Shown one piece after another: positions 1-64,000 of a stretch of DNA of 64,000 bases. The stretch comes from an uncultured beta proteobacterium (lineage in GTDB: Bacteria; Pseudomonadota; Gammaproteobacteria; Burkholderiales; Gallionellaceae), in the NCBI GenBank assembly GCA_963757485.1, contig CAVWTZ010000123.1, forward strand, positions 2,051-66,050. Reading direction: 5' to 3'. Numbering within the stretch: position 1 is the first letter of the stretch; each line of letters starts with the position of its first letter. The translations under genes were made by a program, and so were the position numbers. Under the pieces are notes generated by a model. It saw only the letters and a list, made by a program, of their open reading frames with translations, made no database searches and was not told the DNA's origin.

Positions 1-960
1 CCGGGAATCATTGAACAGGCCGTCTGGGATGCGGTTCGAGCAAAGCTCTCTGAAAACCGGCAGGGGACCAGGCAACGCGTGGGTGCCCAGTCCCTGAGTC
101 TGCTGGCTGGCCTGGTGTGGGACGAACATGAAGACCGTCTGACGCCCAGCCATAGTAAAAAGGGCGAACGACGCTATCGTTATTACATCAGCAACCGTCT
201 GCTGCAACAAAGCAGGGAGGAGGCTCCGGACGCCCTGCGGATTCCGGCGAACGAACTGGAAGGGGTCGTGATTCAGGCACTGCGCGAATTTCTGCAGCAG
301 GACTCCGTCCTCTTCAGCCTGCTGGAACAAAGAGGGATGCATCAGGCACATCAGGTTCAGCCCGTCCTGAAGCGTGCCCGGTCATGGGTGCAAATGATCG
401 AAGATCCAGCGGCCACCGCACAGCCTAGCACTGACAATCAATCCCGATTGGCGGTACTCCAGGCCCTGATCCAACGGATCGTCGTAGGACGAGAGGCGGT
501 TCAAATCAGTGTCAGGTTGAACGGCCTGCTGGACGTGACCAAGGAGCCGGGTCAATCCACCCCTTCCTCGAAAGCAGATGAAGAGCAGGATATTCATCTG
601 CTCTCGCTGCCGATTCAATTGAAGCGCAGCGGCATGGCAGTACGCCTGATGGTCCAGGGTGGGATGCGGGAGCGGGGTGCCGATCCCCGCCTAATCCAGC
701 TGCTTGCCAAAGGGCATGACTGGTTTGAACGATTGATTTCCGGGAAAGCCAGAAGCCTGCAGGACATCGCCGAAAAAGACGGGGTGGACAGTAACTATGT
801 CACCCGGGTGATCAATCTGTCCTTCCTGGCCCCGGACATCATCGGGGCGATCCTTGAAGGCAGGCAGCCGACCAATGTCACGGCCGATACCATCATGGAC
901 CAGTTTCCGCTGCCTATCGACTGGGCCGATCAAAGAAAGCTGCTGGGCTTCAGACACTGA
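1..960 (+). CDS. Large serine recombinase family protein, C-terminal part (5' end outside window)
   Basis: Open frame runs from the window edge; 'LTPSHSKKGERRYRYYIS' and C-terminal 'YVTRVINLSFLAPDIIGAILEGRQP' are typical of recombinases on tRNA-integrated elements; ends 260 bp from a tRNA 3' end. Confidence 0.75.
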   Translation, partial: PGIIEQAVWDAVRAKLSENRQGTRQRVGAQSLSLLAGLVWDEHEDRLTPSHSKKGERRYRYYISNRLLQQSREEAPDALRIPANELEGVVIQALREFLQQDSVLFSLLEQRGMHQAHQVQPVLKRARSWVQMIEDPAATAQPSTDNQSRLAVLQALIQRIVVGREAVQISVRLNGLLDVTKEPGQSTPSSKADEEQDIHLLSLPIQLKRSGMAVRLMVQGGMRERGADPRLIQLLAKGHDWFERLISGKARSLQDIAEKDGVDSNYVTRVINLSFLAPDIIGAILEGRQPTNVTADTIMDQFPLPIDWADQRKLLGFRH

Positions 961-1220
961 TCAGGCCGGCGTGCAAAAATACCTCCACGCTCGTACCAGA
1001 AAACTCTCCAGTAGCACCGAGTCATCCCGCATTCTTAGTTAAAATAGCCTGAGTAAACAATTTCTAAAAATGCGAGGCAGAGAATGGCCGGTGAAAATGG
1101 CCGGAAGTTGCATAAATCCCGGGGATTTCGAAAAGCAGAGAATGTTCCAACTGGCAAAGACCCGCACACTGCGGGGCTTACCGCAAAGAACTACTATATT
1201 GCTGGCGGGGTAAACAATTC

Positions 1221-1311
1221 TGGCGGAGAGGGGGGGATTCGAACCCCCGTTGGGATATTATCCCAAACACGCTTTCCAGGCGTGCGACTTAAACCGCTCA
1301 TCCACCTCTCC
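1221..1311 (-). tRNA. tRNA-Ser(GGA)
   Basis: Reverse complement GGAGAGGTGGATGAGCGG...CACGC-CT-GGA-AA-GCGTG, long variable arm, GGTTCGAATCC T-loop, CTCTCCGCCA end. Confidence 0.97.
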
Positions 1312-1351
1312 GAAGGGCGCGCAGGATATCCCAGAACGCCTTTCGTCGCAA

Positions 1352-2128
1352 TCAGAAATGGTTCTTCCACTCGCGCATCGCAGTGAATACGCCCAGTTCA
1401 CTGACATCACGCTCACTGGTGCCGATCAGGCCGCGCTGTTGCAGGGTGCGGATGATTTCCGGCTGGGTGCAGCGCAGGAAGGGATTGGTGGCTTTTTCCA
1501 GCGCAATGGTGGAGGGCAGCGTGATGCGGTTCTCCGCACGCAATTGCTGGGTGGCGGCGATGCGCTGTTGCACGGCGGGATTGTCCGGTTCGCAGGCCAG
1601 CGCGAAACGCAGGTTGGCGGCAGTGTATTCGTGGGCGCAATACACGCGTGTGGTGTCGGGCAGCATCGCCAGACGTTCAAGCGAATGGTGCAGTTGCGCC
1701 GGGGTTCCTTCAAAGTTTCTGCCGCAGCCTGCGCCGAACAGCACGTCGCCGCAAAACACGATCCCCGGCGCGAGATAGGCGATATGGTCGTCGAGATGCC
1801 CGGGAATCTCGATGATGTCGAACCGGACGCCAAGTTCTGCCAGCTTGAGCTTGTCGCCCTCGCGCAGCTCGTTGGTGATATGCGGGTTTTTGGGATGTCG
1901 CCGCCCGTACACCGGCACGTTGTATACTTCACGCAATTTTGCGATGCCGCCGATGTGGTCTGCATGGCGGTGGGTACACAGGATTGCATCCAGCCGCAGG
2001 CCGTGCGCAGCGAGGAATGCCTGCACCGGCGCGGCTTCGCCGGGATCGACCACGGCAGCATGCCGGTTGTCGTGTATGGCCCAGATGTAATTGTCCTGCA
2101 GGGCAGGGATGGCGGTGATGTCGAACAT
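1352..2128 (-). CDS. gloB: Hydroxyacylglutathione hydrolase (glyoxalase II)
   Basis: 'DNYIW', 'THRHADHIGG', 'FCGDVLFGAGCG', 'YCAHEYT', 'EKATNPFLR'; conserved gloB-yafS-rnhA-dnaQ order. Confidence 0.97.
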   Translation of the reverse strand: MFDITAIPALQDNYIWAIHDNRHAAVVDPGEAAPVQAFLAAHGLRLDAILCTHRHADHIGGIAKLREVYNVPVYGRRHPKNPHITNELREGDKLKLAELGVRFDIIEIPGHLDDHIAYLAPGIVFCGDVLFGAGCGRNFEGTPAQLHHSLERLAMLPDTTRVYCAHEYTAANLRFALACEPDNPAVQQRIAATQQLRAENRITLPSTIALEKATNPFLRCTQPEIIRTLQQRGLIGTSERDVSELGVFTAMREWKNHF

Positions 2129-2149
2129 GGAGCAAATGGAAGTTGAGCG

Positions 2150-2902
2150 ATGCCGAATTGTAAGTCAACCACGAAAAGTCTGAGCGAATGGTTTGCGTGC
2201 CCGCAGGGCGGCTATGTGCTCAAGTACGAACAAGCGTACTTCGACCGCACGGTCAGCGGCATGTTCGGCTACAACGCTCTGCAATTGGGTTTGCCAGAGC
2301 ATGATTATTTGCGCGGTAGCCGGATACCGCTGCGTTTCAGCGCGGGGAACCAGGAAGGGAACGCGGTGCGCCTGATCTGCACCGAGCTTCCGTTTGACTG
2401 CGACTGCATGGATCTGGTGGTGTTGCCGCATGTTCTCGAGTTTTCCGAGTACCCGCACCAGATACTGCGCGAGGCTGCACGGGTGCTGAGGCCGGAAGGC
2501 AACCTGATCATCAGCGGCTTCAACCCGCACAGCCTGTGGGGATTGCATCGCGCGCTGGGCCGGCGGCAGGGCTATCCATGGCAAGGCCAGTTCATCGCGC
2601 TGAACCGCATCAAGGACTGGCTGGCCCTGCTGGGTTTCGAAGTGGCGGGAGTTCGCTTTGCAGCCTATGCACCGCCGTTTCACCAGGCCAAATGGTTGGA
2701 ACGTTTCGCCTTCATGGAAGCGGCGGGTGACCGCTGGTGGGCGGTGAGCGGCGGGGTGTATTTTGTGCACGCGATCAAGCGTGTGCACGGGATGCGGCTG
2801 ATCAAGCCGAAATGGAACGAGGGACTGGTGAGCAAGTTGTTGCCGGTCACACCCAAGTTGAACAACAAGATTACCCGGCGTAACGAGACCGATCCGCAAT
2901 GA
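2150..2902 (+). CDS. Class I SAM-dependent methyltransferase (YafS-like)
   Basis: 'FGYNALQLG', '[11 protein letters not shown]', '[12 protein letters not shown]', 'GFNPHSLWG'; lies between gloB and rnhA. Confidence 0.9.
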
Positions 2903-3390
2903 GCAAGGAAACGAAGGATACCGTTGAGATTTTTACCGATGGTGCATGCAAGGGCAATCCCGGCGTGGGCGGATGGGGCGCGCTGCTGCGCAGCAAAGGC
3001 AAGGAGCGCGAACTGTTCGGCGGCGAGGCGCACACCACCAACAACCGCATGGAGCTGATGGGCGCGATCGCGGCGCTGGAAGCATTGAAGCGGCACTGCC
3101 ATGTGCGTCTGCATACCGACTCGAAATACGTGCAGCAGGGCATCAGCCAATGGATACACGGATGGAAGCAGCGCGGCTGGAAAACCGCCGACAAGAAGCC
3201 GGTAAAGAACGAAGACCTGTGGCGCCGGCTCGACGCGCTGGCGGTGGATCACACGGTTGAATGGGTCTGGGTCAAGGGACATGCAGGCCACGACGGCAAC
3301 GAGCGCGCCGATGAATTGGCGAACCGCGGCGTGGAGATGATTTTCGAAAAGCTCGGCGCCGGCGACATTCGGGAGAACAACAATGCATAA
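2899..3390 (+). CDS. rnhA: Ribonuclease HI
   Basis: '[11 protein letters not shown]', 'TTNNRMEL', 'TDSKYV', '[16 protein letters not shown]'. Confidence 0.98.
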
Positions 3391-4228
3391 GGACACTTCC
3401 AGACCTTCTGGTTTTCGGGATGCAGCGCAAGGCGCACGGAGCGCAGAATCCAGGACAGCACACGACGTGCGGCGAGATTCGAGCACCGCGCAATCTAGCG
3501 ATGCGCCCGAAAAAAGCATTTATGGGGGTGTCCGGAAGATCGTGCTGGATACCGAGACGACCGGCCTGGATCCCAGACAGGGGCACCGCATCATCGAGTT
3601 GGCGGCGATCGAGCTGGACGGCCGCAAGGTATCGCTGCGCCGCTTCCACCGCTATCTCAATCCGGAGCGCGAGATCGAGGCGGGCGCGGTGGCGGTGCAC
3701 GGCTTGACCTACGAGCGCCTGCAGAACGAGCCGAAGTTCGCCGATATTGCGACAAGTTTTCTCGAATTCATCGAGGATGCAGAACTCATCATCCACAATG
3801 CGCCGTTCGATATCGGATTCCTGAATCACGAGCTGGGCCTGATCGGCTTGCCTCCGTTGCAGAACCAGGTGACGGATACCCTCAGGATGGCGCGCGAAAT
3901 GCATCCTGGCAAGAAGAACAGCCTGGATGCGCTGTGCGGCCGCTACGAGATCGACAACGCGCATCGCAGCCTGCACGGCGCGTTGCTCGATACCGAGTTG
4001 CTTGCCGATGTTTATTTTGCGATGACGCGCGGACAGGAAAGCCTGCTCGGCGACGATATGCCGATGGCGCGCAAACCCGCCGTGCTGGCCATCGATGCGG
4101 CGCGCCCCAAATTGCGCGTGCTGCAGCCCAGCGCCGATGAGCTGGCCGAGCACGAACGGCAGCTTGCCGACATCGACAAGGCCAGCAAGGGCGCGTGTTT
4201 GTGGATGAAGCTGGAAGGGTCTGCGTGA
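3383..4228 (+). CDS. dnaQ: DNA polymerase III epsilon subunit with a ~49-aa N-terminal insertion from a palindromic element
   Basis: 'IVLDTETTG', '[10 protein letters not shown]', '[11 protein letters not shown]', 'MTRGQ'; RBS-like GGGAGA before ATG 3383; no in-frame ATG directly before the RKIVLD core. Confidence 0.95.
3391..3533. repeat. ~143-bp palindromic (RPE-like/MITE-like) element inside dnaQ
   Basis: Ends GGACAC...GTGTCC with inner inverted arms TTTTCGGG/CCCGAAAA; similar to the copies at 22570, 42014 and 47260. Confidence 0.8.
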
Positions 4229-4303
4229 TCACGCCCGGTTCGAAGCACTCCAACAATAAATCTTTCCAATAAATCATGCCCGTCGCGGGCATTGTCAAAA
4301 TAC

Positions 4304-5521
4304 ATGAAAACAGATGTGATCATTATCGGATCGGGCGCGGCGGGCCTGATGTGCGCGATGCAGGCCGGACAGCGCGGACGCTCCGTGGTGCTGCTCGACC
4401 ATGCCAAAAAGCTTGCGGAGAAGATCCGCATTTCCGGCGGCGGGCGTTGCAATTTCACCAACATCAACGCGCGGCCGGAAAATTTCATATCCACCAACCC
4501 GGATTTTTGCCGCTCGGCGCTGGCGCGCTATACGCCGCGGGATTTCATTGAGTTGCTGCAAAAGCACAACATCGGCTACCACGAAAAGACGCTCGGTCAA
4601 TTGTTCTGCGACGATGAATCGGAAGCCGTAATCGCGATGCTGCGCGACGAATGCGAGGCGGCGGGCGTGAAGCGTTTCATGAACTGCGAGGTGGACGAGA
4701 TCGATTATTATCCCGAACCCGAGGACGGCGAGCCCAAACAGCATGAGCACCGCTTCCATGTCAGCACCTCGCGCGGCGATTTCAATTCCGAATCGCTGGT
4801 GATCGCAACCGGCGGCCTGTCCATACCCAAGACCGGGGCGACCCCGTACGGCTATCACGTCGCGGAACAATTCGGCATCCCGATCACCAAACTCAAACCC
4901 GGCCTGGTGCCGCTGACTTTTGCGCCGGACGACTGGAAGGCCTATGCCGGACTGACCGGCGTCTCGCTCGATGTCGTGGTGAGTTTCGGCAAGCAATCGT
5001 TCAGGGAAAACATGCTGGTCACGCACCGCGGCCTGAGCGGCCCGGCCATATTGCAGATTTCTTCCTACTGGCAGCATGGCAAACCGCTGCACATCAACCT
5101 GCTGCCCGATCTCGACATGCTGGCTTTGCTGACCGAACAGAAGACCGGCAAAAAATTGCTGAGCAACTACCTGGCGCAATGGTTCCCGAAAAGCTTTGCC
5201 GATGTGTGGTGCGCGCAGTTGGCCGAACACAAGAAGATCGAAAACAAACCGCTCAACCAGTACAACGACAAGGAGCGCAAACTGATCGCCGCGCAGTTGC
5301 ACGACTGGCAGGTCATCCCGTCCGGCACGGCCGGTTACGGCAAGGCGGAAGTGACCTGCGGCGGGATCGACACCCGCGCGTTGTCGTCCAAGACCATGGA
5401 ATGCATCGAGGTGCCCGGACTGTATTTCATCGGCGAAGTGGTGGACGTCACCGGATGGCTGGGCGGCTACAACTTCCAGTGGGCCTGGGCTTCGGGCTAC
5501 GCGGCGGGGCAGGCGGTTTAG
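4304..5521 (+). CDS. HI0933/BaiN-family NAD(P)/FAD-dependent flavoprotein
   Basis: 'IIGSGAAG', 'KIRISGGGRCNFTN', 'THRGLSGPA', 'GWLGGYNFQWAWASG'. Confidence 0.95.
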   Translation: MKTDVIIIGSGAAGLMCAMQAGQRGRSVVLLDHAKKLAEKIRISGGGRCNFTNINARPENFISTNPDFCRSALARYTPRDFIELLQKHNIGYHEKTLGQLFCDDESEAVIAMLRDECEAAGVKRFMNCEVDEIDYYPEPEDGEPKQHEHRFHVSTSRGDFNSESLVIATGGLSIPKTGATPYGYHVAEQFGIPITKLKPGLVPLTFAPDDWKAYAGLTGVSLDVVVSFGKQSFRENMLVTHRGLSGPAILQISSYWQHGKPLHINLLPDLDMLALLTEQKTGKKLLSNYLAQWFPKSFADVWCAQLAEHKKIENKPLNQYNDKERKLIAAQLHDWQVIPSGTAGYGKAEVTCGGIDTRALSSKTMECIEVPGLYFIGEVVDVTGWLGGYNFQWAWASGYAAGQAV

Positions 5522-5692
5522 AGTGAAGGTAACACAGTTTCAGATCCACTGATTTGATCGCAAAGCTCGAACGGCAGCTTTCGGGTAAGCTATTACAAAG
5601 ATCGATGGGCTGCTTCGTGCCAATAAGCGAGCTTCACTATTCTCCATGGCTGATAATGGTTTTTCAATGAATCAATTTTGTAGCAAGTTCTA

Positions 5693-6925
5693 CTAGAAGC
5701 CAGTAGTCACCGTGCCACCTGACCCGAAGGTAGTATCAATTGAACCGTTGCTACTGAGTCGTGCCAACGCAAAATCGTCACCGCTCAAGTCATTCTTATA
5801 GGTACTTCCTGCCAACACAATCTTACCGTCAGTTTGGAGTGCTGAATCATTGACGAAGCTACTAACGAATCCATTAAAGCCGCCCCAATAGTCTCCTCCT
5901 TGTTTTATTATCTTCCCTCCTGTACCGAATGTCGCATCGGGAGTGCCACCGCTGTTGTAGCGGCAGAGGACAAAATTAGATGGGGAATATCCAGCTGAAA
6001 ATATCTTGCCGGTGGCAGCATCTGGCATAACGGTAGTAGGACTTAGCTGGTAAAGATTTGAAACGGAAATGATTACGGTCCCGCTGCCACCGAAGTTGGC
6101 ATCCGTGCTACCGTCGCTGTTGTAACGCATCAGGGCAAGATCATAGGAAACACCATTATAGTAACTGGCCGCTCCGACGATCTTACCGTCGGCTTGGATA
6201 GCTATGGAGGATGCGGCACTATTGACTTGGCCGCCAACCCCGAAGGTCGGATCTAGGGTTCCACTCGGATCGTAACGGCTGAGTTGGGCACCATTGGATG
6301 CCAGGATCATGCCGTCAATTTGGATGGCTATGCTGGACCCGCCACTATTGGCCACCGCTCCGCCACTTCCAAAGTTCGTATCGAAGCTACCATTGCTGTT
6401 GTAACGGTGAAGTTCGGAACCGACACTTGCGAGGATTTTGCCGTCACTCTGGATGGCAACGGCGCTGATATAACCACTACCTATGTCCACCTTTCCATCC
6501 ACTCCAAAGCTTGTATCCAGACTGCCGTTACTGTTGTAACGTATCAAAGCATAATCAAGCGTGCTGGGGTTGTATCCGGGTATTATGATTTTGCCGTCAC
6601 TCTGAATTACAATAATATTAGAAGAGACAGCAGTATTCCCGGAAAACGTCAGCACCTGTCCGCCAGCCCCAAAGCTCGTATCGAGACTTCCATCGCTGTT
6701 ATATCTTGCCAAAGCAGAATTCAGGCTGTAGGTTTTACTATAGGAATTTCCGGCGGCCACGATTTTTCCATCGCTTTGAATAGCGACGGCATATGCCCGG
6801 TCATTAGTTGTTGCTGTATTCCCGCCACCGCCACCGCCACCGCAACCACTGAGTAACAATATGGAAGAGACTATCAGGCAGATAGAATATCGAGTTGAGT
6901 GGTGGCATTCCCAAATCTGATGCAC
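5693..6925 (-). CDS. Delta-60-repeat (beta-propeller) lipoprotein
   Basis: Lipobox 'LLSGC' plus a Gly run; about seven repeats of 'AIQxDGKI...RYNSxGSLDTSFG'; lower GC; start codon uncertain. Confidence 0.85.
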   Translation of the reverse strand: MHQIWECHHSTRYSICLIVSSILLLSGCGGGGGGGNTATTNDRAYAVAIQSDGKIVAAGNSYSKTYSLNSALARYNSDGSLDTSFGAGGQVLTFSGNTAVSSNIIVIQSDGKIIIPGYNPSTLDYALIRYNSNGSLDTSFGVDGKVDIGSGYISAVAIQSDGKILASVGSELHRYNSNGSFDTNFGSGGAVANSGGSSIAIQIDGMILASNGAQLSRYDPSGTLDPTFGVGGQVNSAASSIAIQADGKIVGAASYYNGVSYDLALMRYNSDGSTDANFGGSGTVIISVSNLYQLSPTTVMPDAATGKIFSAGYSPSNFVLCRYNSGGTPDATFGTGGKIIKQGGDYWGGFNGFVSSFVNDSALQTDGKIVLAGSTYKNDLSGDDFALARLSSNGSIDTTFGSGGTVTTGF

Positions 6926-7129
6926 GTTAAGCTCTTGTATGTAACTGAGAAGTCAGGGCTATGAATCAATGAATATTCGAGAAACCTTATACACCCCCCA
7001 AATTCATAATTCAACGGAGTAAATTACGCATATATTAGTAGCGGAAATTGAATCGCGACGGACCACTTTGTGTCGGCAAGAGACATCCGGATTGAATTGC
7101 TTATTTTAGATTCTATGTCCGCTGTGTGT

Positions 7130-9116
7130 GTGCGCCGTGCAAAGGCGGCGCTTTTCCAGTGGGTGCAAATCCCACCCGGCCAATTAGCTCCAGCCGGAAG
7201 CAACCGGAGCAACTATGGAGGCAACGAAATGGTTGAAGCCTTCGGGTAAAGCGTGTCACGAATTGGTGACAGCGCGAGTGTGCAGGCCGTAACGTGAGTG
7301 AACGCTGAGCAAGCCTCGAAAAGGACAATGCACAGGCCGACCCGACCACACTTTCGGGGAAGGTTGATACAACTGGATGGAAGAGCAAGCAATACCACCA
7401 GTTGCTGTGCCGGGGTAGTGGCGACAGCATGTACACAAGGAAAGCGCGCGCAACACGGGAAGCCCCTTGGTGTGATCAGGGGTGATCAACCGGACGCCCG
7501 CGAGGGACAGGCCGGGCACCCTGGGGTGACGGAGAGGTTCGTAGTACTGCCGAAACCGGGTAATGCTGGTGGAGGGAAGGAACCTCAGTTCAAGATAGAC
7601 GCAAGACGTAGTGAGGACGTGGAGATTGGGTAACCTATCAACTCCGAGTAGTGTTCAGAAGCTGCAGATGGCGTTACACGCAAAAGCGAAGTCAGAAGCT
7701 GGCTATCGTTTCTATGCGCTGTACGACAAGATCAGCCGCGAGGATATTCTGGCTCATGCCTATGCTCAGTGCCGCTCGAACAAGGGCGCACCGGGCGTGG
7801 ACGGACAGGACTTTGCGGACATCGAGGCGTACGGAGTGCCGCGATGGCTGGCCGAACTGGCGCTTGCGCTCAGAGAAGAGAACTACCGACCTGACCCGAT
7901 TAGGAGAGTGTACATCCCGAAAGCCAATGGCAAACTCAGGCCGCTGGGCATTTCCACCTTGCGCGATCGGGTCTGCATGACAGCAGCGATGCTGGTGCTG
8001 GAACCGATCTTCGAAGCCGACCTCCCACCCGAGCAATATGCCTACCGACCGGGCCGCAATGCCCAGCAGGCGGCAGAGGAAGTGGAGGAGCGCCTGCACC
8101 GAGGTCAAACGGATGTCGTCGACGCCGATCTCGCGGACTACTTCGGCAGCATCCCACACCCCGAACTGATGCAATCGCTCGCGCGACGCATCGTTGATCG
8201 GCGTGTGCTGCATCTGATCAAGATGTGGCTGGAATGCGCCGTTGAAGAGACCGACCAACGAGGCAGGAAAACACGAAGCACCGAGGCCAAGGATAAAGGG
8301 CGAGGCATCCCACAAGGCTCGCCAATTTCACCACTGCTGTCGAATCTGTACATGCGGCGGTTTGTATTGGCGTGGAAGAAACTGGGGCTGGAGCGAAGAC
8401 TGGGCAGTCGAATCGTTACCTATGCGGATGATCTTGTGATTCTGTGCAAACGTGGCAAGGCGGAAGAAGCGCTGCAATGGATGCGCGCGATCATGGGCAA
8501 GCTGAAGTTGACGGTGAACGAGGAAAAGACACGCACCTGTAGGGTTCCGGAAGGGGAGTTCGACTTTCTGGGTTACACGTTTGGGAAAAGATATTCGGCG
8601 ATCACAGGGAAGGCTCGTATTGCCTTGTGGCCGTCGAAGAAAAGCATTCGGCGCATGATCGAAAAGGTCTATGAGCTGACGCTTATCTCAGGAACATGGC
8701 AAGAGACCACAGAGCTGATTGGCAAGTTGAATCGCATGTTGCGCGGCTGGGCGAACTACTTTAGTGTAGGTACAGTCAGTCGTGCGTATCGTGCACTCGA
8801 CAGCTACACGGCTGTGCGGTTGCGGCAGTGGCTGCGCAACAAGCATAAGGTCAGGCGCAGAAGGGGCGGGGCATATCCACTCTCGCACCTCTACGGGTAT
8901 TTTGGACTCGTACGTCTGAGCGCGCGAGGGCGCAGCGTGGCGTGGGCGAAAGCGTGAGGTCTTGTCCGAGAGCCGGATGCGGGAAATCTGCATGTCCGGT
9001 TCGATGAGAGGGGTGTGGAAACGGGGTTAAGGTAAGGGTATTAGGGCACCGCCAAACGAAAGGGGCGGCAACAGACAAACCAAACCTACTTCTACCGCGC
9101 CACATCCCGACTCTAC
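7130..9116 (+). mobile_element. Group II intron (apparently complete, no En domain)
   Basis: 5' GTGCG at 7130; RT ORF; domain V GAGCCGGATGCGGGAAATCTGCATGTCCGGTTC near 8969-9002; 3' end ...CCCGACTCTAC at 9116. Confidence 0.9.
7611..8957 (+). CDS. ltrA: Group II intron reverse transcriptase/maturase
   Basis: 'GAPGVDG', '[11 protein letters not shown]', '[17 protein letters not shown]', 'YADD', 'FDFLGY', X domain 'LRGWANYF'. Confidence 0.96.
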
Positions 9117-9117
9117 C

Positions 9118-9312
9118 GATTCTGTTGAAAGATTTTTTTTGCACCTCCCGTAAATCTCGGGAATTTCAGGTGCATCATCAAATCGCACTTGTCCGCCCGC
9201 AGGCGTGTAGTTTGACCGATCATGGTTGAGTTTAAGGATGGCTTGGATACCCCTCCGTAGCGAAAAAAAATTGTAAAAGCGCCCTGTGAGGCTAGAGTTT
9301 TATAACAGAATA
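9118..9312. mobile_element. MITE with IS1182-like terminal inverted repeats (copy 1)
   Basis: Ends GATTCTGTTGAAA...TTATAACAGAATA; 4-bp TSD TGTC with the left copy split by the intron; clearly similar in reverse complement to 61214-61432; family assignment is inference. Confidence 0.8.
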
Positions 9313-9469
9313 TGTCGAAAACAGAACTTGGCGAATAACTGCTATTGGGAAGTGAACTATCGAGTTGTGTAATAGCGGTTCGAGGTTGGTATGAGGGAGC
9401 AGAACCGTTATTCCGTTTAGTGCTATAGTTCCTTCAAATTATTTTACATCCAACCCGGAGGAACCAACG

Positions 9470-10084
9470 ATGCGTATTTTGTGGATGGTATTACTGGCTA
9501 CCTTGTTGAGCGGCTGTGGCTACAACACATTTCAGAGCAACGATGAGCAGATAAAGGCGAGTTGGGCGGAAGTGCTGAACCAGTACCAGCGGCGCGCCGA
9601 TCTGATTCCCAACCTGGTCAACACCGTCAAGGGCTATGCCGCCCAGGAAAAGAGCGTGCTGCTGGGCGTTACCGAGGCGCGCGCCAGGGTCGGCAGCATC
9701 CAGGCCACGCCCGAACTGATCAACGACCCCGAGGCATTCGCCAAATTCCAGGCAGCGCAGGGCCAGCTGACGTCGGCATTGAGCCGGCTGCTGGTGGTGA
9801 CGGAGAATTACCCGCAGTTGAAATCCGACCAGAATTTCCGCGACCTGCAGGCGCAGCTGGAAGGCACGGAAAACCGCATCACCGTGGCGCGCAACCGCTA
9901 CATCCAGGCGGTTCAGGCATACAACACCGCGGTACGCACTTTCCCGAGCAACCTGACGGCAATGGTCTTTGGCTACAAGGTCAAGCCGTCGTTCACGGTG
10001 GAAAACGAACAACAGATATCGCGTCCGCCTGCAGTGGATTTCTCCGCGCCCTCTGCGCCCAAGGTTCCGGTATCGGTGGATTGA
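9470..10084 (+). CDS. lemA: LemA family lipoprotein
   Basis: 'LSGCGYN', 'QYQRRADLIPNLV', 'ENYPQLKS..NFRDLQAQLEGTENRI'. Confidence 0.95.
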   Translation: MRILWMVLLATLLSGCGYNTFQSNDEQIKASWAEVLNQYQRRADLIPNLVNTVKGYAAQEKSVLLGVTEARARVGSIQATPELINDPEAFAKFQAAQGQLTSALSRLLVVTENYPQLKSDQNFRDLQAQLEGTENRITVARNRYIQAVQAYNTAVRTFPSNLTAMVFGYKVKPSFTVENEQQISRPPAVDFSAPSAPKVPVSVD

Positions 10085-10085
10085 C

Positions 10086-10970
10086 ATGAAGCAGTCGTGG
10101 GCGCGAGTTGTTCCGCTTGCGCTGCTGTTGTGCGGGCTGACTTCCATCGGGACGGCGCACGCCGATGTCCCGCAGGATGAAGTAAGGGTGCCGCCGCTAG
10201 TCCAGCGCGTCACCGACCTGACCGCGACGCTGGATGCACAGCAGATTCTGGCACTGGAATCCCGCCTTGCCGCATTCGAGGCGAAAAAGGGCGCGCAGCT
10301 TGCTGTGCTGATCGTGCCGAGCACGCAACCCGAGACGATCGAGCAATACAGCATCCGCGTGGTCGACGCGTGGAAGCTGGGACGCAAAAACGTGGATGAC
10401 GGCGCGCTGCTGCTGATCGCAAAGAATGACCGCAAGGTGCGCATCGAAGTCGGCTACGGCCTCGAGGACGCGCTGCCCGACGCCATCGCAAATCGCATCA
10501 TCGACGAGATCATCGTGCCGCGTTTCAGGAGCGGCGATTTTTACGCGGGCATCCAGTCCGGCCTGGAGGCGATGATGCAGGTCGTCAACGGCGAACCCCT
10601 GCCGCCACCGCCGAAACCGCGATCCTCAAGCGGCGGAACCAATAATTTCGAATCGTTGCTGTTCATCGCATTCATTCTGGTGGTTGCGGTGGGCGGCTTG
10701 TTGCGCGCGCTGTTCGGGCGTTTCCCGGCGGCTTTGCTGGTGGGCGGTGGGCTGGGATTGCTGGCCTGGCTGACCGTTGCGCCGCTGATCATCGCCGTGC
10801 TGGCCGGCGTGGTAGCGTTCATATTCGTGCTGTTGGGCGGCGGGCGCGGTTTTGGCGGCTATGGCGGTTACGGAGGAGGATTCGGTGGCGGTGGCGGTTT
10901 TGGCGGAGGCGGCGGCTTCAGCGGCGGGGGCGGGGGTTTTGGTGGCGGCGGCGCATCGGGGAGCTGGTAA
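10086..10970 (+). CDS. TPM-domain (YgcG-like) membrane protein with Gly-rich tail
   Basis: 'RIEVGYGLE..LPD', 'DDGALLLIA', C-terminal 'GGGGASGSW'; follows lemA. Confidence 0.92.
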   Translation: MKQSWARVVPLALLLCGLTSIGTAHADVPQDEVRVPPLVQRVTDLTATLDAQQILALESRLAAFEAKKGAQLAVLIVPSTQPETIEQYSIRVVDAWKLGRKNVDDGALLLIAKNDRKVRIEVGYGLEDALPDAIANRIIDEIIVPRFRSGDFYAGIQSGLEAMMQVVNGEPLPPPPKPRSSSGGTNNFESLLFIAFILVVAVGGLLRALFGRFPAALLVGGGLGLLAWLTVAPLIIAVLAGVVAFIFVLLGGGRGFGGYGGYGGGFGGGGGFGGGGGFSGGGGGFGGGGASGSW

Positions 10971-10981
10971 ATGAGGCACTC

Positions 10982-11479
10982 ATGGATTTGATACGAGTTA
11001 TGCGACATCTCTCGATGGGCCGTGCGGCGGTCCGGCGCGTGTTCCCGCCGCACGTACTGAAAGCGATCGAGCAGGCGATCCGCGCAACCGAACAGCGGCA
11101 CGCCGGACAGATCCGTTTTGCGGTTGAGGCCTCGCTGGAGCTGGCGCCGCTGCTGGCCGGACAGACCGCCCAGCAGCGCGCGATCGAGGTATTTTCCAGA
11201 TTGCGCGTCTGGGATACCGAACACAACAACGGCGTGCTGATCTATCTGTTGCTGGCGGACCGAGATGTCGAGATCATTGCCGACCGCGGCATCCATGTCA
11301 GGCTCGGCCAGGAAGTCTGGGAAGGGATCTGCCGCGAGATGGAAGCGGAATTCCGCGCAGGAAATTTCGAAACGGGCGTGCTTGCCGGAATACATGCGGT
11401 GGGCGAACACCTGTCGCGCCATTTCCCGGCACATGGCGGCAAATGCAACGAGATGCCGGATCACCCGGTGGTACTGTAA
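10982..11479 (+). CDS. TPM-domain protein
   Basis: 'VWDTEHNNGVLIYLLLADRDVEIIADRGI'; standard third gene of the lemA operon. Confidence 0.9.
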   Translation: MDLIRVMRHLSMGRAAVRRVFPPHVLKAIEQAIRATEQRHAGQIRFAVEASLELAPLLAGQTAQQRAIEVFSRLRVWDTEHNNGVLIYLLLADRDVEIIADRGIHVRLGQEVWEGICREMEAEFRAGNFETGVLAGIHAVGEHLSRHFPAHGGKCNEMPDHPVVL

Positions 11480-11498
11480 GGCAACGATACGCGCGGTT

Positions 11499-12518
11499 AT
11501 GCGCCCGACTTTTCATCCTCATCTGGTAAACGGCTCGACCGGAGACCCGGTACTGTTCGTTGACTGCCTGTTCGAGCATCGCGCGCTGCTGTTCGATCTG
11601 GGCGACATCCGGGCGCTTCCGCCGCGCAAGCTGTTGCGCATCAGCCATGTGTTCGTCACCCATGCCCACATGGATCACTTCATCGGTTTCGATTGGCTGC
11701 TGCGCATACTGCTCGGACGGGAAAAAGACCTGCAGCTGTTCGGCCCGCCCCGCTTTCTCGATCAGGTGGAGCACAAGCTGCGCGCCTACACCTGGAATCT
11801 GGTGCACAACTATCTGTCCGACTTTACGCTGCGCGTTACCGAAGTGGATGGCAACGGGGCAGGACGGTACGCCAGTTTCCGCTGCCACAACACGTTCCGC
11901 CGCGAAGACGAAACCGGCGTGAACTTTCCTGACAATATATTGCTGAACGAACCGGCGATGCAGGTGAAATGCGCGTTGCTCGATCACGGCGGCATCCCGT
12001 GCATGGCCTATGCATTGCAGGAACAGGCACACGTCAATATCTGGAAAAACCGTTTGCAGGAACTCGGCCTGCCGGTGGGCGCGTGGCTGCGCGAGATGAA
12101 GCAGGCGGTGCTGCGCAACGAACCCGAACAGTGGCAGATACGCGTGGCGTGGCGCGAGGATGATGCGCAACGCGAGCGGCTGGTGTCGCTGGCGGAACTG
12201 AAATCCGCGCTGCGCATCGTGCCCGGCCAGAAGATCGCCTATGTCACCGATGTCGCCTGGCACCAGGCCAACAAGCAGCGCATAGTCGAACTGGCGCGCG
12301 GTGCCGATTTGCTGTACATCGAAGCGGTGTTCATGGAACGCGATGCCGAACACGGACAGCGCAAGTTTCATCTGACCGCGCGCCAGGCTGGCGAGATCGC
12401 GCGCGCGGCGAATGCCGCCAGCGTCATCGCTATGCATTTCTCGCCGCGCTATCAGGGTGAAGACCGGACATTGCTGCGTGCCGAAGTTGCGACGGTATTT
12501 GGCGCCAGGGTTCTGTAA
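11499..12518 (+). CDS. Ribonuclease Z-like metallo-beta-lactamase
   Basis: 'LVNGSTGDP', 'THAHMDHF', 'IAYVTD', 'HLTARQAG', 'HFSPRY'. Confidence 0.85.
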   Translation: MRPTFHPHLVNGSTGDPVLFVDCLFEHRALLFDLGDIRALPPRKLLRISHVFVTHAHMDHFIGFDWLLRILLGREKDLQLFGPPRFLDQVEHKLRAYTWNLVHNYLSDFTLRVTEVDGNGAGRYASFRCHNTFRREDETGVNFPDNILLNEPAMQVKCALLDHGGIPCMAYALQEQAHVNIWKNRLQELGLPVGAWLREMKQAVLRNEPEQWQIRVAWREDDAQRERLVSLAELKSALRIVPGQKIAYVTDVAWHQANKQRIVELARGADLLYIEAVFMERDAEHGQRKFHLTARQAGEIARAANAASVIAMHFSPRYQGEDRTLLRAEVATVFGARVL

Positions 12519-12744
12519 TTTTATATCGCAGTTGCAAAGCGTATTATTTATATCGACCATCAGGCACAATGGACAAATTGATGAAGATGCAAAGCTGCGA
12601 TCAGCGCTTTCCGGCAAGCTGTTGCCCGGATTGAATGACGGCTCTTGCAAAGTCCGGATACTTGCCGGCCCGGACTCATCAGGCGTTGTGTAAGCATGAA
12701 TATCATCCTGGAATCGAAGCAACCGTGGATTGGAATGAAGAGCC

Positions 12745-14933
12745 GTGAAACTGCCTAAACCCGAAGCGGGGGATTTCTGGGGCGGCCTTGCCGCGATGCT
12801 GGTCGCTTTGCCATCGGCCATCGCCTTCGGCGTGACCATCTATTCGCCGCTGGGCTCGTCCTATGTGGCGCAGGGTGCGCTGGCCGGCATCCTCGGCACC
12901 ATTGCGCTCGGCATGGTCGCTCCGGCGATGGGCGGCACCAACCGGCTCATCACCGCCCCGTGCGCGCCGGCGGCAGCCGTGGTGTCGGCCTTCGCCATCG
13001 AGTTCATGCAGGGGGCGGCAGTCCCGGCGCCGCCCTGCTGCTGATCTCGCTGCTCGGCCTGCTGGCGGGACTGTTGCAGATATTGTTCGGCACCGTGCGG
13101 CTCGGGCAGCTGATCAAGTACATGCCCTATCCTGTGGTCAGCGGCTACCTGTCCGGCGTCGGCCTGATCATCATCGGCAGCCAGGTGCCCATTTTCCTCG
13201 GCACCCCCAAGGGCACCAATATCTGGGCATCGCTTGCGTCTCCGGAATTATGGAAATGGCAAAGCCTGATTGTCGGCGCGGTGACGATAGCCGTGATGCT
13301 CGTGGCGCCGAAGTTCATCACGCCTCGTGCCGGCAGCGATACTCGCGCTGCTGGCAGGCATGGGGGCCTATTTTGCATGCGGACTGCTGGACCCGTCGCT
13401 GCTCACTCTTGCGGGCAACCGCTTCGTCGTCGGCGAACTCGGTAGCGGCGGCGGCATCGTCGATATCATGTTGGCGCGTATCCATGCCGCTGGCGACATC
13501 GGCCTGACCAGCTCGAGTACATTGCCGTACCCGCGCTGACGCTGGCCGTGCTGCTCTCCATCGATACGCTGAAGACCTGCATGGTGCTCGATGCATTGAC
13601 GCGCTCGCGCCACGACTCCAACCGTGAGCTGATCGGGCAGGGATTGGGCAACGTGACCTCCGCGATCTGCGGCGGCATGCCCGGCGCCGGCCAGATGGGC
13701 GCCACACTGGTGAACATGTCCAGCGGCGCGATGGCCCGCGTCTCGGGCATCATCGAGGGTGTGCTGTCGCTGGCTGCGTTCCTGGTATTGGGCACGTTGA
13801 TCTCCTGGGTGCCGGTGGCGGGACTGGCCGCGATTCTGATCGTGGTGGGTGTGCGCATGATCGACCGTCACAGCTTCCAGCTGCTCAGGCAGCGCTCCAC
13901 CATACTCGATTTCGCCGTGATCGCCGCAGTAGTTGCCGTGGCACTGACGGTCAGCCTGATTGCGGCCTCGGGAACCGGCATCGTGCTGGCGGTGTTTCTG
14001 TTTATCCGCGAACAGATCGGCGGCACCGTGGTGCGCCGCAAACTTTCCTGCAAGGAAACATTTTCGAAACGGGTGCGCACCAAGGAAGAAATGGAAATCC
14101 TGCTGGCGTGCGGCGAGCGCGGTGTCGTGGTCGAACTGCAGGGCAGCCTGTTTTTCGGAACCACCAACCAGCTCTATTCGGCGCTGGAACCGGAACTGAA
14201 AACCCGCGACTACCTGATCCTCGACATGCGCCGCGTGCAATCCGTTGACGTCACCGCCGCCCATATGCTCGATCAGGTCAAGGATATGCTCGCCGAGCGC
14301 AACGGCTTTCTCGTTCTCAGCCAGTTGCCGCGGAACCTTCCGTCAGGCCGGGACATGCAGGAGTATTTCGATCAGGTTGGCCTGGTGCGCCCGGAAAATC
14401 CGGTGCGGGTGTTCGGCGAACTCGACGAGGCGCTGGAATGGGTCGAGGATCGTATTCTCAAGGATGCGATCTGCGAGTTGGGCGAGCCAAAGGCGCTTGA
14501 CCTCGATGAGCTTGAATTAATCAAGGGACGCAAGGCGGAAACGCTGGCCGCGCTGGAGCAGTGCATGGAAAAGCGCACCTGCAAGGCCGGCGACAAAATT
14601 TTCAGGCGCGGCGATGCCGGCGACGAACTGTTCCTGATACGCAAGGGAGCGGTGCGCATCATGCTGCCGATTTCCGAGAAGCAGAGCCATCACCTCGGGA
14701 CCTTCGGGCGCGGCGCGTTCTTCGGCGAAATGGCTTTTCTCGACGGTGACGTGCGGTCCGCCGATGCGGTGGCGTTTACCGATACCGAACTTTACGTGCT
14801 TTCGCGCAAGGCTTTCGACGCGCTGGCCGAAGAACACAAGAAACTTGCCGTGGCATTCATGGCAGGCCTGGCCAGCGTGCTGTCGAGCCGCTTGCGCTAC
14901 ACGAATGCGGAGTTGCGGGTACTGGAGACTTGA
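12745..14933 (+). pseudogene. SulP/SLC26 anion transporter with STAS and cNMP-binding domains, split by about three frameshifts (pseudogene or sequence error)
   Basis: SulP motifs spread over ORFs 12745-13044, 12960-13445, 13327-13539 and 13548-14933 ('KYMPYPVVSGY', 'NRELIGQGLGN', 'LQGSLFFG', 'FFGEMAFL...RSADA'). Confidence 0.85.
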
Positions 14934-14996
14934 ATTTATATATTCCAAGTATTTGTTATTTCTTGACGTCGAGGCCAGACATGGGAGTTTCCGGGA

Positions 14997-15119
14997 ATGA
15001 AAATTTACTTTGAGCGAATCTTGTTGTTTTTGGTCTTGTTGCTGGTTGCCGTATCGTTATGCGGTTGCTGCTACCTTGCGGGGCACGACAGGATGAAATG
15101 CACGATAACGACTCCCTGA
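14997..15119 (+). CDS. Possible 40-aa small lipoprotein
   Basis: Manual translation MKIYFERILLFLVLLLVAVSLCGCCYLAGHDRMKCTITTP; hydrophobic signal plus lipobox-like LCGC. Confidence 0.4.
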   Translation: MKIYFERILLFLVLLLVAVSLCGCCYLAGHDRMKCTITTP

Positions 15120-15244
15120 AAAGGAAACTTCACCGGCTGCTTCCTGAGTCGGGGTCGATTCAGGTAACGTGAGCTTGAACAGATTATTCAGGTACATTTG
15201 CGTATATTGTTGAGTCCACTCGCGTCACAATAAGGCGGCAAAAA

Positions 15245-16489
15245 ATGAGCAATCAGCGCGTTCAGAGTCCCGTGGAAATCATTAATGAAATCATCGGCAC
15301 CAACGCCGGCCGCGATCCGGAACGCCTGGCAATGAAATACGCCAAGATGGCGCAGAGTCCATTCATATTCCTGCGCGGTGCCTGCCATCTGTTCTACGAA
15401 GCTCTGCCCGACTCACCCCTGTTCCGGGACGCCCCTCTGGCTTGGTGCTGCGGCGACCTGCATTTCGAGAATTATGGAAGCTACAAGGGTGACAACAGAC
15501 TGGTCTATTTTGACATAAACGACTACGACGAGGCTGCTCTTGCCCCCGTTACATGGGACATCATTCGCCTGCTGACCAGCATCCAGTGCGGGGCTGAGGC
15601 CCTCAACGCTACACACGCCGAAGCCTTGGCCGTCACTCAAACATGTGTGGACGCATACTGCAACGCTCTCATTGGCGGCAAGCCTTTTTGGGTGGAACGG
15701 GAAACGTCCAGCGGCTTGGTGAATGCACTGTTGACCGCCTTGCAGGAAAGGGACCGTTCCGCCTTCCTCGACAAACGCACGATCCGTAAAGGCCGTCGCC
15801 GCAGTTTGATACTGGACGGGGTGAAGGCATTGCCAGCATCGGATGCCCAGAAGCAGCTGGTTACTGGGTTCATGGATGAGTATGCGTCAATCCAGTCGAG
15901 TCCGAAATTCTTTGAAGTCCTCGACATCGGTCGCCGCATCGCAGGAACCGGCAGTCTCGGTGTGGAGCGATTCGTGGTGCTGGTGGAGGGCAAGGGTTCG
16001 CCGGACGGCAACTATCTGCTCGACATCAAGGAAGCCAAACCGTCCGCGTTGGCGCCGCACTTGGCACGACTTGGCATCAAACAGCCGACGTGGCTGGACG
16101 AGGCAAGCCGGGTGGTATCTGTCCAGAACCGGATGCAAGCGGTAGACCACGCCTTTCTTCAGCCGGTGAAACTCGACGGACTTCCCTGTATTCTGAGAGG
16201 GTTGCAACCCTCGGAAGATCGGATGGCCATCGGAGAATGGGGCAAGAAGCTGGACCGGCTCAAAGAAGTTGTGACCATCATGGGGCGCATCCTGGCCTGG
16301 GATCAATTGCGCGCTTCGGGACGGTCTCGAGCAGCCAACGCCGATGAGCTTATTTCATTCGCAAAGAATGACGACTGGGTGAAGGAAATGTCGGATGTTG
16401 CGGCTAACATGACGCTGACTACTCGACTGCAGTGGAAAATATTCACGGACGCATTAAAAAGCCAACAATTGGCAAAACCTGCTCCATGA
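15245..16489 (+). CDS. DUF2252 family kinase-like protein
   Basis: 'SPFIFLRG', 'CGDLHFENYG', 'FDINDYDE', 'GTGSLGVERF', 'DIKEA'. Confidence 0.9.
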   Translation: MSNQRVQSPVEIINEIIGTNAGRDPERLAMKYAKMAQSPFIFLRGACHLFYEALPDSPLFRDAPLAWCCGDLHFENYGSYKGDNRLVYFDINDYDEAALAPVTWDIIRLLTSIQCGAEALNATHAEALAVTQTCVDAYCNALIGGKPFWVERETSSGLVNALLTALQERDRSAFLDKRTIRKGRRRSLILDGVKALPASDAQKQLVTGFMDEYASIQSSPKFFEVLDIGRRIAGTGSLGVERFVVLVEGKGSPDGNYLLDIKEAKPSALAPHLARLGIKQPTWLDEASRVVSVQNRMQAVDHAFLQPVKLDGLPCILRGLQPSEDRMAIGEWGKKLDRLKEVVTIMGRILAWDQLRASGRSRAANADELISFAKNDDWVKEMSDVAANMTLTTRLQWKIFTDALKSQQLAKPAP

Positions 16490-16638
16490 CAATAAGTTTT
16501 GACCGTAGCAGAAATCGAATATAAATTGATCCGCACCCGGGTTTTGCATGCGCACTTTCAGGATGGCAATTATCCTGTGCAGGTTATCAGACCTGCACTT
16601 AATGGCAGAAACGAATTCTCTCTTGGCGAATCGGAGGC

Positions 16639-17430
16639 TTGATGAATAACGAAATACCAAAATATCCGAAGCTATTGGCGCTCGAGAAGAAACTCGAATA
16701 CCCGATGCTGTTCCTTAGTTTCATCTGGCTCTGCATACTCATTATCGAGCTTGTCTACGGCACGAATGCACTACTGTCAAATTTGGGTACGGGCATATGG
16801 ACTTTGTTCATCTTTTATTTCGCCATGCGCCTGGTTACCGTTTCAAACCGGATGACCTTTCTCAAAAAACATTGGATCTTTGTTTTGGCGATTCTCGTCT
16901 CTGTACTGCGATTTTTCCCCTATTTGCAGCCGTTTACGCTGGTGCGTGCATTGACCGCAACTTTCGGCATGCAGGTGATCTGGATTTTCGTTTCAGCGGA
17001 CCAGGGACTGCGCTCCCTGCGTCGCGCGCTTGGACGCCGTGGAGCCGGTTACGCACTCGCATTAACCTTTGTGGTGGTCTTCTCTGGTGCAGCAGGCATG
17101 TTCCATTTCGAGGGCATCTCTGATGATCCACAAGCTATCCATAGTTATCCAAAAGCGCTTTGGTGGACGGCTATGCAGATGACGAACATTGGCACCTCAT
17201 ATTCAATAAGGACAGCGGGTGGCCGCATAATTTGCCTGGGCATATCGGTTTACGCGGCAGCGATGTTTGGTTATCTCACGGCTCTGATCGCAACCTTGCT
17301 TATCGATCGCGACAGCAAGGATCAAAAAGCGGAAATTGCCAGCCAGACCTCGTTCAAAGAAATCCAGGAAGAAATTATTCAATTGCGCCGTCTAATCGAG
17401 GAAACCCTACCTCTGCATCGCGAAAGATAG
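16639..17430 (+). CDS. Ion transporter / K+-channel-like membrane protein
   Basis: Several TM helices, pore helix 'ALWWTAMQMTNIG', 'TAGGR', 'FGYLTA', C-terminal coiled coil. Confidence 0.8.
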   Translation: MMNNEIPKYPKLLALEKKLEYPMLFLSFIWLCILIIELVYGTNALLSNLGTGIWTLFIFYFAMRLVTVSNRMTFLKKHWIFVLAILVSVLRFFPYLQPFTLVRALTATFGMQVIWIFVSADQGLRSLRRALGRRGAGYALALTFVVVFSGAAGMFHFEGISDDPQAIHSYPKALWWTAMQMTNIGTSYSIRTAGGRIICLGISVYAAAMFGYLTALIATLLIDRDSKDQKAEIASQTSFKEIQEEIIQLRRLIEETLPLHRER

Positions 17431-17830
17431 TCCGCAACAGGGGCGGACGAGAGGTCTTGGTGCGGTATTGGAACCATTTGTCATCTATGCGTAACAGTGG
17501 CAATGAATAATCGCCGGTGCAAATAGGTTTGCGCGGCTTGTTAAACCATGACCCGAGACATATCCAATCCGAAATCATTTCCTCGTATGGGCAAGCGAAT
17601 CATGCCGCTTTGGGGTACCGTCGATTTGCAGAATGATCTCAGCAATGAAGTGCATTTCGGGTGAACTCTGTCCATGTACATCGGAACTGCATGAACCGGG
17701 GCAAGCAGTTTCATTCTTCCGTCTGGATCAATTGGCTGGATATGGAATATCGGCCAATACCTGACGGCTGTCAGGCACGTGCTGCTCAAGCAAACTAGTC
17801 CGTAGTCCCATGCATATTGGCTGAAATCCG

Positions 17831-18451
17831 ATGGAGCACGGTGAAAAATTCAACACCTATACCCATCTGGTCGGATCATTGCTCGCCCTGGCGGGCAGCG
17901 CTGTTCTTATTGTTCTCGGCGCACTCAGCCATGATGTATGGAAAATCGTCGGCTTTTCAATCTATGGGGCCTCGCTGGTGCTGATGTATGGCTCTTCCAC
18001 GCTGTACCATAATGCCAGGCAGGGCAAGGCCAAATATTTCCTGCGTATGCTCGATCACAATTCCATCTACCTGCTGATTGCCGGCACCTACACACCCTTC
18101 GTTCTTGTCGGCTTGCGTGGACCGTTGGGATGGTCGCTGTTCGGCATGATATGGGGGCTGGCCCTGGTCGGAATAATCCAGGAAATATGGCTGGTCAAGA
18201 AGACACGAGTCACTTCGCTGGTGATATATATCCTCATGGGCTGGATCGCAGTGCTCGCCATCGTGCCACTTGCGGGAGCCCTGTCCTGGACAGGGCTTGC
18301 ATGGCTCGTTGCAGGTGGCTTGGCCTATACCATCGGTACCTACTTTTATCTGCATGACCAGAGATTCGCTTGCTGGCATGGCATATGGCACCTTTTTGTA
18401 TTGGCCGGAAGCACCCTGCATTATTTTTCCATCTTGATCTGTTTGGCGTGA
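17831..18451 (+). CDS. Hemolysin III / PAQR family membrane protein
   Basis: 'NTYTH', 'STLYH', 'LDHNSIYLLIAGTYTP', 'HGIWHLFVLAG'. Confidence 0.95.
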   Translation: MEHGEKFNTYTHLVGSLLALAGSAVLIVLGALSHDVWKIVGFSIYGASLVLMYGSSTLYHNARQGKAKYFLRMLDHNSIYLLIAGTYTPFVLVGLRGPLGWSLFGMIWGLALVGIIQEIWLVKKTRVTSLVIYILMGWIAVLAIVPLAGALSWTGLAWLVAGGLAYTIGTYFYLHDQRFACWHGIWHLFVLAGSTLHYFSILICLA

Positions 18452-18649
18452 TAAATATTCACCCCAGGTCATTAGATTCCAACATGCTTATGGGCAGTGC
18501 AATACGCGCATTGATGCATATTGCACTGGTAATTGATTTGCCTGGAAGCATATGCTTCAATGCTGGCAGCAATCTCAAGCAGCGGTTGAATCCGGTCCGG
18601 TACAACAGCCAAGGCAAAAGTTTCAATAATTAGTGGGAGGAAATCGATA

Positions 18650-19018
18650 ATGTCGAAAACAAAAAAGCCGGATTATTTGGCCAAGGTCAAGCAGTTGACC
18701 AGGGAAGAAACCGAACGCTTGTTATCCAGGATGGGCGGCAAACTGGATCGCCGACTGGAGAAGAACAAGATAAGCCAGGAAGAAGCGTTGGCTATGCAAC
18801 TGGAGCGGGAAGATGAACAACTCCAGGAATGGCGCAAAGTGATGCTTGCTTTGAAGGCAAAGGAAGAAGCCAAGAAATCGGCAAAGGCCAAGACCCCGGC
18901 AAAGAAAAAATCCCCTGCCAGCGTCAAAGTCATATCCAAGGTAAAAACCACCGCAAAGACCAAAACCCCGGCAAAGGCAAAGTCCTCAGCAAAGACCATG
19001 CTGGCTAAAAAAGCCTAG
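18650..19018 (+). CDS. Hypothetical protein with Lys/Ala-rich (histone H1-like) C-terminal tail
   Basis: RBS GGAGG; helical N-terminus followed by 'AKAKTPAKKK' repeats. Confidence 0.75.
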   Translation: MSKTKKPDYLAKVKQLTREETERLLSRMGGKLDRRLEKNKISQEEALAMQLEREDEQLQEWRKVMLALKAKEEAKKSAKAKTPAKKKSPASVKVISKVKTTAKTKTPAKAKSSAKTMLAKKA

Positions 19019-19091
19019 GTCGTGCTGGGTAAGCAGCAGGTGTCCGCCCCTTGCGAGGCATCGCCGACAATTCAAGCGTCGGTAAGCAGAT

Positions 19092-19120
19092 AAAAAAATC
19101 CCCAGGTCCAGACCTGGGGA
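19092..19120 (-). terminator. Intrinsic terminator hairpin for a minus-strand transcript
   Basis: TCCCCAGG/CCTGGGGA stem next to an A7 tract on the + strand (U7 on the - strand). Confidence 0.7.
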
Positions 19121-19313
19121 AAGAACGTAGTTCCAACGGAGAGTTAGAACACCTGCTCAAGGGAGGGGTGAGAAGGCGTTAACATTTGCTTGTTACGCTA
19201 CGTAAGCCGATTGTCCAATAGTGGTGTTACAAATAGATTAAACGTGCCGCATATTCATCTTGGTGCAACAAGCATTTGCTAATTTGAAAGCTTTTCGGAA
19301 AGGATGGAACATC

Positions 19314-19529
19314 ATGAGTCAGGAACTGCCACCGTTTTATGGGGAACTTGTAATCACCCCGCCCAATGAAAATCAATCCGGTATTCAGGATGAAGTTAAT
19401 GCCATGAAAGAGCAGACTCGGCTAATGACAGAAGAGGCCGCTTATTACCTGGCGGAAAAAAGAGGATTTGCGCCTGGCCATGAGCTGGAGGATTGGCTTC
19501 GGGCTGAAGCACAAGTCAAGAAACTATAA
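19314..19529 (+). CDS. DUF2934 family protein
   Basis: 'EAAYYLAEKRGFAPGHELEDWLRAEA'. Confidence 0.9.
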   Translation: MSQELPPFYGELVITPPNENQSGIQDEVNAMKEQTRLMTEEAAYYLAEKRGFAPGHELEDWLRAEAQVKKL

Positions 19530-19743
19530 TTGTTCCCTATACTACGACCAGCACCCCCACCACAAAAATAGCCCGCAATCAAACCCCTGACCCAGGCAGG
19601 TGTGCCAGCACGTGTTGGGATCGACTTGTCGGGGGTGCTGTTGGAAGTTGTTCTGCAACGCTGACCTGTTCCTGGGCTGACCCAGTTTCAGTACCGGTCA
19701 GAAGTGGAAATTTCCGGATAGACACTCTCTGTTTTGAATAGCT

Positions 19744-20352
19744 TTAAAACCAGCTGTCCGCCTTTTTGTCCAGTTCCTCCTTGCACTGCTTCAACTGGGC
19801 ATCATAGGCAGCGGATTTATTCCGGACCTGGTTTGCCACCTGCTTCAGCCCAGCCTTGTTCTTCCAGCTGCCGCTCTTATAACCTCCTTGGCCTTCATGA
19901 TAGGCGAGGTATTGGTGGTAGGCATCCCACTTGGAGATGCCGAGGGTGCGCTGCGTCGTGTTGGTATACCAGCCGACAAAGTTGATCGCATCGGCAAAAT
20001 CATCGCGAGCATGGCCGCTGTTGCCCGTTTCCTTCATATACTTGTCCCAAACCGGATCCTGCGCCTGGGCGTAACCATAAGCGGACGAGCGGCGCGGCAG
20101 CGGGATAAAAAGAAACCAGTCCCGATCCGGTTGCGCATCGCTGACGAAACGCGACTCCTGGTCGATGATCGCCATCATTACCCAGACCGGCGTCCCCCAG
20201 CGTTTATTGGCATCGCGGGCAGACTTGTACCAATCGGTATCACCGCGGAAGATGGAACAGATATTGCCGGTCCGCGCAGGCTGGTAAGTCGCACAGCCGG
20301 AGACCAACAACATGGCCATCACGGCAAGGCAGGGGCGGGGCTTTGCAATCAT
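19744..20352 (-). CDS. Lytic transglycosylase-like (SLT) lipoprotein
   Basis: Lipobox 'VSGC'; 'MAIIDQESRF', 'SSAYGYAQA', 'YLAYHEG'. Confidence 0.88.
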   Translation of the reverse strand: MIAKPRPCLAVMAMLLVSGCATYQPARTGNICSIFRGDTDWYKSARDANKRWGTPVWVMMAIIDQESRFVSDAQPDRDWFLFIPLPRRSSAYGYAQAQDPVWDKYMKETGNSGHARDDFADAINFVGWYTNTTQRTLGISKWDAYHQYLAYHEGQGGYKSGSWKNKAGLKQVANQVRNKSAAYDAQLKQCKEELDKKADSWF

Positions 20353-20410
20353 GTCTCCATTATCCGCAAATCGGCGCAGCGATCAACGTGCAATTACTGC
20401 GATCGAGGCA

Positions 20411-22027
20411 TCAAACCAGGCGCGCATCAAGCAAATTCCAGACAGCGTCCGCAGAACGCAACGCATCGATATCGCCGGTGTTGAGGAAGATCACGGCTGC
20501 ATCCATTTCCGCGCCGCTGAGCGGTTCATGGAAGATCTGCAATTTTTTCAATACGGCAACGTCGGCTTCGGAGGGATCGGTGCGCAGTCTGCTGCGCTGC
20601 GCGAGCCGCTTATCCAGCAGGGCCGCATCGGTCCGCACGCCGGTAATGACGAAAGGAACGCCGAGTTGCTGTGCCAGCGCACGGAAGGCTTCCCGCTCGG
20701 ATTTCAGCAAAAACGCGGCATCGACGATCACGGTGTAGCCGGCGGCAATCACGCCGCGCGCCAACTCCTGCAGGCGCGCGTAGGTGCGCCGCGTCGCGTC
20801 CTCGCTGTAGATGTCCGCATCGAGTTGGGCCCTGCTGTCGGCCAGCGGCGTCAAGCCGAACAGCCGCTTGCGTTCGACATCGGAGCGGACGCGGATCGCA
20901 CCCAGCCGCTCCAGCGCGATTTGCGCGACCGTGCTCTTGCCGCAACCGGGCAGCCCCTGGGTGATGATCACCGCGGGGCGGCGCTTTGTCAGGCAACCAT
21001 GGGCCAGGCGCAGATAACCGAGACAGGATTTCATTTCCTTTTTTATTCTTGCGCCGCGCTGGCTGGCGCGTATCGCGGCGATCTTTGCGCGTACCATCGC
21101 GCGGTAGCCGAGATAGAAACGCAGCACGCCGATACCGGAAAAATCGCCGGTGATTTCCAGATAGGCGTTGAGCAAACGCCACGCCAGTTGCGGTTGGCCG
21201 CGCCGCAGCAGATCCATGACGGTGAAGCTGATCTCGCTGATCACATCGATCCAGCGCAGCGCGGGGCTGAACTCGATGCAATCGAAAGGGGTGGGCACGT
21301 CGTCCAGCAGCACGATGTTGCCCAGATGCAGGTCGCCGTGGCACTCGCGCACCCGGCCTGCCGCCGCGCGCTGCCGGAACACCGGCTCGCATGCGGCGAA
21401 CTCGCCCGCGCTGGCTACGCGCACTGTTTCCAGCATCTCAATTTCACCGGGCGAACCGAGCATCTGCGGCAACGGTGCGAAGTTCTGTTCCGCAGCTTCC
21501 TTTATTTCGCTTGTCGCGCAATGCGGCGAATCCGCTGCGGCAGCGGGCAGCGCCTGGTGGAAATCCGCGATGACAGCGGCCAGTTTGTCGATATGCGCGG
21601 GGGTGATGAGGCCGCGCGCCATCATGCGGTCCATCATGCCGGATCGTGAAAAGCGCCGCATGTGCACCGCGTACTCGATGGCAGCGGGCTCTTTTTCTTG
21701 CACTGGGTTCAGCACAGGTTCTTCCGGGCTGCCGCCGATCGCGGCGACATCGAGGTAGAGCCCGGGTGCAAGGCGGCGATTCAGGCGCAGTTCTTCGTTG
21801 CAATAAAAGCGGCGCAGGTCCAGCGTGGAAAAATCGAGGAAGCCGAGATTGACGGCTTTCTTGATCTTGTACGCATCGCGCCCGGTCAGCAGCACCCACG
21901 AGATGTGCGTTTCTTCGACCCTGGGTTTGAGAGGAAAGAAACGTGGCGCGCACAGCGCATCCACCAGTTGCCGCTGGCGCAACAAATCTGCCGAATTGTC
22001 TGCCGATATTGGTTGAACGGGCATCAT
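20411..22027 (-). CDS. Bifunctional aminoglycoside-phosphotransferase-like / AAA_33 P-loop kinase
   Basis: 'ETHISWV', 'ECHGDLHLGNI', 'FDCIEF', Walker A 'GLPGCGKST', 'RSDVERKRL', 'DPSEAD'. Confidence 0.92.
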   Translation of the reverse strand: MMPVQPISADNSADLLRQRQLVDALCAPRFFPLKPRVEETHISWVLLTGRDAYKIKKAVNLGFLDFSTLDLRRFYCNEELRLNRRLAPGLYLDVAAIGGSPEEPVLNPVQEKEPAAIEYAVHMRRFSRSGMMDRMMARGLITPAHIDKLAAVIADFHQALPAAAADSPHCATSEIKEAAEQNFAPLPQMLGSPGEIEMLETVRVASAGEFAACEPVFRQRAAAGRVRECHGDLHLGNIVLLDDVPTPFDCIEFSPALRWIDVISEISFTVMDLLRRGQPQLAWRLLNAYLEITGDFSGIGVLRFYLGYRAMVRAKIAAIRASQRGARIKKEMKSCLGYLRLAHGCLTKRRPAVIITQGLPGCGKSTVAQIALERLGAIRVRSDVERKRLFGLTPLADSRAQLDADIYSEDATRRTYARLQELARGVIAAGYTVIVDAAFLLKSEREAFRALAQQLGVPFVITGVRTDAALLDKRLAQRSRLRTDPSEADVAVLKKLQIFHEPLSGAEMDAAVIFLNTGDIDALRSADAVWNLLDARLV

Positions 22028-22142
22028 GATAGTCCCTTGATGCGTTGCACTTTAGCACGGTTGTCCGGCATTTGCCGGGCGTTTGCCGGGTGGAAAAAAT
22101 CGGCGCACAATCGAACCGGATGTCACGAAAGGATATTAACGC

Positions 22143-22568
22143 ATGGCCGTCGCTGCACACTGGGAGCATTTTCCCCACCAGGCCGATGTCGGGGTGCGCG
22201 GCATTGGCGCGACGCTGGAACAGGCTTTCGAGCAGGCTGCGCTGGCGCTGACCGCGGTGCTCACGCGTCTGGAGTTTGTCGCGCCAGCGGAAATGATCCG
22301 GCTGTCCTGCAGTGCGCCCGATAATGAATTGCTGCTGGTCGACTGGCTCAATAGCCTGATCTATGAAATGGCGACGCGCAACATGCTGTTCAGCCGTTTC
22401 GAGGTGCGCACGGACGGAAATCATCTCACCGCGAATGCCTGGGGAGAAGCGCTTGAGGTAGCGCGCCACCATCCCGCAGTCGAAATAAAAGGCGCGACCT
22501 ATACCGCGCTGAAGGTTGCCCAACAGGCCGACGGAAGCTGGCTGGCGCAATGTGTGGTGGACGTATAG
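22143..22568 (+). CDS. Archease
   Basis: '[11 protein letters not shown]', 'EIKGATY', C-terminal 'CVVDV'; upstream of rtcB. Confidence 0.93.
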
Positions 22569-22569
22569 A

Positions 22570-22715
22570 TACATAGCGGCATAAATCTGCTGCGCGACTC
22601 CAAGACGGGGTCGGGCGGTGCTCGTGCTCCTCACATACTACGGTGTATGCTGCGGGCACTGCGCTCCGGCCTTCTCCGCCCCAGAGCGGTTCGCTGCGAT
22701 TTCTGCCACTATGTA
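22570..22715. repeat. RPE-like palindromic element between archease and rtcB
   Basis: Ends TACATAG...CTATGTA; aligns along its length with the reverse complement of 47260-47403. Confidence 0.85.
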
Positions 22716-22732
22716 TAGCAGAGGAATGTACC

Positions 22733-24174
22733 GTGGATATTGCACTGTTCGAACGCAAATCGGAATACGAATGGCACATCAGGCCGTTCGGGAAAATGCA
22801 TGTGCCGGGCGTGATCTTCGCCAGCGAGATTTTGCTGCGCGAGATGGATGCCAAGGTCTACGAGCAGGTCACCAATGTCGCGATGCTGCCGGGCATCGTC
22901 GAGGCATCCTGGGCGATGCCGGATGCGCACTGGGGCTACGGTTTCCCGATCGGCGGCGTGGCGGCGTTCGATGCCGAGCAGGGTGGCGTGGTTTCGGCGG
23001 GCGGCGTGGGCTTCGACATTTCCTGCGGCGTGCGCACCCTGCATACCGGCCTGCGTATTGAAGACATCGCTGCGGTGAAGATGCGCCTCGCGGACGCGCT
23101 GTACCACACGATACCGGCCGGCATGGGCAGCACCGGCGCGATCAGGCTGGATGCCGCGGGGATGGACGCGATGCTGAACGGCGGCGCGCGCTGGGCGGTG
23201 GAGCGCGGCTATCGGCGCGGCCGACGATCTGGAGCGCATCGAGGAAGGCGGCGTGCATGGCGGCGCCGACCCGGCGCAGCGTTTCCGAGCAGGCCAAGAA
23301 ACGCCAGCGTGACGAGATGGGCACGCTAGGCTCGGGCAACCATTATCTCGAAGTCCAGCAGGTGACCGATCGATGTACGCGGCCGGCCGCCGCCGCCGCG
23401 TTCGGCGCTGAAACAGGGCGATGTCGTGGTCAGCATCCATTGCGGCTCGCGCGGCCTCGGCCACCAGATCGGCACCGAATTCCTGAAGCGCATGGTGATT
23501 GCCGCGCCCGGCCACGGCGTCGAACTGCCCGACCGCGAACTGGCCTGCGCGCCGATCGCTTCGCCGCTCGGCAAGCGAATACCTCGGCGCGATGCGCGCC
23601 GCGATCAATTGCGCGCTGGCCAACCGCCAGATACTCACCCACCTGACGCGCGCGAGTGTTTGAAACAGTACTTGCCGCAGGCGCGGCTGCCGCTGCTGTA
23701 CGACGTGTCGCACAACACCTGCAAGGTCGAGGAGCATGAAGTCGGCGGCCGCAGGAACGCAAGCTGTACGTGCATCGCAAGGGCGCGACGCGCGCATTCG
23801 GGCCGGGCCATCCCGACCTGCCGCATCATTTGAGGGAGGCCGGCCAGCCGGTGCTGATCGGCGGCAGCATGGGCACCGCGTCCTACATCCTGGCCGGGAC
23901 GGAACAGGGCATGCAGCTCGCATTCGGCTCGGCCTGCCACGGCGCGGGACGCGCGATGAGCCGCCACGAGGCGCTGCGCAACTGGAGCGGCCGGAAAGTT
24001 GTCGACGATCTGGAAGGGCACGGCATATTGATACGCAGCCCATCGATGCGCGGGGTTGCCGAGGAGGCGCCGGGCGCTTACAAGGATGTCAGCGCGGTCG
24101 TCGATGCCGCCGACCGGGCCGGGCTGGCGCGCAAGGTGGCGCGGGTGAAGCCGCTAATCTGCATCAAGGGCTAA
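22733..24174 (+). pseudogene. rtcB: RtcB RNA ligase, split by several frameshifts in ~23210-23770 (pseudogene or sequence error)
   Basis: 'MPDAHWGYGFPIG', 'GFDISCGVR', 'GTLGSGNHYLE', 'HCGSRG', 'YDVSHN', 'HRKGATR', 'HGAGR', 'EEAPGAYK' found in different frames. Confidence 0.9.
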
Positions 24175-24218
24175 CAGCACCCTACAAAAAACTGCTCTGA
24201 AAGTGTTTTAGTAATGAG

Positions 24219-24827
24219 GTGCCAATGGACACACCGAATCGGAATGAATATCAACCTCGAACAGGCGACGCACTGCTGATCGTCGACGTGCAGAACGATT
24301 TCCTGCCCGGCGGCAGCCTGGCGGTGCCGCATGGCGACAAGGTGGTGACTGCGCTGAATCGTTATCTGAAAGTTTTCTACATGCAGAACCTGCCGGTGTA
24401 TGCGACGCGCGACTGGCACCCGGTGCAGCATTGCTCCTTCCGCGCCCAGGGCGGGCCGTGGCCGCCGCACTGCGTGGCAGATACCAGCGGGGCCGCAATC
24501 GCCGCCTCGCTGCAACTGCCGCCGGCCACGGCGATCATCTCCAAGGCGACGACGGATAAACGCGATGCCTACTCCGGTTTTGAGGGCACGGATCTGCACC
24601 GGAGTTTGCGTGCTTCCCGAATCCGCCGCCTGTTCATCGGCGGCCTTGCGACAGATTACTGCGTGCTCAATACCGTGCGCGATGCGCTGAAACTGGGCTA
24701 CAAGGTATTTTTGCTGGCCGACGCGATCCGGGCGGTGGATGTGCAGCCCGGCGACGGACAGCGCGCAGAAGATGAAATGCTCGGCCTCGGCGCGCAGCGC
24801 ATCACGGCCGAAGAGGCGGGCGCATGA
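24219..24827 (+). CDS. pncA: Nicotinamidase / pyrazinamidase
   Basis: 'VDVQNDFLPGGSLAV', 'RDWHP', 'WPPHC', 'YSGF', 'GLATDYCV'. Confidence 0.92.
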   Translation: MPMDTPNRNEYQPRTGDALLIVDVQNDFLPGGSLAVPHGDKVVTALNRYLKVFYMQNLPVYATRDWHPVQHCSFRAQGGPWPPHCVADTSGAAIAASLQLPPATAIISKATTDKRDAYSGFEGTDLHRSLRASRIRRLFIGGLATDYCVLNTVRDALKLGYKVFLLADAIRAVDVQPGDGQRAEDEMLGLGAQRITAEEAGA

Positions 24828-24859
24828 ATCCCGCAATGAATCCGGCAATGAATCCGGCA
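24824..24859 (+). repeat. 3 x 12-bp tandem repeat ATGAATCC(C/G)GCA at the pncB start
   Basis: Directly visible; encodes MNPAMNPAMNPA. Confidence 0.9.
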
Positions 24860-26188
24860 AACAGCGCGCTGCTCACCGATCTCTACCAGCTGACGATGCT
24901 GCAGGGCTATCACGACTGCGGCATGGATGACGTCGCGGTGTTCGAATTTTTTGTGCGCAAACTGCGTCCCGGGCGCGGCTTTCTGATGGCGGCCGGTCTG
25001 GAGCAATCACTGCAATTTCTGGAAGGCTTGCATTTTTCTTCCGAAGAACTGGCATGGCTGGCAAACACCGGGCGATTCAGCGACGGATTTCTCGCCAGTC
25101 TTGAAGCGCTGCGCTTCACCGGCGATGTGCATGCGATGCCGGAAGGCACGATATTCTTTCCGGACGAACCCATACTGCGCATCACCGCGCCTATCGCGCA
25201 GGCGCAGCTGGTCGAGACGCGGCTGATCAACCTGCTGCATTTCCAGACGCTGATCGCCTCGAAGGCGGCGCGCATGGTGCTGATGGCCCCGGACAAGCTG
25301 CTGGTGGATTTCGGACTGCGCCGCGCGCACGGCGCGGAAGCGGGGCTGCTTGCGGCGCGCGCCAGTTATCTCGCCGGGTTCAACGGCACGGCAACGGTGC
25401 AGGCCGGCATGCAGTTCGGCATTCCGCTGTTCGGCACGATGGCGCATTCCTTCGTGCAGTCCCACGACGACGAGAGGCTGGCCTTCGAACATTTCGCCCA
25501 TGCGCAGCCGGACAATGTCGTGCTGCTGATCGACACCTACGACACCGAAGAAGCGGCACGCAAGGTGGTGGCGCTCGCGCCCGGGCTGGAACGCGCGGGC
25601 ATCCGGGTCAAGGGCGTGCGCATCGATTCCGGCAATCTCGCCGACCATGCGCGCCAGGTGCGGAAAATTCTCGACGAAGGCGGACTCAGGCATGTCACGA
25701 TCTTCGCCAGCGGCGACCTGGACGAGTATCTGCTGCGCGACATGTTTGCCTCGGGCGCGCCGATAGACGGTCTCGGTATCGGCACGCACATGGACACTTC
25801 GAGCGACATGCCCTATCTCGACTGCGCCTACAAGTTGCAGGAATATGCAAGCAAGGCGCGGCGCAAGCGTTCCGAAGGCAAACAGACCTGGCCCGGGCGC
25901 AAGCAGGTGTACCGCAACCTTGACGCCGATGGCCGCATCGCATCCGATATCGTTACGCTGGAAAGCGATGTGCAACCGGGCGAGCCGCTGGTCGTGCCGG
26001 TGATGCGCGGCGGAAAGCGCATCGCGGAAACCGCGCCGCTTGCGGACAGCCGCAGCCGCGCGGCAATGAATCTGGCGCGGCTGCCGGAGCCGCTGCGCCA
26101 GCTTGAACCTTATGCCTGCAGCGTGGAAATTTCCGGCGCGCTGCACGAGCTTGCCGCACAGGTCGACCGCGAAACATTCGACAAATAA
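24824..26188 (+). CDS. pncB: Nicotinate phosphoribosyltransferase
   Basis: 'LLTDLYQLTM', 'DFGLRRAHG', 'GTMAHS', 'LIDTYD', 'GVRIDSG'. Confidence 0.95.
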   Translation: MNPAMNPAMNPANSALLTDLYQLTMLQGYHDCGMDDVAVFEFFVRKLRPGRGFLMAAGLEQSLQFLEGLHFSSEELAWLANTGRFSDGFLASLEALRFTGDVHAMPEGTIFFPDEPILRITAPIAQAQLVETRLINLLHFQTLIASKAARMVLMAPDKLLVDFGLRRAHGAEAGLLAARASYLAGFNGTATVQAGMQFGIPLFGTMAHSFVQSHDDERLAFEHFAHAQPDNVVLLIDTYDTEEAARKVVALAPGLERAGIRVKGVRIDSGNLADHARQVRKILDEGGLRHVTIFASGDLDEYLLRDMFASGAPIDGLGIGTHMDTSSDMPYLDCAYKLQEYASKARRKRSEGKQTWPGRKQVYRNLDADGRIASDIVTLESDVQPGEPLVVPVMRGGKRIAETAPLADSRSRAAMNLARLPEPLRQLEPYACSVEISGALHELAAQVDRETFDK

Positions 26189-26202
26189 CAGGAGGACTGG
26201 CC

Positions 26203-26478
26203 ATGAATGAACATGCCGATACACCCGCACAGGACCGGAATATCTGGATACGCGGATTGTTCATGCTGTTGCTGATCCTGGCGCTCCATGTATCCGGAAC
26301 GGTGATATTTATCGTTGCGGCCATTCAATTCGTGATGCTGCTGGCCGGCAAGCCCGATGCGCGGCTGGTTGCGTTTGGCCGCAGCCTTGGGCGCTACTTG
26401 CAGCAGATCGCGAATTTTCTGACTTTTGCCACTGAAGAGATGCCATTCCCGTTCGGCGATTGGCCGGCAGGCGACTGA
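26203..26478 (+). CDS. DUF4389 family membrane protein
   Basis: 'WIRGLFMLL...FLTFATEEMPFPFGDWP'. Confidence 0.88.
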   Translation: MNEHADTPAQDRNIWIRGLFMLLLILALHVSGTVIFIVAAIQFVMLLAGKPDARLVAFGRSLGRYLQQIANFLTFATEEMPFPFGDWPAGD

Positions 26479-26655
26479 CATTCACACGGGCATGGCGAAG
26501 GCGCGGGCACGTTTTGGAACAGACTGCGCGTTTTGCTGTTCATGATTCCGGTATATTGCGGTCCGGCGGTTTTCTTGTTAGCGTTCGCCAGTCAGCGGTC
26601 CGCCGGCACCATGACACAAACTCTATTCCGTGACACATATCGGGCGCAATTTAAA

Positions 26656-28413
26656 ATGATCTCAATACGCCACCTGTCGGTTGTCGCTGTCACGTTCGGG
26701 TTGATCGCCGCGCTGGTGTTTCTTTATATCAAGACTGAAGCTGTCGACCTCGGCGAACGCAATTCGGTTGTTGCGCTGTTGGGCGAACTGCAGGAGATAG
26801 AGGGAAGATGGGACAGCGACGTGCTGCGTATGCGCGCGGAGACGGATCCCGGCCGGGACAACCTGCCGGACCGCGCCTCCGTAGCCAGGAACGTGCTCAG
26901 GGCTTTGAAAAATGCGTTGCCGCAAGTCGACAGCCAGGCATTGAACGAGAATCTGGGAACGATCACAACAGCGTTCACCGAGAAAGCCGAGCTGGTCGAA
27001 AATTACAAGGCCGTGATCGGCGGTTCAAAAAATGCGTTGCTCAAGATGATGTCCATTGCGGATCGGCAGGATGCGATGAAAGGGAAATCCGGCAAGCTCG
27101 ATGCGCGGCAACAGGAATTCGTCGAGGCCCTCGACGAGGTTGCCGCAGCCGCTTCCGGCTATTATTTTCTGGGACAGGATGCGCAGCGCAAAAAACTCGA
27201 AAATTCGGCGACAAGGATGCTGGCATTATTTGGCGCCGCGAATGCAGCAGAACATGAAATAGTCAACGAAATGTATGACGCCGCCCAGGAGATGCTCAGA
27301 TCCGAACCGACCGGGCAGGCGCTGTTATCCAGGATAGAACAGCTGAATTCGGGACCCCGGCTCAGCGGGATGCTGCTCTCGCTCAACCGTGAACTCGAAG
27401 AAAAGCTGGCCGAGAAGGAGCGTTTCCGCGTTTACATGATCGCCTATGCCGCCGCGCTGCTGGTCGGGCTGGCTTATCTCGGCGTCCGGATCGTGGCGGC
27501 GAACGTATTGCTGGAACGCCGCGTCACGGAACGCACCAGCGAGCTCTCCGATGCGTTGCGGCATCTCAAGGAATCCGAAACGAAACTGATCCAGTCCGAA
27601 AAAATGTCATCGCTCGGGCAGATGGTCGCAGGCATTGTGCACGAGATCAACACGCCGCTTGCCTACGTGAACAACAGCCTGTCTGCGGTCAATGACCGCC
27701 TTCCGGAAGTCGCCAGTGCGATAAGCAGTTGTGAAACATTGCTGGCTTTGCTCAATGACCCGAATAGCCGGGCAGAAGACCTGAACCGGCAGTTTGTGCT
27801 GGTATCCGGGCAGCTCGAACAGATCAGCCAGCATGAGTTGCTGGGCGAACTTGCCGCTCTGGCCAAGGACGGGCTGTACGGTACCGCGCAAGTCGTGGAG
27901 ATCGTTTCCAACCTGAGGGATTTCAGCCGTCTCGACCGCAGCAAGGTGAGCAGTTTCAATGTGAATGACGGTCTCAACAGCACATTGAGTCTTGCGCGCC
28001 ATTTGCTCAAGTCGGTCAAGGTGAACAAGGAGTTGCATGAGATACCCGACATCACCTGTGCACCGTCGCAAATCAACCAGGTGTTTCTCAACCTGATTAT
28101 AAATGCTGCGCAGGCGCTGCCGCCGCATGGCGGGGAGATCACACTTTTCACGCGGATTGAAAACGATGGCATCGCAATCGATATTGCCGACAACGGGAAA
28201 GGCATTCCGCCCGACGTGTTGCCGAAAATTTTCGACCCGTTTTTCACCACCAAGGAGATCGGCAAGGGTACCGGCCTCGGGCTGTCCATTTCATACCAGA
28301 TCATCAGGGATCACGGAGGTCGCATCGATGTCGAATCGCAGGTTGGACAGGGAACGAAATTTACCGTATGGTTGCCGTTGCAGCCGCCTTCCGAAACCAA
28401 ACTCACCACCTGA
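26656..28413 (+). CDS. Sensor histidine kinase with DAHL-like periplasmic domain
   Basis: Two TM segments; '[20 protein letters not shown]', '[11 protein letters not shown]', 'DNGKGIP', 'GTGLGL'. Confidence 0.9.
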
Positions 28414-28419
28414 GCTACT

Positions 28420-30384
28420 GTGATGAATCAACCGCAAAAAATCGGCAAGTATGAAGTCCGTTCCGTTCTCGGCAAAGGGGCTATGGGGACAGTCTATAAA
28501 TGTTTCGACCCGCAGATTTCGCGTTGGGTTGCGATCAAGGCCATCGTAAAGGCGTCGTTCAACCCGGTCGACCTGCGACAATTGATCATCCGCTTCCGCC
28601 ACGAAGCCCAGGCGGTAGGACGGCTTATCCATCCGCGCATCGTGCAGGTCTACGACTACGGAGAGGACGACCAGCTCGCCTACATCGTGATGGAGCTGGT
28701 GAACGGCAAATCATTGCAGGAACACCTCCAGAATGGCACGCATTTCAGCCTCGCCGAGATTGTCGAGATCATCAGGCGGTTGCTCGACGGGCTCGCTTAT
28801 GTGCATTCCGAGGGCATCGTGCATCGCGACCTCAAGCCGTCGAACATCCTGATCAACGGCGATGGCCGCGTCAAGATTTGCGATTTTGGCATTGCACATT
28901 CCGAATCGTCCGAACTCACCAGGGTAGGCGACGTGCTCGGTTCGCTCCACTACATGTCGCCGGAGCAATTGATCGGCATGCCGGTCGACGCGCGCTCCGA
29001 CATCTATGCGGTTGGCGTGATTGCGTATGAGCTCCTGACCGGCAAAAAGCCTTTCCTCGGCAAAAGCGTAGCCGTCATGCAGCAGGTGGTCCACGAGCCT
29101 CCGGTGGCGCCGTCCATCATCAACCCCGAACTTCCACCGCAGTTCGATCGGGTGATACTGAAAGCGCTGGCCAAGGATAGCGAGAGGCGATACCAGACTG
29201 CACGGGAGTTTTCCGATGCATTCATGGAGGCTGCCGGTGTCGCCATCAATCGCGGGACGATAGAGTCACCGGCCGAATCGTCCGGACCGTATCCGATTCT
29301 GAAGCACGTCGTTGCGACGGATAACATCCTGGCCAATGCCCGCATGATCATCCCCCGCGTTGCCGAGCATACCTCTGCCGGTACCGGCAGCGAGGATACC
29401 GAACCGGGGCTGGCACCTCAGGAATCATTTGCCGAAAGCGAGGACAGCCAGTTCGCCCTCGACACGAGCGTAAAAAAGGCACGCATCCTGGCGGTGGACG
29501 ATGACGAGCGCATCCTGAACGGGCTGAAAGCGCTGTTTCGCATGCGTTACCATGTATTCACCACGACCAACCCCAACCAGGCGCTCGACTTCATCAAACG
29601 CCACAAGATCAACGTCATCATCAGCGACCAGCGCATGCCAACCATGCCCGGAGTGGAGTTGTTGCGCCAGGCACGCGAAATTTCTCCCAACACCGTCCGT
29701 ATCCTGCTCACCGGTTATTCCGATCTGGCAGCCATCGTTGGCTCGATCAATGACGGCGAAGTCTACCGCTTCATCAGCAAACCCTGGGATAACCAGGAAT
29801 TGCAGCGGACCATAGCGGAAGCGGTTACCATTTCCCTGGAACTCGACAATGTCCCTGCCATCACTGTCGTGTTGCCGGACAACTTGCAAGTGGGCATTTT
29901 AGTCATAGACACCGATGAGGAGACTTACCGGGTCACCAAAGGGCTGATAGACGGCCTGTGCCCGGTGCATTATGCGGCCGACCTGGATGCCGCGATCGCG
30001 CTGATGCAGGAACATGAAATTGCCGTGCTGCTCGCCGATGTCGGAACGGGCAACGAAGAGATGGCGGCCATGATCAAGCTGCTCAAACAAGAGAATCCGC
30101 AGATACTTTCCATCGTTCTCACCGCCGAATCAGATTCGGACATGGTGATAGAAATGATCAATCAGGCGCAGATATTCCGCTTCCTGAACAAACCGGTGAA
30201 AGTGAATTTGCTCAAGAAATACCTGCTTGCCGCGCTCGAGCAGTACGTGGCCTTTGAAAATTCGCCGCAGTTGCTTAAGCAGTTTCATTTGCATGAATCC
30301 GGCCAGTTGCGCAATTCATCGGTCGGTAAAAGGATACTTGAAGGAATAGCGGCACTGTCCGATCGCTGGTTCAAGGCCGGATGA
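28420..30384 (+). CDS. Hanks-type Ser/Thr kinase fused to two receiver domains
   Basis: 'LGKGAMG', 'HRDLKPSN', 'DFG', 'YMSPE'; REC1 'VDDD..SDQRMP..KPW'; divergent REC2 'IDTD..ADVG..KPV'. Confidence 0.92.
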   Translation: MMNQPQKIGKYEVRSVLGKGAMGTVYKCFDPQISRWVAIKAIVKASFNPVDLRQLIIRFRHEAQAVGRLIHPRIVQVYDYGEDDQLAYIVMELVNGKSLQEHLQNGTHFSLAEIVEIIRRLLDGLAYVHSEGIVHRDLKPSNILINGDGRVKICDFGIAHSESSELTRVGDVLGSLHYMSPEQLIGMPVDARSDIYAVGVIAYELLTGKKPFLGKSVAVMQQVVHEPPVAPSIINPELPPQFDRVILKALAKDSERRYQTAREFSDAFMEAAGVAINRGTIESPAESSGPYPILKHVVATDNILANARMIIPRVAEHTSAGTGSEDTEPGLAPQESFAESEDSQFALDTSVKKARILAVDDDERILNGLKALFRMRYHVFTTTNPNQALDFIKRHKINVIISDQRMPTMPGVELLRQAREISPNTVRILLTGYSDLAAIVGSINDGEVYRFISKPWDNQELQRTIAEAVTISLELDNVPAITVVLPDNLQVGILVIDTDEETYRVTKGLIDGLCPVHYAADLDAAIALMQEHEIAVLLADVGTGNEEMAAMIKLLKQENPQILSIVLTAESDSDMVIEMINQAQIFRFLNKPVKVNLLKKYLLAALEQYVAFENSPQLLKQFHLHESGQLRNSSVGKRILEGIAALSDRWFKAG

Positions 30385-30403
30385 ACCCATGCAAGGCCGC
30401 CAC

Positions 30404-31519
30404 ATGAATATCGGCATACCAAAGGAAATCAAACCCGACGAGAACCGCATCTCGCTGGTTCCGGCCGGCGTGGCGGCTTTGGTGTCGGCAGGACACACGG
30501 TCATCGTCGAAACGGGAGCGGGGCTGGGCAGTGACTTCACCGATGCGCAATACCTGGCGGCAGGCGCGCAAATCGCCAGGGATGCCGATGCGGTGTGGGC
30601 GGCAGCCGAGCTGATCGTCAAGGTGAAAGAGCCGATAGCGCCGGAATGGAAACGCATCAGACCCGATCACATCATTTTCACCTACTTTCATTTCGCCGCA
30701 AACGAGTCTGTGAGCAGAGCGCTTGTCGCCTCCGGCGCGGTTTGCATCGCGTATGAAACCGTCGAACTGCCTTCGGGCGAACTGCCGCTGCTGACGCCGA
30801 TGTCGGAAGTGGCCGGGCGCATGGCGGCGCAGGAAGGCGCCAAGTATCTGGAACAACTGTATGGCGGGCGCGGCATACTGCTCGGCGGCGTGCCGGGTGT
30901 GCAGCCCGGCAAGGTGGTGATCATCGGCGGCGGGGTGGTCGGCGCGAATGCGGCGAAGATCGCGGCCGGGATGGGCGCCCGTGTCGTGATCCTCGATACA
31001 TCGCTGGAACGGTTGCGCTTTCTGGGCGATGTGATGCCGGCCAACGTGCAGCTGATATTTTCAAACCGGCACAATCTGCTGGACCAGATTGCCGGCGCCG
31101 ATCTGGTCATCGGCGCGGTGCTGGTGCATGGTGCCGTCGCACCGAAACTGATACGCCGTGAAGACCTGGCGAAATTGCGCAGGGGCGCGGTGATCGTCGA
31201 TGTCTCCATCGACCAGGGCGGCTGCGTCGAGACCATGCATCCGACCACACACGAGAACCCGATCTTCATCCTCGATGGCATCGTCCATTACGGTGTGGCC
31301 AATATGCCGGGCGGATTGCCGCTCACCTCCACGCTGGCGCTGACCAACGCAACCCTGCCTTATGTGCTGCAATTGGCGAACAAGGGATACAGGCAGGCGC
31401 TGGAAGAATCCCCGGCACTGCTGAAGGGACTCAACATCATCGGCGGAAAAATAACGTACAGGAAAGTTGCCGAGGCATTCGGGCTGGAGCATCACCATGC
31501 CGAAGCATTGATCGGCTGA
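30404..31519 (+). CDS. ald: Alanine dehydrogenase
   Basis: 'IGIPKEIK..ENR', 'KVKEP', 'PMSEVAGR', 'DQGGC', 'VANMPG'. Confidence 0.96.
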   Translation: MNIGIPKEIKPDENRISLVPAGVAALVSAGHTVIVETGAGLGSDFTDAQYLAAGAQIARDADAVWAAAELIVKVKEPIAPEWKRIRPDHIIFTYFHFAANESVSRALVASGAVCIAYETVELPSGELPLLTPMSEVAGRMAAQEGAKYLEQLYGGRGILLGGVPGVQPGKVVIIGGGVVGANAAKIAAGMGARVVILDTSLERLRFLGDVMPANVQLIFSNRHNLLDQIAGADLVIGAVLVHGAVAPKLIRREDLAKLRRGAVIVDVSIDQGGCVETMHPTTHENPIFILDGIVHYGVANMPGGLPLTSTLALTNATLPYVLQLANKGYRQALEESPALLKGLNIIGGKITYRKVAEAFGLEHHHAEALIG

Positions 31520-31598
31520 CACTGGCCGCGCGTCCCGGCTTTTTGCACTGACACGGAACATCGCAGCGGTTAAGGCAGGGAACCTATTCCATTATTTT

Positions 31599-32081
31599 GT
31601 GACTATGGCCATCATGCGCAACAACGAAGAATTTACAAAATCGATTTTATCGAGATATTTCAACCGGTTTGAGTTGCTCATAACGACCGGCATCATTGTC
31701 CTGATCTCGGTCATGATCCTCGCGGCATTCTGGGGGCTGGCGGTGGAGACATACCATCTGGTCCACCACGGCGCATTCGACAAGCTCGATCACGAGGCAT
31801 TTCAGTCCGCCTTCGGAATGATCATGACATTGCTGATCGCGATCGAGTTCAGCTATACAATCATGAATGCATACATGGGAAAGAGCCGCGAGATAATCGT
31901 GAGAAATGTGGTGCTGGTTTCCATCCTGGCGATTGCCAGAGAGTTCATTGTGTTCGAAGTGGAAACCGTCTCGCCCCTGATCCTGTTTGCGCTGGCTGCT
32001 TCGCTTTTGTCGCTCGGTACTGTCTATTGGCTGATGGGCCGCTTACCATTGCCGGACGAGGATAGATTGCCCGGTGAATAG
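31599..32081 (+). CDS. Phosphate-starvation-inducible PsiE family membrane protein
   Basis: 'FGMIMTLLIAIEF', 'VVLVSILAIAREFIV'. Confidence 0.8.
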   Translation: MTMAIMRNNEEFTKSILSRYFNRFELLITTGIIVLISVMILAAFWGLAVETYHLVHHGAFDKLDHEAFQSAFGMIMTLLIAIEFSYTIMNAYMGKSREIIVRNVVLVSILAIAREFIVFEVETVSPLILFALAASLLSLGTVYWLMGRLPLPDEDRLPGE

Positions 32082-32179
32082 CGGTCCTGCGATTCTTTGT
32101 CATTCGGATCGACCAGGGTGCCGGAATGGAAAATGCCGATATCGGCTCGGTTAGCTGTCCGGAATAAGGAACCTTAACG

Positions 32180-32773
32180 ATGCGCCCCATGCCGCCCGGT
32201 GTCCGGATCATCCTCATCACCACGATCGCCTGCTACCTGCTGCAGATGGGTGCCGGTGACGGAATGATAAGCAGTTTTGCGCTGTGGCCGCTGGGCAGCA
32301 ACTTCATGCCCTGGCAACTGGTGACCTATGCCTTCCTGCACGGCGGCATCATGCATATTGCGTTCAACATGTACGGCCTGTGGCTGTTCGGGCGGGAAGT
32401 CGAATATTTGCTGGGGCGCAGGGTGTTCCTTCAGCTCTATTTCGCCAGCGTGGTATCGGCCGGACTGACGCAGTTGCTGGCCACCGGATACAGCGGCGGT
32501 GTCTATCCGACGATAGGTGCATCCGGCGGCGTGTTCGGCGTGCTGCTCGCATACGGCCTGTTCTTTCCGAACCGGATCATCATGCTGCTGATCCCGCCGG
32601 TTCCCATGCCGGCCCGGGTGTTCGTGTTTCTGTACGCGGGTCTGGAACTGATACTTGGTGTGACCGGGACGGAAGCGGGCGTGGCGCATTTCGCGCATCT
32701 TGGCGGAATGATCGGCGGCTATCTGGTGATACGCCACTGGCGCGGGAGGCCAGGCGGGGGGCGCTGGAATTGA
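32180..32773 (+). CDS. Rhomboid family intramembrane serine protease
   Basis: 'WQLVTYAFLHG..HIAFNM', 'GASG', 'AHLGG'. Confidence 0.95.
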   Translation: MRPMPPGVRIILITTIACYLLQMGAGDGMISSFALWPLGSNFMPWQLVTYAFLHGGIMHIAFNMYGLWLFGREVEYLLGRRVFLQLYFASVVSAGLTQLLATGYSGGVYPTIGASGGVFGVLLAYGLFFPNRIIMLLIPPVPMPARVFVFLYAGLELILGVTGTEAGVAHFAHLGGMIGGYLVIRHWRGRPGGGRWN

Positions 32774-32873
32774 TCGGACCCGTTTCCGTGACCATGGCGG
32801 AATCGGGCAGTGTGCAAACCGGGAGCAAGCCAGGATTCGTTGTTAAAAGTTTAATCAAACAGGAGGATAAATC

Positions 32874-33374
32874 ATGTTAAGCAACCCCATCGACATTTCC
32901 AGCCGCGTAAGTCCCGAACTGTCCGGCTTGATCGAGACCCTGATCGACCAACTGGAGTCCGACGAGCCGGTAACGCTGGCCGCGGTCCGCTCGTTCCTCG
33001 TTCATGGCTTGCCGGCCGGGACGGAAGAAGACGAGGAACTGCATCACTTCGACGTTGACGAGTCGGTCATAGACGAACTGGATGAACTGATCGAGCAGTT
33101 CGGAGAGTCGGCTGCCGCGATGGACTTCATCTATGCCTTTGCCAGCGAAGCGCTTACACGGGTGATAGAAGAAGTCATGGATGACGAGAATCGCGAAAAC
33201 CCGCCAACGCTCCGGGATGTTCATGAGGCGATAGCCGGCGGCCTGGGCGGCAGCCTGGTCGGCGACGGGATACTGGAAGAAGACGAGGACGATGTGCTGA
33301 TGCCCGAGATCGAAAACCTGATCGAGCGTTACGGCCCCGATGCGATGGCGGAGGATTTTTTGCGCTACGAGTAA
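32874..33374 (+). CDS. Highly acidic hypothetical protein with an internal duplication
   Basis: RBS AGGAGG; D/E-rich; two similar ~80-aa halves. Confidence 0.8.
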   Translation: MLSNPIDISSRVSPELSGLIETLIDQLESDEPVTLAAVRSFLVHGLPAGTEEDEELHHFDVDESVIDELDELIEQFGESAAAMDFIYAFASEALTRVIEEVMDDENRENPPTLRDVHEAIAGGLGGSLVGDGILEEDEDDVLMPEIENLIERYGPDAMAEDFLRYE

Positions 33375-33406
33375 CAGCGCAAGCAGCTTGCCTGGTCCGG
33401 CATGGT

Positions 33407-33781
33407 TCAATCCGCCGGATGTCTGAGCCTGCGGCTGTCATTCAGGTTGCCGTGTTCTATCCCCTGGTGCAGTTCCGTCATTACCTGCTGGGAAAATCTC
33501 GGAGTGAAATTATCAAGTGCCGACATCGTCAGCTTGGAAACGATCACCGGCTGGATCAGCACGACAGAAGCGATGCCGCAGATTTCCGCGGACAGGCGGA
33601 AGAACCTTTTTGCGTGGTAAAGCCCGCGCAGATGCGCGCGGTATCTGGACAGCTTCCGGTGCAATGCAACCGCTTCGGCAAACACCATGATCACGCCGCC
33701 CACCAACCCGGTCAGGACGGCCATCTTCAGTTCTATCGCACCCATGTGACCTCCCCCGGCATGCCAATGTATTTCATGCAA
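33407..33781 (-). CDS. Hypothetical membrane protein
   Basis: Two hydrophobic segments; likely start at the internal Met (MGAIEL) after GGAGG. Confidence 0.5.
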   Translation of the reverse strand: MHEIHWHAGGGHMGAIELKMAVLTGLVGGVIMVFAEAVALHRKLSRYRAHLRGLYHAKRFFRLSAEICGIASVVLIQPVIVSKLTMSALDNFTPRFSQQVMTELHQGIEHGNLNDSRRLRHPAD

Positions 33782-33788
33782 ATGTACT

Positions 33789-34580
33789 TAAGGAACCGCT
33801 GATCAAGTCCCGCATGACCGCGCATTCGGCTTTGCGGGGTTGCAGGCCTGACACGGCGGTGCGTAGCACTTGGTGCGGGATGGCCTGCCCGCCCTCGCTC
33901 CCGCAACCGGCTGCTGCGCAGTAACGTGTCGCGAGGGCCATGCAAGAAAGGCGAGGAAGCGAATGGTGATTCGCTTCGCAAGGAGCAGCACCCCCGACGC
34001 GGTGCGCGTAAGCGTCCGGTGCGGGAGGGGGTTGCAAGCGGCTGCTCCCGCAATCGGCTGCTGCGCAGTAACGTGTCGCAGCCGCACGCAGCAGACCGCC
34101 CGCAAAGCCAATGCCCTTGAGGGTTGCGACAAAACGGAGCGAAGCGCAGTTTCGAGGTACGGCCAAAACGGGCGCTCGCGATGTTGCGCTCCTTGGCATA
34201 GCGGCCTTGACACGGTGGGGCGCAGCCCTTTGGTGCGGGAAAGGCCGCTGCCCCCACTCTCGCGCCAGACGGCTCTGCCGCACCGTATCGTGGGGGCAAG
34301 AATAACTGCTGCCATGACACGGTGCGCGAAGCGGCCAGTGCGGGAATGGCAGCAGGCGGCTACTCCCGCAAGCGGCTGGCTATGCCAGTAACGTGTTGTA
34401 GCCGCTACCGGCGTCGCGCGCCTTGCGGTAGACATCGGCTCACGGTACGCGCAGCGCCGGTGTGGAGACGATGCTCCCTCGCCGCTCCCGCAATCGGCCG
34501 TTTCACGGTAACGTGTCGCGGCGAGGATCCCGTTTTTGTCAGCAACGCGGTTCATGAAGGACTTGATCAGCGGTTCCTTA
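33789..34580. mobile_element. Non-coding composite palindromic element (MITE-like) with 22-bp terminal inverted repeats and ten internal hairpin modules
   Basis: TAAGGAACCGCTGATCAAGTCC (33789-33810) and its perfect reverse complement (34559-34580); two long arms; repeated GACACG...TGCGGGA cores. Confidence 0.85.
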
Positions 34581-34740
34581 TAATCATCCGCGCTTCCGTC
34601 CTGAATACTACTATGGCAAAACCGAATCCGCATAGCGGCTTGCCGGACAACGGGCAGATCTGCGGTCGAATGTTGTCAGGGCGCTGGCCGGGTGTTTTGG
34701 CGCTGCGGCACCGCAGGGACAGCGGGAGCCGAGTCGGTTA

Positions 34741-34777
34741 GAATGCGCGGTCATGCGGCACTTGATCAAAGGTTCCT
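34741..34777 (-). repeat. Additional inverted copy of the element's left end
   Basis: Reverse complement matches 33791-33827 at 34 of 37 positions. Confidence 0.85.
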
Positions 34778-34846
34778 CAATGTGCGGCCGCGCGCATGAT
34801 CCGCAAGCTCGCCGCGATACTGTCAACCTGCTAACCTAGGCGATCC

Positions 34847-35770
34847 ATGAAGCTCGTTACACCCATGAAGCTCATTGACCCCAGAACAACTTACGTCGTC
34901 AAAAATCCCGTCGCCTTCGCGCTCGGGGTGCTGAAAGCCTTCCAGGTCAACCAGGGCCTGCTGCTGGCCGGCGCGGTCGCCTACTACGCGCTGCTCTCCA
35001 TCGTGCCGCTGCTGATCCTGATGGTGATCGCGCTGTCGCAGGTGATCGACCAGGAAATGCTGCTGGCGACGCTGAACCGGGCGCTGGAGTATGTTGTGCC
35101 TGGCGAAGGCAGGGCGGTGGTGTTGGAGCTAAAGGCGTTCCTCGGCCACCGCGAGGTGATCGGCTGGGTGCTGTTCGTCACGATGCTGTTCTTCAGCTCG
35201 CTCGGTTTCAAGGTGCTGGAGAGTGCGATCTCGGTGATCTTTCTGCACCGGGTGGAGAAGCGCAAGCGGCACATCGTCGTTTCCCTGCTGCTGCCCTTCG
35301 GCTATATCTTTTTCATCGGCGCGGTGCTGTTCGTCGGCACGTTCGTGATTGTCGACCTGTCGGCGATGGGCGGAGAGCATATTGTTATCCTCGGGTATAG
35401 CTGGTCGCTGGGCGGCTTCTCGCGCTGGCTGATCTACGTTGCCGGCGTGCTCGGGGAGATCCTGCTCATTTCCGCGATCTACTATTTCATGCCGGTGGGC
35501 AGGCTGTCGGCGCATCACGCGCTGATCGGCGGCACTGCGGCAGCCCTGCTCTGGGAAATCATCCGCCATGCGCTTGGCTGGTATTTCGGCACGCTGTCGC
35601 AGGTGAGCGTGGTGTACGGCTCGCTCACCACGGCCATCATCGTGCTGCTCAGCATGGAAGTGGCCGCCACGCTGCTGTTGCTGGGCGCGCAGGTCATCGC
35701 GGAATACGAACGCATCGAGATCGGCGCGCCGCCCGACCAGGCGGTGCCGGCATGCAGCGCCGGCGGATGA
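34847..35770 (+). CDS. YihY / BrkB family membrane protein
   Basis: 'LAGAVAYYALLSIVP', 'VVYGSL...LLLLGAQ'. Confidence 0.92.
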   Translation: MKLVTPMKLIDPRTTYVVKNPVAFALGVLKAFQVNQGLLLAGAVAYYALLSIVPLLILMVIALSQVIDQEMLLATLNRALEYVVPGEGRAVVLELKAFLGHREVIGWVLFVTMLFFSSLGFKVLESAISVIFLHRVEKRKRHIVVSLLLPFGYIFFIGAVLFVGTFVIVDLSAMGGEHIVILGYSWSLGGFSRWLIYVAGVLGEILLISAIYYFMPVGRLSAHHALIGGTAAALLWEIIRHALGWYFGTLSQVSVVYGSLTTAIIVLLSMEVAATLLLLGAQVIAEYERIEIGAPPDQAVPACSAGG

Positions 35771-35983
35771 ATCTGCCGCTGCTTAATCTGTTTGCCCCGG
35801 TATTCACGGGGCCGGCCTTCATCCACCGGGGGGCACGCCTGACCAAGCTGCGTCAGGCGTCACAGGGAAGGCATTATCTTATCGGCAGACAGTGCGCGCG
35901 GATGATCGATTACCGGCTTGCTATCGTCCACCGGAAAGCGTTGCGCCCCCCGGCGCGGGCCGCATCATCGGGAAGCAGGGCGA

Positions 35984-36406
35984 TCATTTTCCGTCGAGAA
36001 CGGTTACATGATTGACGAAGGTGAGGCTGGGGAAGGTGCGGTTCAATGCTTTGCTGGTGAAGTTAGCCACGGTTGAGCCGCTGTCAAACTCGATGACATC
36101 CCCCTTTTTTGCACTGACCGTCGAGGCGGCAATCCAGCGGGACTGGCCGTTCTGCGTGACTTCCAGATAGGTGAATTGGGGTATGTTGATGATGCTGACT
36201 ACCGTGCCCTTTTCCGACTGGAAGGCTCCAGGCATCCTGGCGAGCGCATCAGCCTGGCTATTGGGATTGATGGCAGGGTGACCGGCGGGCAAGGTGCCCG
36301 AAGACGGTATCACCGGATCAGGAACGAAGGGTTCTTCAGCGGGCTTTTTGCTGCATGCCGCGAGGGAAAACATGGCCAGCGCTGCGACGATCGCAATATT
36401 TCTCAT
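35984..36406 (-). CDS. Lipoprotein with a putative OB-fold domain
   Basis: Lipobox 'LAAC', 'LPAGHP', 'FTYLEV...WIAA', 'FTSKALNRTF'. Confidence 0.75.
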   Translation of the reverse strand: MRNIAIVAALAMFSLAACSKKPAEEPFVPDPVIPSSGTLPAGHPAINPNSQADALARMPGAFQSEKGTVVSIINIPQFTYLEVTQNGQSRWIAASTVSAKKGDVIEFDSGSTVANFTSKALNRTFPSLTFVNHVTVLDGK

Positions 36407-36757
36407 TTTGCTTCCTTGGATTGTAGTGACGAATGGCCAATACTACTCAAAAAACGGCCCGTCTTGAAAGTTTTTCTTGATGGCATGCGAACGGACCTGC
36501 CCGGGCAGGATTTCAACACGGCGGTTTGTCATTGCTGTCATGCAAGCGATGAACCGTTTGCGGCCGGCATTTGCCGCCGGTATATTTTTCCGTGGTAAAA
36601 AACCGGATGGCCTGATAGATTAGGTGCGGGCATATTTGCAAATACCCTGTCGTGGTGAGGACCGGGAAAGTGTTATGCAATTCTGCCGGGCGGCATTCAA
36701 TACGGGCGTCAGCCATCAGTTACCGGCAAGCCGGAATATAAACGGAATGGGGGATTA

Positions 36758-39193
36758 ATGATCGGGAAGGACGGATTTCATGTGCTATTCAATTTGGCGG
36801 CAGATTCCATGTTTATCCTTGATCCAAATGGTTTCATCAGGGAAATCAACCAGACCGCTCATGCACGACTGGGCTATACCAGGGATGAAATGCTCGGGAA
36901 GCATATCGGGGAATTCATCCTGCCGGAGTTTTCCGACAAGCTGGTCGGCCGGATCGAGAAAGCCCAGAGCCAGGAATTCCTGATTTACGAATCGGCACAG
37001 GTGCACAGGGACGGCACGGTATTGCCGATCGAAGTGTGCAGCAGGGCAATCGTGCTGGAAGGCAAAAAATTGCTGTTCAATATCGTCCGCGACATCGGCG
37101 AGCGCAAGCGGCTGGACACCGCGTTGCGCGAGAGCGAGGCTCGCTTCCGCACGCTTGCTGCGGATGCGCCCGAGGCGATCCTGATCCACGATCTGGACAG
37201 CGATCTGTTCATCGACGCGACATCCAGCGCGGAACGGCTGTTTGCCTGCAGTCGCGAGGAATTGTTGTGCCGCGGCCCGAAACATTTCATTGCGCCCAAC
37301 CAGCCTGCGGATGCACCCGCGGTGGACACGCATGTCCAGCGCGGCGAGCGTGCTCTGGCCGGCGAGCAAGTCAAGTTTGAAAGGCTGGTGCGGAATGCCC
37401 GGGGGCGGGATATTCTTTGCGAGGTCACGCTGGTTCGCCTGCCTTTGGAAAATCGCAGATTGATCCGGGCCAGCTATATCGACATCACCGAGAGGAAGCA
37501 GATCGAGAACGCGCTGCGGGAAAGCGAGGAAAAGTACCGCTCGCTTTTCGAGGAGTCCCTGGACGGGCTGTTTATCAGCAATGCGGACGGAAACTTTGTC
37601 GACGTCAACCAGCAGGTGGTAAGGATGTTCGGTTATGGCTCGAAGGAGGAGGTGCTTGCTGCCGATTTGCGCAAGGACATCTACGCTTACCCCGCAGACA
37701 AGGCAAACATCTTTGCCTTTGTCGATAAAAAGGGCTTCGCGGAACTGGAAGTCATCTGCAAGAAAAGGAACGGTGAAAGGATAACAACGCTCTGCAGTTA
37801 TACTGCCGTGAAGGACAGGGATGGAGCTATCGTCGCATACCGCGGCATGATCCGGGATATCACCGAGAAGAAAAAATCAGAGGAGCTGATTTGGCAGCAG
37901 GCCAACTTCGATACGCTGACCGGGTTGCCCAATCGCAACATGTTCCACGACCGGCTTGGACAGGAAATCAAGAAATCGTATCGCGAATGTCTTCCTTTGG
38001 CCCTGCTGCTGATCGACCTTGATCATTTCAAGCAAGTGAACGACACGCTCGGGCATGCGGTCGGAGACCTGCTGCTGCAGGAAGCCGCCCGGCGCATCCG
38101 CTCCTGTGTGCGCGGATCGGATACGCTGGCCCGTCTGGGCGGGGACGAGTTTACTGTCATCCTGTCCGCGATTTCCGAAAGCGGCCATGTCGAGGATGTT
38201 GCGCAAAAGATTGTCGGCAGGCTGGCCGAGCCGTTCCGGCTGGGCAGCGATGAGGTCTATGTATCGGCCAGCATCGGCATCACCATTTATCCAAGCGATG
38301 CCGACGACATCGATTCGCTGGTCAAGAATGCGGATCAGGCGATGTATGTGGCCAAGAGCAAGGGCCGCAACCGTTTCAGTTATTTCACCCGGTCACTGCA
38401 GATAGAAGCGCAGAACCGCTTGCATATGATCAACGACTTGCGGGGCGCGCTAGACGCCGGGCAATTCAGTGTTCATTTTCAACCGATCATCGAGTTGTCG
38501 ACCGGACAGATCCACAAAGTCGAAGCGCTTATCCGCTGGCAGCATCCGGAGCGGGGCATGGTCGGCCCGGTTGAATTCATCGCGCTGGCCGAAGAAGCCG
38601 GACTCATCAACGAGATCGGCGACTGGGTATTCAGGGAGTCGGCCCGATGGGCGGGCTTATGGAGCAAACGCTACCAGGACGATTTTCAGATCAGCGTGAA
38701 CATATCGCCCATACAGTTTCAGTATGGCGGGAAAATGTTCGATGAATGGATCGCATATCTGGCCGATCTTGGTCTTTCCGGAAAGAACATAGTGGTCGAG
38801 ATCACGGAAGGACTGTTGCTGAAAGCGGAGTCGGAAGTTACCGACAGCTTTTTCAAGTTTCGCGACGCGGGAATACAGGTTGCGATCGACGATTTCGGTA
38901 CCGGCTATTCATCGCTTTCCTACCTGAAAAAGTTTGATATTGATTACCTGAAAATAGACCAGTCTTTCGTGAAAAACCTTGAATCCGACGCCAATAACAT
39001 GGCCTTGTCGCAGGCGATCATCGTGATGGCGCACAAGCTGGGACTCAAAGTCATTGCGGAAGGGGTGGAAACGAAGGGGCAACGTTTCCTGCTGGCAGTC
39101 GCCGGTTGCGACTATGCGCAGGGCAATCTGTTTTCCAAACCCCTGCCGCCGGAGGAGTTTCAACTGTTGCTGGACCACAACGCAAAAACATAG
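36758..39193 (+). CDS. PAS x3-GGDEF-EAL c-di-GMP enzyme
   Basis: Three PAS repeats, 'RLGGDEF', 'EALIRW', 'DDFGTGYSSL', 'EGVE'. Confidence 0.96.
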   Translation: MIGKDGFHVLFNLAADSMFILDPNGFIREINQTAHARLGYTRDEMLGKHIGEFILPEFSDKLVGRIEKAQSQEFLIYESAQVHRDGTVLPIEVCSRAIVLEGKKLLFNIVRDIGERKRLDTALRESEARFRTLAADAPEAILIHDLDSDLFIDATSSAERLFACSREELLCRGPKHFIAPNQPADAPAVDTHVQRGERALAGEQVKFERLVRNARGRDILCEVTLVRLPLENRRLIRASYIDITERKQIENALRESEEKYRSLFEESLDGLFISNADGNFVDVNQQVVRMFGYGSKEEVLAADLRKDIYAYPADKANIFAFVDKKGFAELEVICKKRNGERITTLCSYTAVKDRDGAIVAYRGMIRDITEKKKSEELIWQQANFDTLTGLPNRNMFHDRLGQEIKKSYRECLPLALLLIDLDHFKQVNDTLGHAVGDLLLQEAARRIRSCVRGSDTLARLGGDEFTVILSAISESGHVEDVAQKIVGRLAEPFRLGSDEVYVSASIGITIYPSDADDIDSLVKNADQAMYVAKSKGRNRFSYFTRSLQIEAQNRLHMINDLRGALDAGQFSVHFQPIIELSTGQIHKVEALIRWQHPERGMVGPVEFIALAEEAGLINEIGDWVFRESARWAGLWSKRYQDDFQISVNISPIQFQYGGKMFDEWIAYLADLGLSGKNIVVEITEGLLLKAESEVTDSFFKFRDAGIQVAIDDFGTGYSSLSYLKKFDIDYLKIDQSFVKNLESDANNMALSQAIIVMAHKLGLKVIAEGVETKGQRFLLAVAGCDYAQGNLFSKPLPPEEFQLLLDHNAKT

Positions 39194-39263
39194 CAGTTCA
39201 TGCCGCTGCCGCGGCGGGGCCGGCGATCCTGATGACGCGATTGAATGCAGCCCGGACGGTGTC

Positions 39264-40733
39264 TCATCGGAACACACCCCGCTTGCGCGCTTCGATGCGC
39301 TTCACGAACACACCCATCACTTCGCGGTAGAGCGCGTCCTTGAGCACGCTGTCCTCGTTGCCGGCATCCACATTGGGGTTGTCGTTGATCTCGATCACAT
39401 AGAGGCGCTTGCCGATCTGCTTGATGTCCACACCGTAGAATCCGTCCCCGATCAGCCCGGCCGCCCTCAGTGCGATCTTCACGACGCGGTCCGGCGCTGC
39501 GCCGACGGACAATGCTTCGGTTTTCCCCTCGACGAAGTCATGCCTGTCATCGCCGTGGCGGATGATCTGCCAGTGGCCGGGAACCATGTGGTATTTCGCG
39601 ACAAACAGCGCACGCTTGTCGAGGATGCCGACGCGCCAGTCGAATTCGGTAGGCAGATATTCCTGGGCGACGATCAGTTCCGATTTGTCGAGCAGGCCGT
39701 TCACCTTGGCTTGCAGCTCTTCCGCGGTTTCCACTTTCACGACGCCCAGCGAGAACGAGCTGTCCGGCTGCTTGAGCACGCACGGAAGACCGAGCGTGGC
39801 GGCGATCTGCTTCACATTGTCGCGGTGCACCAGCAAAGTCTTGGGGGCGGGGATGCGGTGGCGCGCGAGAATCTCGGCCAGATAGACCTTGTTGTTGCAT
39901 TTCAGGATAGAGTCCGGATCATCGATCACGACCAGTCCTTCGGCGGCCGCGCGCCGCGAGAAGCGGTAGGTGTAGTGGTTGACGAAGGTGGTGTCGCGGA
40001 TGAACAGCGCGTCGAATTCGGCGAGCCGCCCGTAGTCTGCCCTGGTGATAAATTCCACATGCATGCCCAGCGCGTGCGCGGCCTTGTCGAATTTGTGCAG
40101 CGCTTTCGCATTGGACGCCGGCTCCGGATTGTCCGGGTCATGCAGGATCGCGAGGTTGTAGCGGGGGGCAAGTTTCCGGCTCCGCCGCCTGCGGCCCATG
40201 AAATATTCCGTGGTGGCCCGGACCGCGAATTCCTGCTGCTGGGGCGGGATGTCGCTGGCGGCAATAGTCCGCACATTGCGGATGCGCCAGTGCTTCTTGA
40301 TGCGCTCGAAACTGGCACGCAGCAGGGGCGCGTGAAGCAGGCTGAACAGCTGGCGGCTGAGCTGCTCATGGCGGCTCGCCGCGCTGTGCCCGAAGTAGAT
40401 GTCGAGCTCGAAGCTATCCGACTTTATCGGTGTCAGCGATTTTTGGATCAGCTCGTCGAGACCTTCGGTCAGCAGCTTCACCATGTTCTGCGATTGCAGG
40501 TCCTCGATCGTGCTCGCGCGCGGCAGCGGCTTGTGGCCGCGCGCCTCGGCGAGCAGCGAAACGTAATAGCCCAGCGTCTGGTAGCGGTAGCTCTTGCACA
40601 GGTTGTACACCCGCGCAATGCTGTCGCTGCCGTAGGCCGGATCGGTCAGGTAGGCGCGCGCGGGCACGACAGTCACGCCCGGAACTGAAAGCGGCCAGTC
40701 GCGCGGATTGTTGACGACCACGAGGTTGCTCAT
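39264..40733 (-). CDS. RimK-family ATP-grasp ligase with N-terminal RLAN domain
   Basis: 'NLCKSYRYQTLGYYVSLLAEARGH', 'LFIRDTT', 'KQPDSSFS', 'EINDNP'. Confidence 0.9.
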   Translation of the reverse strand: MSNLVVVNNPRDWPLSVPGVTVVPARAYLTDPAYGSDSIARVYNLCKSYRYQTLGYYVSLLAEARGHKPLPRASTIEDLQSQNMVKLLTEGLDELIQKSLTPIKSDSFELDIYFGHSAASRHEQLSRQLFSLLHAPLLRASFERIKKHWRIRNVRTIAASDIPPQQQEFAVRATTEYFMGRRRRSRKLAPRYNLAILHDPDNPEPASNAKALHKFDKAAHALGMHVEFITRADYGRLAEFDALFIRDTTFVNHYTYRFSRRAAAEGLVVIDDPDSILKCNNKVYLAEILARHRIPAPKTLLVHRDNVKQIAATLGLPCVLKQPDSSFSLGVVKVETAEELQAKVNGLLDKSELIVAQEYLPTEFDWRVGILDKRALFVAKYHMVPGHWQIIRHGDDRHDFVEGKTEALSVGAAPDRVVKIALRAAGLIGDGFYGVDIKQIGKRLYVIEINDNPNVDAGNEDSVLKDALYREVMGVFVKRIEARKRGVFR

Positions 40734-40816
40734 GTTGCTTCCTTTTTTCGGAGATCAATGGCGAGATTTCTCACGGCGCAGACGCAGCTTTTCACGCACC
40801 AGTTCGGCGGCGACAA

Positions 40817-41008
40817 TCACGGCAAATCTTCCGGCATCAATCCATGGTGCAACGCCCATGCTTTGGCGCGGGCGATGGCGATGCGGATGGCGCTGCCCTC
40901 ATCGTGTCCTTCGGCCAGCAGCGCATTGGCGATCGCTATTGCCTTGGCGCGCACCGGCGGCGGCAGATGCTGCATGGCCGGCGGGTAGTATTCAAAATCC
41001 CATGGCAT
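40817..41008 (-). CDS. Small DUF2188/YdaT-like protein
   Basis: 'MPW...YPPAM..L...VRAKAIAIANALL.EG..EG.AI.IAI..AK.W'. Confidence 0.8.
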   Translation of the reverse strand: MPWDFEYYPPAMQHLPPPVRAKAIAIANALLAEGHDEGSAIRIAIARAKAWALHHGLMPEDLP

Positions 41009-41010
41009 GG

Positions 41011-42012
41011 TCAGGCCTCGTATATCAGGCGATCGTCACCATAAATCAGCCTGGTGCCGAATTCGGTACACAGCATTTCCATGTGCGCGCAGATCGCCTC
41101 GAATTCGCCGCCGCGCGCCAGCGCGACATGGGCCACGCTCAGCGACACCGGCAGCAGTTCGATGCGGGACAGCTTGCCGCGCTCGACCATCACTTTGAAC
41201 AGACAGGAGCGGTCGTTGCGCAGCAGCGGATTGACGGCGTAGTCGTCGATGAAATTGCCGGTGTCGTAGAGTATCGGCTTGCCCCGGTATATCTCGATAC
41301 CCTGGCAGATATGCGCGCTATGGCCGTGGTAGATGTCGGCGCCGAGTTCGATCACGCGCCTGGCGAAGCTGCGGAATTTGGATGAAGGGCGTTCGACGAA
41401 ATTCGCCCCCCAGTGGTTGGAGAACACCACCAGGTCGGCACCCTGCGCACGTGCATTTTCAATGTCGTTTGCGATGCGTGCCAGCGTTGCCTCATCCGGC
41501 GAGACTTCCAGGTAGTTGGTGCCGGGGTGATCTGCACCGGCGGCAAAAACCGGTTCGTTGTCCGTGTAGGAAAGCAACGCAACGCGGCACGGCGCAGCAC
41601 CGGCTTCTTCCGGTGACCCGGGTTCGATCATCGCCGGGGCGGCAGCCTGTTCCGTATCGACCCCGGCAGCCGGCATGGCGGATGCCGGCCGCGTCGAGCA
41701 CGCGCAAGGTGTCGCGCATGCCCTGTACTTCGTAATCGAGGATGTGGTTGTTGGCGAGCGTGCAGGCGTCGATGTCGCAACCTGCAGCACGCGCACGGCC
41801 CCGGGGTCGGCGCAGGAATGGAACATCTTCCAGGTGCGTGACCAGGGCTGGAGATGGGCGGTGAGGGCGCATTCCAGATTGACGATGCGCAAATCGGCCT
41901 GCGCCGGATGCGGCAGCACGTCGCCCCACACTTGTTCCGGTTGCATGCGCGCGAGCCTTTCGTTGACCAGGCGGCCCAGCATTATGTCTCCGGTAAAGGC
42001 TAGCGTTAGCAT
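41011..42012 (-). pseudogene. CapA (PGA_cap) metallophosphoesterase with compensating frameshifts at ~41660-41780
   Basis: 'FTGDIMLGR', 'VNLEC', 'HWG', 'HGHSAH', 'GNFIDDY' in the main frame; the required 'LANNHILDY' motif is in another frame. Confidence 0.8.
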
Positions 42013-42013
42013 A

Positions 42014-42158
42014 TGGGCAATTCCATCAATTCATTTTCCGGGCGAATCGCGGCGTCGCGTGCTCGTTCGTTCCTCGCCTATCAAGTTGATATGTCTCGTC
42101 GCTTACTGCGCGGCTCCTTGCGCTTCATCCCGCAAAAGTGAATTTCTTGAAATGCCCA
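42014..42158. repeat. RPE-like palindromic element filling the polX-capA intergenic space
   Basis: Ends TGGGCA...TGCCCA, inner arms TTTTCCGGG/CCCGCAAAA; similar to the reverse complement of 3391-3533. Confidence 0.8.
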
Positions 42159-42161
42159 AAA

Positions 42162-43886
42162 TCACATCGTGCGTTTCAGCAGCTTGCGCAATGCGGCCAA
42201 CGAACGCGTGTTCAGCACGTCGGATTTTTCCAGCCAGCCGCGCCGCGCCTGTCCGACGCCGTACTTGAGGTTGGCGAAATCGTAGGTGCTGTGCGCGTCC
42301 GAGTTGATGCTGACCAGCACGCCTTCTTCCTTCGCGCTCTGGCACTGGCTGTCGAGCAGGTCCAGGCGTTCCGGGTGGGCGTTCAGTTCGAGGTAGCAGC
42401 CGCGCTGCTTTGCGTGGCGGATGATGCGCAGCATGTCCACGTCGTAAGGTTCGCGCTGTTCGATCAGACGTCCGCTCGGGTGGGCGAGCAGTGTGAAATG
42501 CGGGTGATCCATCGCGCGCAGGATGCGCTCGGTCTGCCTGGCGCGCGACAGGTCGAAGCGGCTGTGCACCGCGCCGACCACCAGGTCGAGCCGTGCCAGT
42601 ACCGCATCCGGCAGATCGAGGCTGCCGTCCTCGAGGATGTCCACCTCTATGCCCTTGAGCAGCGTGATGCCTTTCAGCTCGGCGTTGAGCTGGTCGATCT
42701 CGTCGCACTGTTTTGCCAGCCTGACCGGGTCGAGGCCGTGCGCGATGGTGAGATGGCGCGAGTGTTCTGTGATCGCGAGGTACTCCATGCCGAGTGCCCT
42801 GGCCGCCAGCGCCATGTCGCGCAGGGTGTCGTGGCCGTCGGTGGCTTTGGTGTGCGCATGCAGGTCGCCGCGCAAGTCGGACAGCTCGACCAGCTTCGGC
42901 AGGCGTCCTGCGCGTGCCGCCTCGATCTCGCCGCGGTCCTCGCGCAGTTCCGGCGGAATGTAGGGCAGGCCGACCGCGCGGTACACCGATTCCTCGCTGT
43001 CTCCGGCGATGCGCTTCGCGCCGCGGAACACCCCGTATTCGTTGATCTTCAGGCCGAGCTGCTGCGCGATGCGGCGGATCGCGATGTTGTGCGATTTGGA
43101 ACCGGTGAAGTAGTGCAGCGCCGCGCCGTAACTTTCCTGCGCGACCACGCGCAGGTCGACCTGGATGCCGCATTTGAGCAGCACGCTGGCGCGCGTCTCG
43201 CCTGCGGAAAATACTTCGGATATTTCGTCGTAGGCGGTAAAGCGCTGCATCACCGGGCTGTCGGGCACGGCAGTGACCAGGATGTCCAGATCGCCGACGG
43301 TCTCGCGCATGCGCCGGAAGCTGCCGGCAACGATCACCTGCTTGACGCCGGGTATCCCCTGCAGGAACGCGCGCAGCGCATCGGCATATTGCGCTGCCGT
43401 GGCGAGCTTGAAGCGCCGGCTCTGGCTGGCGTGGGTCTGCACCGCCTGCAGGATGTTCTGTTCGGTTTTTGCGCCGAAGCCGGGCAGCGCGCGGATGCGG
43501 CCGTCCTGGGCGGCACGGTGCAGCTGTTCTACGGTCTGCACGTCGAGGTCGTGGTACAGCGCTTTCACCCGTTTGGGCCCCAGCCCCGGGATATTCAGCA
43601 GCTCGGTGATCGCGGGTGGCAGCTCCTTGCGCAGGCGGTCGAGCAAACTGCAGTGCCCGGTGCTGACGATCTCGCTGACCTTGGCGGCGAGATCGGCGCC
43701 GATGCCGGGCAGCCGGGTCAGGTCGTCGCCGCGCTCCACCAATGCGCGCGCTTCCTGCGGCAGGTCGCCGAGGATGCGCGCGGCATTGCGGTAGGCGCGG
43801 ATGCGGAACGGGTTCGCCCCCTCGATTTCCAGCAGGTCGGCGATCTCTTCGAAAATAGCGGTGATGTCGGCGTTATGGACAGGCAT
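42162..43886 (-). CDS. polX: DNA polymerase X with PHP domain
   Basis: 'NPFRIRAY', 'AGSFRR..ETVGDLD', 'YFTGSKSHN', 'DLHAHT', 'INSDAH'. Confidence 0.96.
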   Translation of the reverse strand: MPVHNADITAIFEEIADLLEIEGANPFRIRAYRNAARILGDLPQEARALVERGDDLTRLPGIGADLAAKVSEIVSTGHCSLLDRLRKELPPAITELLNIPGLGPKRVKALYHDLDVQTVEQLHRAAQDGRIRALPGFGAKTEQNILQAVQTHASQSRRFKLATAAQYADALRAFLQGIPGVKQVIVAGSFRRMRETVGDLDILVTAVPDSPVMQRFTAYDEISEVFSAGETRASVLLKCGIQVDLRVVAQESYGAALHYFTGSKSHNIAIRRIAQQLGLKINEYGVFRGAKRIAGDSEESVYRAVGLPYIPPELREDRGEIEAARAGRLPKLVELSDLRGDLHAHTKATDGHDTLRDMALAARALGMEYLAITEHSRHLTIAHGLDPVRLAKQCDEIDQLNAELKGITLLKGIEVDILEDGSLDLPDAVLARLDLVVGAVHSRFDLSRARQTERILRAMDHPHFTLLAHPSGRLIEQREPYDVDMLRIIRHAKQRGCYLELNAHPERLDLLDSQCQSAKEEGVLVSINSDAHSTYDFANLKYGVGQARRGWLEKSDVLNTRSLAALRKLLKRTM

Positions 43887-43983
43887 ATGCGCATTGTATT
43901 CCTATGCTTGGCCGATAGGCAGGCCGGGTCAGTTTTTCGAGAGCCTGTTATAGTAATCATCTGACGATTCATCCGAGGCAGAC

Positions 43984-45498
43984 ATGGCCGTCGAAACCGA
44001 ACTCAAATTGCGCATCGCCCCCGGGCAGCTTGCCAGGCTGAAGCGGCATGCGCTGCTCAAGAGATATTCCGTGACGCGCACGGTCACGCGTCGTCTGCAA
44101 AACATCTATTACGACACCCCGAAACTGGACTTGCATAAATCCGAAATGGCGTTGCGCCTGCGCCATGCCGGGCGGCAATGGCTGCAAACCCTGAAGGGCG
44201 GCGGTTCGGTGCAGGCCGGGCTGCACCGGCGCAACGAGTGGGAAGTGCCGGTGCAGCGCGCCGCACTGGATTTTTCAGCAACGCAGGAAGTGGACTGGGA
44301 CGAACATTTGCGGCCGTCGTTGCGCAAGCAATTGCAGCCGGTTTTCGTTACGGATTTTACCCGCAACAGCCGGATGCTGGACTTTCAGGGCGCGCAAATC
44401 GAGTTGTGCATGGATCAGGGCGAAGTGCGCACAGAGCAGCACAGCGTGCCGCTCTGCGAGCTGGAACTGGAATTGAAATCCGGCGAGCCGGGGCTGTTGT
44501 TCGAGCTGGCGCTGAAGATACTGGAGGTCGTGCCTTTCGAACTGGAAACGGTCAGCAAGGCGGAGCAGGGCTATCGCCTGTTGTCCGGATATGCCGGGCA
44601 ACCGTTGAGGGGCGTTGCGCCAGTTTTTGCCAGGACGGACACGCTGACGGATGTGTTGCAAGCGCTGATCTGGTCGTGCCTGCAGCATTTTCAGGGCAAC
44701 CTGTCCGGAGCGATGGGCAGCGATGATGACGAATATCTGCATCAGATGCGCGTCGCCCTGCGCCGCCTGCGCGTGGTGCTGCGCATCGCGCAGAAGGTCC
44801 GCGCCGACGCGCAGTTGGCCGGCCTGTACACGGTTGTCTCGGATTTGTGCATCGCGTTGGGGCGCATCCGCGAATGGGATGTTTTCATCGCCGGAACGCT
44901 GCAGCCGATGCGCGCGCGCATGGCCGGACATGCGGGGTTGCAGGCTTTGCTGGCGGCCAGCGAACGGCAGCGCGCGGCCTGCTATGCGGAACTGCGCGGC
45001 ACGGCACAGGCGCGTGAAATGCAGCGCCTGCTGTTGCGTTTCTCCATCTGGATGAACGGCGACTATTGGAAGCAGCAGCCGGAAACCGTTCCGCTTGCGC
45101 GGGATTTCGCAACACGGCGTTTGCGCAAGCTGGCCAAACGGTTTGCACTGTCCGGACATCAGCTGGATACTGCCGAAGCCGCGCAGCTGCATGCGCTGCG
45201 CATCCTTGCAAAGAAACTCAGGTACAGCGCGGAATTTTTCGCGTCTTTTTATGACAGGCAAAAAGCCGGTTCTTTCCTTGCCGCGTTGAGCGAAGTGCAG
45301 GACGTGCTCGGGCTGATCAACGACATCGCGGTGGCGCATCGCCTGCTGGATGGGCTGGCCGAGCAGCAGGATAGGTCAGTTCTGGAGGCCGTCACTTTGT
45401 CCCGGGGGTGGATCGCGCACGACCTGTCTCATCAGCTCTATGTATTGCGCAAAACCATACAACGCTTCAACAAACAAAACGCGTTTTGGGAAGAATAA
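43984..45498 (+). CDS. CYTH + CHAD domain protein (triphosphatase, YgiF-like)
   Basis: 'ETELKL', 'YYDTP', 'ELELELK'; CHAD 'HQMRVALRRLR', 'HALRILAKKLRY'. Confidence 0.93.
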   Translation: MAVETELKLRIAPGQLARLKRHALLKRYSVTRTVTRRLQNIYYDTPKLDLHKSEMALRLRHAGRQWLQTLKGGGSVQAGLHRRNEWEVPVQRAALDFSATQEVDWDEHLRPSLRKQLQPVFVTDFTRNSRMLDFQGAQIELCMDQGEVRTEQHSVPLCELELELKSGEPGLLFELALKILEVVPFELETVSKAEQGYRLLSGYAGQPLRGVAPVFARTDTLTDVLQALIWSCLQHFQGNLSGAMGSDDDEYLHQMRVALRRLRVVLRIAQKVRADAQLAGLYTVVSDLCIALGRIREWDVFIAGTLQPMRARMAGHAGLQALLAASERQRAACYAELRGTAQAREMQRLLLRFSIWMNGDYWKQQPETVPLARDFATRRLRKLAKRFALSGHQLDTAEAAQLHALRILAKKLRYSAEFFASFYDRQKAGSFLAALSEVQDVLGLINDIAVAHRLLDGLAEQQDRSVLEAVTLSRGWIAHDLSHQLYVLRKTIQRFNKQNAFWEE

Positions 45499-45599
45499 AT
45501 TACCGGTGGTGATTGCCAGCGCGGGCATTGCAGTTTATCGTATCAGGGTAGATCGGCCGATATTACATGGAATGCGGATTCTGCTTCGGAAAGGAAAAA

Positions 45600-46043
45600 A
45601 TGAGCCTCTCGTCCAAACAAAAAACCTGGATACTAGTCGGGATCCTGATCATAATCGGCGGAGCCGCATTCGTCTATCTGGATCCCCTCGAACTTCATCT
45701 CATTGGTCCGGAGCCGGTGCCCGTTGCTGTGAAACCGCTGCCACCCCATGTTGCGGCGCCTGCGCCAAAGCCGGTGGCACCAAAGCCGGCCGAGGCAAAA
45801 CCGGCTGCACCAAAACCCGTTGCTGCAATGCCTGCAGCAACACCCGAAACTGCAAAGCCTGTTGCAACGGAACCTGCCATGGCACCGGCCCAGGCGCCCT
45901 TGCTGCCAGTGAAATCCTCCCAAACGAACAAGACCACCGGCAAGCCGGCCGTCGCTAAACCAGTGAGGCCAAAAAATCTGGATCTGAGACATTGCCTGGA
46001 TTTAAAGACCAACGCAGAAATTGCGAAATGCGCAGGTGAGTAA
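45600..46043 (+). CDS. Membrane-anchored Pro/Ala-rich hypothetical protein
   Basis: N-terminal TM helix, APKP linker, C-terminal 'DLRHCL...IAKCA'. Confidence 0.75.
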   Translation: MSLSSKQKTWILVGILIIIGGAAFVYLDPLELHLIGPEPVPVAVKPLPPHVAAPAPKPVAPKPAEAKPAAPKPVAAMPAATPETAKPVATEPAMAPAQAPLLPVKSSQTNKTTGKPAVAKPVRPKNLDLRHCLDLKTNAEIAKCAGE

Positions 46044-47238
46044 GCTGGCAACGCCGCCGCCTGAGAAGCGGCACCGGCCATCCGGGTTGAACTCGCGCTT
46101 CCATGGAAGCGAATTGGCCAACGGCAGCCGTTTGGCATTTGCGGATTATGTGGCGCGAACCCGGGACATGCTCTACCGGGTGCATGCGGGCGCTGCGGAT
46201 CTGGAAAAAATAGTGGACGGCAACGCGCCGTTCGAGCTGAAGCCGCCGCCCGGTTTTTCGCCCGGACAACAAAAACCCTACCGTCGCGGCGTGCTGCTCA
46301 CGCATGGCCTGAGCGACTCGCCCTATGCGATGCGTCATCTGGCCGGGTTCTTCCGGCAGAACGGCTTTCGTGTCATGGCGGTATTGTTGCCGGGGCATGG
46401 CACACAGCCGGGTGATCTGCTCGATGTGACATGGCAGGAGTGGGCCAAGACGGTCGCATATGGCGCGTATCAGCTGGCCGAAGAGGTCGATGAAGTCTAT
46501 CTGGCGGGATACTCCACCGGCGCGACATTGAGCGTCTACCATGGCCTGCGCGACAACCGGGTGCGCGGCCTGTTCCTGTTTTCCCCCGCGCTAAAGATAA
46601 CGCAACGGGCCGCCTGGGCCAAATTGCACAAGCTGTACAGCTGGCTGATACCTTCCGCGAAGTGGGTGGACATCAAACCCGACCTGGATATCTACAAGTA
46701 TGAGTCCTTTACCAACAACGCCGCAGCCCAGGCCTATGCATTGACCAGGGAGCTCGGCAGGAAACTGCAGGGGCACCGGCTGGACATGCCGGTTTTCATC
46801 GCCGCCAGTGCGGATGACATGACAGTCAAAACATCGGTGATATTTGAATTCATGAAACACGCGTGCCCTCCATCCAGCAGGCTGGTGATCTACACCACCG
46901 AGCCGGAAAATTCTCCGCGTGATTTTCCGGCAGATCAATTGGAACTGGTGAACAGCGTGTTTCCCGGGCAGAAAATATTGAGCTCGGCGCACACCGCCAT
47001 CGTGCTAGCGCCGGAGGACGGGCATTACGGTGTTAACGGGGAGTATTCCAATTGCGTGCATTATTATCCGGACGATATGGAAAAATACGACGCGTGCCTC
47101 AAGCATCCCGGGCAGGACTTTCAGGGCGAGATCACCGAAAAAAATCTGAAAGCCGGCATATTGCGGCGGCTGATGTACAACCCGAATTTTGCGTCACTCA
47201 AGGTTTCGATGCGGCGATTCATCGACGCTCTGCCTTGA
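46036..47238 (+). CDS. Alpha/beta hydrolase (esterase/lipase)
   Basis: 'HGLSDSP', 'LPGHG', nucleophile 'GYSTG'. Confidence 0.88.
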   Translation: MSKLATPPPEKRHRPSGLNSRFHGSELANGSRLAFADYVARTRDMLYRVHAGAADLEKIVDGNAPFELKPPPGFSPGQQKPYRRGVLLTHGLSDSPYAMRHLAGFFRQNGFRVMAVLLPGHGTQPGDLLDVTWQEWAKTVAYGAYQLAEEVDEVYLAGYSTGATLSVYHGLRDNRVRGLFLFSPALKITQRAAWAKLHKLYSWLIPSAKWVDIKPDLDIYKYESFTNNAAAQAYALTRELGRKLQGHRLDMPVFIAASADDMTVKTSVIFEFMKHACPPSSRLVIYTTEPENSPRDFPADQLELVNSVFPGQKILSSAHTAIVLAPEDGHYGVNGEYSNCVHYYPDDMEKYDACLKHPGQDFQGEITEKNLKAGILRRLMYNPNFASLKVSMRRFIDALP

Positions 47239-47259
47239 TTGCAAGCGACACAAGCTTAT

Positions 47260-47403
47260 ACATAGCCGCAGAAATCGTAGCGAGCGGGCCGGCATTGGGG
47301 GAGCCCGGAGCACAGGCACCGGAGTGTACATAGAAGTACACGAGGATGACGAGCACCGCGCGACCTCAATGCAGGTTCGCGCAGTCGATTTATGTTGCTA
47401 TGT
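47260..47403. repeat. RPE-like palindromic element overlapping the MFS stop codon
   Basis: Ends ACATAGC...GCTATGT; inverted homologue of 22570-22715. Confidence 0.85.
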
Positions 47404-48684
47404 GCGCAGCGCAGCGCGCTTCCCGCGCCAGACATTCACCCCCGCCAGGATCGCCAGCCCCGCGACAAAATAGCTGCCGGTGATCAGGATCGCGAGTCTA
47501 TGGTCGCCCTGCGAAATCCAGCTGACCAGGCCGTAAGTCAGCGGCCCCAGTATCGACGACAGCTTGACCGCCAGTCCCCATAGTCCGAAAAATTCGGCAC
47601 GCCGCGTGACCGGGCTCAGCAGTCCGACCAGCGCCCGCCCCGCGGACTGGCTGGAGCCCATGCAGATTCCCGCGAGGTTGGCGGCGAACCAGAACATCGT
47701 CGGACCCTGTGCGGCCCATGCCAGGCCGACCATCACGATCCAGCCAACCAGCGTCAATGCAATGGCCTGAATGTGGCCGATACGGTCCTGCAAATGGCCG
47801 AACAGGAACGCGCCGACCGCGGCGGTGATGTTGACCACGAAGATCAGCATGATGGTCTGCTGGGTGGTGAAGTGCATCGCCTGCTGCGCGTAGATCGCGG
47901 CGAGCGTGATCACTGCCTGGATGCCCGCCTGATAGAACACCGTGCAGACCAGGAAGCGCCGCAGGTCGCGGTAATCCCTCGCGTGTTTGATGGTTTGCAT
48001 CAGCCGCGCGAAGGATTCCTGCGCCAGATTCAGTCCCTGCAGATGCGGCTGCGGCACGGCGCGTTCCTTGAGGAACAGAAAAGTGGGCACGCTGGAAAGC
48101 GCGAACAGCGCGGCCGTGATCAGCATCGTCACCGGCACGAAATCCGCTGCGTGTTGTCCATGACTTTGAGCCCAGGTCACATAGGCAAGACAGGCGCCCA
48201 AGCTGACCAGTCCGCCGACATAACCCAGGCTCCATCCCCATCCGGACACCTTGCCGAGCGAACGCCCGGTCGCCAGTTCCGGCAGGAAGGCCGCGATGAT
48301 ATTTTCTCCGCTGCCATAAAAGAAATTGGAAAGCACGATCAGCAGGATGGTGAGCCACAGGCTGCCCGGCCCGGAAAACGCGAGCAGCGCGGTAAAGCCC
48401 ACGCAGCCTATCGTGGTCAGCGCCAGCAGTTTCTTCTTGGCGGCATAGGCATCCGCATAGGCGCCGATCACCGGCGCAGTGACCATGATCGCGGCGTAGG
48501 ACACCGCCAATGCCGCCGTCCACGCGAAGGTCGCCCATGGCTGGTCGCCCGCCACCACCGAGACGAAATAGGCATTGAAGATCGCGGTGATGACCACCGT
48601 GGTATAGCCGGAGTTCGCGAAGTCGTACATCGCCCAGGACCAGACTTCCCGGGGTGTGACGGATTTGGCTAGGGAGCGGCGCAT
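47398..48684 (-). CDS. MFS transporter (UMF1/ATG22-like)
   Basis: 'WAMYDFANS', 'SGWGWSLGYVGG', 'EFFGLW'; about 12 TM segments. Confidence 0.93.
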   Translation of the reverse strand: MRRSLAKSVTPREVWSWAMYDFANSGYTTVVITAIFNAYFVSVVAGDQPWATFAWTAALAVSYAAIMVTAPVIGAYADAYAAKKKLLALTTIGCVGFTALLAFSGPGSLWLTILLIVLSNFFYGSGENIIAAFLPELATGRSLGKVSGWGWSLGYVGGLVSLGACLAYVTWAQSHGQHAADFVPVTMLITAALFALSSVPTFLFLKERAVPQPHLQGLNLAQESFARLMQTIKHARDYRDLRRFLVCTVFYQAGIQAVITLAAIYAQQAMHFTTQQTIMLIFVVNITAAVGAFLFGHLQDRIGHIQAIALTLVGWIVMVGLAWAAQGPTMFWFAANLAGICMGSSQSAGRALVGLLSPVTRRAEFFGLWGLAVKLSSILGPLTYGLVSWISQGDHRLAILITGSYFVAGLAILAGVNVWRGKRAALRT

Positions 48685-48981
48685 GGATTTTCTTGACTGC
48701 GATGGGTTAGGGAGGTGATATTGTTGACCATAACGGTTGAAAACCCAAATAGTCCGCGTTTAAACTTTTCAAGTATTGATGCGGCGGTTTATTGATATAG
48801 TTGCCGCAAATGAATAGGACATTTCGTGAAGAGCCATCAGCGCTATGCATGCGCTGATGGCCTGAAATGTGCCATGATTGGATGTTCGATTTGACATCCC
48901 AATTGTTTCACTGCACGATGCGCCGATGACACCTTTTCTACATCGCCGATAGCCCACCCAAGGAAAAAACAGGAATAAACT

Positions 48982-49797
48982 ATGGCTTCTTCTTTACGCT
49001 GCCTCCAGATCACCGCGGCCCTTTTAGTTGTGTTCTTGTTGTTGCCGCAGAAAGCGATTGCAGAAGCCAGCCACGTCAAGATTGGAATAGTAATCATGCA
49101 CGGCAAGGGTGGGTCGCCGGCGAAGCATGTCTCGAACCTGGCTTCTGCGCTTGAAGGGAAGGGGTTTCTGGTTGCAAATCTGGAAATGCCTTGGTCTGGG
49201 CGTCGAAATTACGATGTCAATGTCAATGGTGCAGAGAAGGAAGTCGAATCGGCGTTGAGTTCACTGCGCAGCAAGGGAGCCCAAAAACTTTTTGTTGCTG
49301 GACATAGCCAAGGAGGGTTGTTCGCACTCTATTTCGGCAACAGGCATGTGGTTGACGGAATTATTGCGATAGCCCCTGGAGGAAATGTTGGCAGCCCTAT
49401 ATTCGGAGAAAAGCTGGGAGATTCTGTGGCGTTGGCCCGCAAACTTATCGCCGAAGGCAAAGGCGATGAAAAGACAAAACTATTTGATTATGAGAGCGGA
49501 AAAGGAGTCTATCCAATCATCACATCGCCCTCATCGTACTTGACTTGGTTCGACCCTGAGGGAGCAATGAATCAAATGGCTGCGGTAACAAACATGAATC
49601 CGGCCATTCCTGTCTTGTACATCGCCCCTACAAACGACTATCCGGGCCTCATTGAAGCCAAGCAGCGGATGGTCAATGCTCTACCCAAGAATCCCCGTAC
49701 CAAGCTTTATGAACCGGACTCAAGTCATATTGACGCACCCTCTGCGTCAATTAATGAGATCGCTGAATGGACCACTGCCATAGCAAACGCTCAGTAG
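48982..49797 (+). CDS. Secreted alpha/beta hydrolase
   Basis: Signal peptide, 'MHGKGG', 'GHSQGG'; lower GC than neighbours. Confidence 0.88.
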   Translation: MASSLRCLQITAALLVVFLLLPQKAIAEASHVKIGIVIMHGKGGSPAKHVSNLASALEGKGFLVANLEMPWSGRRNYDVNVNGAEKEVESALSSLRSKGAQKLFVAGHSQGGLFALYFGNRHVVDGIIAIAPGGNVGSPIFGEKLGDSVALARKLIAEGKGDEKTKLFDYESGKGVYPIITSPSSYLTWFDPEGAMNQMAAVTNMNPAIPVLYIAPTNDYPGLIEAKQRMVNALPKNPRTKLYEPDSSHIDAPSASINEIAEWTTAIANAQ

Positions 49798-49964
49798 AGC
49801 CAACCCATCAATACCACCGACCTTCCCGTAAATCGGAGCAGCCCGGCAAAACTAAGCGTTAAACTTCCGCTATCGGACGAATCGAGCTTCCGGATTGTGC
49901 CGTAGGCGGAAGCTGAGCCAGACACTAACTTGCAGATCAAGCCAGGATTAATTCAAAAACCATC

Positions 49965-50708
49965 ATGACTAAATCCCTGATCTTCGCCCACCGTGGCGCC
50001 AACAAGGAAGCTGCGGAGAATACCCGCTCAGCTTTCGACAAGGCGCTGGAATACCCCATCGACGGAATAGAGACTGACGTGCAGCTCAGCCGCGACGAAG
50101 TCGCCGTGCTGTGGCACGACCGCTTCCTCGGCAAGCTCGGTCATCCGCTGAAGCACATCGACGATTTCGATCATGCGCAGTTGCAGGGGATGAATTTTGC
50201 CGCGCATTTTTCAGCGGGTGCCAAACCGGAAGGCATCATGAGCCTGAAAGAATTTCTCGATGCCTACCGCAAGCGCAGCCGATTGCTGCTTGAAATCAAG
50301 AATCGCGAATGGGAACTGGTGTATCGCCATGAAATCAAGATCCGGCAAACCCTGGAGCTGGTTGGCCCGGTCAGCGATGATTCCATCATGGTTTCTTCAT
50401 TCAACCTGGCCAGCCTCGTCTATGCCCACGAGCTTTCTTCAGGGATACCACTGGTTTACAATTTTGAGGAAGACCAGACGCTTGCGGATGCAAAGCAGAT
50501 ATTGGCCGGGCAACCCTTCCTTCACGGGCTTTGCCTGCCGATCAAGTCGCTCGATGAATCTGTCGTCAAGCTGCTGCGCGATCACGGCAAACGCATCGCG
50601 GTCTACACCTGCAACAGCGATGCGGAAATCAGCAAGGCGCTGGAATTGGGCGTGGATATCCTGATCAGCGACGTGCCGCAGAAGGCGCTGCAGATGCGCG
50701 ATAGATGA
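49965..50708 (+). CDS. Glycerophosphodiester phosphodiesterase
   Basis: 'AHRGA..ENT', 'IETDV', 'HD', 'EIK', 'GVDILISD'. Confidence 0.93.
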   Translation: MTKSLIFAHRGANKEAAENTRSAFDKALEYPIDGIETDVQLSRDEVAVLWHDRFLGKLGHPLKHIDDFDHAQLQGMNFAAHFSAGAKPEGIMSLKEFLDAYRKRSRLLLEIKNREWELVYRHEIKIRQTLELVGPVSDDSIMVSSFNLASLVYAHELSSGIPLVYNFEEDQTLADAKQILAGQPFLHGLCLPIKSLDESVVKLLRDHGKRIAVYTCNSDAEISKALELGVDILISDVPQKALQMRDR

Positions 50709-52255
50709 AACGCGATTTTGCGTTGCTGGCCGGGAAACACTTCGACCTGCTGGTCTGCGGCGGCGGCATCTACGGTGCGTGGACCGCGTATGACGCGGCC
50801 TTGCGCGGCCTGAAGGTCGCGATCGTGGAACAGCGCGACTGGGCTTCAGGAACTTCTTCCGCATCCAGCAAGCTGATACACGGCGGCTTGCGCTACCTCG
50901 AAACTTGCGATTTCAAACTGGTCAGGAAGGCGATAAAGGAACGGCAGCTATTGCTGAAACTGGCGCCTCATCGCGTCTGGCCGCTGCGTTTCGGCGTGCC
51001 CATATTCAAGGACAGCCGCATCGGCAGGCTAAAGCTGAAGGCCGGTTTGACGCTGTACGATATTCTTGCCGGCTTTCCTGGTGCGGATATCGCCCATCGT
51101 TATTTTGGCCGCGCCGAATTTGCCAAACATTTTTCCTTCCTCAGTGACGACGGATTGAAAGGCGGCTTTACCTACGGCGATGCGCAGACCGACGATGCGC
51201 GGCTGGTGCTGGAACTGATCGCCGGCGCGATGGCGGCGGGCGCGGTGTGCGTAAACTACTGCCGGCTGACCGGGCTGGTGGAATCGGGCGGGCGGGTGCG
51301 CGGCGCAACGGTTGAAGATCAGCTCAGTCATCACGGCGCGCAGATCCAGGCCAGGCAAATCGTCCATGCCACCGGGCAATGGGCGAGCGCATCGCAGCCA
51401 GGGCGCGACTGGTGCCGGCTGGCCAAGGGCGTGCACCTGGCCATGCCTGCGGCGCTGCAGGAAGACGCGCTGCTGCTGACAGCACCTTCTGATGGCCGCG
51501 TGTTTTTCATGATCCCCTGGTATGGCATGACATTGCTGGGCACCACGGATAATGATTACGAGGGCGATCTTGACCAGGTGTCAGTCGAGCCTGCAGACAT
51601 CGCCTATCTGCTTGCCGCAGCCAATCATTACCTCAAGACTGCATGGGCGGAAGCCGATATTGCGGCAAGCTATGCCGGCGTGCGGGTGATGAAGCGCAGC
51701 GGCGAAGTCTCGCCGTCGGATGTCAGCCGCGACTGGGAATTGAAGACCGCCGGCAACGGCGTGCATTATTCGATAGGCGGCAAGCTCACCTCGGCACGGG
51801 AAGACGCGGCATGCATCGTCGACACGGTGTGCGGGCAACTCGGTGTCGATACGCGCTGTGCGACCAGTGAACGCAGATTGCCGTGGGCGCCGGAAACGGA
51901 TTATGCGTCATGGTCGGCTGCGATCACTGCACGGGCAAACCGGTTGGGCATCGATCATGAATGTGCTATGTGGCTGATGCGCCGGCACGGCAAACGGGTC
52001 GAACAGGTATTGGATAGCATAGCGGGCGAGCCGCAATTGGCCGAGCGCATCGTTCCCGCATTGCCGTTCCTATACGCGGATTTGCTGCATTGCGCGCGCA
52101 ATGAAATGGTCGTCCATCGGGACGACCTGCTGCGCCGCCGCATGCCGTTGTCAATTCTCGCCAGGCTTTCCGACGGCACGATGCATCGCATCTCGGCGTT
52201 CATGGTCCGTGCCCGGGATCGCGATGACACGGAACCGATCGCGAAATCCGACTGA
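50705..52255 (+). CDS. glpD: FAD-dependent glycerol-3-phosphate dehydrogenase
   Basis: 'GGGIYG', 'GTSSASSKLIHGGLRYL', 'DDARL', 'GTTD', 'GGKLT'. Confidence 0.92.
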   Translation: MKRDFALLAGKHFDLLVCGGGIYGAWTAYDAALRGLKVAIVEQRDWASGTSSASSKLIHGGLRYLETCDFKLVRKAIKERQLLLKLAPHRVWPLRFGVPIFKDSRIGRLKLKAGLTLYDILAGFPGADIAHRYFGRAEFAKHFSFLSDDGLKGGFTYGDAQTDDARLVLELIAGAMAAGAVCVNYCRLTGLVESGGRVRGATVEDQLSHHGAQIQARQIVHATGQWASASQPGRDWCRLAKGVHLAMPAALQEDALLLTAPSDGRVFFMIPWYGMTLLGTTDNDYEGDLDQVSVEPADIAYLLAAANHYLKTAWAEADIAASYAGVRVMKRSGEVSPSDVSRDWELKTAGNGVHYSIGGKLTSAREDAACIVDTVCGQLGVDTRCATSERRLPWAPETDYASWSAAITARANRLGIDHECAMWLMRRHGKRVEQVLDSIAGEPQLAERIVPALPFLYADLLHCARNEMVVHRDDLLRRRMPLSILARLSDGTMHRISAFMVRARDRDDTEPIAKSD

Positions 52256-52314
52256 CGGTGGTCGGGTTGCGCCTCGTTCAGCTACAATGAACCTGAAATC
52301 CAGGGAGGGAAATC

Positions 52315-53691
52315 ATGTACAGACTGTTCTACACGCTCGCGATGCTGTGGCTGGCCGGCACGCTGGCCGGTTGTGCCTCGATGTCGAAAAAGGATTGCGA
52401 GAACGCTGACTGGCGCACCATAGGCTACAACGACGGCGCGCGGGGAATCTATTTCACCAACCTGGATAGCTACCGCAAGCGCTGCAGCGAGTACCAGATT
52501 GCACCGGATGCCAACGCCTACCAGACCGGCTGGAACCAAGGCATCCGCAGCTATTGCACGAGCGACAATGGTTACCGTGCCGGCATCGCCGGACAGGCAT
52601 TCCAGGATATCTGCCCGGCGGATGTTGCGCCCGGCTACCGGGTTGGCTGGGAGCAGGGGATAAGGCAATACTGCACGCCGGACAACGGACTCAGGCAGGG
52701 GCTGGCCGGCTATCCCTACCGGGGTGTGTGCCCTGCCGATACCGCAATTGACTTCCAGAACCGCTACAGGCTGGGGCTGGATCTGCGCCAGGCACGCGCC
52801 AACGACCAGAATATCGAATACAAACTGGATCAGGTGCGAAAAGACCTGGCTAACGAGAAGGATCCGCACGGTTACCACGATCTTCTTGAAGAACTGGCTC
52901 GCCTGCGCCACGATGAGGATCGCAGTGAGTTCAGGGTCGGCGCACTGCAGGCCTGCACCAACGACGACTTGTTCGAGGTTGGGCTGTCTGACGGGGAATC
53001 AGGCAGCCCCTACCAGGCTCGCGAGATTGCCGGCCTGTGCCGCGGCTACGGCAGCGGAGAGGACCTGCCGGGTTATCGCGACGGCTGGAGCCAGGGCAAC
53101 AATCATTACTGCAGCTATGACTCGGGGCTTTATGCCGGCCAGAACAACCAGGAATACCAGGGGGTATGCAATGGCCCAAGGTACGGGCTGTTCTGGAGCG
53201 GTTACCTGCGCGGCATCCAACTGTTCCAGGCCGGACGCTACGAGGATCATCCGCGACCCCAGTATCAACGCGAGGAACGGCATCAGCGCGGGGAACAGCA
53301 ACATTCACAGCAGGAACAGTACCGCGAGCAGGCCCAGCCTGCCGATGGGAATGCCAATCAACCCGCTGCTGCGCGCGGCGGCAAACAGGTACAGCCGGAT
53401 CGTCATGGTATCGCCGGCTACCTGAATCCATCTGACCAGCCGTCGAACAAAAAGCCCGTGCCGGCGAACACGAAGCCTGCGGACAAACAGGTGAACAGGG
53501 AACCGGTGAATCAACCCGTCAACGGGAAGCCGGAAGCCAAGGCTGACAGCAAGAAAAAGGAGGACAAGCAGAAGAGCGATCAATCCGACCGCAAACAGGG
53601 CAGCAAGCCGGATCACCGGGACAACAACGGCAAACCGGCAGATGAGCATTATCCCGGCGATGAACACGGGACTTCGTCGAAGCCAGAATAG
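52315..53691 (+). CDS. DUF2799-like multi-repeat lipoprotein with a disordered C-terminus
   Basis: 'LAGCASMSKKDC..ADW..IGY.DG'; repeated 'Y..GW.QG...YC...NG...G' units. Confidence 0.8.
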   Translation: MYRLFYTLAMLWLAGTLAGCASMSKKDCENADWRTIGYNDGARGIYFTNLDSYRKRCSEYQIAPDANAYQTGWNQGIRSYCTSDNGYRAGIAGQAFQDICPADVAPGYRVGWEQGIRQYCTPDNGLRQGLAGYPYRGVCPADTAIDFQNRYRLGLDLRQARANDQNIEYKLDQVRKDLANEKDPHGYHDLLEELARLRHDEDRSEFRVGALQACTNDDLFEVGLSDGESGSPYQAREIAGLCRGYGSGEDLPGYRDGWSQGNNHYCSYDSGLYAGQNNQEYQGVCNGPRYGLFWSGYLRGIQLFQAGRYEDHPRPQYQREERHQRGEQQHSQQEQYREQAQPADGNANQPAAARGGKQVQPDRHGIAGYLNPSDQPSNKKPVPANTKPADKQVNREPVNQPVNGKPEAKADSKKKEDKQKSDQSDRKQGSKPDHRDNNGKPADEHYPGDEHGTSSKPE

Positions 53692-53954
53692 GGAAACAGG
53701 CCGACGATAACCGGGTTTTTTTCAAGACCCGCTTCGCAGTTTTATTGGTTACTTCAGGGGGTCATCATGAAAGCAAATCAATTGACTATTTTCCTCGCGC
53801 TGTCAGTTGCCGGCACGGTCGCGCTGCGGAGCAGCCGGACCGCAGTACGGTGACAGGAACATGAGGCGACAGATTCCGTGCATGTGTTTCGTGACGATGC
53901 CTTGTCCATTTTTGCGAACCCGGATCCGGAACAGGTCCGCGAAACCTGACTGAC

Positions 53955-55382
53955 ATGCTCCCTGCCGACCGCATTTCCGCCATCGCCCTTGATCTCGGCA
54001 CCACATTGATCAAGGCGGGCTTGCTGGATCGGCGCGGCGAAATCGGCCATCTGGTTGTACGCCACGCACCGGAAATCAACGCGAGTGACGGGCATTACGA
54101 AAGCGATGCGCTGGCCTATGCGGAGACGGCCGAGCAGGCGCTCGACGACTGCATCGCGCAGGCCGGAGACTGCACGTCACTGGGCCTGTGCAGCCAGCGT
54201 TCGTCCTTTCTGGTCTGGGAGCAATCCACCGGCAAACCGCTGACACCGCTGATTTCGTGGCAGGACAATCGCGGACTGGCAAGCTGTGCCGCGTTGCGGG
54301 CGCACGAGAACCTTGTCCGCAGTCTTTCCGGTTTGCCGCTGACACCGTATTATTTTGCGGCCAAACTGCGCGTGGTGCTGCAGAAAAATCCGGGATGGCG
54401 GGCGCGGCTCGAGCGCGGCGAACTGCGTGCCGGCACGCTGGATACGTTCCTGATCTGGCGCCTGACCGGCGCCGCGTATTTCGTCACCGATGCATCGATG
54501 GCGGCGCGCACGCAACTGATGGACATCCGGGAACAACGATGGTCAGCGCAGCTTTGCAGGCTGTTCGATATTCCCGTCGACATATTGCCGGAGATCAAGC
54601 CTTCCGCAGGCATCGGGCTGCAATTGGAAAACGGACTGGTTCTGCAAGCCAGTGTCGGCGACCAGTCGGCCGCGCTATTTGCCAGCGTCCGCGCCGACCA
54701 GCCAGAAGCCCTGGTCAATCTGGGCACCGGCTGCTTTGTGATCCGCGGCCTGCCGGATGGAAAGCCGGCATCGAACGGTTACCTGCAGACGCTGGTTTAT
54801 CAGGACAGCGCCCGGCATGTGCATTTCGCGATCGAGGGCACGCTCAACTCCGTCGCGGCCGCGTTTGCGCCGTATCCGGTGGGTGCATGCAGAGTCGAAG
54901 ATCTCGCGGCTGACGATATCTACTGCGTTGCCGAACCCAGCGGTCTGGGCGCGCCGTATTTCCGCACCGACATCGGCATGCGGTATTCCGAGCCGGTCGC
55001 AAAACTGTCGCGGCAACGCATCGCCGCGTTGCTGCTGGAAGCCGTGATTTTCAGGGTGACGCGGATACTGGAGGAGTTCAGCCGCGAAGGCGCGATCGAG
55101 CGTGTATTCCTTTCCGGCGGATTGTCGGAACTGGCCTGTTTGCAGCAAGGCATCGCCGCTTGCGTGCCTTGCGAGGTTCATCACCTGCGGCAAAGCGAAT
55201 CCAGCCTGCGGGGAGCCGCGCTGCTCGCAGCAGGCGTGGAGCCGGCCAGCCGGCGGAACAGCGTCAGGATACAAGCTGCGGAAAACACGGCGTTGCGAAA
55301 AAAATACCCGGGCTGGAAATCATGGCTGGACGGTTTGTTGTCCGCTGCTGCGTGCGGTAACTGCTTGGAAAGCCGGCATTGA
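53955..55382 (+). CDS. FGGY-family carbohydrate kinase (glycerol kinase-like)
   Basis: 'DLGTT', 'SWQDNR', 'GTLDTFL', 'GDQ', 'GLGAPY'. Confidence 0.88.
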   Translation: MLPADRISAIALDLGTTLIKAGLLDRRGEIGHLVVRHAPEINASDGHYESDALAYAETAEQALDDCIAQAGDCTSLGLCSQRSSFLVWEQSTGKPLTPLISWQDNRGLASCAALRAHENLVRSLSGLPLTPYYFAAKLRVVLQKNPGWRARLERGELRAGTLDTFLIWRLTGAAYFVTDASMAARTQLMDIREQRWSAQLCRLFDIPVDILPEIKPSAGIGLQLENGLVLQASVGDQSAALFASVRADQPEALVNLGTGCFVIRGLPDGKPASNGYLQTLVYQDSARHVHFAIEGTLNSVAAAFAPYPVGACRVEDLAADDIYCVAEPSGLGAPYFRTDIGMRYSEPVAKLSRQRIAALLLEAVIFRVTRILEEFSREGAIERVFLSGGLSELACLQQGIAACVPCEVHHLRQSESSLRGAALLAAGVEPASRRNSVRIQAAENTALRKKYPGWKSWLDGLLSAAACGNCLESRH

Positions 55383-55724
55383 CTGTTGACGTGGCAGTAC
55401 CATGGCAACTATAGGCAGGGAAGCGGAAAGTTGTATTAGCGAATACAATCAATCATGTTCCAACCAATAACTGCGATTCGTGAGTGGCAGCTTTCCGGCA
55501 ATCAAAATGTAAACATAGAGTTCCGCAACGTGCCAGTTGCAGTTGGTCGAGGTGTAGAATATCCAGTAAGAAAGCTGACGGTCGTGACCGGCAACAAGCG
55601 GCCATAACCGGCCTGTGATGTTGGTCTTATTTGGAGCGTCGAATCTTGATGCCATGAAGTTCCGCAAACGAGAGTGAACCGTAGTTCAAGTTTCTATAAC
55701 ACAGGAGTTCAACGCCTGCTGCAT

Positions 55725-56462
55725 TCACCCTGACGGTTGTTTATTTCCCACAGATGCCATCGCCGCATCCAGCGCTTTCGTAAATTCATTGATCTTGATG
55801 GGCTTGGTGAGATACCTGAAGAAGCCAGCCTCCAGCCCCTTCTCGATATCACTAAGCATGGCATTAGCACTCAGGGCGATAATGGGAATATGTTTCGTTG
55901 CCGGGTCGTTACGTAGAAGAGTCATCGCTTCTATCCCGCTGATGCCGGGCAGCTTGATGTCCATCAGAATAATATTCGGCAGTTGTTCTTGCGCAAGTGC
56001 TACGCCCCGGATTCCATCGCGTGCGCTTAACATGCGAATACGGGGACAACCCTCAATTATTTGCTCGACCAGCATCAAGTTGGCCGGATTATCTTCCACG
56101 TAGAGCAGGGTGTAGCCTGCCACATCATCCTTAGGCTGCGAAACAGCTTCCTCGTGCAGTTCAATAACTGCAGCAGGCTGTGACGTAACGTCACGATCCA
56201 GTTCGATCCAGAATTCGCTGCCCACTCCAACGGTGCTTTCCACACCGATGGTGCCTCCCATCAGTTCAACCAATTTCTTGCTTACTGCCAAGCCGATGCC
56301 TGTTCCTTCCTTAACACCGATCTCTTGGCCGAGACGGCTGAATGGCTGGAATCGCTGTGCCAGCTTTTCCGCAGACAATCCCGCACCGCTGTCTTTGACG
56401 CTGATGCGCAGGCGTCCCGGAGTATTCGCTGAACACGTCACCTCGACACAAGAAATCGACAT
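55725..56462 (-). pseudogene. C-terminal fragment of a hybrid histidine kinase (partial HATPase + REC)
   Basis: Starts at the G1 box 'DSGAG'; 'GTGIGL', REC 'YVEDN..MDI..KP'; no H-box or N-box. Confidence 0.8.
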
Positions 56463-56496
56463 TCATAATCGCAACGAAGGCGAAACTTAGGATGAT

Positions 56497-56787
56497 TCAT
56501 TTATCCTGCCCACCGTTCACCCTCTCCCTTAACTCAACGCCCGGCCTGAAATTCAGCACGGCCTTTTCAGGCACTTGAACTTTCTCACCTGTCCGAGGGT
56601 TGAGCCCCAATCTTGCAGGCCTAGTACGAACGCTGAAACTGCCAAACCCCCTCAATTCGACTCTGTCGCCTTGAGCCAACTGATTAAGGATGGAGTCAAT
56701 AATGGTTTTGACGGCAAGTTCAAAATCAGAAGTGGTGAACTGGGTATGCTTGTGAGCGAGATTGGAGATTAGTTCGGAGCGGATCAT
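56497..56787 (-). CDS. ihfB: Integration host factor beta subunit (accessory copy)
   Basis: 'MIRSELI', 'RVELRGFGSF', 'NPRTGEKV', 'ELRERVN'. Confidence 0.88.
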   Translation of the reverse strand: MIRSELISNLAHKHTQFTTSDFELAVKTIIDSILNQLAQGDRVELRGFGSFSVRTRPARLGLNPRTGEKVQVPEKAVLNFRPGVELRERVNGGQDK

Positions 56788-56990
56788 CGTGTGGGTTTGT
56801 GTTATTAATTAAGCTTGGCGTGTATCGAGGACTGGATATGGCAGCATCAGTAGGTGACTGTTAAAGGCGCAACCGTATATCTTTGATGCCTTGCATCAAA
56901 GCAAGCGTGTCGCTGATGAAGTCATTGGATATTATGTTGCCACTGATGCTTTATCCTTACCGTCAGCTAAACGCTATCTTCCTCTCATTA

Positions 56991-57221
56991 TCAGTGGGCG
57001 CTGATGGCGTTGCGGCTGTTGAGCATTGAATCGATCTCCACTTCGGCGGCCAGCCAGTCCTCGACGGGATCACCTCCACCAAAACCGCGATGCTCGGCGC
57101 GGAAATAAGCTGCGACCGCAATCATTTCTTCGCGATCTGTCTGATCCCCAATTTCATGCTGAGTGGCGGAAGGTTTGGCCTTCTCGCCCGTGGTGCTTGA
57201 GTCGGTAGACTTATGTGGCAT
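56991..57221 (-). CDS. DUF2934 family protein
   Basis: 'IAVAAYFRAEHRGF..GDPVEDWLAAE'. Confidence 0.9.
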   Translation of the reverse strand: MPHKSTDSSTTGEKAKPSATQHEIGDQTDREEMIAVAAYFRAEHRGFGGGDPVEDWLAAEVEIDSMLNSRNAISAH

Positions 57222-57440
57222 GATCGTTCTCCTTAAAAAATGGCCAGAAAGTTTATGAAAACATAATTATTTAGGATGAAAAATTTGCGGTAATAGTGAT
57301 AGTCACGAAGGCACTGCGTGAAGCGGGCAAATATGCGTAACATGATCGCTCCCTTCCATTCCTATTTCTGGATAGCTTGTCGAAACTCCAGAAACACGAC
57401 GGCCAAATACCAAATAATAGACGGTTAGAAATTTCTGTTA

Positions 57441-57824
57441 TCAGCAGGGTTGCAATATCACCCTTATGGCGTATTTCCCTGCGTAATTCAGCAGAACGAA
57501 ATGCAAATTGTTCAGAAAGACGTTGCCTAGCCGGTTTATTGCCAGGAAGGGCTGGCCGCAACGGCTGATGAAACCAAGCTGCGAATTGAATTGCCCATTT
57601 TTTACCAGCTGGATTCCTGAAAGTTCCGGCAACAGCTTCGAAACAGGCTGCCAGACCAGATCCTTCAGGCGATAACCAAAGAGCGTTTCGCCGGTTTTGC
57701 TGCAATCGCAGATCATGCCGCGTTCATCCAATGTCAGTGTCGGTGGTGCCTGCCATTCAGCGCGGGAGGATGAATCGATTTCGATTGCGGCATCACCTTT
57801 CTTGGCTGGATTCATTGTGCGCAC
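57441..57824 (-). CDS. Stand-alone PAS-like domain protein
   Basis: 'LDERGMICDCS...ETLFGY...LVWQPVSKLLP'. Confidence 0.7.
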   Translation of the reverse strand: MRTMNPAKKGDAAIEIDSSSRAEWQAPPTLTLDERGMICDCSKTGETLFGYRLKDLVWQPVSKLLPELSGIQLVKNGQFNSQLGFISRCGQPFLAINRLGNVFLNNLHFVLLNYAGKYAIRVILQPC

Positions 57825-58147
57825 CTAATATTAGGGATCAAGGACCTATCAAATATCTGAAAGCAAATTTACAGTAGCATTACAACTTAACAAATAGGGG
57901 CGAACGCCTAAGTAAAAATACGTATATTGCTCAAAATGGGAATATCCCCGTTGCATCCAGAGTAATATTCGTCGGAGAGGTGATATTTTGCGACCGGTTT
58001 CGATCCGGGTGTATGCTTCAGGCAAGCGCGACCATCAAGGATAGTTGCAATCTGGCCCGGTGGGCGGATTTGGAGGTCTCTGCGGCTTGGTGGCATTTCC
58101 GGTTCCCTCGCCACAGGTCGTTGGGCAACCCAGAGAGAGAAAGTCTG

Positions 58148-59719
58148 ATGCTTCCGGAAGATAAATTGCCCAGTAGCAACTCCCACCTGGGAAAGTCCAA
58201 TATCTCTCCGCAAGCGCCCGCACAAGTTTCTTCGACAGGATCAGGAAAGGTTGCATCGACAAGAATGGAAGAGGACTACACGAAAACGGCTGGGTCCTCC
58301 GCACCGTCATTGATCAGTTCGGGCATTGTGCAGCCAGATTTGGCCGTGCGCACTTCCATTCTGCAACAACTCCAGGAATTATCTCTCTTTAATCTCTGGT
58401 TGGTCTCCATTTTCGTTTCCGTGGCGGCAACCGAAATCATCGTTTGCGGTATGGACTTGATGCTGAAGGGAAAGGTTACCTACGATTATCTGTTTACCGG
58501 TTTCGTGGCCGCTTTGCTGGTTGCATCCACTGTTGTCGCCGCTCTGATCTTTCTTTTCAAACAGCTGAAGCTGGAAACGCAACGCAGCCATCAACTGGCC
58601 AAGGAATTAACTGAGAGCGAACTTCGCGCCAAGGAGGCAATCGCGGCATCACGCCTGGCTTTGTGGAACTACGACCTGACGACGGGGAAGGTTTATCTGT
58701 CGGAAGGCTGGTCGCAACTCCTCGGTGGCGCGCAAGTGCCGACCATCACCACGATAAACGCCCTTGCCGGACTGGTGCCGGAGGAAGAGCAGCTTGCCGT
58801 GAAGGAAGCGATAATTAAGGCGATAAAAGGACACAACGCTTCCGCTTACCAGATTGAACATCGCGTGAGGAAACTCAACGGCGAATTCATGTGGGTATGC
58901 AGCGAGGGGGCAGTAATCGCGCGCGACTCGGATGGCCTAGCGTTGCGCATGACAGGTATCAATCGCGACATCACCGAACGGAAAAGGCTAGAAAAGGAGC
59001 TTATGGACAGGCGGGAGAAAATGGCAGAGTTGCAAAAACTGCAAATAGCCGCCCAGACCGCCTCAGCCATCGCCCATGAATTGAATCAGCCTCTGATGGC
59101 CATCGCTTCATATAACAAGACCGCGCGCATACTGTTGAAAGCCGAAAAGCCCGAACTCGATAGAGTCCGCAAAACTATCGAGGGGAGCGAGCGGCAAGCT
59201 CACCGTGCCGGGGACTCAATCCGAGAGCTGATCAAATTTTTAGGCATGAATGAGTTTCCGACCGAGGCATTTGACCTCAACAAGGAAATCCTTGAGGTCC
59301 TGGACACGGCAAGGTCAGAACACGAATTGCAGTTCCATTCCATTCTACGCCTGGAACAGGACCTGCCTTTGGTCTTGGCCAACCGCACCCACGTACAAAG
59401 GGTGCTGCTCAATCTGGTGCACAACGGCATCGAGGCCATGCAGGAATTTGGCGTGCCGCTGCCTTCGATCATCGTGACCGTGCGTACGATAAAGGATGTA
59501 GGCGTTGCCCAGGTGACAATACAGGACAATGGGCCGGGCGTTAAGAAAGAGGATTTTGAGCGCCTATTCGAACCCTTCTTCACCACCAAGAGCAAGGGTA
59601 TCGGCATGGGGCTTGCCATCAGCCGCTCGCTGATCGAAGCGAATGGCGGCCAGCTCTGGATTGACCCGCAAGAGAGTCCCGGCGCCACTTTCCACTTTAC
59701 CTTGCCTTTGGCAACATGA
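58148..59719 (+). CDS. PAS sensor histidine kinase (FixL-like)
   Basis: TM pair, PAS_3, 'AHELNQPL', 'DNGPG', 'GMGLAISRS'; start codon uncertain. Confidence 0.9.
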   Translation: MLPEDKLPSSNSHLGKSNISPQAPAQVSSTGSGKVASTRMEEDYTKTAGSSAPSLISSGIVQPDLAVRTSILQQLQELSLFNLWLVSIFVSVAATEIIVCGMDLMLKGKVTYDYLFTGFVAALLVASTVVAALIFLFKQLKLETQRSHQLAKELTESELRAKEAIAASRLALWNYDLTTGKVYLSEGWSQLLGGAQVPTITTINALAGLVPEEEQLAVKEAIIKAIKGHNASAYQIEHRVRKLNGEFMWVCSEGAVIARDSDGLALRMTGINRDITERKRLEKELMDRREKMAELQKLQIAAQTASAIAHELNQPLMAIASYNKTARILLKAEKPELDRVRKTIEGSERQAHRAGDSIRELIKFLGMNEFPTEAFDLNKEILEVLDTARSEHELQFHSILRLEQDLPLVLANRTHVQRVLLNLVHNGIEAMQEFGVPLPSIIVTVRTIKDVGVAQVTIQDNGPGVKKEDFERLFEPFFTTKSKGIGMGLAISRSLIEANGGQLWIDPQESPGATFHFTLPLAT

Positions 59720-60339
59720 ACGCCAGTACCATGATATACGTTATAGACGATGACGCAGCGATAAGAGATTCACTCTCCATGATGCTGGAAGCGGTTGGCC
59801 ATACTGTTGCCGCATTTGGTAGTGCCAGTGAGTTTCTCGATGTCTGCACGCCCGGTGTCCAGGATGGATGCATCATACTTGACGTGGACATGCCCATCAT
59901 GGACGGACCCGCGTTGCAGGAAGAGTTGCTAAGGCGAAACGTGCGACTGCCGGTAATCTTCCTTTCCGGGAAAGGCACCATCCCGGTAACGGTGCGCACC
60001 GTCAAGGCAGGCGCGATAGATTTCCTGACCAAGCCTGTAGACGGATCGATATTGCTGGCCCGCGTGCAGGATGCGTTGGAGCAGTGTCCATTCCTGCAAA
60101 GACAGGCCGAGGATTACCAGTCCATCTCCTCACGGCTGGCAAAGCTTACCGCACGCGAACGCGAAGTCTTGAAGCTGGCCGTTGCAGGGCAGACCAACAA
60201 GGAAATCGCCCAGCGTCTTGGCATCAGCTACCGGACAGTGGAAATCCACCGCACCCACGTGATGCTGAAAACCGGTGCAGCCAACCTGCTGGAACTCGCC
60301 CGCATGGCCGACACGGTTCAATCGCATCAGACTCCGTGA
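59716..60339 (+). CDS. FixJ-like LuxR response regulator
   Basis: 'IDDD', 'LDVDMP', 'DFLTKP', HTH 'NKEIA..LGIS.RTVEIHR'. Confidence 0.93.
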   Translation: MNASTMIYVIDDDAAIRDSLSMMLEAVGHTVAAFGSASEFLDVCTPGVQDGCIILDVDMPIMDGPALQEELLRRNVRLPVIFLSGKGTIPVTVRTVKAGAIDFLTKPVDGSILLARVQDALEQCPFLQRQAEDYQSISSRLAKLTAREREVLKLAVAGQTNKEIAQRLGISYRTVEIHRTHVMLKTGAANLLELARMADTVQSHQTP

Positions 60340-60431
60340 CAAACGCATCACCCGCATACGTGCTGATACTGATTACATCCCGCGATGCTTTGATGCTATG
60401 TTGAATTGCCTTATTTCAAGAGGTATTTATC

Positions 60432-61039
60432 ATGATGTCGACCTTGGCGGCCATCGAAAAGCCACGAAAAAAAACGTGTTCGAGGCCATTCTTGCACGGC
60501 GCTCGGTGAGGTCCTACAGACCTGACCAACTTGACCGCAACACTGTTCAAACATTGCTGGAAGCCGCCGTGCGCGCCCCGACGGCCATGCATGAGGAACC
60601 TTGGGCATTCGTCGTGGTGCAAAACCATTCGCTGTTGCAGCGTTTATCCGATCAGGCCAAGCCGATCTTCGTCGAAGAGGCGCGCCACCGCACTTCACAG
60701 GGAGTCAGGCATTCATTCGATCACTTCAACCGGCCGGATTTCAATATCTTCCATGGCGCCGATACCCTGATCATCATCTGCGCCAAGCCATCCAGCCCGT
60801 TCGTGGCTGCCGACTGCTGGCTGGCGGCGGAAAATCTGATGCTCGCGGCGACCGCGATCGGACTGGGCAGTTGTGTTATCGGCTCTGCCGTTGCCGCGTT
60901 GAATATTCACAAGGTGAAAGCCGAACTTGGCATACCTGACGAATATACCGCGATCGCGCCGATCATCGTGGGTGTGCCGCGTGGAGAGACCCGGGCCAGG
61001 ACGAGGAAGGACCCAAAGATTCTTTCCTGGATGCAATGA
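60432..61039 (+). CDS. Nitroreductase; the RBS-linked ATG is out of frame across an A8 run (alternative GTG start at 60476)
   Basis: 'AILARRSVRSY', 'APTAMHEEPWAF', 'ENLMLAATAIGLGSC'; AGAGGT before ATG 60432. Confidence 0.85.
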
Positions 61040-61213
61040 AGCTTATCGGGAGCAATCGCGGCTGGGAGCTTGTGGCACACCCCGAGCGGTCATGACATGG
61101 AAGCCGAATAGCCGAAACCGGTCGAAAGTGACGGGTCGAAAAACTTGGAACCGGACATTCCGGCAGGCTGAACCGATACCACTTCTGAAAATCATCAGAG
61201 TCCGGTAAGGCCG

Positions 61214-61432
61214 TATTGTGTTGAAAAACTCTTTTTTAGGTCGTGTTGAAAAAATTCTAGCCTCATAGAGGGCTTTAATAATTTTCGATACGGGAGGATA
61301 CCCCCGCCATCCTTAAACTCAACCATGAGCCGTTAAACTACACCCCTATGGATGAACAAGTGCGATTTGCTTATACACCTGCAATTCGCAAAATTTCCGA
61401 GGGGTGCGAAAAAAGAGTTTTTCAACACAATA
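61214..61432. mobile_element. MITE with IS1182-like terminal inverted repeats (copy 2)
   Basis: TATTGTGTTGAAAAACTC...GAGTTTTTCAACACAATA inverted ends, 4-bp TSD GCCG; homologous to 9118-9312 in inverted orientation. Confidence 0.88.
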
Positions 61433-61564
61433 GCCGATGAGCGGAACCTTACGGCAATTTCGGTTAATGTCTCAAATGATAATCATGTAGCCGGCCTCCT
61501 AGCTGCGTAGCTGCAGCAAGGGTAAAGTTAAGGTGCGAACCAAACTTAACCCAAGGAGGCCGAC

Positions 61565-62581
61565 ATGAAGAAGTATATCGGAATTGATTTGCATTCGAAC
61601 AACAGTGTAGTGGTTGTAGCCGATGAAGAAGATCGAATTCTTTATCAAAAGCGTCTAGCAAATAATCTGAATGAAATACTGACGGCGCTTGCACCTCATC
61701 GAAATGAAACGGTTGGTGTAGTGGTCGAATCGACCTACAACTGGTATTGGTTAATTGATGGCTTGATGGATGCGGGGTATCAGGCGCACTTGGCACACCC
61801 ATCAGCGATGAAGAAATATGAAGGACTGAAGTACAGCGGAGATTTTGCCGATGCTGCCTATCTGGCGCATCTGCTTCGCCTGGGATTATTACCTGAGGGC
61901 TATATTTTCCCACGTGAATTGCGTGCCATACGAGATCTTGGGCGCAAGCGGATGCAACTGGTTCGCTGTCGAACGATGCAGATTCTATCCATCGAGAATA
62001 CTCTGGCGAGGGAAACCGGCGGACGAATGGATAAACGCCAAATCAAGGCAATGACGGCCGAAGGAATTGAGGCGTTAGGGTTGAAATCCGATGTGGCGTT
62101 GGCAATGGAGTCTAACCGGGTAGTCTGCCAAGCACTGCAACAACAGATAGTAGTGTTGGAGAAACGATTGGAAGAACAGGTCAAATTGCAGGCCGAATAC
62201 CAGTTGGTCAAGACAATACCGGGCATAGGACAGATACTGGCTACTACGATCATGCTCGAAACGGGGACAATTTCGCGCTTTGCTAATGTCGGGAACTTCA
62301 GTTCCTACTGTCGGTGTGTAGACAGTCTGCATGAAAGCAACGGCAAGAAGAAAGGCTCTGGTAACGCCAAGAACGGAAATAAATATCTGGCGTGGGCATT
62401 CTTGGAAGCGGCAAACTTTGCATTACGGTTTTGCCCGGAAGCGAAACGATTTTATGAGCGCAAGAAGAATCGTACCAATCGCGTCGTGGCGCTCAAGTCC
62501 GTTGCGCACAAACTGGCACGGGCATGTTATTACATTCTGCGAGAGCAGCAGCCTTTCGATGTGAAGAGATGTTTTGTTTAG
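61565..62581 (+). CDS. IS110-family DEDD transposase/recombinase
   Basis: 'GIDLH', 'VEST', 'DFADA', 'TIPGIG', 'ESNGK', 'KNGNKYLAWAF'. Confidence 0.95.
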   Translation: MKKYIGIDLHSNNSVVVVADEEDRILYQKRLANNLNEILTALAPHRNETVGVVVESTYNWYWLIDGLMDAGYQAHLAHPSAMKKYEGLKYSGDFADAAYLAHLLRLGLLPEGYIFPRELRAIRDLGRKRMQLVRCRTMQILSIENTLARETGGRMDKRQIKAMTAEGIEALGLKSDVALAMESNRVVCQALQQQIVVLEKRLEEQVKLQAEYQLVKTIPGIGQILATTIMLETGTISRFANVGNFSSYCRCVDSLHESNGKKKGSGNAKNGNKYLAWAFLEAANFALRFCPEAKRFYERKKNRTNRVVALKSVAHKLARACYYILREQQPFDVKRCFV

Positions 62582-62584
62582 AGT

Positions 62585-62850
62585 TTGGCCAAAGGCGATG
62601 AGCCAGGCACCGACACTGGAGTTACAACCACGGTAAATGATTGGACGCCGCCTTTGTGCCATCTGTTTTATGCAACACTGAATCGCCCAAGTCGTGAGCC
62701 ACTTTAGCACTGGAGTCGCTATAGCGATAGCCACGGAAATGTGAAACAACCCTTTGGACACGTCTCGGAACCAGCGTTTCTCTGGGGTGGCAAAAGCCAT
62801 CAGGGCCGTCGTAAAACATCACGACAAGCTTGATCTCGATGGGTGTGTGG
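62585..62850 (+). ncRNA. Putative bridge/seek RNA region of the IS110
   Basis: Hairpin-rich non-coding region with short matches to the reconstructed target (CGACAC, AAATG) and donor (ATCA, ATGGGTG); boundaries approximate. Confidence 0.55.
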
Positions 62851-63147
62851 TGCGATCTATTTCGCAACCAACTAAATGAGAAAACGGGTGCGGTTAAGTT
62901 TGCAGGAAACATAGTGGCATGGCTTTATGCTTCGTTGTAGAGCAACCAGATTGCGATGGTATTATTTTGCACTTGACTACCGGCCGACTAATGGGTGTGT
63001 GGTGCGATCTATTTCGCAACCAACTAAATGAGAAAACGGGTGCGGTTAAGTTTGCAGGAAACATAGTGGCATGGCTTTATGCTTCGTTGTAGAGCAACCA
63101 GATTGCGATGGTATTATTTTGCACTTGACTACCGGCCGACTAATGGG
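62839..63147 (+). repeat. Exact 152-bp tandem duplication of the IS110 right end
   Basis: 62839-62990 equals 62991-63142, followed by ATGGG. Confidence 0.95.
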
Positions 63148-63189
63148 CGTGTCGTGAGCTGCCCTTGTTCGGCGTCTGCTTTCAGGCAG

Positions 63190-63314
63190 TTGCCAGCGGT
63201 CCCACATCAGCGCCTTCTGGGTTTCCGTATAATAGATTCGTGGTCTTTGCTTTATCTGCAACGCTCCCTCTGCTTACGCAAATGCTAGTATGTTCATCGA
63301 ACGGTTGAGTCCGC
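63190..63314 (-). pseudogene. IS30-family remnant (left end and first ~22 transposase codons)
   Basis: 'KQRPRIYYTETQKALMWDRWQ' resembles the N-terminus of betaproteobacterial IS30 transposases. Confidence 0.7.
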
Positions 63315-63504
63315 AGTCGCTATGGTTCAGTCACGCTTGCACAATCGCCATCCGATACAGTAACCGCTTCCAACCACAAAACCAGGTTGCAAATATCCAA
63401 TTTCGTGTAGCGGGGATTGGTCGATGATAAATGCGTGCTTATCCAAAACTGACATCGATCATGTCTGCCTTCTAAAAAAAACCGGGTGAGCATTTCCTGA
63501 CTAC

Positions 63505-64000
63505 TTATTTGCTAGACTGAGCCACAAGTATTTCAGCGCATTTCACCCCGCTCATCACCGCGCCTTCCAGCGTGGCGGGATAATCGCCCGCCGTGTAGTC
63601 GCCCGCCAGCAGCAGGCGCGGCAGGGGCGTTTGTTGTGAAGGACGCTGCAGGTTGGGTGAGCAGCAGAACGTGGCGCGCTTTTCGGCGATGACCTTATAC
63701 CATTGCGGTTGATCTGCGATGCCGAATTCCTCGCGCAGTTCCGCGATCACTTTTTTTGCAAGCTCTTCCTGCGGCAATTCCTGGTGGATGCCCTCTGCGC
63801 TGATCACTGCGGCGAGCATGCCGTGCTGGCCGGCGATGCGTCCCTTGTCGAACAGCCACTGGCTGCAGCGCTGGTGCAGGGCGAGCATGGCATGCGGCAG
63901 CTTGATATGTTGGGGATATTGCAGATACACCGTGTAGATCGGCTGATATTCAAGGCGCTCGATCTGCGCGACGGTTTCCGCGGCAGCCGCGACAGGGCGC
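63505..64000 (-). CDS. hpnE: Hydroxysqualene dehydroxylase (FAD-dependent), C-terminal part
   Basis: 'QWLFDKG', 'VISA', 'EKRATF', 'LAGDYT..YPATLEGAV.SG'; continues past the window edge. Confidence 0.85.
   Translation of the reverse strand, partial: RPVAAAAETVAQIERLEYQPIYTVYLQYPQHIKLPHAMLALHQRCSQWLFDKGRIAGQHGMLAAVISAEGIHQELPQEELAKKVIAELREEFGIADQPQWYKVIAEKRATFCCSPNLQRPSQQTPLPRLLLAGDYTAGDYPATLEGAVMSGVKCAEILVAQSSK

Follow-up and report, generated by a model that had tools for sequence, protein, structure and literature searches.

Inverted-doublet insertions of 96-99 bp with covarying arms, nested in a miniature inverted-repeat element and in genes of Gallionellaceae and related bacteria

The ten structured modules found at 33842..34526 of the window (the whole 64,000-nt stretch of DNA that was analysed) are probably five copies of a 96-99 bp insertion, whose end arms pair with an internal copy. 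This element likely uses single-stranded DNA folds, its enzyme would be encoded elsewhere, and the internal copy likely also biases the choice of target. We observed its anatomy and found it precisely present or absent at many sites; it is retained in frame in genes, both of its closing stems covary, and it is nested in a miniature inverted-repeat element (MITE) that we take to be of the IS5 type. Copies also occupy dozens of housekeeping genes in iron-oxidising bacteria and their relatives, mostly leaving the frame intact. The element is real and apparently undescribed, and stands between the REPINs and the Rickettsia palindromic elements (RPEs). The features of the array are the following:

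33792..34577, no strand: MITE with five doublets, 786 bp, with terminal inverted repeats
33792..33810, + strand: left terminal inverted repeat (GGAACC...AAGTCC), with TTAA before it at 33788-33791
33842..33938, + strand: doublet 1, with A at 33850-33880 (+), an 18-nt middle and B at 33899-33930 (-); both cores GC
33988..34085, + strand: doublet 2, with A at 33996-34026 (+), a 19-nt middle and B at 34046-34077 (-)
34132..34164, no strand: extra insertion of 33 nt in the MITE scaffold, unrelated to the modules (joint 34131-34165, by alignment)
34201..34297, + strand: doublet 3, with A at 34209-34240 (+), a 17-nt middle and a degenerate A-like module at 34258-34289 (-)
34308..34405, + strand: doublet 4, with A at 34316-34345 (+), an 18-nt middle and B at 34364-34397 (-)
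34430..34525, + strand: doublet 5, with a degenerate A at 34438-34468 (+) and B at 34486-34517 (-); AG cores
34559..34577, - strand: right terminal inverted repeat, with TTAT after it at 34578-34581, like the left flank in 3/4 bases

The original prediction had placed ten cores here, and all of them were recovered at the same positions and strands, five per strand, each closed by the inverted repeat assigned to it. The ten modules thus stand, but the real unit is the inverted pair (hereafter doublet) and not the single module. Likewise, the one consensus core was replaced by two types, A (GACACGGT...GTGCGGGA) and B (GACACGTT...TTGCGGGA), which are arranged tail to tail with 17-19 bases between them, a fixed spacing that had not been described for the window pairs. 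The inner loops, said to be mostly GNA triloops, are so in 7/10 modules (GTA, GCA in four, GAA in two), but not in 33996, which has a four-base loop, nor in 34258 and 34364, where the loop is degenerate. The closing stems do differ in sequence; their length is, however, not 5-10 bp but 8 bp with a shared dinucleotide at the end, which is GC, or AG in pair 5. Two modules of the window, 34258 and 34438, are degenerate. The exact core pattern matched twice in the window and never in 100 shuffles, and is thus not expected by chance. The 696-nt array had a DNA folding z of -3.8, and the genome (G000) holds 66 module matches, with copies outside the array. Neither these copies nor the terminal inverted repeats had been noted before. 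The array is flanked by a small hypothetical ORF and a YihY/BrkB-family gene, and four ORFs overlapping it had no Pfam match. A search of Rfam over 32000-36500 gave four weak matches, none near the gathering score. Elsewhere in the window, an ORF at 41011-42012 (-), which we take from its translation to be CapA-like, looks frameshifted, with overlapping partial frames at 41492-41929.

The carrier MITE has terminal inverted repeats of about 19 bp starting with GGAA, and 4-bp YTAR-like target repeats. Perfect 4-bp flanking repeats were present in 8 of the MITE copies listed, and 3/4 bases agree at the window copy; the repeats at other copies were TTAT, TTAG, TTAA, CTAA, CTAG and CAAG. Copies on five contigs of G000 (C96, C57, C62, C50 and C72) differ in doublet number. 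Across G000 and other genomes the MITE grows by about 96 bp at a time, the pair-free form having 273-275 bp and the larger ones 364-375, 464, 558-561 and 786 bp, with a few sizes off these steps (497, 580-584 and 624 bp). By alignment, the window MITE equals the short form plus five pairs and the 33-base extra. In a contig of a related strain, 33773 is joined to 34580 and the MITE is absent. The MITE ends appear to resemble those of the IS5 group, and we presume that it belongs to the IS5 family. Around DDE or DUF772 matches, 18 loci were examined and none held a transposase with these ends, G000 being 81% complete. The MITE persists in G466, which has no DUF772 transposase, so resident enzymes need not be present. 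Genes between paired MITEs at two loci (L078 and L441) were ordinary. As in IS5-family MITEs (reviewed in PMC10969869), the carrier, which we presume to be one of them, has terminal inverted repeats and 4-bp target repeats; unlike them, it is built of two larger folded arms and gains doublets in 96-bp steps. In the pair-free 275-bp MITE (L078:3415-3690) these two larger arms are related and inverted, and doublets insert in their internal loops. A 40-base piece of the MITE left end, made up of the inverted repeat and the bases that follow it, lies at 34741-34780 (-), about 160 bases past the element. Furthermore, seven contigs of G000 (C48, C70, C86, C119, C124, C150 and C171) carry other MITE families that have different terminal repeats and the same modules.

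The layout of the doublet was fixed in 148 copies and reads core-a-A-a'-core'-short linker-core'-b'-B reversed-b-core. The unit spans 94-99 bp: GC, a 6-nt arm a, module A, an 18-19 nt middle containing a' and b', module B on the other strand, a 6-nt arm b and GC. Arm b had 6 nt and arm a usually 6, sometimes 7. The middle measured 17-19 nt in 292/292 rows and 18-19 nt in 291, doublets being mostly counted on both strands. Across eight positions the arms pair with the middle in 91-99% of the 148 doublets, which comprise 57 kinds of a and 42 of b. Arms begin with a variable base followed by GC; recurring ones are a = GGCCAC (12 rows) and b = GGAGGT (28/148). GG and AG core variants are matched by core' in the middle, and tandem copies have one common 14-nt b-core-a junction. 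To count independent sites we kept one cluster per flank group and excluded clusters of more than seven copies as well as tandem-flanked rows, which left 67. Among these, the ninth arm pair was enriched on both sides (66% vs 31% and 52% vs 27%) and the tenth was not, and 43 had a GC core at both ends.

Covariation had been read as selection on a fold. When this was checked in 57 sequences, 16/16 closing-stem pairs changed on both sides and 97% of cells paired, whereas pairing in shuffled and slid controls was far lower. RNAalifold recovered the same two closing stems unprompted, and the alternative cruciform fold of A with B showed invariant columns only and no covariation. Copies at the same site included 20 compensated and 44 one-sided arm variants, from which it follows that pairing was restored after insertion by selection, repair or replacement. 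The covariation is therefore upheld, but not selection as its sole reading, since repair or conversion between copies fits as well. The 67 independent sites carry 58 different a'/b' combinations, which show that the arms apparently change fast. Distant copies have varied cores and are nested in one another. A 137-base doublet was seen at four loci (L441, L442, L453 and L548), in which the a'-linker-b' middle is doubled around a 14-18 base spacer, giving one spare copy of each internal arm. In addition, the inner hairpin of module B holds an insert, a third structured motif some 60 bases long, at L003, L006, L024:3650 and G000 C171:11666; the motif occurs in many genomes (model matches of 167-169 bases) and in other MITEs, and stands free on G000 C70 and C119.

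GNA triloops are stable in DNA. The inner loops of 191 distinct cores were GNA triloops in 126 cases and GNNA in 27, and the GNA loops lie on the top strand for A and on the bottom strand for B. Wobbles in the A stems were 23 G-T vs 7 A-C, and in the B stems 20 G-T vs 14 A-C with little strand bias. The proposal of a single-stranded DNA motif used on both strands thus agrees with the count of 126/191 and with the opposite strands of A and B. Judged from these loops, the modules are likely read as single-stranded DNA folds, one per strand. Tandem G-A pairs and an extrahelical base are predicted within modules A and B.

That the modules belong to a REPIN-like mobile unit with copies elsewhere was borne out by empty sites and by copies in other loci and genomes. 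A static protein-binding array or an aptamer, the other options offered, found no support, because the pairs are insertions with empty sites. Removal of the stretch from a through the right core gave a collinear empty allele for 97/147 doublets, with a net gap of 0 in 57. Empty orthologs, only 70-88% identical and at sites that are not fully independent, were found for 40 of the 67 sites. Their net insertion was 99 bases in 23, 96 in 8 and a multiple of three in 34; by the same measure about 60% of all units are already 3n, and the bias is hence partly intrinsic. Metagenome contigs skip window pairs 2, 3 and 5 (33987-34085, 34200-34298 and 34428-34526), each as 99 bases with three other letters instead. 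MITE copies without doublet 1 exist, and empty MITE scaffolds were found for doublet 4. The empty sites in the MITE scaffold have no GC core; the target is replaced, not duplicated. One empty allele, on C104, gave a net +98 at a junction too diverged to fix the ends.

Among 165 doublets there were 59 distinct copies within ORFs, 38 of them sense with a common GAG...LLPQ...NVS peptide and 21 antisense. Host genes by Pfam include RlmN, GHMP kinase and HhH-GPD, and from translations we take others to be hrpA, recG, gltD, mfd, aspS and aroA. Peptide-level duplications flank many of the inserts, and a Bro-N gene is split by one 98-base copy. At coupled gene junctions, b-GC-a-GA often reads as a Shine-Dalgarno sequence followed by ATGA. 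Junction duplications occur on G000 C180. At L415 (C180:2113-2334), a gene junction of an ABC transporter holds a tandem array of three units, each about 95 bases long, in which the ribosome-binding site and ATGA are repeated; in these units the A module is paired with a different second module. A similar gene-junction repeat with another core was seen in G335 (L320). At a gene junction of a viral, probably prophage, contig (L639:2870-3070), a GTAG REP pair replaces the middle of one doublet beside an intact doublet. G000 C60 (L419, 3436-3629) has repeats of the 3' end of an alanyl-tRNA synthetase gene, in which every 160-base unit contains a B module on its own.

We then compared the targets with the internal copies. 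The core of the empty site was GC in 13 of 26 gap-free empty alleles, against a background of 11%. In these alleles, linker pairing of the base immediately to the right of the core reached 62%, vs 30% after shuffling (p 0.0006), and agreement of the right target half with a' came to 2.65/6 positions vs 1.84 (p 0.0002). On the left the effect is weaker: the first base pairs in 58% vs 43% (p 0.03), and the left target half of the empty alleles was not significant (2.31 vs 2.20). With alleles of only 70-88% identity and non-independent kin, these p values overstate the significance. Both halves were significant in filled alleles. One side matched at 5-6 of 6 positions in 24% vs 7%, also when each arm family was represented by a single site and when junction copies were left out, and both sides matched at 4 of 6 or more in only 7%. 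Flanks thus resemble the internal copies above chance, but only partly and weakly, at about 2.7/6 per side. The same arms recur at unrelated targets and so are not simply target copies. Near the end of rho, at L454:1431-1680, a 75-base stretch is present twice with a diverged doublet in between, and the rho coding sequence at the junction has an exact complement in an internal 8-mer of this doublet.

In the mechanism that we favour, each module would be recognised as a single-stranded DNA fold on its own strand, and the enzyme would cut either strand at the outer dinucleotide (usually GC), which lies on the 5' side of the module folded there. Transfer probably involves a circular form of the unit, closed by a 14-bp b-GC-a junction like the one read from contig sequence in tandem copies. 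A covalent 5' link (HUH-like chemistry) seems favoured because three MITE sites show about three target bases replaced and not duplicated. Base pairing with the middle likely also biases the target. An insert of 96 or 99 bases adds an open peptide of 32-33 residues, which may be why copies survive in genes; at coupled gene junctions they may persist because b-GC-a-GA can often be read as a ribosome-binding site plus ATGA. A further step, tentative and on balance rather doubtful, is that the element guides itself: the 18-19 base middle would be a DNA guide that pairs its own junction and the target around a programmable dinucleotide and is rewritten during spread, with a recombinase or host enzyme outside the families tested (RAYT, IS110, serine, Ssn and reverse-transcriptase). 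The target comparisons leave this guide hypothesis modestly supported. If it were true, the element would be a protein-tagging transposon, inserting a 33-residue peptide in frame or giving gene junctions a second ribosome-binding site.

No mobilising enzyme was found beside the copies by ORF clustering or by Pfam and tblastn neighbour screens. When 114 of the 221 listed neighbour ORFs were compared with Pfam, one ISAzo13-type transposase appeared near one G024 copy, and for a set of 64 ORFs there was no enzyme among the best 25 of 94 families. When enzyme ORFs were run by tblastn against 224 module loci, the matches were limited to two RAYTs, XerC/D-like genes and an overlap with rho; the RAYTs, near two doublets, carry GTAG REPs of their own. 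A co-occurring RAYT/HUH gene had been suggested as something to look for, but 30 Y1_Tnp loci contained no module, and PF01797 (HUH Y1) was not found in G027, G014, G011, G466, G519 and G455, which, like the other genomes screened for enzymes, are drafts in which repeats may be unassembled. Five of them (G027, G466, G519, G455 and G014) are well stocked with the element and all lack HUH Y1 transposases. An IS110 gene (PF01548) was likewise absent from G027, G013, G023, G466, G455 and G519, and no module was present in 30 IS110 loci. The window itself has an IS110-family DEDD domain at 61577-62008 (+), in a 343-codon frame with no module beside it. PF05598 (DUF772) is missing from G466, and PF01609, searched in the own genome only, gave no enzyme candidate. 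Reverse transcriptase (PF00078) was present in 1/5 carriers and serine recombinase (PF00239) in 1/11 carriers vs 5/7 comparison genomes. For GIY-YIG (PF01541), 30 loci contained no module and G466 has a UvrC-length match only. PF00589 is present in all genomes and hence uninformative, and PF04986 was found in 0/5 carriers with controls equally silent. G466, 98% complete and with 36 matches, has no HUH Y1, IS110, serine recombinase, reverse transcriptase, DUF772 or small GIY-YIG gene; each of these six families is missing from at least one well-stocked, nearly complete carrier.

Several other explanations have to be weighed against this mechanism. The element could be an ordinary doublet of REPIN type whose transposase, a diverged HUH enzyme or another, was transient; the covariation would then come from palindrome-perfecting template switches and conversion between copies, and the target likeness from passive microhomology. 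Its inverted architecture is that of REPINs (PMC3116915), compensated changes do arise among same-site copies (20 vs 44 one-sided), target matching is mostly one-sided, with both sides at 4 of 6 or more in only 7%, and the MITE persists in G466 without a DUF772 transposase. We nevertheless regard this reading as possible but doubtful: there is no GT[AG]G foot, the whole-doublet hairpin does not covary, pairing on either side has a sharp limit at position nine, and empty alleles likewise match the ninth base on the right, which is more like a defined read-out than diffuse homology. Alternatively, the arms could be written from the target at each insertion, by an 8-9 bp duplication and a fold-back inverted copy, and decay later. 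The 58 a'/b' combinations at 67 sites, the peptide-level duplications at many inserts, the perfect rho 8-mer match and the junction duplications in G000 C180 would all suit such writing, but the same arms sit at unrelated targets in several distinct genes, and the empty left half is no closer to b than chance, which makes it unlikely.

Were the unit a non-autonomous IS110-type element, its 14-bp junction would contain a central dinucleotide, its inverted repeats would be sub-terminal, 6 bp inside the ends, and a bridge-like RNA would help recombination. IS110 elements do have a circular form, sub-terminal repeats and a core dinucleotide common to both pairings (PMC11208160), and the core of our element changes along with the internal copies (GG and AG cores). 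We consider this quite improbable, as a' and b' complement the same strand while bridge guides read opposite strands, and as the IS110 gene is absent from the six genomes named above and the module from 30 IS110 loci. Most improbable of all is that the module acts as RNA, be it an aptamer, a protein-binding site or a self-splicing insert. Conserved internal-loop motifs within covarying stems, tolerated insertion in essential genes and the preference of A stems for G-T on the sense strand point that way. However, A and B face opposite directions, the loops are GNA triloops and not GNRA, copies lie in genes in both orientations (38 vs 21), no Rfam family matches, and the net 3n length in 34/40, itself partly intrinsic, is not needed by a spliced insert.

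Both hairpins of IS608 work on one strand. With regard to known systems, IS608 (IS200/IS605; PMC6006769) reads its cleavage site by pairing with element bases and has a circular single-stranded intermediate, and could serve as the model for the proposed guide; its guide is 4 nt, whereas our element pairs over 8-9 nt, folds on opposite strands and shows no tracking with TnpA. The element resembles REPINs (PMC3116915, PMC6006769) in being a short non-autonomous inverted doublet with single-stranded DNA hairpins, tandem or nested clusters and a patchy occurrence within the genus. In contrast to REPINs, it has two unlike modules, each with its own variable closing stem, and neither a GT[AG]G foot nor a RAYT association. 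A loose scan gave five GGAG/GTAG matches, of which three straddle the core end and arm and two lie 5' of stems 2 and 8, so that there is no shared foot. REPs are mostly extragenic, whereas doublets often lie in frame inside genes. This habit is shared with RPEs, which are small palindromes in frame in many unrelated housekeeping genes with a conserved peptide (PMC10969869). RPEs, of about 150 bp and in Rickettsia, are set apart from the present element, which has 96-99 bp, occurs in Betaproteobacteria and has covarying copy-specific arms and an internal copy complementary to them. IS110/IS1111 elements with bridge RNA (PMC11208160) are alike in the central dinucleotide common to left and right pairings, in sub-terminal inverted repeats and in repeating at most the core on insertion. 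Unlike them, our element contains no recombinase gene or RNA, its internal copies complement one strand, and its conserved parts are loops and its variable parts stems.

Two further candidates were rejected. For the Ssn-related motif (NTS/SRM; PMC11893778), which is adjacent to a small GIY-YIG gene, there was no SRM match in the element and no module in 30 GIY-YIG loci, and for integron attC there was no RYYYAAC...GTTRRRY match in the element, whose modules are inverted and not a direct array. R178 of Pseudomonas, a 101-bp repeat with internal repeats, is described in PMC2718517. The element lacks defining features of REP, SRM, attC and IS110. By analogy, its inverted layout may be called REPIN-like and its coding habit RPE-like, and its proposed read-out would be IS608-like. 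No description of it was found in the literature covered, which is mostly open-access and whose supplements may list it as a repeat family.

The in-frame colonisation of essential genes, known from Rickettsia, is hereby extended to free-living Betaproteobacteria, and such inserts can mislead gene annotation. Moreover, strong covariation in a bacterial repeat can mark mobile DNA instead of RNA. The element is a small and exact substrate for testing: its arms pair over a constant 8-9 bp, and both a core dinucleotide and empty sites are known. If the middle acts as a guide, there would be an unrecognised DNA-guided insertion reaction and enzyme, relevant to programmable insertion.

The strict doublet pattern occurred in 116 genome stretches in a quarter of the collection, from which about 510 are estimated overall. 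Among the 80 matches listed, 55 titles are of Gallionellaceae genera, and most others are beta-proteobacteria or Nitrosomonadales. A covariance model, as had been suggested, was built and matched in 15/24 genomes of the genus and, across the order, in 16/101 genomes from ten families; apart from G000, seven of the latter had 18-37 matches over the two strands. Carriers include G024, G023, G000, G027, G466, G455, G506, G507, G509 and G519, as well as the cultured Ferrigenium (complete record L048) and Ferriphaselus (L033), whereas G012, G004, G008 and G019 are close relatives that do not carry the element. Stricter filters were applied to a draw from the whole phylum, where 0/140 other genomes matched, and the plasmid and phage collections gave no match to the element. 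In viral contigs, the closing stem was present in 2/120 single-module matches and 4/8 doublet matches were real. The exact pattern was found class-wide in 14/401 genomes, mostly as chance singles, with real modules in G124 and G335. G124 lies outside the order and has single A modules in another MITE, a high-copy element of about 290 bases (L323-L344) in which the one A module has a short closing stem.
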